Source: Micrococcus luteus NCTC 2665 | Lineage (GTDB): Bacteria > Actinomycetota > Actinomycetes > Actinomycetales > Micrococcaceae | Length of the DNA stretch: 32,000 bases | Direction: 5' to 3' | Assembly: GCF_000023205.1 (NCBI RefSeq) | Contig: NC_012803.1 | Location: 2,010,001-2,042,000, forward strand | Shown: positions 1 to 32,000 of the stretch, one piece after another | Numbering within the stretch: position 1 is the first letter of the stretch | How the letters are laid out: each line of letters begins with the position of its first letter | Program-made: the position numbers and the translations under genes | The notes under the pieces: generated by a model | Database searches by the model: none | What the model saw: only the letters and a program-made list of their open reading frames with translations | Told to the model about the DNA's origin: nothing

Positions 1-323
1 ACGAGGAGGACCCCGCGGCGGCCGCCGCGCTGCCGCGCCCCACGCGGGCCATGGCGGTGCGCTTCGCGCTCGAGGAGCTGGCGACCCGCGTGCCCGGGAA
101 CTCGGTGGAGGTGCGCGTGCCGCCCTTCGGCGTCGCCCAGTGCCTCCCCGGACCCCGGCACACCCGCGGCACCCCGCCCAACGTGGTGGAGATGGACGCC
201 GTGACATGGCTGTCTCTGGCGACGGGGCTGACGACCTGGGAGGACGCGACGGCGTCCGGGGGCGTGCGCACCTCGGGCGTGCGGGCCGACCTCGGCGCGC
301 ACCTGCCGCTCGTGCGGCCGTGA
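1..323 (+). CDS. sterol-carrier (SCP2-like) family protein, 3' part; the 5' end lies outside the window
   Basis: The frame of the 51..323 ORF stays open back to position 3, and third-position GC is very high. The C-terminal motif VEVRVPPFGVAQCLPGPRHTRGTPPNVVEMDA resembles the actinobacterial sterol-carrier family protein usually found just upstream of purF (from memory). Confidence 0.5.
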   Translation, partial: EEDPAAAAALPRPTRAMAVRFALEELATRVPGNSVEVRVPPFGVAQCLPGPRHTRGTPPNVVEMDAVTWLSLATGLTTWEDATASGGVRTSGVRADLGAHLPLVRP

Positions 324-464
324 GCGAGGGGTGCCCGGCAGTCCTCTCGGCGGCACCGACCGTTCGAACGTCGGCACCGCTCCTCGTCCCGGGATGCAGG
401 TCTGCCGATCCCGCCCCGGACACCCGGGACTGGCCCCAGCGGCCGACTCGATAGACTGGCGCGC

Positions 465-872
465 ATGACCTCCGCCCCCGAGCCGACCCCCGATCAGCGC
501 GCCTACACCGTCCGTCGCGCCCCGCGGCTGACCGCGGTGCTCGCGGTGGCGCTCGCGCTCGGCCTGCTGATCGCCCTCGTGATCACCACCGCGGTCCACG
601 CCTCCCCCACCCCGCCCGCGGACCCGTACTCCGGCATCCCGCTCTCCTTCTCGGAGACGTTCGGCTTCGCGGCCCTGCTGAGCATGCTCGGCACCGGCGT
701 GCTCGGACTGCTCGTGTGGCTGCTGCTGGACCGCCGCTCCCGGTCGACCGCGCGCACCGTGGTCCTCGAGCGCACCGACGACCCGGCCGTGGCGGACGTC
801 CGCCTGGACCGCGTGGACGCGGGCGCCCCGCCCGCCCGCACCACCCCCACCGAAAGGACCCCCGAGCAGTGA
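465..872 (+). CDS. hypothetical small membrane protein (2 predicted TM helices), translationally coupled to purF
   Basis: ATG ORF with strong GC3 bias. Two hydrophobic segments (LTAVLAVALALGLLIALVITTAV and FAALLSMLGTGVLGLLVWLLL). Its TGA stop (870-872) overlaps the GTG of purF (869-871). Confidence 0.6.
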   Translation: MTSAPEPTPDQRAYTVRRAPRLTAVLAVALALGLLIALVITTAVHASPTPPADPYSGIPLSFSETFGFAALLSMLGTGVLGLLVWLLLDRRSRSTARTVVLERTDDPAVADVRLDRVDAGAPPARTTPTERTPEQ

Positions 873-2482
873 TCGCACCGCGCACCCGACGAGGCGACGG
901 CCGCCTGACCGCCGCCCTCGACCCCCAGGACCAGGGGCCGCAGGACGAATGCGGCGTGTTCGGCGTGTGGGCGCCGGGCGAGGAGGTCGCGAAACTGGCC
1001 TACTACGGCCTGTATGCGCTCCAGCACCGCGGCCAGGAGTCCGCGGGCATCGCCGTCTCGGACGGCGGGCGCATCGCCGTCTACAAGGACATCGGCCTGG
1101 TCTCCCAGGTGTTCGACGAGGCCACGCTCACCGCGCTGAGCGGCCACATCGCCGTCGGCCACTGCCGCTACTCCACCACCGGCGTGAACAAGTGGGCCAA
1201 CGCCCAGCCCACCCTGGGCGCCACCGCCGACGACGGCACGGTCGCCCTGGCGCACAACGGCAACCTCGTGAACTCCGCGGAGCTGCTGCGCATGGTGCAC
1301 GCCGCGGACGGCCGCCACACCCACGGTGAGATGAAGCAGGGCAACACCACGGACACCGCCCTGGTCACGGCCCTGCTGCACGGCGCCCCCGGGGACCGCC
1401 TCGAGGAGACCGCCCTCGAGCTGCTGCCGAAGATCCGCGGCGCCTACTGCTTCGTGTTCATGGACGAGCGCACCCTCTACGCCGCCCGCGACCCGCAGGG
1501 CGTGCGCCCGCTCGTGCTCGGCCGCCTCGAGCACGGCTGGGTGGTGGCCTCCGAGCAGTCGGCCCTGGCCACCGTCGGCGCCTCGTTCATCCGGGAGGTC
1601 GAGCCCGGTGAGATGATCGCGATCGACGACGAGGGCATCCGCTCCACCCGCTTCGCCGAGTCGAAGCCGGCCGGCTGCGTGTTCGAGTACGTGTACCTGG
1701 CCCGGCCGGACGCCACGATCGCCGGGCGCTCCGTGTACGAGTCCCGCGTGGAGATGGGCCGCCGCCTCGCGCTCGAGCAGCCGGTCGAGGCCGACGTCGT
1801 GATCCCCGTGCCCGAGTCCGGCACGCCCGCCGCCGTGGGCTACGCGGACGCCTCGGGCCTGCCGTTCCGCCAGGGCTTCGTGAAGAACGCCTACGTGGGC
1901 CGCACCTTCATCCAGCCGTCCCAGACGCTGCGCCAGCTCGGCATCCGCCTCAAGCTCAACGTCCAGTCCACCGTGGTGGCCGGCAAGCGCGTCGTGGTGG
2001 TGGACGACTCGATCGTGCGCGGCAACACCCAGCGCGCCGTCGTGCGGATGCTCAGAGAGGCCGGCGCCGCCGAGGTGCACGTGAAGATCTCCTCCCCTCC
2101 CGTGAAGTGGCCCTGCTTCTACGGCATCGACTTCGCCACCCGCGCCGAACTCATCGCCAACGGCGCCGCGGTGGACCAGATCGCCGCGTCCATCGGCGCC
2201 GACTCGCTGGCCTACATCAGCGAGGAGGGCATGATCGAGGCCACCGGGCAGCCGCGCGAGCGCCTGTGCACCGCCTGCTTCACCGGCGACTACCCGATCC
2301 CACTGGCCGACGAGGGCGAGCGTGGCAAGGGCCTGCTGGAGCCGGTCGCCGTGTCGCCCGCGTCCACCGTGGTGCTGGACGAGGACGGCGAGACCACCAC
2401 CGTGACCGCCACGGGCTGCGAGCCCGGCCCGGACGCCGACGACGAGAAGCTGCTCACCGAGACGGACAGGACCCCGCTGTGA
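869..2482 (+). CDS. purF: amidophosphoribosyltransferase
   Basis: Short propeptide followed by the nucleophile Cys (DECGVFGVW). Motifs YGLYALQHRGQESAGI, PRTase loop VVVVDDSIVRGNT, and C-terminal Cys ligands (CFYGIDF, CTACFTGDYP). The GTG start was chosen at the GTGA overlap; the ORF track start at 716 would overlap the upstream gene. Confidence 0.93.
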   Translation: MIAPRTRRGDGRLTAALDPQDQGPQDECGVFGVWAPGEEVAKLAYYGLYALQHRGQESAGIAVSDGGRIAVYKDIGLVSQVFDEATLTALSGHIAVGHCRYSTTGVNKWANAQPTLGATADDGTVALAHNGNLVNSAELLRMVHAADGRHTHGEMKQGNTTDTALVTALLHGAPGDRLEETALELLPKIRGAYCFVFMDERTLYAARDPQGVRPLVLGRLEHGWVVASEQSALATVGASFIREVEPGEMIAIDDEGIRSTRFAESKPAGCVFEYVYLARPDATIAGRSVYESRVEMGRRLALEQPVEADVVIPVPESGTPAAVGYADASGLPFRQGFVKNAYVGRTFIQPSQTLRQLGIRLKLNVQSTVVAGKRVVVVDDSIVRGNTQRAVVRMLREAGAAEVHVKISSPPVKWPCFYGIDFATRAELIANGAAVDQIAASIGADSLAYISEEGMIEATGQPRERLCTACFTGDYPIPLADEGERGKGLLEPVAVSPASTVVLDEDGETTTVTATGCEPGPDADDEKLLTETDRTPL

Positions 2483-3636
2483 CCCCGAACCAGACCCCCT
2501 CCTCCGCCGCCCCGATCACCTACGCCTCGGCCGGCGTCGACGTGGAGGCCGGCGACCGCGCCGTCGAGCTGATGAAGGACGCCGTGAAGGCCACCCACAC
2601 CCCCGAGGTCATGGGCGGCATCGGCGGCTTCGCCGGCATGTGGGATGCCTCCGCGCTGCTGCAGTACCGCAAGCCGCTGCTGACCACGTCCACGGACGGT
2701 GTCGGCACCAAGGTGGCGATCGCGCAGGCGATGGACAAGCACGACACCATCGGCCAGGACCTCGTGGGCATGGTCGTGGACGACATCGTGGTGGTCGGCG
2801 CCCAGCCCCTGTTCATGACCGACTACATCGCATGCGGCAGGGTCGTGCCCGAGCGCATCGCGGACATCGTGCGCGGCGTGGCCGAGGGCTGCCGCCTGGC
2901 CGACACCGCGCTCGTGGGCGGCGAGACCGCCGAGCACCCGGGCCTGCTGGCCGCGGACGAGTACGACGTGGCGGGCGCGGCCACCGGCGTGGTCGAGGCG
3001 GACATGGTCCTGGGCGCGGAGCGGGTGCAGTCCGGCGACGTCGTGATCGGCATGGCCTCCTCCGGCATCCACTCGAACGGCTACTCGCTCGTGCGCCGCG
3101 TGGTGAACGCCGCGGGCTGGTCCCTCGACCGCGAGGTCACCGAGCTCGGCCGCACCCTCGGCGAGGAGCTGCTCGAGCCGACCCGCATCTACTCCCGCGC
3201 CTGCCTCGACCTGGTGCAGCGCCTCAACGGCCACGACGGCGGCTCGGACCTGCCGGTGCGCGCGTTCAGCCACGTGACCGGCGGCGGCCTGGCCGCGAAC
3301 CTGGCGCGCGTGCTCCCGCGGGGCCTCATGGCGACCGTCGAGCGGGACACCTGGTCCCTGCCGCCCGTGTTCCGCCTGGTGGGCGAGCTCGGCCGCGTTC
3401 CGCAGTCCGACCTCGAGCGCACCCTCAACCTCGGTGTGGGCATGGTGGCCGTGGTGGACCCGGAGGTGGCCGCGAAGTCGATCTCCGTGCTCGTGGACGC
3501 CGGCATCGACGCGTGGGAGATGGGCACCATCGGCGCCCTCACCGACGACGCGGCGGCCGCGGGCCTGGACTTCGTGCAGGGCGCCAAGGGCGTCGACGGC
3601 GGCGCCGTGCTGATGCGCGGCCAGTACGCCGCCTGA
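2479..3636 (+). CDS. purM: phosphoribosylformylglycinamidine cyclo-ligase (AIR synthetase)
   Basis: Motifs ITYASAGVDVEAGD, GGIGGFAG, STDGVGTK, GGETAEHPG and SSGIHSNGYSL. GTG at 2479 overlaps the purF TGA (2480-2482). Confidence 0.93.
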   Translation: MTPNQTPSSAAPITYASAGVDVEAGDRAVELMKDAVKATHTPEVMGGIGGFAGMWDASALLQYRKPLLTTSTDGVGTKVAIAQAMDKHDTIGQDLVGMVVDDIVVVGAQPLFMTDYIACGRVVPERIADIVRGVAEGCRLADTALVGGETAEHPGLLAADEYDVAGAATGVVEADMVLGAERVQSGDVVIGMASSGIHSNGYSLVRRVVNAAGWSLDREVTELGRTLGEELLEPTRIYSRACLDLVQRLNGHDGGSDLPVRAFSHVTGGGLAANLARVLPRGLMATVERDTWSLPPVFRLVGELGRVPQSDLERTLNLGVGMVAVVDPEVAAKSISVLVDAGIDAWEMGTIGALTDDAAAAGLDFVQGAKGVDGGAVLMRGQYAA

Positions 3637-3643
3637 CCCCCAC

Positions 3644-3766
3644 GGGGCGTTTTCGTTCGGGAAACGGCGGGCACCGGGGCGTTTTCGTTCGGGAAACGGC
3701 GGGCACCGGGGCGTTTTCGTTCGGGAAACGGCGGGCACCGGGGCGTTTTCGTTCGGGAAACGGCGG
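3644..3766 (+). repeat. perfect 32-bp tandem repeat, 3.8 copies, unit GGGGCGTTTTCGTTCGGGAAACGGCGGGCACC
   Basis: Copies at 3644-3675, 3676-3707 and 3708-3739 are identical, and 3740-3766 is a truncated fourth copy. Each unit can fold as GGCGTTTTC / GTTCG / GGAAACGGC (a 9-bp stem with one mismatch). The array starts 7 nt after the purM stop and ends 1 nt before the stop of the minus-strand gene at 3768. Confidence 0.95.
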
Positions 3767-3767
3767 T

Positions 3768-4757
3768 TCACGACGCGAACATCCGCCCGCCGAGCCGAGC
3801 CCGGTGCGCCTGCACCTCGACGACGATGCGCCGGAAGTCGTCCCGTGCGTCGTCCACCGTGGACCAGATCTGCGTCCAGCCCGCGCGTGCCCACCCCTCG
3901 TCCCGCCACGCGTCCACGGCGACCTGTGCCGGGTCGAGGTGGTGGCCGCCGTCGTAGTGGACCGCCAAGCGCCACTGCCGCCACCCCAGATCCGCGTCCG
4001 GCGACCGGGCCCGGCCCGGGTGCAGCACCAGCTGGAGCTCCGGCTCGGGCAGGCCGGCGTGGAGCAGGGCCAGTCGCAGGGCTGTCTCCTGCGGGGAGTC
4101 CGCGTCCACCCGCACCAGCTCGAGGGCGGCACGGGCGGTGCGCACTCCCTTGAACCGCCCGGCACGCAGGAGCGCGGAGCGCAAGGCCGCCGTCGTGGTC
4201 CGCGGTGAGCGGCGCCCCTCCGGCGACCAGGGCCGGCGGACGAGGGCGTCCCCGGCCGCCACGAGGGGCTCGAGCATGCCTGGACGGAGCAGTGCGGCCA
4301 GATCCGCCCAGGATCGCTCCAGGCTCGTCAGGCGGATCCCGTGGAGGGCTGTGACGTCCGCGGCCGGGACGAGGCGGGCATGCGAGGTGATCTCCGGTCG
4401 GACGCTCGCCCCGCGCGGGTGCGGCCGGGACACCTGCACCGTGCCGTCCTCCGCCAGGAACGGCGGCAGCGGCACGCGGTGCAGGAGCAGCGCTGTGAGG
4501 TGGGAGGCCACTCCCCCGCTCGCCTCCACGATCGCGGCCGTCTCCTCCGGCGCGAAGGGAGCGGGCGTCTCGGCATAGCCGAAGTCCGCCCACGAGCCGA
4601 GGTGGTCGGTCCGGAACCGATGGACCCCGTGCGTCACGCGCCGGACGTCACCGCCGCGGACCAGTCGCTCCGAGACCCCGGCCGCGCGCAGGTCGCCACG
4701 GGTGAACGGCCGGCCGGTCTCGACGATGTCCGACAAGGGCAGGGAAGACGTGGCCAT
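3768..4757 (-). CDS. hypothetical protein: AbiEi-like N-terminal wHTH region plus DUF559 / Vsr-like endonuclease-fold C-terminal region
   Basis: 329-aa ATG ORF with host-like GC3. The N-terminus (GRPFTRGDLRAAGVSERLVRGGDVRRVTHGVH) and C-terminus (PDADLGWRQWRLAVHYDGGHHLDPAQVAVDAWRDEGWARAGW) match the pattern of the multi-copy actinobacterial DUF559 family as I remember it. No clear SD. Confidence 0.6.
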   Translation of the reverse strand: MATSSLPLSDIVETGRPFTRGDLRAAGVSERLVRGGDVRRVTHGVHRFRTDHLGSWADFGYAETPAPFAPEETAAIVEASGGVASHLTALLLHRVPLPPFLAEDGTVQVSRPHPRGASVRPEITSHARLVPAADVTALHGIRLTSLERSWADLAALLRPGMLEPLVAAGDALVRRPWSPEGRRSPRTTTAALRSALLRAGRFKGVRTARAALELVRVDADSPQETALRLALLHAGLPEPELQLVLHPGRARSPDADLGWRQWRLAVHYDGGHHLDPAQVAVDAWRDEGWARAGWTQIWSTVDDARDDFRRIVVEVQAHRARLGGRMFAS

Positions 4758-4878
4758 GCCCGTAACGATGGCTCAACCCGGCCGACCCCGCCCGCGCGGG
4801 AGCACCCACCGTGGACGACGACGTCGGCGGCGTCACCTGTGCAGGAGCCGTGCGTGGCCCCGGGCCACCGGGCACCCG

Positions 4879-4914
4879 CGCCCCGGCGCCCGCCGTTTCC
4901 CGAACGAAACCGCC
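4879..4914 (-). repeat. inverted copy (about 1.1 units, 2 mismatches) of the 32-bp repeat seen at 3644-3766
   Basis: The reverse complement of 4879-4914 reads GGCGGTTTCGTTCGGGAAACGGCGGGCGCCGGGGCG, versus the unit GGCGTTTTCGTTCGGGAAACGGCGGGCACCGGGGCG. It lies 8 nt from the stop of the Sir2 gene. Confidence 0.85.
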
Positions 4915-4922
4915 GGCGGGGG

Positions 4923-5867
4923 TCAGAGGCGGGCGTCGAGCCAGGCCAGCGCGTCGGCGACCGGGGCGCGCCAGCGCCAGCGGGCCTTGGCGTCGGCGCG
5001 GGTGGGGCCGAGGTTGATCAGCCCCGTCTCATGCCCGGCCCGCTCGGCCCGCAGCACGAACCGGTAGCCGCTCATCACCGCCAGCGAGGTGCCGACGGCG
5101 AGCACCGTGCCGCCGTCGTCGGCCATCGCCTCCGCGGCCGCGCGCCGCTCCGCGGGCACGGACTCGCCGAAGTACACGACGTCCGGCTTGAGCTTCACGG
5201 ACCCGCACACCCGGCAGCCGACCATCGTGAACTCATCCACCCAGTGCTGGTCGAGGGAGACGTCCCCGTCGGGGTTCACAGCGTACGGGTCGATCGCCAC
5301 CCGCTCGAGGTAACCCGGATTGGCGGCCTCGAGCCGCAGGTCCAGGTCACGGCGGGATTCGGTGGCCCCGCAGTTCAGGCAGGCCACGCGCGCCAGGTCC
5401 CCGTGGAGCTCGATCAGCCGGTCCTCCGCCATGCCCGCCGCGCGTCCAGCCTCGGCGTGCAGCCCGTCCACGTTCTGGGTCAGGATGCCGGCGATGCGCC
5501 CCTCGTCCGCCCAGCGCGCGAGGATGCGGTGCGCCTCGTTCGGCCGGGCCTGGTCCATGCGACGCCAGCCCACGAACGAGCGCGCCCAGTAGCGGTGGCG
5601 GGCGGCCGGGTCGTCCCGGAACTCCTGGTACGTCATCGGCCGGTGGCGGTGCAGGGACCCGTTCGGTCCCCGGTAGTCCGGGATGCCGGAGTCCGTGGAC
5701 ACGCCGGCCCCGGTGATCACGAGCGGGCGGGACTCCTCCATCAGACGCAGCAGACCCCGAGACGCCGTCTCGGGGTCCTGCAGCGGTGCTGTCTCATCCA
5801 CCACCCTGGCGATCGACCGCAGGGCGGCCTGGTGCCCGTCCAGGGCCGGATGCCGTGCGGGTGTCAT
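4923..5867 (-). CDS. Sir2-family NAD-dependent protein deacylase (sirtuin)
   Basis: Motifs GAGVSTDSGIPDYRG, QNVDGLH and HG, a Zn-ribbon Cys pair (CLNCG ... CRVCG), and VGTSLAV. Confidence 0.9.
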   Translation of the reverse strand: MTPARHPALDGHQAALRSIARVVDETAPLQDPETASRGLLRLMEESRPLVITGAGVSTDSGIPDYRGPNGSLHRHRPMTYQEFRDDPAARHRYWARSFVGWRRMDQARPNEAHRILARWADEGRIAGILTQNVDGLHAEAGRAAGMAEDRLIELHGDLARVACLNCGATESRRDLDLRLEAANPGYLERVAIDPYAVNPDGDVSLDQHWVDEFTMVGCRVCGSVKLKPDVVYFGESVPAERRAAAEAMADDGGTVLAVGTSLAVMSGYRFVLRAERAGHETGLINLGPTRADAKARWRWRAPVADALAWLDARL

Positions 5868-6070
5868 CGCGCCCGCGCGTCGTCGTCCTCGTCCTCCGCG
5901 TAGAGGTCCGCGTAGGGATCCTCGTACTCGGGCTCCTGGTCCGGCTCCGGGCTGCGCGTGCGCCCGCCCGTGAGCTCTCGCTCCAGTGCCGAGAGGTCTG
6001 TTCCGGGAGAGAAGTACTTCATCTCCCGTGCCTGCTTCGTGGCCTTAGCCTTCTGACGGCCGCGCCCCAT
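5864..6070 (-). CDS. DUF3073 family small conserved actinobacterial protein
   Basis: The N-terminus MGRGRQKAKATKQAREMKYF plus an acidic C-terminal tail is typical of DUF3073. The start was moved to the internal ATG at 6068-6070 (the ORF track starts at 6118). The TGA stop overlaps the ATG of the Sir2 gene (ATGA at 5864-5867). Confidence 0.8.
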   Translation of the reverse strand: MGRGRQKAKATKQAREMKYFSPGTDLSALERELTGGRTRSPEPDQEPEYEDPYADLYAEDEDDDARAR

Positions 6071-6269
6071 GAGCGTGACCCCCTTCGCATCTCTCGCCGC
6101 CTCGGATCTGTGGCGCACAGGGGCCCGCCGAGGTACTCACTGGTCAATATGGTTCGTGCGGACAAGGATACATGACCGGCCGGACGGCCCGCGGACGACG
6201 ACGGCCGGCCCGGTCCGGCGGGGCATGCGGGGGCGCCGGGTGCGGCGCGGGTCGATCGGTGCTGAGTCC

Positions 6270-6524
6270 CTGCTCGGCGCACAGCTCGACCGCGACGGCC
6301 ACGCGCACCAGCCCGAGGGCAGCAACGGCCGCTCGGACTACGCGCCGTTCGTGGACGCGGGCATCGCCTCGACGGGCCTGCTCTCGATCCGCGACGACAA
6401 CTACCACACGCCCCAGGACGACATCGACAACGTCTCCATCACCACGCTGACCCACGCGGCCCGCGCGGTGGCGAACCTGATCGGCACCCTCCAGCAGGAC
6501 GCCGACGCCCTCGGCACCCGCTGA
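6270..6524 (+). pseudogene. C-terminal remnant of an M28-family aminopeptidase (no N-terminal catalytic half present)
   Basis: Only the last ~65-85 aa look like M28 (GRSDYAPFVDAGIASTGLLS...DDNYHTPQDDIDNVS). The upstream part of the same frame is Arg/Gly-rich nonsense that overlaps the DUF3073 gene and its promoter region. Confidence 0.45.
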
Positions 6525-6554
6525 CCCGAGCGGCTCCGTCCGTCTCACAGATGC

Positions 6555-6613
6555 CGTCGGGGGCGGTTTCGGGTGGTATCCAGGCTGGATACCACCCGAA
6601 ACCGCCCCCGACG
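6555..6613. terminator. 59-nt near-perfect hairpin between convergent genes (I-shaped, no U-tract)
   Basis: CGTCGGGGGCGGTTTCGGGTGGTATCCA / GGC / TGGATACCACCCGAAACCGCCCCCGACG, with arms of ~28 bp. It sits between the M28 remnant (ends 6524) and the clpB stop (6653). Confidence 0.7.
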
Positions 6614-6652
6614 TGCCAGAGGGAGGAGGAACACGGTCCGTCGGTCCCGGCG

Positions 6653-9247
<2,595 letters not shown>

Positions 9248-9331
9248 GTGCGCATCGCTCCTTCTCTCCCCCGTGTCCCGGGGGTGTCGGACAACCGTCG
9301 ACAGCGGGCCATTCCCACTGTCGAGACGACG

Positions 9332-9350
9332 TTGAGTCTATGTAGCTCAA
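9332..9350. promoter_or_regulatory. HAIR-like HspR operator upstream of clpB
   Basis: TTGAGT-ctatgta-GCTCAA matches the HspR-associated inverted repeat consensus CTTGAGT-N7-ACTCAAG. It lies ~85 nt upstream of the clpB ATG. Confidence 0.7.
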
Positions 9351-9398
9351 CTCTCCTCGTGCCAGGGCTATTCCCCGGCGCGCCGGTACGTTGGTGCC

Positions 9399-10580
9399 AT
9401 GGCCGGCTCCACAGCGGCGCCCCGGCGCCTCCGCACGTACACCCGACCGCGGGTGTCCCTGCTGTACGTCCTGCGCCGCACCCTGCACCGGCTCCTCGAG
9501 CTGCAGGTCTGGGACGTGGCCGCCGCCATGACCTTCTTCGGGGCGCTGTCCCTGCTGCCCACCGTGGTCGCCCTGCTCTCCGTGGTCTCGCTGCTGGGCG
9601 TCGAGGAGGAGACCGTGGACGCCGCGGCCCACCTGGCCGCCGAGATCTGGCCGTCGCTGACGCCCGACGTCGTCCGCGAGTGGATCCTGACCCTCGGCTC
9701 GGCCGGGCCCGGCACCGGCGCCGTCGTCCTCGGGGCCGTCGGCACCGTGGTGTCCGCCTCGGGCGCCGTCGGCGCGTTCCACCGGGCCATGCACCGCATC
9801 CACGACACCCGCGAGGGCCGGCCCTTCCTCCACTTCCGCCTCGTGGTCTTCGTCGAGACGCTCGCCCTCATGCTCGGCGCCGTGCTGATCACGATCCTGG
9901 TGGTCGTCGGCGGGGACCTCTCCCTGCGCCTCGGCCAGGCCGTCGGCCTGCCGGAGGAGACGGTCCAGACGTGGAACGTGGTGAAGTGGCCGGTCATCCT
10001 CGTGGTGATCGCCCTGATCGTGACCCTCGCCTACCGCCTGGGGCCCAACGTCCGGCAGCCCCGCTACCGCCCCCTCTCGCTCGGCGCCGTGGCCGTGGTG
10101 GTCCTGCTCTTCGGCGCCACCGTGGCCCTGGGCTGGATCACGGACCGGTTCGGCCAGTTCGCCGTGGTCGGGCGGATCAACTCCGCGATCGGCGTGCTCG
10201 CCCTCGCGTGGGTGGCGTGCATCGTGCTGTTGGCCGGGGCCGCCTTCGACGCGGAGGTGCTGCGTGCCCGCCAGCTGGCCGTCGGCATCGACGCCTCCGT
10301 CGAGATCCAGCTGGCGACGCGGCACACCGCGGTGCTCGAGGACTCCGAACGGTACGAGGCCCGCAACCGCCGCCTGGCCCGGCTCGTGGCCGACGCCGTG
10401 CGCGCCGGCGAGGACCTCACGATCGAGGCCACACCCCTGCTCTCCGAGGAGGGGCGCCTCCTCGCGATCGAGTCGGGGCGGCGGAACCCGGAGGACGTCA
10501 GCTCGGGCAGCCCGTTCCACGCGGACCCGGTGTCCGACGACGGCGCCCGCCTCGAGCCGACGTCCCGGCCCGACGACTGA
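9399..10580 (+). CDS. YihY/BrkB (virulence factor BrkB / RNase BN-like) family membrane protein
   Basis: 393 aa with ~6 TM helices. The N-terminal pattern LQVWDVAAAMTFFGALSLLPTVVALLSV is typical of YihY family proteins, followed by a hydrophilic C-terminal extension. Confidence 0.8.
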   Translation: MAGSTAAPRRLRTYTRPRVSLLYVLRRTLHRLLELQVWDVAAAMTFFGALSLLPTVVALLSVVSLLGVEEETVDAAAHLAAEIWPSLTPDVVREWILTLGSAGPGTGAVVLGAVGTVVSASGAVGAFHRAMHRIHDTREGRPFLHFRLVVFVETLALMLGAVLITILVVVGGDLSLRLGQAVGLPEETVQTWNVVKWPVILVVIALIVTLAYRLGPNVRQPRYRPLSLGAVAVVVLLFGATVALGWITDRFGQFAVVGRINSAIGVLALAWVACIVLLAGAAFDAEVLRARQLAVGIDASVEIQLATRHTAVLEDSERYEARNRRLARLVADAVRAGEDLTIEATPLLSEEGRLLAIESGRRNPEDVSSGSPFHADPVSDDGARLEPTSRPDD

Positions 10581-10584
10581 GAGG

Positions 10585-11490
10585 TCAGCGCTCCCGGGCC
10601 TCGAACGCCTCGACCTGGGCACGCAGCGTCTCGGCCGCGATCTCCTCGTCAAGGCCCACCATGCCGAGGTACACGAGCTCGTCCCCGTCCGTGACGCCGC
10701 CGACGGTCATGGTGAACAAGGCCGTGTCCATGCCCGAGTTCCCCAGGGCGATGTGGACCGCGTCCGGCACGCCGGGCACCTTCGTGAAGGCCGCCTCGAC
10801 GCCGTCCGGGTCGCCGAACGTGCCGCACGTGTCGGCCAGCTTGCCGAAGGGCGCCAGCAGATCGGTGCCGTCGTCGGTGACCGCGACCATGCCGAACGCC
10901 CCGGCCTGGGAACCGGCCAGGCCGGTGACGGCGGCCGGGTCCACCTCGTACTGGGCCAGCGCACCGCCGAGCCCGGGCGCCTGCTGCGTGTTGATCTGCT
11001 CGATGAGGTCCGCGCAGGCGCCCGGGGGCGTGACGCCCGTCAGGTTCAGACTCGTGCTGATCGGCTCACCCCCGCCGCCGACCTGGGTCTCCATGTCCGT
11101 GAACACGCCGTCGGGCGCGGTCTGGGGCGTGAGCAGGACGTCCTCGAGCGCCTCCACGCGCTCCTCCTGCTCGTCCGTGAGGTCCGAGCCGGCCCCCATC
11201 GAGGCGGACTCCGACGCGTCGGCCGACGCGGACGCCGCCACCGAGGACACGGCGGAGGACGAGGCCGTGGACACCGCCGCCGAGGGAGCCGCGGAGGACG
11301 ACGTGGCCGCGTCCTGCGTGGGGCTCGCGGTCGCGCTGACGGTCGCCGGGGAGGCCGAGGACGCGTCGGAGGAGGGAGAGGAGGACGAGGCCTCGCCGCC
11401 TCCCCCACCGCAGCCGACGAGCGCGAGGGCGCCCACGGCGAGCAGGGACAGGGGGGCGGCGGTGCGAGCGGGGGCGGCGGTGCGGAGCAT
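10585..11490 (-). CDS. hypothetical secreted lipoprotein with a Ser/Ala-rich linker
   Basis: Start moved to the ATG at 11488-11490 (GAGG SD). Signal peptide plus lipobox (LLAVGALALVGC), then an ~80-aa S/A-rich low-complexity linker and a ~200-aa globular domain of unknown family. Confidence 0.65.
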   Translation of the reverse strand: MLRTAAPARTAAPLSLLAVGALALVGCGGGGGEASSSSPSSDASSASPATVSATASPTQDAATSSSAAPSAAVSTASSSAVSSVAASASADASESASMGAGSDLTDEQEERVEALEDVLLTPQTAPDGVFTDMETQVGGGGEPISTSLNLTGVTPPGACADLIEQINTQQAPGLGGALAQYEVDPAAVTGLAGSQAGAFGMVAVTDDGTDLLAPFGKLADTCGTFGDPDGVEAAFTKVPGVPDAVHIALGNSGMDTALFTMTVGGVTDGDELVYLGMVGLDEEIAAETLRAQVEAFEARER

Positions 11491-11750
11491 GAGAGACCTC
11501 TCAGACCGGGTGACGACGATGTGACCAGTCTGACAATCCCCACAGCGCAAGGCCAGTCTTCGTCTGCCGAGGCGGGCCGCGGCAGGGCCACCGGTCGATC
11601 GGCTCGCTCCGCGGCGACGAGTCGTCTCCCGGCGCCCGCGACGGCCCCCGACGCACTACGATGACCACCAATCACGGCGGAACACGTCACTCTGCCGGCT
11701 CCCTCCGACCCGCACGCCCGTCCTCCCGACGGCGGCACAGAAGGCACTCC

Positions 11751-12572
11751 ATGACCCGCATCCACTCCCGCCTCCTCGGCGCCGTGGGGCTCACCGCGTC
11801 AGCGGCGCTGCTCACCGGCTGCGCCGTCCTCGGCGGCGACGCCGGATCCGCCGGCATCGTGTCCGATGACGACCTGAGCACCTCGTACGGCCTCGTCCAG
11901 CCCGGCGTCTTGACGGTCTGCTCCGACATCCCCTACCCGCCCTTCGAGTTCGAGGAGAAGGGTGAGCTGACCGGCTACGACATCCAGCTGGTCGAGGCGG
12001 TGGCGGAGAAGCTGGGTCTCGGGGTGAACGTGATCGACTCCTCCTTCGAGGCGATCGAGTCGGGTGCCTCGCTCACCGGCTGCGACGTGAACGCCTCGTC
12101 GATCTCCATCACCGAGGCCCGCCAGCGCGTCATGGCCTTCACCCTCCCCTACCTCGACGACGACCTCGTCCTGGTCGCGAAGAAGGGCTCCGGCATCACC
12201 GACGTCGAGTCCGCGAAGGGCCGCCGGATCGGCGTGCAGGCCGCGACCACCGGCGATGAGTACGCCCAGCAGAACGGCCTGAGCCCCGTGCAGTTCGAGG
12301 ACGGCGGCATGCAGATCCAGGCCCTCCAGGCCGGCACCGTGGACGCCGCCCTGGGCAACCAGTCCGTGCTGCTCTACTCGCTCAAGGACGACGATCGCTT
12401 CGAGGTGGTCGAGTCGCTGCCCACGGGCGAGCAGCTCGGCATGGCGGTCGGCCCACAGAAGGCGCAGCTCGGCTCCGCCGTGAACCGCGCGCTGCAGGAG
12501 CTGCGCAACGACGGCACCGTGGCCGAGCTCCAGGAGCGCTGGTTCGGTCAGGCACAGGAGGACTACCGATGA
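11751..12572 (+). CDS. polar amino-acid ABC transporter substrate-binding lipoprotein
   Basis: Start moved to the ATG at 11751 (GAAGG SD). Lipobox LLTGC. SBP-family-3-like core (YPPFEF, GYDIQLV, ... RWFG). Confidence 0.85.
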   Translation: MTRIHSRLLGAVGLTASAALLTGCAVLGGDAGSAGIVSDDDLSTSYGLVQPGVLTVCSDIPYPPFEFEEKGELTGYDIQLVEAVAEKLGLGVNVIDSSFEAIESGASLTGCDVNASSISITEARQRVMAFTLPYLDDDLVLVAKKGSGITDVESAKGRRIGVQAATTGDEYAQQNGLSPVQFEDGGMQIQALQAGTVDAALGNQSVLLYSLKDDDRFEVVESLPTGEQLGMAVGPQKAQLGSAVNRALQELRNDGTVAELQERWFGQAQEDYR

Positions 12573-13399
12573 GCACGCAGACCCCCGTCTCGCCCGCACC
12601 GGCCATGAAGCCCGGCCGTGCGCGCCGCCGTCGCCGGCTGTCCCTGATCATCCAGGCGGCCGTCTTCGTCCTCGCCGTCGTCGTCCTGGCCGTCCTCATC
12701 GACTGGGGCGCGCTCGCCGAGAACGTCCTGAACTTCCCCGCCGTGGCCCCGATGTTCCCCAACGTGATCCTCGTGGGCCTGGGCAACACGCTGTTCTACA
12801 CGGTCACCTCGTTCGTCGTCGGCCTGCTGGGCGGCGTCGTGCTCGCGCTCATGCGCCTGAGCTCGTTCGGCCCGTACCGGTGGCTGGCCACCGCCTACGT
12901 CGAGTTCTTCCGCGGCGTCCCCGCGCTGCTGGTGTTCCTCGCCTTCGGCTACGGGGTGCCCTTCGCGTTCGGGGTGTCCTGGCCGATCCCCGTCGTCGTG
13001 ATGGCTGCCCTGGGCATGGTCTCGGCCGCCTACATCGCCGAGACCCTGCGTGCCGGCCTGCAGGCCGTGCCCCGCGGCCAGATGGAGGCGGCCCGGTCCC
13101 TCGGCATGCCGACGTGGCGGGCCATGGTCACCATCGTGATCCCCCAGGCGTTCCGCATCGTGCTGCCGCCGCTCACCAATGAGGTCATCCTCCTGACCAA
13201 GGATTCCTCGCTGGTCTACGTGCTCGGCCTGGCCGCGCACGAGTACGAGCTCACCAAGTTCGGCCGCGACGGCATCTCCGCCCTCGACGCCGGCATGACG
13301 CCGATCCTCGTGGCCGGCCTGTTCTACCTCGTGATCACCGTGCCGCTGTCCCTGCTGGCCCGCCGGTTCGAGGCCCGTTCGACCAAGAAGGGGCACTGA
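12569..13399 (+). CDS. polar amino-acid ABC transporter permease
   Basis: ATGA overlap with the binding-protein gene. Multi-TM protein with an EAA-like loop ([28 protein letters not shown]). Confidence 0.9.
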
Positions 13400-13400
13400 G

Positions 13401-14204
13401 ATGGCCCAGCAGAACCCCATCACCGGATCCTTCGGCGCGGTGGCCGCCGCGGACGCCGCCGGCGTGCACGTGGCCGGCCTCAACAAGTCCTTCGGCGCCA
13501 ACCACGTGCTGCGCGGCATCGACCTCGACGTCGCCCCCGGCGAGGTCGTGTGCCTGATCGGCCCGTCCGGCTCGGGCAAGTCCACCCTCCTGCGCTGCGT
13601 GAACCTGCTGGAGAAGCCCGACTCGGGCGTCGTCACGGTCGGTGAGTTCACGGTCACGGACGAGGACGTGGACCTGGACGTGCTGCGCCGCCACGTGGGC
13701 ATGGTGTTCCAGCAGTTCAACCTGTTCCCGCACCTGTCCGTGCTGGAGAACTGCACCGTGGCCCAGCTCAAGGTGCTCAAGCGGGGCAAGGCCGAGGCGG
13801 CGGACATCGCCCGTCGACAGCTGGCCCGCGTGGGCCTGGCCGAGCTCGAGGACCGCTACCCGGACCAGCTCTCCGGCGGCCAGCAGCAGCGCGTGGCGAT
13901 CGCCCGTGCGCTGGCCATGGACCCGCAGCTGATGCTCTTCGACGAGCCCACCTCCGCCCTCGACCCCGAGACCGTCGGCGACGTCCTGGCGATCATGCGT
14001 CAGCTGGCCCGCGACGGCATGACCATGCTCGTGGTCACCCATGAGATGGGCTTCGCCCGCGAGGTGGCCGACCGGGTCGTGTTCATGGACGGCGGCGTCG
14101 TGGTGGAGGCCGGCCCGGCCGCCGCGGTGATCTCCGACCCCCAGCAGCCGCGCACCCAGGACTTCCTGCGCCGCGTGCTGCACCCCACCGAGATCGACCT
14201 CTGA
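13401..14204 (+). CDS. polar amino-acid ABC transporter ATP-binding protein (GlnQ-like)
   Basis: Walker [10 protein letters not shown], signature [15 protein letters not shown], Walker [14 protein letters not shown]-loop VVTHEM. Confidence 0.95.
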
Positions 14205-14207
14205 GCC

Positions 14208-14238
14208 TGCCCGCCCGCCGTGCCCCGGTGGGCGGGCA
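14208..14238. terminator. stem-loop immediately after the ABC ATPase gene
   Basis: TGCCCGCCC / 13-nt loop / GGGCGGGCA, starting 4 nt after the stop. Confidence 0.55.
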
Positions 14239-14241
14239 CAT

Positions 14242-14289
14242 GCGTGAGGGGCCCTGCCCGGACCATGGTCCGGGCAGGGCCCCTCACGC
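14242..14289. terminator. 48-bp perfect palindrome between convergent genes
   Basis: GCGTGAGGGGCCCTGCCCGGACCA | TGGTCCGGGCAGGGCCCCTCACGC has 24-bp perfect arms and no spacer. It lies between the stops at 14204 (+) and 14304 (-). Confidence 0.7.
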
Positions 14290-14303
14290 GTGCGGCGGAG
14301 GCG

Positions 14304-14897
14304 TCAGGCCTTCTTGCGCAGCTTCTTCAGCTCGTCACGGGCCTCGCGCAGCGCGGCGACCTGCTCCTCACGGGCGGCGTGGATCGCGGCGACCTTCTCG
14401 TCCTGGGCGTCGCGGATGGCCTGCACCTTGGCGTCGCGGGCGCCCTCGATGCGGGCGGCGCGCTTCTTGGCGGCCTTGCGGCGCTTGCCGGGGCGGTTGG
14501 CCACGGAGTCGGCGGTGATGGCCAGGCCGGAGGCGACCAGGAAGATGTCCTTGGCGACGCCGGTGCCCTCCTGGGACGGACGTACGCCGTCCGCCTCGGT
14601 CATCTCCGGGGTGTTCAGGTACATGGAGAACAGGCCGCCGGAGAACGCGGTCAGGGCGGAGCCGGCGAGCCAGCCCGGGACGAACGGGGCCAGCAGGGCT
14701 GCGCCCACGCCGACCTCGGTGGTCACGAGGAACTTCTTGAACTGCTCCGGCGACAGGTTGGCCAGCGCGGGCAGGCCGCGGGCGCCCATGTCGCGCAGGC
14801 CCTGGGCCTGCTCCGCGGAGATGCCGCGCTTGTTCAGGCCGGAGTTCAGGATGAACGCGCCGGAGGCCAGGCGCAGCGGAATCTGGACGATGCTCAT
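14304..14897 (-). CDS. hypothetical membrane protein with a Lys/Ala-rich amphipathic C-terminal tail
   Basis: Start moved to the ATG at 14895-14897, behind a strong SD (GGAAGGAAG). About 4 hydrophobic segments, then KRRKAAKKRAARIEGARDAKVQAIRDAQDEKVAAIHAAREEQVAALREARDELKKLRKKA. Confidence 0.65.
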   Translation of the reverse strand: MSIVQIPLRLASGAFILNSGLNKRGISAEQAQGLRDMGARGLPALANLSPEQFKKFLVTTEVGVGAALLAPFVPGWLAGSALTAFSGGLFSMYLNTPEMTEADGVRPSQEGTGVAKDIFLVASGLAITADSVANRPGKRRKAAKKRAARIEGARDAKVQAIRDAQDEKVAAIHAAREEQVAALREARDELKKLRKKA

Positions 14898-15088
14898 GGA
14901 GTCTTCCTTCCAGTAGGGCCCGCGGCACGCACGTGGAGTGGGGTGTGGCGCGAACGGTCGGTGAGCGGTCAGCGCCTCTGACACTACCAACGGCAGCCCG
15001 CTCCCGCCCGCCCGGAGGCGCGACTGTGCGCGCAGAGCGGACGACGTCGCCGCCTCCACCACGTCGCCGAGGCGGTCGATGATGGACA

Positions 15089-15844
15089 ATGGGGCGCATG
15101 CTCCCCCTCATCACACCCCTGACCGTGGCCGCCGCCGCGCCCACCGACTACGGCTGGCTCGGCAACATCGTCGTGGACATCATGGAGGCCGTCGGCCCGA
15201 TCGGCGTCGGCCTGGCCGTCTTCGCGGAGAACATCTTCCCGCCCATCCCGTCCGAGGTGATCCTGCCCCTGGCCGGCTTCACCGCGGCCGGCGGCGCCTT
15301 CAGCCCGCATGCCGCGCTGGTCTGGGCGACGGTCGGCTCGATCGTCGGAGCGCTGGCCCTCTACGGCCTCGGCGCGTGGCTCGGCCGCCACCGCATGTAC
15401 CGCCTCGCGGACCGCATGCCGCTGGTGGACATGGAGGACGTGGCCAAGACCGAGCGCTGGTTCATCCGCTACGGCTACTGGACCGTGTTCCTGGGCCGCA
15501 TGGTCCCCGTGTTCCGCTCCCTGATCTCCATCCCCGCGGGCATCGAGCGGATGAACCTCGCGAAGTTCACCCTGTTCACGGCGCTGGGCTCCCTGATCTG
15601 GAACGCGATCTTCGTCTACGGCGGCTACGCGCTCGGGGAGCGGTTCCACGTCGTCTCCGAGTACGCGGACGTCTTCTCCAACATCGTCCTGGTCCTGATC
15701 CTGGCCTTCCTCGCGATCTGGGTGGTCCTGCGCCTGCGCCGTGACGCCCGCCGCCGGAACGACCCGGACTGGCGCCCGCCGACCGCGGACGAGATGGCCG
15801 CCCGCGTCGAGGCCATCCTGGAGTCCTCCGACCACCGGAAGTGA
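15089..15844 (+). CDS. DedA family (SNARE-associated) membrane protein
   Basis: Characteristic ENIFPPIPSEVILPLAGF motif and the later FLGRMVPVFRSLISIPAG. The start could also be the ATG at 15098. Confidence 0.9.
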   Translation: MGRMLPLITPLTVAAAAPTDYGWLGNIVVDIMEAVGPIGVGLAVFAENIFPPIPSEVILPLAGFTAAGGAFSPHAALVWATVGSIVGALALYGLGAWLGRHRMYRLADRMPLVDMEDVAKTERWFIRYGYWTVFLGRMVPVFRSLISIPAGIERMNLAKFTLFTALGSLIWNAIFVYGGYALGERFHVVSEYADVFSNIVLVLILAFLAIWVVLRLRRDARRRNDPDWRPPTADEMAARVEAILESSDHRK

Positions 15845-17157
15845 ATCGCATGCACCCCGTCCTGCCCTCCCCCCGCCGTGGCCGCGCGGCCCTCGGCCTG
15901 GCCGCCGTCGCCCTGGTGGCGCTGAGCGCCTGTGCTCGCACCGAGCCGCAGCCCGAGCCTGCGCCCGCCACGACGGCGGCCTCCGCCCTGCCGTCCATGG
16001 ACATGGCCCCGTTCACGCTCGAGGTCCCCTCGCACGACCTCGAGAGGGTGCCGGAGGCGAGCGTCGCCGTGCTCGAGGGTGAGGACCCGGACCACCACGG
16101 GGCGTGGCTGCAGGTGGCCGGGGCGCCGGCCTGGACGGAGGCCATGGCCGGGGCCGTGCGCGCCCAGATCGACCAGTACCGCCGGGACACCGACCCCAGC
16201 GCGGACCCGCGCCTGGAGATCCAGCCGCAGCTCGCCGTCGTGGCCGAGGACATCGCCGCGGCCCGCCTGCTCGCCACGGAACGGCGCGGCACGGACTCCG
16301 TGTCCACCTCGCACGTGATCTGGTACTCGGCCCGCGAGGACCGCGTGCTCGAGACCGCCGATCTCTTCACCTCCGACGGCTGGGACGCGTTCCGCGCCGA
16401 GGTGCGCCAGCGCATGGCCAACGACCCGGACGTGATCCGCTCGCGCCTGGACTCGGCGGTCGACGCGCCGGAGCAGGTGGAGAACCGTCGCGTCTGGGAC
16501 GCGGTGGTCTTCCTGCCGGACGGCAGCCTGATGCTCGAGGCGGACCAGGCGTCCATGGCGCCGGCCGCAGCGGGTGTGCTGACGGTGCGGATCCCCCGGG
16601 ACACGGCAGCCCCCTGGCTGTCCGACCTGGGCCACGTCGCCGCGGACGCCGCCTCCGCCCCCGCCGACCTGCGTCTGCCGGACCGCTCCACCCCGACCCC
16701 CGAGGAGCAGCAGCCGGAGCCCGCTCCCGAGCCGGAGCCCGAGACGTCCTCGCGGACGCAGGAGGCCACCGACGCACCCGTGCCGCCCCCGTCCGCGCCC
16801 GCCGACACGGCAGCCCCGACGCCCAGCGCGACCACCCCGGTGCCGAGCAGCACGGCCCCGTCCTCCTCGACCCCCGCGCCCACCCGCTCGGCCACGCCGT
16901 CCTCCCCGACGTCTCCCCCCACCTCGTCCTCGCCGTCGGGCACGGGATCCGGCAGTCCGACGCCGAGCACCCCCGACCCGACGCCGACCACCGCGACGCC
17001 GACCCCCACATCCTCGAGCCCGTCCGGTCCGTCCACGAGCGCGCCGGCCACCGACCCCGCGCCGGACCCGACCGAGTCCGCGCCCGAGCCGACCGCCACG
17101 ACGGCCTCGGCGCCCGCGTCGCCCACGTCGGGGGACCGCTCCAGCGACACCCCCTGA
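15841..17157 (+). CDS. hypothetical lipoprotein with a ~160-aa Pro/Thr/Ser-rich C-terminal tail
   Basis: GTG at 15841 overlaps the DedA stop (GTGA); an alternative ATG lies at 15850. Signal plus lipobox (AAVALVALSAC). ~270-aa globular part, then a P/T/S low-complexity region from ~16680. Confidence 0.7.
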   Translation: MNRMHPVLPSPRRGRAALGLAAVALVALSACARTEPQPEPAPATTAASALPSMDMAPFTLEVPSHDLERVPEASVAVLEGEDPDHHGAWLQVAGAPAWTEAMAGAVRAQIDQYRRDTDPSADPRLEIQPQLAVVAEDIAAARLLATERRGTDSVSTSHVIWYSAREDRVLETADLFTSDGWDAFRAEVRQRMANDPDVIRSRLDSAVDAPEQVENRRVWDAVVFLPDGSLMLEADQASMAPAAAGVLTVRIPRDTAAPWLSDLGHVAADAASAPADLRLPDRSTPTPEEQQPEPAPEPEPETSSRTQEATDAPVPPPSAPADTAAPTPSATTPVPSSTAPSSSTPAPTRSATPSSPTSPPTSSSPSGTGSGSPTPSTPDPTPTTATPTPTSSSPSGPSTSAPATDPAPDPTESAPEPTATTASAPASPTSGDRSSDTP

Positions 17158-17227
17158 CCCCGGTGCCGGGCGCCGTCGTCGACCGCGGTCTGCGCCGTCG
17201 ACGCACGGCCGTGGCAGGATCGGGGCG

Positions 17228-18223
17228 ATGACTGAGCACCTCCCTCGCCCCCGCCCGGACGCACCCGGCCCCGACGCCGTCCCGCCGCCCGCCGAGCGCG
17301 TCCACGCGCACGACCACAATCGGGACAAGGACCCCGCCCTCGTCCGACGGGAGCCGGTCTCCTTCGTCCGGCGCGGTGCGCGCCTGAACGCGGGGCGGCA
17401 GGCGGTGTGGGACCGCCAGGCGGAGCGGGTCCTCGTGGATGTGCCCCGCGGCCGCGGAGCCACCTCGGTGGACGCCCAGGCCCGACTGGACTGGGCGGGG
17501 GTGTTCGGGCGCGAGGCCCCCCTGCTCGTGGACATCGGCTCCGGGCTGGGCGAGTCCACGGCGCAGGCCGCCGCCGACCGACCGGACTGGAACGTGCTCG
17601 CCGTCGAGGTCTACGTGCCCGGCCTGGCCGCGCTCATGACGCGCATGGAGCAGCAGGGCCTGGAGAACGTCCGCGCCGTGGAGGCCAACGCCCCCGAGCT
17701 GCTGGACGCCCTGCTCACGCCCGGGTCCGTGTCCGAGGTGTGGGTGTTCTTCCCGGACCCGTGGCACAAGAAGCGGCACCATAAGCGCCGCCTGGTCTCC
17801 CCCGCCTTCGCGGACCGCGTGGCGCGGGTGCTCGCCCCCGGCGGGGTGCTGCGGCTGGCGACGGACTGGTCGGGCTACGCCGTGCAGATGCGCGAGGTGC
17901 TCGAGGCGCACCCGGAGTTCGAGAACCTCTTCCCCGGGCGCGCCGCCGGCGAGGACTCCCCGCTCACGCGGGTGCGCCGCGAGGGCAGGGAGACCGAGGT
18001 GGGCGCCCAGCCGCTGCCCGCGGGCTGGGAGCGCGCGGCCGAGGAGGAGCGCCCGCTGCGGGCCGGCCTGGGTGAGGCGCGGGCCGGCGCGGCGGCCGCG
18101 GACCCCGTGGACCACGAAGGCGGCTGGGCGCCCCGGTTCGAGGGGCGGCCGATCACGAGCTTCGAGGCGAAGTCCCAGCGGGCCGGACGCCTTGTGTTCG
18201 ACCTGGCGTACCGCCGCCGCTGA
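17228..18223 (+). CDS. trmB: tRNA (guanine-N7)-methyltransferase
   Basis: SAM motif VDIGSGLGES and the signature FFPDPWHKKRHHKRR. N-terminal and internal extensions relative to short TrmBs. Confidence 0.9.
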   Translation: MTEHLPRPRPDAPGPDAVPPPAERVHAHDHNRDKDPALVRREPVSFVRRGARLNAGRQAVWDRQAERVLVDVPRGRGATSVDAQARLDWAGVFGREAPLLVDIGSGLGESTAQAAADRPDWNVLAVEVYVPGLAALMTRMEQQGLENVRAVEANAPELLDALLTPGSVSEVWVFFPDPWHKKRHHKRRLVSPAFADRVARVLAPGGVLRLATDWSGYAVQMREVLEAHPEFENLFPGRAAGEDSPLTRVRREGRETEVGAQPLPAGWERAAEEERPLRAGLGEARAGAAAADPVDHEGGWAPRFEGRPITSFEAKSQRAGRLVFDLAYRRR

Positions 18224-18245
18224 GCACGGGGCCCGACGGGGCCGC

Positions 18246-19313
18246 TCAGGCCGGGGCGACCGGCCCGGCCGGGTCGGCGCCGTCCGGGACGGGCGGCAGC
18301 GGCAGGCCGGCGGTCACCCGCGCGGTCGCCGCGAGCGTCACGGACCCGGCGTCCCGGTAGCCCCTCGGGGCGTCCCCGGGGGTCGTCGGCGACCAGCGGG
18401 CCGTGTGGTGGCCGCGGACGCCGGCCCCCGCCAGGCCGGGCCGCGGGGCCACCGGCAGCACGGCGGCGTCCGTCCAGTCCCGACGACGGCCCACCGCACG
18501 GCCGACCCGGGCGAGGAGGTCGCCCGGGGCCAGGGCGCGGAACACCCGTCCGGACCGCAGGCCGAGGTGCGCGGCCCGGGCTGCCAGGGCGGCGGGCAGG
18601 CCGACCGCGCCCGAGACCACGAGGGCCTCGACGGGACGCTCGGCCGGCCATGGGGCCTCGGCGTCGTCGGGCTGCAGGCCCCGGTCCGCGAGCAGGCGCA
18701 GGGCGTGCGCGGCCACCAGCGAGCCGTACGAGTGGGCCTCCATGGCCCCGTGCACGGCGGTCCCGCGGGCGCGCAGGGCCGGGGCGGCGGCGTCGTCCTC
18801 CCCCGGCCCGTGGCGCATGAACTCCCACCAGGCCCGCACATCCGCGGCGAGCATCGCGCCGCCGCGCCGGCCGGGGCCGTCGAGCACCACCCGCCAGGGC
18901 GAGGGCGCGGGGTAGCCGAGCCACGCGATGACGACGGGACGGGGTGCGCCGACGGCACGCTGGGCGGCGGCGAGGTGGGCGGCCTCCCGGGCCGTCCCCC
19001 ACATAGCCGTCTGGGGGCGGATGCCCATGCCGGAGACGAGCCAGGTCAGGTGGGTGGCGGTCGCGGGGTCCCCCGCGGCGACCACCGCGCGCGGGCCGTC
19101 CGGCCCGTCGAGGACGTAGTCCAGCAGATGCCGGGAGGGCAGCTGCGGGTCCATGCCCTCCGGCTTGAGGGCGTGGACGATCCCGTCCAGGGCGCTGCGG
19201 GCCCGCCGGCCCAGGCCGTCGCGCCGGGCCATGTCGGCGCGCAGCCGCTCCCGGACGCGGGACCGTGCGGTCGCCCCGAACGACGCCCGATTCAGTCCTG
19301 CTCGGGCTGCCAC
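18246..19313 (-). CDS. alpha/beta hydrolase, DUF1023-like
   Basis: Motifs GDPATATHLTWLVSG, VIAWLGYPAP and nucleophile-elbow-like HSYGS are typical of DUF1023. The start is uncertain: 19313 overlaps hspR by 22 nt, and an alternative ATG lies at 19232. Confidence 0.65.
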   Translation of the reverse strand: MAARAGLNRASFGATARSRVRERLRADMARRDGLGRRARSALDGIVHALKPEGMDPQLPSRHLLDYVLDGPDGPRAVVAAGDPATATHLTWLVSGMGIRPQTAMWGTAREAAHLAAAQRAVGAPRPVVIAWLGYPAPSPWRVVLDGPGRRGGAMLAADVRAWWEFMRHGPGEDDAAAPALRARGTAVHGAMEAHSYGSLVAAHALRLLADRGLQPDDAEAPWPAERPVEALVVSGAVGLPAALAARAAHLGLRSGRVFRALAPGDLLARVGRAVGRRRDWTDAAVLPVAPRPGLAGAGVRGHHTARWSPTTPGDAPRGYRDAGSVTLAATARVTAGLPLPPVPDGADPAGPVAPA

Positions 19314-19843
19314 GTGAGCACCCGTCGGGGGCCTGCGACGCCGGAGGGCAGCGTCCGCAGGACACCCGGGGAGGCCTGGCCCGCGGCGTCGGCCTCGGTC
19401 CGTGCCGCGGCCTGGCGGCGGGCGGCCATCCGGTCGGCGTACCGGGCCGAGACGTCGCCGCCGGAGCCCACGGTGAAGACGCGGGCCAGGCGGGAGGCGT
19501 GGTGGAGGCGGTCCACCTGGGCCGCCAGCTCGACCACGGTGTCCTGCAGCTGCTCGACCTCGCGCTGCAGCGCGATCACGCGGCGGATGCCCTCCAGCGA
19601 GATGCCCTCGCGGCTCAGGGCCTGCACGGTCTGCAGCCGCTCGACATCGGCCAGGGAGTAGCGGCGGTGCCGTCCGCCCTGACGGGCGGGGACCACGAGG
19701 CCGAGCCGGTCGTACTGGCGCAGGGTCTGCGGGTGCATGTCCGCCATCTCGGCGGCCACGGAGATCACGAAGACGGGGGCGTTCCGGTCAAGACCCGGCT
19801 CGCGGCCCCGGTCCGCGCCTGCGGCGCCGTCGCGGGCGCTCAC
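19292..19843 (-). CDS. hspR: MerR-family heat-shock repressor HspR
   Basis: MerR HTH ([39 protein letters not shown]). It is the last gene of the dnaK-grpE-dnaJ cluster. The GTG start overlaps the dnaJ stop (GTGA). Confidence 0.9.
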
Positions 19844-20817
19844 CAGGCGGCCTTCCGGGCCAGCTCCCGCCGCGGATCGTCGCCGGCCAGGGCGGACTGC
19901 AGGGCCTCGATGGCGGCGCGGGCGTCGTCGTCGAGCTCGGTGGGTACGGTGACGTGCAGCTCCACGAGCAGGTCACCCGTCGTCGTCCCGCGCTCGACAC
20001 CGCGGCCCTTCAGGCGCAGCACGCGGTCGGACTGGGAGCCCGCCGGCACCTTCACCTTCACGGGGCGCTCCAGCGTGGGCACCTCGATCGTGGCGCCGAG
20101 GGCGGCCTCGGGGAAGGTGACGGGCACGGTGATGCGCAGGTCGTCCCCGTCCCGGTGGAAGAACTCGTGCTCGCGCACGTGCACGGTGACCAGCAGGTCG
20201 CCGCGGCCGGCCGCACCGGGCGAGCCCTTGCCGCGGGCCCGGACCTTCTGGCCGTCGCGGATGCCCTTCGGGATCTTCACCTCGATCGTCTCGCCGTCCG
20301 GGGCGCGCAGGGACACCGTAGTGCCCTGGATCGAGCCGCGGAAGGAGATCGTGGTGGTGGCGGTGCGGTCCGCGCCCTTCGTGGGGCGCGGCCGCGCGTA
20401 GCCGGCGTCGCCGAAGCCGCCGGTCTGGCCGGCGGCGCCGCCGAACATCCCGCTGAACAGGTCCGACAGGTCGGGCCCGGACTGCGTGGTGCGTGGGCCG
20501 CCCCCGCCGCCGAACATGCCGCCGAAGACGTCCTCGAAGCCGCCGCCGCCGGCACCGCCCGAGGCGGAGAACCGGGCCCCGCCGCCCATCGCGCGGATCG
20601 CGTCGTACTCCTGGCGCTCCTGGGGGTCACTCAGGACGGCGTACGCCTCCGAGATCTCCTTGAACTTCTTCTCGGCCGCCTCGTCCCCCGGGTTCTGGTC
20701 CGGGTGGTGGGTGCGGGCGAGCTTGCGGTAGGCCTTCTTCACGTCCGATTCGGAGGCGTCCTTGGACACCCCCAGGGTCGCGTAGAAGTCCTTGTCCATC
20801 CAATCCTGCGAGGCCAT
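19840..20817 (-). CDS. dnaJ: J-domain co-chaperone (DnaJ/CbpA type, no zinc-finger domain)
   Basis: Start moved to the ATG at 20815-20817, behind a GAGGAGG SD. J-domain with HPD (DFYATLGV...THHPDQN), a G/F-rich region and C-terminal substrate-binding domains. The protein contains no Cys at all. Confidence 0.9.
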
Positions 20818-20849
20818 GGTGCCTCCTCTCGTGTGCATCGGTCAGGGGG

Positions 20850-20882
20850 GTCGGCCGGCGGCGGGGTGGGCCGCCGGCCGAC
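20850..20882 (-). other. intercistronic stem-loop between grpE and dnaJ
   Basis: GTCGGCCGGCGGC / 7-nt loop / GCCGCCGGCCGAC (13-bp perfect stem), located 5 nt after the grpE stop. Confidence 0.6.
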
Positions 20883-20886
20883 GGGG

Positions 20887-21549
20887 TCACTCGTCTCCGG
20901 CGGAGACCATCACCTGGGCGGCGCGCAGCACGCGGCCGTCCCGGAGATAGCCGTTGCGGAAAACCTGGACCACGTGGTCCGCGGGCACCTCTGCGTGCGG
21001 CTGGCGCATCACGGCCTCGTGCACGGCCGGGTCGAACTCGACGCCGGCCAGCGCCTCCTGGTCGTGGCGCTCGAGGCCGAGGCCGGCCAGGGCGGTGTCG
21101 AGCTTGGTCGCGATCGCGGCGAACGGACCGTCCGTCAGGTCGCCGGCAGCGCGGGCGGCGTCGATGTCGTCGAGCACCGGCAGCAGCGCGGTGACGGCCT
21201 TGACCACACCGGCGTCCCTGGCCAGGTCGCGGTCGCGGTCCACCCGACGCTTGTAGTTCACGAACTCGGCCTGCAGCCGGCGCAGGTCGGTCTCGAGCTC
21301 GGCCTCGCGGTCCGAGGCCGCGGGCTGCGGCGCCTCGGTCCCGGCCTGCGCGCCGGCCTCGTCGAGGATGCGCTCGGCCTGGGCGAGGGCGTCGCCGTCC
21401 TCGGCCTGCTCGGCCGCGCTCTCGGCGGAGACCCGGGGCTCACCGGTCTCGGGGTCGATGCGGCGACGGTCGTTGAACACGATGGGCTCCTCCTCGGAGC
21501 CGCGCTCGGCATCGGAGGAGCCGTGCGGACGCTGCTGGTCGGCGCTCAT
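20887..21549 (-). CDS. grpE: nucleotide exchange factor GrpE
   Basis: Acidic N-terminus, then LRLQAEFVNYKRRVDRD and the C-terminal FDPAVHEAV...V.Q.GY..GRVLR.A.V pattern typical of GrpE. Confidence 0.95.
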   Translation of the reverse strand: MSADQQRPHGSSDAERGSEEEPIVFNDRRRIDPETGEPRVSAESAAEQAEDGDALAQAERILDEAGAQAGTEAPQPAASDREAELETDLRRLQAEFVNYKRRVDRDRDLARDAGVVKAVTALLPVLDDIDAARAAGDLTDGPFAAIATKLDTALAGLGLERHDQEALAGVEFDPAVHEAVMRQPHAEVPADHVVQVFRNGYLRDGRVLRAAQVMVSAGDE

Positions 21550-21620
21550 GGTGTGTCCTTTCGAAGCGGGTGGGCGCGGCGGGTCCGCCGCGCGGGGGGG
21601 GGTGGTGCGGGAACGCCGAC

Positions 21621-21702
21621 GGGCCGGCCCGGCAGGGGCGCTGCCGGGCCGGCCCGCCGGCGTCGTGGGCCTCCGGGCGGGGCGGGCGGGGACGCCCGCC
21701 CC
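21621..21702 (-). other. two strong stem-loops in the 165-nt dnaK-grpE spacer
   Basis: 21621-21655 is GGGCCGGCCCGGCAG / GGGCG / CTGCCGGGCCGGCCC (15 bp perfect). 21679-21702 is GGGGCGGGCG / GGGA / CGCCCGCCCC (10 bp perfect), located just after the dnaK stop. Confidence 0.6.
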
Positions 21703-21714
21703 GACACCGGGGTG

Positions 21715-23666
<1,952 letters not shown>

Positions 23667-23698
23667 TTGCCACCGGGGCGGTGGACTGTCAAGTGAAC

Positions 23699-23717
23699 CT
23701 GAGTCGATTTCACTCAC
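23699..23717. promoter_or_regulatory. HAIR operator 2 upstream of dnaK
   Basis: CTGAGT-cgatttc-ACTCAC, a second HAIR-like inverted repeat on the far side of the TTGACA -35 candidate. Confidence 0.65.
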
Positions 23718-23898
23718 TTCTGCTTCTGCGAGGGTCAACGCGGGCCGTCCGCGATCCATTCCCGGGGCCCGGATTCGTCTCCGCTCCGTCCCGGCGCGGG
23801 CGCCCGGCCCTGGAAGCGCGGGGGTCTCGTGCGGTTCGATGGCGGATCACGGGGCGCCACCGACGGCGCGCCCGTCCCGACGGAGAAGGAGCACCACC

Positions 23899-24549
23899 AT
23901 GGCCGAGAAGAACGCCGCCGAGTACACCGTCCCGGGCCTGTCCCTGAGCACGGGTCGCCGCACCGCCGAGATCCTCCAGGGCCGCCTGCACGCCCTCAAC
24001 GACCTGCAGCTCACCCTGAAGCACGCCCACTGGAACGTCGTGGGTCCGGGCTTCATCGGCGTGCACGAGATGCTGGACCCGCAGATCGAGCTGGTCCGCG
24101 GAATGGCGGACGTCGTCGCCGAGCGCATCGCCACCCTCGGCGTCTCCCCCGCCGGCACCCCGGGCGCCCTCGTGGCCGCCCGTGCGTGGGACGACTACAC
24201 GCTGGGCCGTGCGTCGACCCTGGAGCACCTGGCCGCGCTGGACCTCGTCTACGACGGCGTCGTGACGGACCACCGCGCCGCGATCGACGCCACCGAGGAC
24301 CTCGACCCGGTCACGCAGGACATCCTCATCGACCAGGTGGCCCAGCTCGAGCTGTTCCAGTGGTTCATGCGCTCCTTCCTGACCACGGACGACGGCCGCC
24401 TGAGCAGCGCGGGTGCGGCCACGGAGGCCGCCGCCGCGGGCCGGGTGAAGGACGACCAGGCCGCGCCCGCCCCGCAGGGCGCGCGCACGAAGAAGTCGGG
24501 TGCCAAGAAGGCCACGGCCTCGAACGCGAAGAAGTCCAAGAAGAAGTGA
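23899..24549 (+). CDS. dps: Dps family DNA-protection/ferritin-like protein with a Lys-rich C-terminal tail
   Basis: Start moved to the ATG at 23899, behind a GGAGAAGGAG SD. Dps core motif HWNVVGPGFIGVHEMLD. Tail ...TKKSGAKKATASNAKKSKKK. Confidence 0.9.
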   Translation: MAEKNAAEYTVPGLSLSTGRRTAEILQGRLHALNDLQLTLKHAHWNVVGPGFIGVHEMLDPQIELVRGMADVVAERIATLGVSPAGTPGALVAARAWDDYTLGRASTLEHLAALDLVYDGVVTDHRAAIDATEDLDPVTQDILIDQVAQLELFQWFMRSFLTTDDGRLSSAGAATEAAAAGRVKDDQAAPAPQGARTKKSGAKKATASNAKKSKKK

Positions 24550-24579
24550 CCGCGCGCCCCTGACGCGCCCCCGTGCCCG

Positions 24580-24611
24580 GAGGGCCCGACCGCACCGCCG
24601 GTCGGGCCCTC
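24580..24611. terminator. stem-loop after dps, shared with the convergent MMPL 3' fragment
   Basis: GAGGGCCCGACC / 8-nt loop / GGTCGGGCCCTC (12-bp perfect stem). Confidence 0.7.
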
Positions 24612-24626
24612 TGTCGCCGTCCGGGC

Positions 24627-24836
24627 TCAGGCGGCCCGCGCCGGCCACCAGACACGCGGGCCGATGTCCCGGACGAGCGCGGGGATCAGCAGGGAGCGCA
24701 CGATCAGCGTATCGAGCAGCACGCCGAACGCGACGATGAATGCCAACTGCACCATGAACATCAGCGGGATCACCGCGAGCGCGGCGAAGGTGGCCGCCAG
24801 CGCTACGACGGTGGAGGTGGCCACACCGCCCGTCAC
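24627..24836 (-). pseudogene. orphan 3'-terminal fragment (last 69 codons) of an MMPL transporter gene
   Basis: It translates to (V)TGGVATSTVVALAATFAALAVIPLMFMVQLAFIVAFGVLLDTLIVRSLLIPALVRDIGPRVWWPARAA. This is nearly identical to the C-terminus of the intact MMPL at 26063-28357. Similarity stops abruptly at ~24838, and there is no upstream coding continuation. Confidence 0.85.
24682..24801. repeat. left copy of a 120-bp perfect direct repeat (candidate crossover core)
   Basis: Base-for-base identical to 26118-26237 (offset 1436) by hand alignment. The flanks are homologous but diverged. Confidence 0.9.
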
Positions 24837-24845
24837 GTCTCCCTC

Positions 24846-24876
24846 TTGACATCCACCACACAGGGAACAATAGTGT
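24846..24876 (+). promoter_or_regulatory. sigma-70-like promoter candidate with an overlapping inverted repeat
   Basis: A perfect TTGACA (24846-24851) is followed by a 17-nt spacer and AATAGT, or a 19-nt spacer and TAGTGT. An inverted repeat GAACA-N4-TGTTC (24865-24878), extendable to ACACAG..AACA/TGTTCTGTGT, overlaps the -10. Confidence 0.4.
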
Positions 24877-24936
24877 TCTGTGTCACTTACTCAAGAGGCA
24901 GGCGGCCACGCTACCTGCCCCCAGTAAGGAGACCCC

Positions 24937-25551
24937 CTGTCGACCTGGAAGACCACATTCGTATCGACGCTCACCGGCCTGGCCGTGGTGACCACGACCC
25001 TCGCCGCACCGAGCTTGGCCTCGGCGCAGTTCCGAGATGACCAGGTGACCCACACCCAAGGACAACCCTCGACTGACAAGGTCGACGACGCTATGCGGCT
25101 CGTTCGTCAAGCTGAGATGGAGGACCCGGCAGGCTTCGCCCGACGGGTCGCAATTCTGGAACAGCTCGGGGACACATTCCGCCTGCCCCATGAGTCGACT
25201 CTTGGCTCCACCGACATGGATCGACTGGCGTTTGCAGCAACCGTGCAGGACCCCCTTGTCCTGCAGGGGCTTGTCGAGATGGTCTCTCGCGGAGACATTG
25301 AGATCATCGAAGGTACACATGGCGCCCCAGTCTGGATAAGCCATCTCGACCCGGAAGACCTGACGGCCTCCAAGGAACCCACCACCCAGGATCTTCCCGC
25401 GTGCCCCTCCGCATGGGCAGCTGCACTGGCATGGATCGGCGCAAACGCGCTCATGTGCACACCGCTCGTTTCTGTTCCGCCGGCGGCCGTCGGCTGCGCC
25501 CTCACGTTCGGAATCGGGGGGTTCATCATCGACGTAAATCAGGGGTGCTGA
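24937..25551 (+). CDS. hypothetical secreted protein with a hydrophobic 4-Cys C-terminal region (cassette ORF1)
   Basis: The ORF track start is GTG 24985. I extend it to the in-frame CTG at 24937, which lies 5 nt after a perfect AAGGAG (24926-24931) and directly after the in-frame TAA at 24925. The extension creates a classical signal peptide (..WKTTFVSTLTGLAVVTTTLAAPSLASA/QF). Codon usage is foreign. The C-terminus is ACPSAWAAALAWIGANALMCTPLVSVPPAAVGCALTFGIGGFIIDVNQGC. Confidence 0.55.
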   Translation: MSTWKTTFVSTLTGLAVVTTTLAAPSLASAQFRDDQVTHTQGQPSTDKVDDAMRLVRQAEMEDPAGFARRVAILEQLGDTFRLPHESTLGSTDMDRLAFAATVQDPLVLQGLVEMVSRGDIEIIEGTHGAPVWISHLDPEDLTASKEPTTQDLPACPSAWAAALAWIGANALMCTPLVSVPPAAVGCALTFGIGGFIIDVNQGC

Positions 25552-25563
25552 CCTCCGGCGAGG

Positions 25564-25965
25564 TTGATGACCCCTCCCGTTCTCAGGAATGAGGAGATCA
25601 TGGAAGTTTGGCGAATTCTCACCGCCGTGTTCCTTGGAGCAACTCTGGCCTCCGCCGGGGCCCTTGGAACCGCCCATGGGATCTGGGTGATCCTGCCTGC
25701 CCTGTGCGTTGTCGCGTTCCTCACCCTGGACTGGCGGGATCGCGATCGCCCTCGCCTGTCCACGCCACGCATGGCAGCCCTGCTCCTGGCCATTGCTGTC
25801 GGCTTGATGGTGCTCCCGCGCGTCGATTGGAGCCCGTACCCGATCATCCTGATCGCCTTCGCGGTGGCATCGGGCACCTTCACGTGGTGGGCGTTGGAGG
25901 ACGTCGGGGCCCGCAGCCTCGATGTGACGACGGCATCCCCGGGTGAAAGCCACGCGCACACCTGA
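25564..25965 (+). CDS. hypothetical small 4-TM membrane protein (cassette ORF2)
   Basis: It starts 13 nt after ORF1, at TTG 25564 or ATG 25567; an alternative ATG at 25600 sits behind GAGGAG. Four hydrophobic helices (VWRILTAVFLGATLASAGAL, IWVILPALCVVAFLTL, MAALLLAIAVGLMVL, PIILIAFAVASGTFTWWAL). Confidence 0.55.
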   Translation: MMTPPVLRNEEIMEVWRILTAVFLGATLASAGALGTAHGIWVILPALCVVAFLTLDWRDRDRPRLSTPRMAALLLAIAVGLMVLPRVDWSPYPIILIAFAVASGTFTWWALEDVGARSLDVTTASPGESHAHT

Positions 25966-25991
25966 GGTGCGGCGTGCAACCACGAACCCAC

Positions 25992-26031
25992 AGCCTGCGG
26001 CCCCGACGACACGTCGTCGGGGCCGCAGGCT
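25992..26031. terminator. 40-nt perfect hairpin between cassette ORF2 and the MMPL stop
   Basis: AGCCTGCGGCCCCGACGAC / AC / GTCGTCGGGGCCGCAGGCT (19-bp arms). Confidence 0.7.
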
Positions 26032-26062
26032 ATGCACCATGTGCCGAAGCGGAGGACCGCCC

Positions 26063-28357
26063 TCAGTCGACCTTCGCCGGCCACCACACCTTCGGGCCGA
26101 TGTCCCGCACGAGCGCCGGGATCAGCAGGGAGCGCACGATCAGCGTATCGAGCAGCACGCCGAACGCGACGATGAATGCCAACTGCACCATGAACATCAG
26201 CGGGATCACCGCGAGCGCGGCGAAGGTGGCCGCCAGCACGACGCCGGCCGAGGTGATGACCCCGCCCGTGACGGTGAGGGCGCGCAGCACGCCCGCCCGC
26301 GTGCCGTGCCGCGGGGTCTCCTCCCGCGCCCGGGTCATCAGGAAGATCGTGTAGTCGATCCCGAGCGCCACGAGGAAGACGAAGCCGTACAGCGGCACGG
26401 TGGGGTCGGCGTCCTCGAAGCCGAACACGTGCCGGAACACGAGGGCCGAGACGCCCAGGGCCGCACCGAAGCTGACCACGGTGGCCGCCACGAGCAGCAC
26501 GGGTGCCAGGAGCGAGCGCAGCAGCACCGCGAGGATGACCAGCAGCATCGCGAGGATCAGCGGGATGACGACCCGCAGGTCGCGCTGCGTGGTGACGTTC
26601 GTGTCCAGCGCCTGGGCCGCCGGGCCGCCCACGAGGATCTCGCCCGTGGCCGGGAGGTCCGCGAGCCGGTCGCGCAGGCGGGCCACGGTCTGCTGCGCGG
26701 CGAGGGACTCGCCCGGGTCCGCCAGGGTGGCCGAGATCAGCACGCGGCCGTCCACCACGCGGGGCTGCGGCTCCGGCGCGGACGCGGCGCCCGTCCCGCC
26801 CTCCGCGTCGAGCGCGCCCGGGGGCAGGCCCGCGGCGGCCTCGGGGGTGTCCGTGGTGACCGCGGCCTCGGCCACGCCGGGGTCCTCCGTGACGGCGGCG
26901 AGCACCGCCTCCGCGTCCCCGGCCGGGGCGAGGATCTGGGCGGGGGCGCCCGCGCCGGCGTCGAAGTGCTCGGTCAGCAGGGCCTGGGCCTGCCGTGCGT
27001 CGGAGTCGCCGAGCAGCACGTCCTCCTGGGCGACGCCGTCCGCGCGCAGCTGCAGCAGGCCGCCGCAGAGGGCGAGGAGCACGACCGTCGTGGCGACCCA
27101 GACGAGGCGGGGCCGGCGCGCGACGACGGCACCCACCCGCGTCCACACCCCGTGGTCCTCCTCGAGGCCGGCGATGGGCCGGCCCGCGCCGTCGCGCGGC
27201 GGGGTGAAGGCCCGGCCTCGGGCGGCGCGGCGCTCCGCGCGACGGCGCGCACGCTCGGGGGACGGGATCGTGGGCCAGAAGGCGGCACGCCCGGTCAGCC
27301 GCAGCAGCGCCGGCAGCAGGGTCAGGGCGGCGAGCCACGCGAAGGCCACACCCGTGGCGGCCACGGGGCCGAGGGAGCGCGTCGAGTTGAGGTCCGAGGC
27401 CATCAGGATCAGCAGGGCGAGGGCCACGGTCGAGGCGGACGCGGTGATCGCGCCGAAGGACCCGCGCACGGCGGCCCGCAGCGCCTCCCCGACGTCCGCG
27501 CGGACCAGCAGCTCCTCGCGGTGCCGGGCCACGAGCAGGAGGCAGTAGTCCGTGGCCGCGCCGATCACGAGGATCGAGAGGATGCCCTGGGCCTGGCCGT
27601 TGAGCTGGATCCAGCCCGCCAGGGCCATCCCGTAGACGGCCACGATCGCGCCGCAGAGCGCGGCCACGGCCGTCAGGAGCACGAGGACCGGCAGCAGGAC
27701 GGAGCGGTAGACCGCCACGAGGATCACGAACACCACCACGAGCGCCACGAGCAGCAGCAGCCCGTCGATCCCCGCGAACGCCCCGCCCAGCTCCGCGACC
27801 AGGCCCGCCGGACCGCCCACGTGCCACTCGGTGTCCGCGGCCACGGTGCCGGCCAGGGCAGGGTCGGCGGCCGCGGGGTCCGCCACGACCCCCCGCAGGT
27901 CGGCCACCACGTCGGCCACGGGTCGCTCGGCCCCGGCCGAGGAGTCGACGAAGGCCAGGAACTGCACCGCCGCACCGTCGTCGGAGGGGATCGGACCGGC
28001 GACGTCGGTCACCCCCGGCACCTCGCCCAGCCGGCCCGCGAGGTCCGCGAGCGCGGGGAAGGCGGTCGCGGGGTCCACGGTGCTCGCCGGGCCCACGACG
28101 ACGGCGGGCACGGCCTCACCGTCCTGGAACGCCGCCGCCTCCTCCCCCGCGCGGGTGGACTCGGCCGACGCCGGCAGGAAGGTGGCCTGGTCGTTCGAGG
28201 AGACGTCGCCGATCGCGCCGAACACGGGGCCGCCCAGGCCGAGCACGGCGAGCCAGACCACGGCGAGCGCCGCGGCCAGGCCCAGCCGCAGCCCCCGAGA
28301 GGGACGCCCCGTGGCGGCGGGGGTGCGGAAGGCGGACAGGTCGGGCGGGGTGGGCAT
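26063..28357 (-). CDS. MMPL family (RND superfamily) membrane transporter
   Basis: Start moved to the ATG at 28355-28357 (MPTPPDLSAF...). 764 aa with two 6-TM bundles and two extracytoplasmic loops. MMPL hallmarks FLPASAES and GIDYTIFLMTRAREE. Confidence 0.9.
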   Translation of the reverse strand: MPTPPDLSAFRTPAATGRPSRGLRLGLAAALAVVWLAVLGLGGPVFGAIGDVSSNDQATFLPASAESTRAGEEAAAFQDGEAVPAVVVGPASTVDPATAFPALADLAGRLGEVPGVTDVAGPIPSDDGAAVQFLAFVDSSAGAERPVADVVADLRGVVADPAAADPALAGTVAADTEWHVGGPAGLVAELGGAFAGIDGLLLLVALVVVFVILVAVYRSVLLPVLVLLTAVAALCGAIVAVYGMALAGWIQLNGQAQGILSILVIGAATDYCLLLVARHREELLVRADVGEALRAAVRGSFGAITASASTVALALLILMASDLNSTRSLGPVAATGVAFAWLAALTLLPALLRLTGRAAFWPTIPSPERARRRAERRAARGRAFTPPRDGAGRPIAGLEEDHGVWTRVGAVVARRPRLVWVATTVVLLALCGGLLQLRADGVAQEDVLLGDSDARQAQALLTEHFDAGAGAPAQILAPAGDAEAVLAAVTEDPGVAEAAVTTDTPEAAAGLPPGALDAEGGTGAASAPEPQPRVVDGRVLISATLADPGESLAAQQTVARLRDRLADLPATGEILVGGPAAQALDTNVTTQRDLRVVIPLILAMLLVILAVLLRSLLAPVLLVAATVVSFGAALGVSALVFRHVFGFEDADPTVPLYGFVFLVALGIDYTIFLMTRAREETPRHGTRAGVLRALTVTGGVITSAGVVLAATFAALAVIPLMFMVQLAFIVAFGVLLDTLIVRSLLIPALVRDIGPKVWWPAKVD
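26118..26237. repeat. right copy of the 120-bp perfect direct repeat, inside the intact MMPL gene
   Basis: Identical to 24682-24801. Confidence 0.9.
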
Positions 28358-28374
28358 GCCCCCGAGCGTAGGGG

Positions 28375-28398
28375 ATGGTTCGATGATCAAACAACCAT
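28375..28398. promoter_or_regulatory. AT-richer palindrome in the MMPL/MarR divergent intergenic region (candidate MarR operator)
   Basis: ATGGTT-cga-TGATCA-aac-AACCAT. 18 of 24 positions are palindromic, centred on TGATCA, between the divergent starts at 28357 and 28421. Confidence 0.35.
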
Positions 28399-28420
28399 GG
28401 GGCTGGCTAGACTCCCGGCC

Positions 28421-28897
28421 ATGACCACGCAGCCCCCCTCCGCCCCCGCGGAGCACCTCGCCGTGGTCCACGCGATGCGCGTCTTCAGCGAGAGCGCGGA
28501 GCACGCCGTCGACCAGGCCGGCCGCGGCGTCGGCCTGCACCGCACGGACCTCAGGGCCCTCGCGTACCTGATGGCCCGCGCGGCGGCCGGTGAACCCGTC
28601 ACGGCCTCGGACCTCGGCGCCCACCTGCACCTCACCCGGGCCTCGGCCACCGCCCTCGTGGACCGCCTGGCCGCCGCGGGCCACGTCCGCCGCCGCCGGG
28701 ACGAGGGCGACCGGCGGCGCGTGCTGGTGGAGCACACGGACACGGCCCGCCGCGACGGACAGCGCGCGTTTCAGCCGATGTCCCAGCGGCTGAGCGCCGC
28801 CCTCGAGGGATTCTCCGCCGCGGAACTGCGGGCTGCGGTGCGGGTGCTCGAGGCGGCCACCGCCGCACTGACGGACCCCACCCCGGAGGACCCGTGA
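28421..28897 (+). CDS. MarR family transcriptional regulator
   Basis: Winged-HTH pattern (LHRTDLRALAYLMARAAAGEPVTASDLGAHLHLTRASATALVDRLAAAGHVRRRRDEGDRRRVLV). Alternative ATG at 28397. Divergent from the MMPL gene. Confidence 0.85.
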   Translation: MTTQPPSAPAEHLAVVHAMRVFSESAEHAVDQAGRGVGLHRTDLRALAYLMARAAAGEPVTASDLGAHLHLTRASATALVDRLAAAGHVRRRRDEGDRRRVLVEHTDTARRDGQRAFQPMSQRLSAALEGFSAAELRAAVRVLEAATAALTDPTPEDP

Positions 28898-29406
28898 CCC
28901 GACCGGCGCTCATCGGCCTGGACGGCCGCTCGGGGTCGGGCAAGACCGTCCTCGCCGCCGCGCTCGCGGCCCGGATCGCGCCGTTCGCGCGCGTCGAGGT
29001 GATCGAGATCGAGTCCATGTACCAGGGCTGGGACGGGCTGGCCGCCGCGGTGGGCGACGACGGCCCCTACCCGGCCGTCGTGCGCGCACTGCGGGAGGGC
29101 GGCACGGCGACCTGGACCACGTGGGACTGGCAGCGCGCCGCACCCGGCCCGCCGCGGGGGACCGCACCGGCCGACGTCGTGGTGTGCGAAGGCGTGGGCG
29201 CGCTCAGCACCGCCGCCCGACCGCTGCTCGACCTGGCGGTGTGGCTCGAGCTCGAGACCCCCGCGCGACGCACGCGGGCGCTGGCCCGGGACGGTGAGAC
29301 CTTCGCCCCGCACTGGGACCGCTGGGCCGCACAGGAGGAGGACTACCTGGCCCGGCACGCCCCGCGTACCGCGGCGGACCTGGTCCTGCGCCTGCCCTCC
29401 GCCTGA
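28894..29406 (+). CDS. P-loop NTPase, uridine-kinase/nucleoside-kinase-like
   Basis: The GTG overlaps the MarR stop (GTGA). Walker A GLDGRSGSGKT near the N-terminus. 170 aa. Confidence 0.7.
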   Translation: MTRPALIGLDGRSGSGKTVLAAALAARIAPFARVEVIEIESMYQGWDGLAAAVGDDGPYPAVVRALREGGTATWTTWDWQRAAPGPPRGTAPADVVVCEGVGALSTAARPLLDLAVWLELETPARRTRALARDGETFAPHWDRWAAQEEDYLARHAPRTAADLVLRLPSA

Positions 29407-29561
29407 CGGCGGCGCCGCCCGGGGTCCGGGCGTTGGGGGTCTGCGTGCGGGCCGGCCGGGCACCGGGACCGGAGCGGTGCGCTCCGCTTAGGTGTAGCAT
29501 CGGAGGCGGCGCGCCGCGTCCGGCCGCGTCCCACCCCAGCGCACGGAGACCTCCCCTTCCC

Positions 29562-32000
29562 ATGGCGACACTGCTCTACCGTCTCGGCCTCGGCGCCGCC
29601 CGCCGCCCCCTCCTCGTGATCCTCGCCTGGGTGCTCGCCCTGGCTCTCGCCGTCGGCGGGTTCCTCGTCTTCGGCGGCACGCTCTCCTCCACCGTCACCA
29701 TCCCCGGCACGCCCACCGCCCAGGTCACGGACCGCCTCAAGGAGGAGTTCCCCGAGGCCTCCCGCGGCAGGGGCCAGGTCGTGTTCACCACCGAGGACGG
29801 CTCCCCCCTGACCGACGCCCAGCGCGAGCAGATCACCGCCCTGCTGGACGACGTCGCCGAACAGGAGGCCGTGGAGGGCGTCGTGGACCCGTTCGAGGCC
29901 CAGGCCCAGCAGGACGACGCCCGCACCCGGCTCGACGAGGGCCGCACCGAGCTGGCCGACGGCGAGCAGCGACTCGCGGACGGACGCCAGGAGATCGAGG
30001 ACGGCCGGGCCGAGCTCGAGCGGCGCACGGCCGAGGCCGACGCGGGCGAGCAGCGTCTCGCCGAGGCCGCCGCCCAGCTGGACGAGGGGCAGGCCACGCT
30101 CGACGCCGCGCGCGCCGACCTCGAGGAGCGCGGCCTGGAGGCCCTGCCGACCGACGCCCTGGCCCCGCTCCGGGAGGCCGAGCAGCAGGTGGCCGACGGC
30201 CAGGAGCAGCTCGACGCCGGCCGCGCCGAGCTCGAGGAGCAGGCGGAGCGCCTCGAGGCCGGCCAGGCCGAGATCGACGCACAGCGGCAGGAGCTCGAGG
30301 CCGGGCAGGCCGAGCTCGGCGACCGGTGGACCGAGCTCGAGGCCGGGCAGGCCGAGCTCGACGCCCAGGCCGAGCGGCTGGCCGCGGGCCGCGCCGAGCT
30401 CGAGCAGGCCCGGGACGCCGCGCTGGCCGAGGCCGAGGCCGCCGGCATCCCGGCGGAGCAGGTCGCCGCGCAGTTCGCCGACCAGGAGGCGCAGCTCGCC
30501 GCCGGCGAGGCACAGCTGGCGGCCGGTCAGGACCAGGCCGACGCCGCCCGCGCGCAGCTGGAGGCCGCCCAGGCCGAGGCCGACGCGGGCGCCGAACAGC
30601 TCGCGGCCGCCCAGGCGGAGGCCGACGACGGCGCCGCCCGACTCGCCGCCGGCCGGCAGCAGCTGCAGGAGTCCGAGGCCGAGCTCGAGGCCGGCCGCGA
30701 GCAGGTGGCCGCGGGACGGCAGCAGGCCCTGGACGCTGCCGAGGCCGAGCTCGACGCGCAGCAGCAGAAGATCGACGAGGGCCGGGCCGAGTACGAGCGC
30801 GGCGTCGCCGAGCTCGAGGACGGCCGGGCCCAGCTGGCCGCCGGCGCGGACCGCCTGGACCAGGCCGAGGCCGACCTCGCCGACGGCCGCGCCGAGCTGG
30901 ACGACGGCCGCGTGGAGGCCGAGCGCGGCGAGCGCACCCTGGCCCTCGCGGAGGACTTCCGCACCGTGTCCGAGGACGGCAGCACCGCCGTCGGGATCGT
31001 CACCTTCACCACGCCGACCCTGGACGTCACCGCCGAGGACAAGGAGGCGGTCACCGGCGCCCTCACCGGCGCGGACATCGACGGCGTCGCCGTGCATCCG
31101 TCCCAGGAGCTCAACGCCACCGTGCCCTCCCTGCTCGGCCCGGGCGAGGTCGTGGGCCTCGTGGTCGCCGCGATCGTGCTGGTGGTCATGCTCGGCACCC
31201 TCGTGGGCGCGGGTCTGCCGCTGGTCAACGCGCTGGTGGGCGTGGGCGTGGGCGCCGCCGGGGCGCTCGCGTTCTCCTCCGCCGTGGAGATGATCTCCGT
31301 GACCCCGGTGCTCGGGGTGATGCTGGGCCTGGCCGTGGGCATCGACTACGCGCTGTTCATCGTCAACCGGCACCGCCAGGAGCTGCGTCGCGGCACGGGC
31401 CTGCACGAGTCGATCGCGCTGGCCACCGGCACCTCCGGCAACGCCGTGGTGTTCGCCGGCGTGACCGTGGTGATCGCCCTCGCGGCCCTGAACGTCACCG
31501 GCATCGGCTTCCTGGGCCTGATGGGCACGGTGGGCGCGGTGTGCGTGGCCGTCGCCGTGCTCGTGGCGATCACCCTGACCCCGGCCCTGCTGGCCCTGGC
31601 CGGCCCGCGCGTGCTCTCGCGCCGGGAGCGCGCCCGGCTCGCCGACACCTCCCCGGCCGTCGGCGAGGGCGCCCACGCCGTGCGCCGCGCCCACCGCCGC
31701 GCCACGCTGTCCACGCCGACCGCCCTCGCCACGGCGCTCGCCTCCGTGGCCCTGCTCGTCCTCGTGGCGGTGCCGTTCTGGTCCATGCGCCTGGGCCTGC
31801 CGGACGGCGGCTCCGAGCCCGAGGGCTCGGACTCCCAGCTCGCCTACGCGCTCACGGCCGAGAGGTTCGGCGAGGGCTACAACGGCCCGCTCGTGGTCAC
31901 CGTGGACCTGCCCGCCGGCCTGGACGAGGGGCGTGCCACGGACGTCCAGCTCGACGTCGGCGAGCAGCTGGTCGCCCTCGACCACGCGCACGCCGTGGTG
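29562..32000 (+). CDS. MMPL family transporter with a large coiled-coil insertion, 3' end outside the window
   Basis: Hand translation from the ATG at 29562 (frame 0) runs without a stop to the window edge. It reads MATLLYRLGLGAARRPLLVILAWVLALALAVGGF..., then ~350 aa of heptads, then the MMPL core (GIDYALFIVNRHRQEL). This ORF is absent from the track only because it has no stop in the window. Confidence 0.85.
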   Translation, partial: MATLLYRLGLGAARRPLLVILAWVLALALAVGGFLVFGGTLSSTVTIPGTPTAQVTDRLKEEFPEASRGRGQVVFTTEDGSPLTDAQREQITALLDDVAEQEAVEGVVDPFEAQAQQDDARTRLDEGRTELADGEQRLADGRQEIEDGRAELERRTAEADAGEQRLAEAAAQLDEGQATLDAARADLEERGLEALPTDALAPLREAEQQVADGQEQLDAGRAELEEQAERLEAGQAEIDAQRQELEAGQAELGDRWTELEAGQAELDAQAERLAAGRAELEQARDAALAEAEAAGIPAEQVAAQFADQEAQLAAGEAQLAAGQDQADAARAQLEAAQAEADAGAEQLAAAQAEADDGAARLAAGRQQLQESEAELEAGREQVAAGRQQALDAAEAELDAQQQKIDEGRAEYERGVAELEDGRAQLAAGADRLDQAEADLADGRAELDDGRVEAERGERTLALAEDFRTVSEDGSTAVGIVTFTTPTLDVTAEDKEAVTGALTGADIDGVAVHPSQELNATVPSLLGPGEVVGLVVAAIVLVVMLGTLVGAGLPLVNALVGVGVGAAGALAFSSAVEMISVTPVLGVMLGLAVGIDYALFIVNRHRQELRRGTGLHESIALATGTSGNAVVFAGVTVVIALAALNVTGIGFLGLMGTVGAVCVAVAVLVAITLTPALLALAGPRVLSRRERARLADTSPAVGEGAHAVRRAHRRATLSTPTALATALASVALLVLVAVPFWSMRLGLPDGGSEPEGSDSQLAYALTAERFGEGYNGPLVVTVDLPAGLDEGRATDVQLDVGEQLVALDHAHAVV
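30291..30360 (+). repeat. 28-bp perfect direct repeat with 42-bp period inside the coiled-coil coding region
   Basis: GAGCTCGAGGCCGGGCAGGCCGAGCTCG occurs at 30291-30318 and again at 30333-30360 (encoding ELEAGQAEL twice). Confidence 0.8.

Follow-up and report, generated by a model that had tools for sequence, protein, structure and literature searches.

How did a short, low-GC pair of genes come to lie between two copies of the 3′ end of one transporter gene in Micrococcus luteus NCTC 2665? The locus falls within a 32,000-nucleotide stretch of the chromosome (contig NC_012803.1, positions 2,010,001 to 2,042,000; hereafter, the window), and a first-pass annotation had read it as a Campbell-type integration with a 120-bp perfect core as its signature. 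Our own reading, held with slightly better than even confidence, is that the locus is an insertion-duplication scar of the host's own homologous recombination rather than a self-mobile element. Most likely, it is not a new kind of mobile element. The features discussed below, in window coordinates, are as follows.

23899–24549, plus strand: dps (ferritin-like; Pfam PF00210), the left neighbor.
24578–24613, plus strand: dps terminator hairpin (−33.6 kcal/mol, z = −5.6), the left host boundary.
24627–24836, minus strand: left copy, the last 69 MMPL codons (within repeat 24621–24837), from Pfam and the repeat alignment.
24627–24681, minus strand: stop side of the left copy, ending ...PRVWWPARAA (alignment).
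24802–24837, minus strand: up side of the left copy, reading VATSTVVAL where all relatives examined have VITSAGVVL.
24733–24792: 60-nt stretch in which both copies are identical in the strains compared, including L083 (from the L083 copy comparison).
24838–26062, plus strand: low-GC cassette, 1,225 bp, GC 0.64 (composition).
24846–24874, plus strand: sigma-70-like promoter (TTGACA, 17-nt spacer, AATAGT; 1 site vs. 0.1 expected).
24937–25551, plus strand: ORF1, 204 codons, with AAGGAG upstream at 24927.
25600–25965, plus strand: ORF2, a 121-aa membrane protein with four hydrophobic segments.
25989–26034: hairpin with a 22-bp stem (−45.1 kcal/mol, z = −7.9).
26063–28357, minus strand: intact MMPL transporter gene, 764 codons (Pfam).
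26063–26272, minus strand: right copy, the last 69 MMPL codons, ending ...PKVWWPAKVD.
24300–26224: block with 6 differences from M. antarcticus ABH-515 (identity profile).
24375–24741: patch divergent from the sister strain L083, comprising the dps tail, terminator, spacer, left stop side, and half the core.

The MMPL 3′ end is present as a direct repeat (24621–24837 and 26057–26273; 217 nt, 90% identity, spacing 1,436), and both copies match Pfam MMPL. The features described in the first pass are all present: that the left copy holds only the last 69 MMPL codons, that the copies are 1,436 bp apart with the intact gene ending at 26063, that 24682–24801 equals 26118–26237 over 120 nt without mismatch (the match cannot be extended by one base either way), that the stop-codon side is ∼82% identical (45 of 55 positions), and that similarity stops abruptly near 24838 (12 of 43 positions match beyond it). 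Similarity on the other (up) side is also real, although the hand-counted figure of ∼69% must be corrected to 26 of 36 (72%). Beyond the stop codon, similarity is lost as well (17 of 47). Given the ∼22% divergence of the flanks, the probability of a mismatch-free run of 120 nt is ∼1e-13.

The insert is compositionally foreign. The GC content of 24838–26062 is 0.640, versus a mean of 0.740 ± 0.029 (minimum 0.675) for other 1,225-nt segments, and GC3 is 0.72 for ORF1 and 0.78 for ORF2 as against 0.94–0.97 for dnaK, dps, MMPL, and MarR; the lower GC and the A/T-ending codons reported earlier thus hold up on calculation. Also present, as described, are the perfect TTGACA (at 24846), two ORFs, and the cassette's own hairpin terminator. 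The promoter overlaps an imperfect palindrome read from the sequence (ACACAGGGAACA..TGTTCTGTGT), and the hairpin at 25989–26034, which the convergent ORF2 and MMPL genes have in common, probably terminates transcription in both directions. Neither Pfam nor NCBIfam reports an integrase or transposase in the cassette, in agreement with the first-pass annotation, and no recombinase domains occur in the cassette or neighboring genes.

Every cassette-bearing Micrococcus locus that we retrieved has the same structure at one dnaK-dps-MMPL site. All 10 ORF2 contexts read dnaJ-grpE-dnaK-dps-(fragment)-(ORF1)-ORF2-MMPL-MarR; the fragment gene is called in nine, and in the tenth there is an apparent assembly gap at that position. 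On six contigs, fragment allele P0156 lies beside dps, the cassette genes, or both, and the dps terminator hairpin is kept beside the MMPL fragment in L076 and L083. Empty sites, in which a single MMPL gene is followed directly by dps and dnaK, occur in related species of Micrococcus and Citricoccus (L008, L010, L012, L014, L015, L021, L047, and others). These all come from other species, and none was found in M. luteus itself. The empty site that had been predicted, with a single MMPL gene ending ...PRVWWPARAA and dps directly after it, is seen in the Logan contig L075.

In L083, the stop-side half of the left copy is native-like at synonymous sites and adjoins the strain's own spacer and dps terminator; the stop-side half of the right copy has synonymous states (GTATCG, GCAC; GAAT in the window) that are absent from the native sequences compared, and this half is nearly identical across all three cassette-carrying lineages. 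On the up side, it is the left copy (u′) that is atypical and linked to the cassette, and the right copy that is native. The L083 repeats thus form chimeras of the kind expected from one crossover, and to this extent the earlier single-crossover idea is supported. With 0 mismatches between the L083 copies at coding positions 44–103, the stretch 24733–24792 is the only candidate crossover zone common to the compared alleles. The longest perfect run measures 120 nt in loci of the NCTC 2665 type, 107 nt in those of the ABH-515 type, and only 60 nt in L083. Because its length varies by lineage, the 120-nt core reflects later homogenization and is not, as had been claimed, a signature of the crossover.

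Comparison between lineages indicates how the structure has moved. Across ∼24300–26224, which takes in dps from ∼24300 to its 3′ end, the window and M. antarcticus ABH-515 have 6 differences; the cassette alone has 5 differences from ABH-515 and 13 from L076. Outside the block the flanks differ by 7%–47% per 100 nt, with identities of 53%–82% per 100 nt over most of the MMPL body and 56%–69% in the 5′ part of dps. Homologous recombination, in dps and the MMPL end, last moved this ∼1.9-kb block as a unit, and the portion of the intact MMPL gene up to ∼26224 travels with the cassette. As these identity profiles show, the cassette has passed between Micrococcus species and lineages by riding on homologous recombination in its flanks. 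Natural transformation is established in M. luteus (PMC4322843, PMC6667448, PMC8467076).

A second, smaller tract is evident against L083: identity is 62%–75% over 24375–24741, which includes dps from ∼24375, versus a background of 95%–100%. This patch (∼370 bp) is recombinant, and it holds the window's ...PARAA end. Both L083 copies end ...PAKVD, and all four combinations of left-copy ends are found among strains; the two copies have undergone repeated patching, through gene conversion or the import of alleles from other strains. It is thus doubtful that ...PARAA is the host's displaced original end, as had been proposed. Both stop-side versions resemble native Micrococcus MMPL ends (43–47 of 55 and 41–46 of 55 positions vs. 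five Micrococcus relatives), and so the AAG Lys codons, previously taken as a mark of cassette origin, are not a sign of foreign origin. Recombination tracts and repeated patching account for both the 120-nt core and the ...PARAA end in NCTC 2665. What survives of the Campbell-type interpretation is the foreign insert, the empty sites, the absence of tandem MMPL paralogs from this site in relatives, and the L083 chimeras; the core as signature and the displaced end do not.

The sequence of events that we favor would begin with a foreign two-gene operon that became linked to 212 bp from the 3′ end of a Micrococcus MMPL gene. A single Campbell-type crossover, or an ends-in event equivalent to one, would have carried this DNA into the chromosomal MMPL gene. 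The products would be a shortened copy of 69 codons next to the dps terminator, then the cassette, and a restored MMPL gene of full length, its final codons and terminator hairpin having arrived with the cassette. Later, the structure passed between Micrococcus lineages inside larger homologous-recombination tracts, with the two copies repeatedly patched by gene conversion or imported alleles. The intermediate is hypothetical, as our searches found no circular, plasmid, or donor form of the cassette plus fragment. Counting against this explanation are the clustered changes on the up side of the left copy (10 of 36 nt, and up to 13 in L083), which are unexplained: they fit no model considered, and a search for a paralog donor found none.

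In Campbell-type integration, a single homologous crossover brings in a non-replicating circle; suicide vectors and insertion-duplication mutagenesis work in this way. The locus shares with such integration an insert between direct repeats of a homologous segment, chimeric repeats, a target gene left intact because the arm reaches the gene end, and the lack of a dedicated recombinase. It differs in having arisen naturally, from an arm of 212 bp and a payload of 1.2 kb, with no circle or vector observed and repeats that have since been mosaicized. Genomic islands that enter the 3′ end of a tRNA or protein gene by means of an integrase, restoring the gene, likewise duplicate the target 3′ end, give the functional copy an element-borne end, and leave the displaced end at the far side of the insert. 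However, such islands are typically about ten times larger than this insert, and the locus has no integrase, has similarity on both sides of the identical stretch, and has an identical stretch that varies from 60 to 120 nt between strains. Homology-facilitated illegitimate recombination normally yields insertion with deletion, not a 212-bp duplication as at the locus. It occurs during natural transformation (PMC3240628) and is similar in that it, too, establishes foreign DNA next to a conserved gene of a naturally competent host with no need of mobile-element functions.

The alternative that survives best, although we think it unlikely, is that in one Micrococcus lineage the cassette first lay in the intergenic space just downstream from the MMPL stop codon and that one-sided, homology-facilitated illegitimate recombination, with a homologous crossover in dps and an illegitimate joint at the cassette's left edge, then added the dps-spacer-MMPL 3′ end of another strain, including the 69-codon piece. 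The left copy, spacer, and dps terminator look native in both L083 and the window and differ as a block, both stop-side versions are Micrococcus-like, M. luteus is competent, and the route could also give the chimeric pattern of L083. However, two separate rare events would be needed, no dps-cassette-MMPL genome without the left fragment is among the loci retrieved, and the scrambled up side next to the joint is left unexplained.

Less probable still is the stronger form of the first-pass reading, in which the 1,436-bp unit is itself a mobile cassette of minimal size that still alternates between integration and a circular or tandem-array form, by way of its MMPL arm and either host RecA or a recombinase acting in trans. 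Two metagenome contigs, L077 (1,393 nt) and L079 (1,394 nt), are circular permutations consisting of cassette, one repeat copy, and cassette, another fragment-bearing contig is 1,438 nt long, and direct repeats of 60–151 nt are substrates for RecA-dependent excision. However, assemblers can emit such contigs when a repeat longer than k closes a graph loop, and the repeat in the L077 strain would be ∼151 nt. Moreover, the cassette occurs at a single site, searches gave no plasmid or phage copy, an exact 25-nt pattern from the cassette was unmatched in viral or JGI metagenome contigs, interspecies transfer used homology far beyond the repeats, and the identical core differs between lineages.

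We regard it as improbable that the locus is what remains of a larger integrative element or transposon whose attachment site was the MMPL 3′ end and whose recombinase was subsequently lost. Distant ORF1/ORF2 modules do adjoin a resolvase gene in Auritidibacter (L001) and a resolvase, a Mu-type transposase, and an AAA_22 protein in L081. Against this, the two copies in the Micrococcus loci examined enclose no additional DNA, inverted repeats, or traces of a recombinase; the similarity continues past the identical stretch in both directions and stops within the gene, unlike an att core; and core length varies by lineage. Hardly credible is that the fragment is left over from a deleted tandem MMPL paralog and owes its identity to gene conversion: conversion is one of the two routes given for the patching of the copies, and metagenome contig L078 holds an unrelated MMPL end truncated at another break point, but tandem MMPL genes, which the first-pass annotation had named as evidence against its reading, are present at 0 of 56 related loci, and the cassette's right edge exactly abuts the intact gene's stop codon, where the duplicated segment begins.

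ORF1 matches no known family, and Pfam, NCBIfam, PHROGs, PADLOC, a PDB sequence search, and Foldseek against the PDB all failed to back a bacteriocin or immunity function by homology. In ORF1, a Sec-type signal peptide (...APSLASA/QF) precedes a helical N-terminal domain, and the C-terminal region contains a conserved four-Cys hydrophobic helical hairpin, placed at residues 157–197 in the AlphaFold2 model. Its family comprises 22 clusters among 1.84 billion representatives, and the motif P-x-C...W...C...C...D-x-N-x-x-C is kept across 22 sequences. The exact ORF2 protein (P0007) occurs in 173 blocks of the contig index, and an ORF of 111–125 aa with four hydrophobic segments follows ORF1 or a homolog of it in five independent contexts. 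To the earlier question of whether the pair always travels with an MMPL fragment, the answer is no, as the distant homologs are not beside such fragments.

From architecture, ORF1 is possibly a secreted bacteriocin-like pro-protein with a C-terminal disulfide-stapled hydrophobic hairpin, and ORF2 possibly a small membrane immunity protein. Among secreted pro-protein bacteriocins of Actinobacteria, a protease-activated antimicrobial peptide is reported from Propionibacterium jensenii (Faye et al. 2002, J Bacteriol 184:3649, cited in PMC5756557). Actinobacterial bacteriocins of this type resemble ORF1, which in the cassette is followed by a small membrane protein gene, in having a Sec signal, a pro-region of ∼110 aa, and a small hydrophobic C-terminal peptide; the likeness is one of predicted architecture, with no sequence or fold similarity detected. 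Frameshifted ORF1 variants exist (P0002–P0004), and ORF2 is invariant. The ORF1 start codon is ATG in ABH-515, L076, L077, L079, and P0001 and CTG in NCTC 2665 and all NCTC 2665-type loci, suggesting that NCTC 2665 carries a putative toxin gene that has lost its ATG.

The 3′ end of an MMPL transporter gene occurs twice in the window. The right copy is the end of the intact gene, the left copy comprises only the last 69 codons, and a foreign insert with two genes, ORF1 and ORF2 (the cassette), lies between them. The best reading of this feature is an insertion scar left by homologous recombination, with a possibly new bacteriocin-like gene pair as its content. The relevant features (window positions) are as follows:

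24621-24837 and 26057-26273: direct repeat of 217 nt, 90% identical, spacing 1,436 bp, MMPL sequence in both copies
24627-24836, minus strand: 69-codon MMPL fragment (left copy)
24682-24801 and 26118-26237: perfect 120-nt core of the repeat, not extendable by one base
24838-26062: cassette, 1,225 bp between the copies
24856-24885: imperfect palindrome ACACAGGGAACA-ATAG-TGTTCTGTGT, overlapping the -10 region of the cassette promoter
24937: start codon of ORF1

The core is flanked by less similar sequence on the stop-codon side (45/55 matches) and on the other, or up, side (26/36 matches), and similarity between the copies is lost past 24838 (12/43 matches) and past the stop codon (17/47). The GC content of the cassette is 0.64, compared with 0.74 ± 0.03 (minimum 0.675) for other windows of equal size, and the GC3 of its ORFs is 0.72 and 0.78 versus 0.94-0.97 in host genes. 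Besides its two ORFs, the insert has a near-consensus promoter and a hairpin that folds at -45 kcal/mol. The first-pass annotation was right about the architecture, that is, a pair of MMPL repeats with a perfect 120-nt core, an abrupt end of homology, and a low-GC insert with two ORFs.

Several local details should be noted. The palindrome looks like an operator, and in L004, a related locus from a metagenome, an HTH gene adjoins the ORF1/ORF2 module. A start codon for the 69-codon fragment is present precisely at the junction (24836-24850, minus strand); it is GTG in the window and ATG in three other loci (L076, L079, and L083), with GAGGGAG just upstream, and the fragment could be translated into a small peptide with two transmembrane segments. 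The up side of the left copy carries a cluster of changes. A search of the window and of every retrieved locus revealed no paralogue that could have donated this scrambled stretch, and a protein search for a full-length MMPL donor with VATSTVVAL returned short proteins only, among them allelic fragments. Elsewhere in the window, a large gene at 29560-32000 (∼1,090 codons, with CRWN_N/HmpF-like and MMPL domains) shows repetitive matches within itself (29.9-30.9 kb) when species are compared.

The window matches the M. luteus NCTC 2665 sequence LS483396.1 at 99.99% identity. The ORF2 protein occurs in 173 blocks of the contig index. All 10 of the ORF2 contexts listed have the order dnaJ-grpE-dnaK-dps-(fragment)-(ORF1)-ORF2-MMPL-MarR, and the fragment gene is called in nine; in the tenth, the assembly apparently has a gap at that position. 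A scan with the MMPL protein, using one genome per species, yielded 56 loci. The cassette is present in one of these, from M. antarcticus ABH-515 (L011/L068), and two MMPL genes at this site were seen in none of the 56. Many of them, including those of M. lacusdianchii, other Micrococcus, and Citricoccus, are empty sites in which MMPL is followed directly by dps and dnaK. In a Logan contig (L075), a single MMPL gene ends in ...PRVWWPARAA with dps directly after it. The segment duplicated around the insert is single copy beside dps in L075, in three other empty sites (L008, L010, and L012), and in others, as a Campbell-type integration requires. An empty site with an MMPL gene ending in ...PAKVD, followed by the spacer ACCGCGCAGGAGGGAGG, would represent the ancestral host of such an event.

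The scan and searches also returned some irregular loci. In two Micrococcus MAGs (L009 and L017), dnaK directly follows MMPL and dps is absent, so the intergenic region is variable in the genus. L054, a contig of 1,028 bp assigned to Streptomyces sp. NPDC052101, is 97.9% identical to the M. luteus MMPL gene and is probably contamination of that assembly. A metagenome contig of 898 nt (L078) has an MMPL 3′ remnant with a different break point (window position 24794) and dps cut at 24412, each fused to unrelated sequence; either the rearrangement arose separately or the contig is chimeric.

Comparison with a second strain (L083, UGPQ01000001), which matches the window at 95.8% identity across the locus, bears on how the repeats acquired their present form. 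Identity is 95-100% along most of the locus, 82% in the dnaK-dps intergenic stretch, and 62-75% in a patch at 24375-24741 that spans the dps tail, terminator, spacer, and stop-side half of the left copy. (The Lys-rich C-terminal tail of Dps also has a 39-nt indel at 24488-24526 relative to this strain.) The right copies differ at one position in 210 nt. The L083 left copy has the up side VATSTVVALEVTF, followed by 60 nt without a mismatch to its own right copy and, beyond these, by eight synonymous differences. Its end, ...PAKVD, matches the right copy through the stop codon, after which come a different spacer and then the dps terminator. The up side and the end of the left copy occur in all four possible combinations among strains. 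The longest perfect run between copies is 120, 107, or 60 nt, depending on the lineage, and its position shifts; only 24733-24792 is identical between copies across the strains compared.

Two details of the original proposal are not supported by this comparison. The first is that the 120-bp core marks the crossover of a Campbell-type integration. Because the run length varies by lineage and the left copies are mosaic, we attribute the core, on the pattern of sequence differences, to lineage-specific gene conversion. A perfect core between repeats can arise by later homogenization and need not mark the original crossover. The second is that ...PARAA is the displaced original end of the MMPL gene. 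This end lies in the patch that diverges from L083, whose left copy ends in ...PAKVD, and it came into NCTC 2665 with imported sequence, so it is not necessarily the original one. Both stop-side versions are about equally like native Micrococcus MMPL ends.

The Campbell-type origin itself fares better. In L083, the stop-side half of the left copy resembles native sequences at synonymous sites and adjoins its own spacer and terminator, and the stop-side half of the right copy has states absent from the native sequences compared and goes with the cassette in all three lineages. On the up side of the same strain, the atypical version is linked to the cassette and the native version to the gene. 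These repeats fit the reciprocal chimeras predicted by a single crossover, and because of this pattern we favor Campbell-type insertion-duplication as the likely source of the duplication. Later patches could look alike, as could one-sided (homology-facilitated illegitimate) recombination, which is the main rival and yields the same end state.

Whichever way it formed, the arrangement has since moved between species. From ∼24300 (inside dps) to ∼26224 (inside the core of the right copy), the window and ABH-515 have only six differences; beyond that block, identity is 53-82% per 100 nt over most of the MMPL body and 56-69% in the 5′ part of dps. Given a near-identical block with divergent flanks, the last transfer used homologous recombination in the flanks, and the duplication predates that transfer. 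M. luteus is naturally transformable (PMC4322843, PMC6667448, PMC8467076).

A more ambitious reading takes the 1,436-bp unit for a minimal mobile cassette without a recombinase of its own, which would use a piece of a conserved host gene as its arm, restore the gene on entry, and cycle between circle or tandem and integrated forms through host RecA. Two metagenome contigs, L077 (1,393 nt) and L079 (1,394 nt), are circular permutations of this unit (cassette, one repeat copy, cassette), each ∼43 nt short of closing, and a 1,438-nt contig that bears a fragment (the contig of P0153) is likewise listed as a permuted unit. If this reading were true, such contigs would be real junctions, in a naturally transformable genus. 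L077 and L079 may be loops produced by assembly, since the repeat is longer than the k-mer and read span, or they may be real circles or tandems. No circular or donor molecule joining arm to payload was found in plasmids, phages, or viral contigs, and an exact-pattern scan with a conserved ORF2 25-mer gave no match in JGI metagenome contigs or viral contigs. We do not favor a new class of mobile cassette and consider it improbable.

Several known element classes also fit poorly. ORF1 and ORF2 have no recombinase match in Pfam or NCBIfam, and the neighbors are dnaJ, grpE, dnaK, dps, MMPL, MarR, and a PRK-like gene. The insert does not look like an integrase-mediated island targeting a 3′ gene end, given no tyrosine or serine recombinase in or beside the insert and no identical att core fixed across carriers, in which the perfect run changes length and position. 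Integron gene cassettes are promoterless, end in attC, and have intI and attI nearby, whereas this one has its own promoter, two genes, and no integrase in the neighborhood. In polymorphic toxin loci (CDI/Rhs type), a displaced 3′ fragment encodes an alternative toxin domain and is followed by an immunity gene on the same strand; here the fragment encodes transmembrane MMPL sequence that hardly differs from the live copy, and the cassette genes lie on the opposite strand. The resolvase, Mu-type transposase, and terminal inverted repeats expected of a transposon passenger are absent from the window and every Micrococcus locus examined, although transposase or resolvase genes do occur beside distant ORF1/ORF2 homologues. 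DNA and protein searches for a plasmid or phage origin returned unrelated MMPL ends only. An ncRNA reading of the region drew only sub-threshold Rfam matches (the hairpin, and one at the dps 3′ end and terminator).

In ORF1, a signal peptide (...ASA/QF) is followed by a helical N-terminal domain, and the C terminus is a hydrophobic helical hairpin with four Cys; P154, C156, W160, C174, C187, D199, N201, and C204 are invariant in 22 sequences. Only 22 clusters among 1.84 billion representatives belong to its family, and no known family or fold was found in Pfam, NCBIfam, PHROGs, PADLOC, PDB sequences, or by Foldseek against the PDB. The start codon is CTG in the window and all NCTC 2665-type loci, and ATG in ABH-515, L076, L077, L079, and variant P0001. 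Because of the CTG, public annotations of the NCTC 2665 lineage call a shorter ORF1 from 24985 or 24988, which lacks most of the signal peptide.

In five independent contexts, an ORF1 homologue is followed by an ORF of 111-125 aa with four hydrophobic segments, and the pair is kept in L001 (twice), L004, L080, and L081. A conserved pairing of a secreted small hydrophobic peptide, or its precursor, and a neighboring membrane protein is the architecture of bacteriocin and immunity genes; no match to a described bacteriocin family was found in the same databases. The cassette possibly carries a new bacteriocin-like pair of putative toxin and immunity genes. Frameshifted ORF1 variants exist and ORF2 is invariant, which, together with the CTG start, would fit decay of the putative toxin gene with immunity retained.

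MMPL fragments do not adjoin the distant modules, two of which lie beside resolvase or transposase genes. In Auritidibacter (L001 4213-9043), a resolvase interrupted by an ISL3 element lies between two divergent modules, and in L081 (4968-6919), genes for a resolvase, a Mu-type transposase, and an AAA_22 protein precede the module. Duplicated gene ends are lacking around the modules of L080 and L004 (no direct repeats), and L001 has just two, both at chance level (25-31 nt, 71-76% identical). When the upstream region of the cassette was compared by eye with the DNA near the resolvases of L001 and L081, no shared sequence was evident.

In the type strain of M. luteus, the locus probably illustrates how foreign genes can become fixed in nature by insertion-duplication and later pass from species to species through homologous recombination alone. 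It is relevant to the question of how small islets are gained by competent bacteria that use no mobile-element machinery for this. Its payload defines a small uncharacterized family, 22 clusters of secreted four-Cys proteins, each with a partner membrane protein, that is worth testing for bacteriocin and immunity activity.

Follow-up and report, generated by a model that had tools for sequence, protein, structure and literature searches.

The window, a stretch of 32,000 nucleotides of Micrococcus luteus NCTC 2665 (contig NC_012803.1, positions 2,010,001 to 2,042,000), carries an insert of 1219 bp (24838..26056, + strand; all coordinates are those of the window) that is absent from some M. luteus strains. 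In a composition profile, the GC content of the insert is lower than that of its flanks (60-68% vs 70-83%). Its gene content is limited to ORF1 (24937..25551, + strand; Mlut_18840 family), with 204 codons plus a stop codon at 25549-25551, and ORF2 (25600..25965, + strand; UniProt C5CD16), which encodes a predicted four-helix membrane protein of 121 aa. A promoter-like site, TTGACA-17-AATAGT (24846..24874, + strand), lies within the insert, 8 nt from its edge and some 60 nt 5′ of ORF1; it matches at 10 of 12 positions and is the sole match in the region 24550-26100, where shuffled sequences average 0.2. At the other end, a GC-rich hairpin (25989..26034) with 22-nt arms of 95% complementarity lies between the convergent ORF2 and MMPL genes, and the 103-nt stretch that includes it (25960-26062) has a predicted fold of -58.4 kcal/mol (z = -5.2); the hairpin is likely a bidirectional terminator. 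The cassette is bounded by this one promoter-like site and this one predicted terminator. The sequence-only reading had described the region as self-contained cargo, in agreement with a two-gene, promoter-to-terminator insert that some M. luteus strains have and others lack.

The insert is bracketed by a 217-nt direct repeat. The left copy (24621..24837, - strand) is a displaced 69-codon 3′ remnant of an MMPL gene (ORF 24627-24836), matching Pfam MMPL at 3.4e-9, and is 90% identical to the right copy (26057..26273, - strand), which now forms the 3′ terminus of the intact MMPL gene (26063-28735). Empty sites were found at three loci (L031, L034 and L036); CP026366 and GCA_008764195 are examples of M. 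luteus strains with such a site. Of the 22 positions at which the copies differ, the empty-site allele agrees with the left copy at the first 12 and with the right copy at the final 10. The two repeats are reciprocal chimeras, as would be expected from one crossover within an identical core of 120 bp. The 1219-bp insert contains no integrase or recombinase gene and thus does not qualify as an integrase-borne island. Its sequence is 99.4-100% identical among all carriers. Furthermore, the tract 24279-26228 is common to another Micrococcus species with 96-100% identity per 50-nt window and only five mismatches within the insert (the ATG allele of ORF1, described below, being the one compared), whereas the flanks of this tract are only 75-86% identical to that species; this sequence comparison indicates that the cassette passed between Micrococcus species recently.

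ORF1 had been given a Shine-Dalgarno-supported start at 24937. The frame and the Shine-Dalgarno sequence, AAGGAG (24926..24931, + strand; read from the sequence, 5 nt ahead of the codon), are borne out, but the codon itself is CTG in NCTC 2665 and at one other locus (L005) and ATG elsewhere (L006, L007 and L014); Micrococcus ABH-515 (CP085253) is a carrier of the ATG form. In the NCBI annotation, ORF1 is a 188-aa protein starting at GTG 24985 (Mlut_18840), the next in-frame start; this form would lack the n-region and the greater part of the h-region, and is left without a usable signal peptide. With the start at 24937, sequence features predict the Sec-type signal peptide proposed earlier, at residues 1-30 (24937..25026, + strand) with cleavage after ASA. 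The N-terminus, MSTWKTTFVSTLTG, has no RR motif; its c-region ASA is typical of Sec/SPase I, and the SPase-I-type end LAAPSLASA is followed by Q and then by an acidic region. All full-length family members likewise have a predicted signal peptide, with a hydrophobic segment at the N-terminus and an AxA-like site after it. Downstream of the signal, the acidic soluble region that had been noted from sequence takes the form of a predicted acidic helical N-domain (residues 45-135; 25069..25341, + strand) with a DPxGF..R motif and a net charge of -12; the family alignment showed no invariant catalytic-type residues in it. The AlphaFold2 (AF2) model of ORF1 is of moderate confidence overall (pLDDT 74), with values of 81-98 at residues 41-120 and 64 at residues 121-130, falling to 53-57 in a variable linker (residues 136-153; 25342..25395, + strand) that is a candidate processing region.

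The last 51 residues of ORF1 (154-204; 25396..25548, + strand) form a module of the pattern P-x-C-x3-W…C…C…D-x-N-x2-C. As had been claimed, this is a hydrophobic end with exactly four Cys (C156, C174, C187 and C204); it is Ala/Gly/Trp-rich and uncharged apart from D199. Eight columns of the module, including all four Cys, are invariant and kept in homologues from other genera, a degree of conservation that, from the alignment, is far beyond chance. The Cys spacing, C-x17-C and C-x16-C, was constant in 24/24 representatives, with a loop between the two pairs that varies from 10 to 13 residues, and the pairs are arranged symmetrically around one turn (156+204=360, 174+187=361). AF2 placed two helices here (157-177 and 181-197, pLDDT about 71-85), so that spacing and model together fit a hairpin stapled by two nested disulfides. 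A single four-Cys metal site was rejected, because the Cys pairs lie at opposite ends of modelled helices 17-21 residues long.

Within the family, the module has a mean pairwise identity of 47%, the N-domain 23% and the linker 12%; between ORF1 and its Auritidibacter homologue the values are 73% (module) and 21% (N-domain). At twice the conservation of the N-domain, the module argues against a plain double-TM anchor, which the sequence-only reading had held to be equally valid. Its helices have a hydropathy (KD) of 0.3-1.4, its net charge ranges from -3 to +2, and the inter-helix loop contains K/R in only 2 of 24 representatives; the TM-level hydropathy, polar or positive cytoplasmic loop and weak constraint of an ordinary double-TM anchor are not what the module displays. 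Nevertheless, a 19-residue window over the loop and helix 2 reaches KD 1.3-2.1, so that anchoring in the producer's own membrane stays physically plausible. On this hydropathy one could build a non-antagonistic explanation, which we regard as rather unlikely: ORF1 would be a surface protein whose own-membrane hairpin docks onto the partner encoded by ORF2, in an envelope complex for sensing, adhesion or stress response. The anchor of such a complex would be twice as conserved as its ectodomain, all four Cys are invariant, even the two that such a topology would put on the cytoplasmic side, and there is no positive-inside signal in the loop.

ORF2 had been read as a 133-aa protein starting 13 nt after ORF1, which holds for the maximal ORF from TTG 25564 but not for the conserved form of 121 aa. 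From sequence, its start is most likely ATG 25600, which is preceded by GAGGAG and on which the gene callers and the Auritidibacter orthologue agree. The four TM helices attributed to it are supported by hydropathy peaks of 1.5-2.1, TM2 and TM3 being joined by an Arg-rich loop, and a single-sequence AF2 model of low confidence (pLDDT 64) places helices at residues 2-22, 27-47, 54-74 and 80-111.

A phmmer search over 1.84 billion representatives returned 23 hits at E<=0.001, from which one (P0027) was dropped as it has no module, giving an ORF1 family of about 22 clusters. Members of known source are actinobacterial, mostly Micrococcaceae, and the three-part layout of signal peptide, helical N-domain and terminal module is common to all real members. 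The survey of co-occurrence suggested by the sequence-only reading showed a small membrane ORF directly 3′ of ORF1 homologues in 19/19 genome and 17/18 metagenome cases. In the Micrococcaceae genomes the partner has 117-181 aa as maximal ORF and 2-4 hydropathy peaks above threshold, and the gap to ORF1, at loci with a clear start, is -9 to +61; in the metagenomes it is a 2-TM ORF of about 66-85 aa. Auritidibacter contains two paralogous gene pairs, and in Nesterenkonia a TM-rich ORF likewise lies directly downstream of the module-bearing ORF. At three distant loci (L080, L051/L055) no obvious partner ORF was seen. The partner proteins have almost no conserved residues, and homology between them across subfamilies was not detected (hhalign probability 10%). 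A link between window-type and Arthrobacter-type partners (hhalign 98%) was dropped, as both profiles had one sequence in common. Partner subtypes nonetheless co-diversify with module subtypes, and this, with the strict linkage, is also what an envelope complex of ORF1 and its partner would lead one to expect; a docking partner nearly without conserved residues, and not detectably homologous between subfamilies, is not.

Two enzymatic roles for the partner were rejected: a DsbB/VKOR-like 4-TM oxidase acting on the Cys of ORF1, because the partners have no conserved Cys, and a sortase-like protein, because they have no invariant catalytic residues. The related idea that the module is a sorting signal for a sortase-like partner was also rejected, the module being always attached to one N-domain family.

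Neither protein belongs to a recognised family. HMM searches of Pfam and NCBIfam returned nothing for ORF1 or for its last 53 aa, and only sub-threshold TM noise for ORF2 (DUF4401, Bax1-I), and no match above curated thresholds was obtained for 22 ORF1 relatives (Pfam, NCBIfam) or 16 partner proteins (Pfam only). A match to a characterised non-toxin family, which would have spoken against a toxin, was found for neither ORF1 nor ORF2; the searches matched no toxin-like family either, as an envelope complex would predict. The best hit of a sequence-profile search against the PDB (E 0.0024, an MBP-Tim21 fusion) was judged noise, and Foldseek with the AF2 model of ORF1 gave best values of E 0.79 (PDB) and 0.33 (BFVD), with nothing below E=0.3. 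We found no literature on these genes.

The distribution of the gene pair is patchy, and its contexts are those of mobile DNA. On the 3.5-kb circular plasmid pRGI00580 the gene pair is accompanied only by a ParE/RHH pair and a putative replication gene without a Pfam hit, and on a contig of 2.8 kb it occurs together with a PF03090 replicase; in Nesterenkonia, IS elements flank the pair in three different contexts. No conserved neighbour genes, and no exporter, protease or modifying genes, were found near the pair at 17 other loci. That the pair is IS-associated, and the only cargo on tiny plasmids, speaks against an envelope complex. The same patchy distribution, together with the association with small plasmids, IS elements and a transferable cassette, could mean that the pair serves mobile elements in some other way, by entry or surface exclusion, by blocking a phage receptor or by export-dependent plasmid addiction, which we consider improbable. 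PADLOC and PHROG scans gave no match for the gene pair, and it has no relatives in the 2.9 million viral contigs of IMG/VR; the plasmids that carry it cannot be mobilised and lack the size for conjugation-linked exclusion, and such a benefit gives no reason for the preferential loss of ORF1 described below. A phage origin was rejected, there being no IMG/VR relatives and no PHROG matches.

ORF1 is repeatedly damaged while its partner is kept. In genomes we found a C1 to Tyr exchange (L015), a frameshift (L027), N-terminal stops (L029) and a deletion (L030); M. luteus alleles include the CTG start and, in other datasets, frameshift variants (P0002-P0004), and one metagenome population contains a C1 to Arg exchange and at least two types of ORF1 frameshift. 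In about 10 or more apparently independent lesions the partner was intact each time, and the reverse case was never seen. By a rough estimate that takes lesions as proportional to length, this asymmetry is only modestly significant (P about 0.03 for about 10 events, some of which may not be independent). An intact partner beside a decayed ORF1 would not be expected if both were needed as subunits of an envelope complex.

Because of the ATG to CTG change at its ORF1 start, the NCTC 2665 allele may be weakly expressed and mostly an immunity carrier. A stronger form of this idea, to which we give still less credence than to another benefit for mobile elements, is that the copy in the window is a decaying, essentially non-functional remnant, in which ORF1, with its CTG start, is not made or not exported and the cassette simply hitch-hikes. 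It draws on the CTG in place of ATG at 24937 (in NCTC 2665 and L005), on the signal peptide that a start at GTG 24985 would lose and on the frameshifted alleles in other datasets. Yet no damage is seen in the frame, the Shine-Dalgarno sequence, the promoter-like site or any invariant residue; the insert is nearly identical in all its carriers, and it has been exchanged between Micrococcus species, albeit in a comparison that involves the ATG allele. This explanation concerns the present allele only and is compatible with a toxin and immunity pair, if the allele is an immunity-only carrier.

Taken together, these results point, with a probability of roughly 0.5, to a gene pair that encodes a Sec-exported, membrane-active toxin or pro-toxin and a membrane immunity protein. 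The linkage, the conserved module, the mobility and the decay of ORF1 all fit the sequence-only reading of a bacteriocin-like peptide and its immunity protein; a tie to halocin C8 and a homology of the partners across subfamilies are not supported. We infer export, disulfides, processing, toxicity and immunity as follows. ORF1 would be exported by Sec and its signal peptide removed; outside the cell, disulfides C156-C204 and C174-C187 would staple the last 50 or so residues into an antiparallel helical hairpin, which the acidic N-domain may hold soluble or inactive until it is possibly cleaved off within the variable linker. The hairpin would be the active end, entering the cytoplasmic membrane of related, cassette-free bacteria and either damaging it or blocking a conserved membrane target, while ORF2, putatively co-transcribed with ORF1, would shield the producer. 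No processing site, protease or dedicated transporter for ORF1 is evident. Membrane-active bacteriocins are mostly cationic, and the neutral or slightly anionic character of the module speaks against a toxin.

If this explanation is correct, the pair would represent a new bacteriocin fold and family in the Micrococcaceae, which include common skin, soil and plant-associated bacteria (Micrococcus, Arthrobacter), and an unusually simple system of two genes without modification or export machinery, easy to express and to engineer. Alleles with a dead toxin and an intact partner, together with presence and absence of the cassette within one species, would offer a natural system of producer, immune-cheater and sensitive dynamics. 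The cassette would also illustrate cleanly how one crossover via a borrowed gene end can insert a gene pair, and how homologous recombination in the flanks can later sweep it across to another species. Should the toxin assignment be wrong, there is still a conserved, unclassified pair of a secreted and a membrane protein that deserves a family definition. More tentatively, ORF1 could found an unrecognised class of actinobacterial bacteriocins with a Sec-exported, uncharged, disulfide-stapled hairpin end and fast-replaced, non-homologous small-TM immunity partners, carried in Micrococcus on a 1.4-kb recombinase-free cassette whose borrowed 217-bp MMPL 3′ end would act as homology arm for its spread between species by host recombination.

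Among known systems, the precursor of halocin C8 (ProC8/HalI) combines an N-terminal domain with a C-terminal peptide of 76 aa, hydrophobic and with Cys residues, which is released once export has taken place (bioRxiv 10.64898/2026.07.27.741052). ORF1 resembles it in having an N-terminal domain and a hydrophobic, Cys-containing C-terminal end, by analogy only: the layout had been offered as such, and homology is not supported, as ORF1 and 21 relatives gave no match to halocin C8 models. The domain halocin_C8_dom (TIGR04449) was not matched by ORF1, its last 53 aa or 22 members in NCBIfam, nor the HalI-type domain Hac8_like_N (PF22862) by ORF1 or 22 members in Pfam, at E<=0.1 (E<=1 for ORF1) and in libraries expected, not confirmed, to include these two models. 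Halocin C8 is exported by Tat, whereas the N-terminus of ORF1 has no twin-arginine motif; its immunity resides in the N-terminal part of its own precursor, whereas here a separate membrane protein is the candidate; and its neighbours are ABC transporters and a regulator. PAMP (protease-activated antimicrobial peptide) of Propionibacterium jensenii, likened to ORF1 by description and not by sequence, is also of actinobacterial origin, and its pre-pro-protein of 198 aa is, like ORF1, about 200 aa long and has a Sec signal peptide of 27 aa; to our knowledge, PAMP is not known as a disulfide-stapled hairpin with four Cys, and no small-TM partner is encoded next to it. The immunity to propionicin F, another bacteriocin with a long precursor, comes from membrane proteins encoded by pcfI, but propionicin F depends on a protease, a radical-SAM enzyme and an ABC transporter, and no such genes were found at ORF1 loci.

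Glycocins are S/O-glycosylated RiPPs of about 40 aa with a C-x6-C spacing, a leader peptide, a glycosyltransferase and an ABC exporter. The module, in contrast, has C-x17-C and C-x16-C and stands at the end of a 200-aa Sec protein. The glycocins sublancin 168 and glycocin F are described as helix-loop-helix hairpins with two nested disulfides (PMC12457901, PMC12139839), the topology that the symmetric Cys spacing suggests for the module. No glycocin-type glycosyltransferase, thiol-disulfide oxidoreductases or peptidase-ABC exporter occurs in the cassette or is conserved at 17 other loci.

Of the features of Sec-dependent, class II-like bacteriocins, ORF1 shows an N-terminal Sec signal by sequence features (with a CTG start in this allele), and the adjacent small TM gene, putatively for immunity, is the one present in 19/19 and 17/18 cases. 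Immunity proteins such as those of microcin V (Cvi), microcin E492 (MceB), the pore-forming colicins and the circular bacteriocins have 2-4 TM segments and about 50-180 aa. They are encoded adjacent to, and co-transcribed with, the toxin gene; their divergence is fast, and once the toxin is lost they often persist as orphans. ORF2 has no sequence similarity to the immunity proteins of microcins, colicins or circular bacteriocins, but in size, TM count and position ORF2 and its positional equivalents fit the pattern of a small membrane immunity protein.

The window is chromosomal DNA of M. luteus; the locus is collinear with that of NCTC 2665, and ORF2 is 100% identical to UniProt C5CD16. The gene order around the cassette starts with dnaK (-) and a Dps-like ferritin gene (+) ending at 24549, followed by a 69-codon 3′ remnant of an MMPL gene (24627-24836, -), ORF1 (24937-25551) and then ORF2, both on the + strand, a GC-rich hairpin (25989-26034) and the intact MMPL gene (26063-28735, -). 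A direct repeat of 217 nt (24621-24837 and 26057-26273, 90% identity between copies) flanks the 1219-bp segment 24838-26056, whose GC content is 60-68% vs 70-83% in the flanks. A promoter-like site, TTGACA-17-AATAGT (24846-24874), lies 8 nt inside this insert, and the 103-nt stretch with the hairpin that follows ORF2 folds with -58 kcal/mol (z = -5.2); having one promoter-like site and a strong hairpin 3′ of ORF2, the insert is therefore regarded as one transcription unit. The MMPL gene targeted by the cassette is one of two genes of this family at the locus, which have a divergent MarR-type regulator between them, as seen in locus L004 (9963 onward); with the cassette in place, the final residues of the MMPL protein read …PKVWWPAKVD instead of …PRVWWPARAA.

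M. luteus strains that share an identical Dps protein differ at this site: some carry the insert, and in others (L031, L034, L036) the MMPL gene comes immediately after dps. Of the 22 positions that distinguish the two repeat copies, the first 12 in the empty-site allele agree with the left copy and the last 10 with the right; since the match switches from left to right, the copies are reciprocal chimeras. This is the pattern expected from one crossover in an identical 120-bp core (24682-24801/26118-26237), and indicates that the insert entered in this way; the chromosome would have recombined with an element of 1436 bp that has no recombinase gene and brought along a diverged 3′ fragment of MMPL. 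The insert is 99.4-100% identical among all carriers. In strain ABH-515, labelled M. antarcticus (L006/L007/L014 lineage), identity to the window is only 86% in the left flank and 75% in the right, while the tract 24279-26228 keeps 96-100% in every 50-nt segment, five mismatches lying within the insert. This tract starts inside dps, takes in the dps 3′ part, the cassette and the 3′ end of MMPL, and stops within the right repeat. This difference between tract and flanks indicates a recent inter-species transfer of the cassette by flanking homologous recombination.

ORF1 has 204 codons from 24937, and the three-part layout proposed by the sequence-only reading was recovered: a signal-like N-terminus (…LAAPSLASA/Q), an acidic middle region and a 51-residue tail with four cysteines and a single charged residue. 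The assumed start, 5 nt 3′ of AAGGAG, is however a CTG in the window, in NCTC 2665 and in L005, and an ATG in L006/L007/L014. ATG is presumably ancestral, and the window allele is therefore a start-codon mutant; decay of ORF1 in this particular strain was also considered, as an explanation at the allele level. The NCBI annotation in NCTC 2665 (Mlut_18840, 188 aa) begins at GTG 24985 and omits the signal peptide, and this form would be without a functional one. ORF2 is again predicted to have four helices, and the loop joining TM2 to TM3 is rich in Arg, but the 133 aa reported earlier are those of the maximal ORF, and the conserved form has 121 aa from ATG 25600, after GAGGAG.

The previous failure to recognise a family for ORF1 was confirmed by Pfam, NCBIfam, PADLOC and PHROGs, all of which gave no match; a PDB sequence-profile search returned nothing credible and Foldseek against PDB and BFVD gave best E values of only 0.3-0.8. 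When 1.84 billion cluster representatives were searched exhaustively with phmmer (E ≤ 0.001), 23 matched, and about 22 clusters were kept, P0027 being left out for want of the module. P0037, P0047 and P0049 are M. luteus cassette-protein fragments that entered the databases as hypothetical proteins of 'Xanthomonas citri pv. citri', from contigs 229-460 bp long, most likely through M. luteus contamination of those assemblies. Full-length members (186-242 aa) share one layout, in which the signal peptide is followed by a helical N-domain bearing a DPxGF..R motif, then by a variable linker and finally by a terminal module of the form P-x-C-x3-W … C … C … D-x-N-x2-C that ends 0-3 residues before the stop. 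All eight invariant columns fall within the module, and mean pairwise identity is 47% in the module, 23% in the N-domain and 12% in the linker; for the Auritidibacter homologue, identity is 73% in the module vs 21% in the N-domain. Conservation in ORF1 is thus highest in the module.

Across 24 representatives the spacing is constant between C1 and C2 (17 residues) and between C3 and C4 (16), with a loop of 10-13. The AF2 model (pLDDT 74 overall; 81-98 for residues 41-120, down to 64 for 121-130, about 71-85 in the module) places module helices at 157-177 and 181-197, and the Cys pairs are symmetric around the same turn (156+204=360, 174+187=361). From this symmetry we infer that the two helices would run antiparallel in a hairpin that two nested disulfides staple together. 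Its net charge ranges from -3 to +2, only 2 of 24 members have K/R in the loop, and the helices are modestly hydrophobic (KD 0.3-1.4), although a single 19-residue stretch spanning the loop and helix 2 reaches KD 1.3-2.1.

A scan of one genome per species found 17 loci, all in Micrococcaceae (Micrococcus, Auritidibacter, Arthrobacter, Paenarthrobacter, Sinomonas), and Nesterenkonia is a further genus with such a pair. The co-occurrence of ORF1 and ORF2 homologues, proposed earlier as a check, was found throughout these loci, 19/19 module-bearing ORFs being followed immediately, on the same strand, by a TM-rich ORF whose maximal length is 117-181 aa and in which 2-4 hydropathy peaks exceed the threshold. 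In 35 more loci from a metagenome scan with a second ORF1 subfamily, a 2-TM ORF of ~66-85 aa directly follows 17 of 18 intact ORF1-like genes, the gap being +10 to +20 nt in cases with an unambiguous start; in six L059-type loci its maximal ORF overlaps ORF1, and no obvious partner gene was found in L080 and L051/L055. A clean profile-profile comparison of window-type and Arthrobacter-type partners gave a probability of 10%, and a homology between them at 98% probability was rejected, the profiles having been biased by shared sequence. The partners are alike in position and topology, not demonstrably in sequence. Auritidibacter has two paralogous, divergently oriented pairs, which in A. ignavus CP125879 (L001) lie at 4213-5250 (-) and 8001-9043 (+), with about 2.7 kb between them; in L001, though not in L002, this interval contains a resolvase and an ISL3 transposase, and the 121-aa partner of the second L001 pair is unannotated in the NCBI record.

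Neighbourhoods across genera showed no conserved neighbours, and genes for an exporter, a protease or a modifying enzyme were not found alongside the pair. It is the sole cargo of pRGI00580 (L045, HG796345.1), a 3.5-kb circular plasmid of 50% GC whose remainder is a putative replication gene (no Pfam match) and a ParE/RHH pair, and it occurs with a PF03090 replicase and no other cargo on a 2.8-kb, 57% GC Logan contig (L044, SRR23527606_11245), the partner ORF having 76-92 aa and 2 TM on both. In Nesterenkonia the same IS element stands beside the pair in three different contexts, and in Sinomonas (L021) a DDE transposase adjoins it; no ORF1 relatives were found in IMG/VR.

Lesions were observed in ORF1 beside an intact partner: invariant C1 is replaced by Tyr in L015, the module is frameshifted in L027, stops interrupt the N-terminal part in L029, ~150 codons are deleted in L030, and M. 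luteus has the CTG start and the frameshift/deletion variants P0002-P0004. Loci L059-L079 (ERZ77xxxx metagenome contigs) are one population, 96-98% identical, with intact and damaged ORF1 alleles (4 loci have Arg in place of C1, and 7-8 are frameshifted at residues ~163-171), in which the 66-aa partner ORF is intact in 18/19; the frameshift cluster is possibly a mutational hotspot or phase variation. No intact ORF1 beside a broken partner was found among the loci compared. ORF1 is 1.7-3x as long as its partner, and if lesions were length-proportional, all ~10 would fall in ORF1 with P ~0.03, a rough estimate that assumes independent events.

The reading that these data support best, with a probability of roughly one half, is that ORF1 is a Sec-exported toxin or pro-toxin acting on the membrane of related bacteria via a disulfide-stapled hydrophobic hairpin, and that the small membrane protein gives immunity. 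This reading draws on the autonomy of the two-gene unit, its patchy distribution, the constraint on the terminal module, the four invariant cysteines, all of which need an oxidising compartment, the non-homologous, fast-evolving partners and the loss of ORF1 while the partner is kept. It draws also on carriage on a plasmid, with IS elements and in a cassette, to which other functions of the pair benefiting a mobile element could be related, an explanation we hold to be improbable. Against a toxin with its immunity protein stand the uncharged module, the lack of a processing signal in ORF1 and a few partner-less loci. The chief competing explanation, that ORF1 is a surface protein bound to its producer and docked to the membrane partner, is less likely than the toxin reading, though clearly more likely than a function benefiting a mobile element.

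The analogy with halocin C8 drawn by the sequence-only reading stood as far as the similar layout is concerned, but halocin C8 models did not match ORF1, and halocin C8 has a Tat signal whereas that of ORF1 is Sec-type. The module appears similar to glycocins in its inferred topology, but the glycocin machinery is absent at the pair. The pair was assigned to none of the PAMP-type, halocin C8 and glycocin groups. It is like long-precursor actinobacterial bacteriocins such as PAMP, whose precursor of 198 aa has, according to PMC5756557, a signal peptide of 27 aa and its activity in a C-terminal peptide, and, contingent on the toxin and immunity roles, ORF1 and ORF2 would represent a new form of a known type, the bacteriocin and immunity module.
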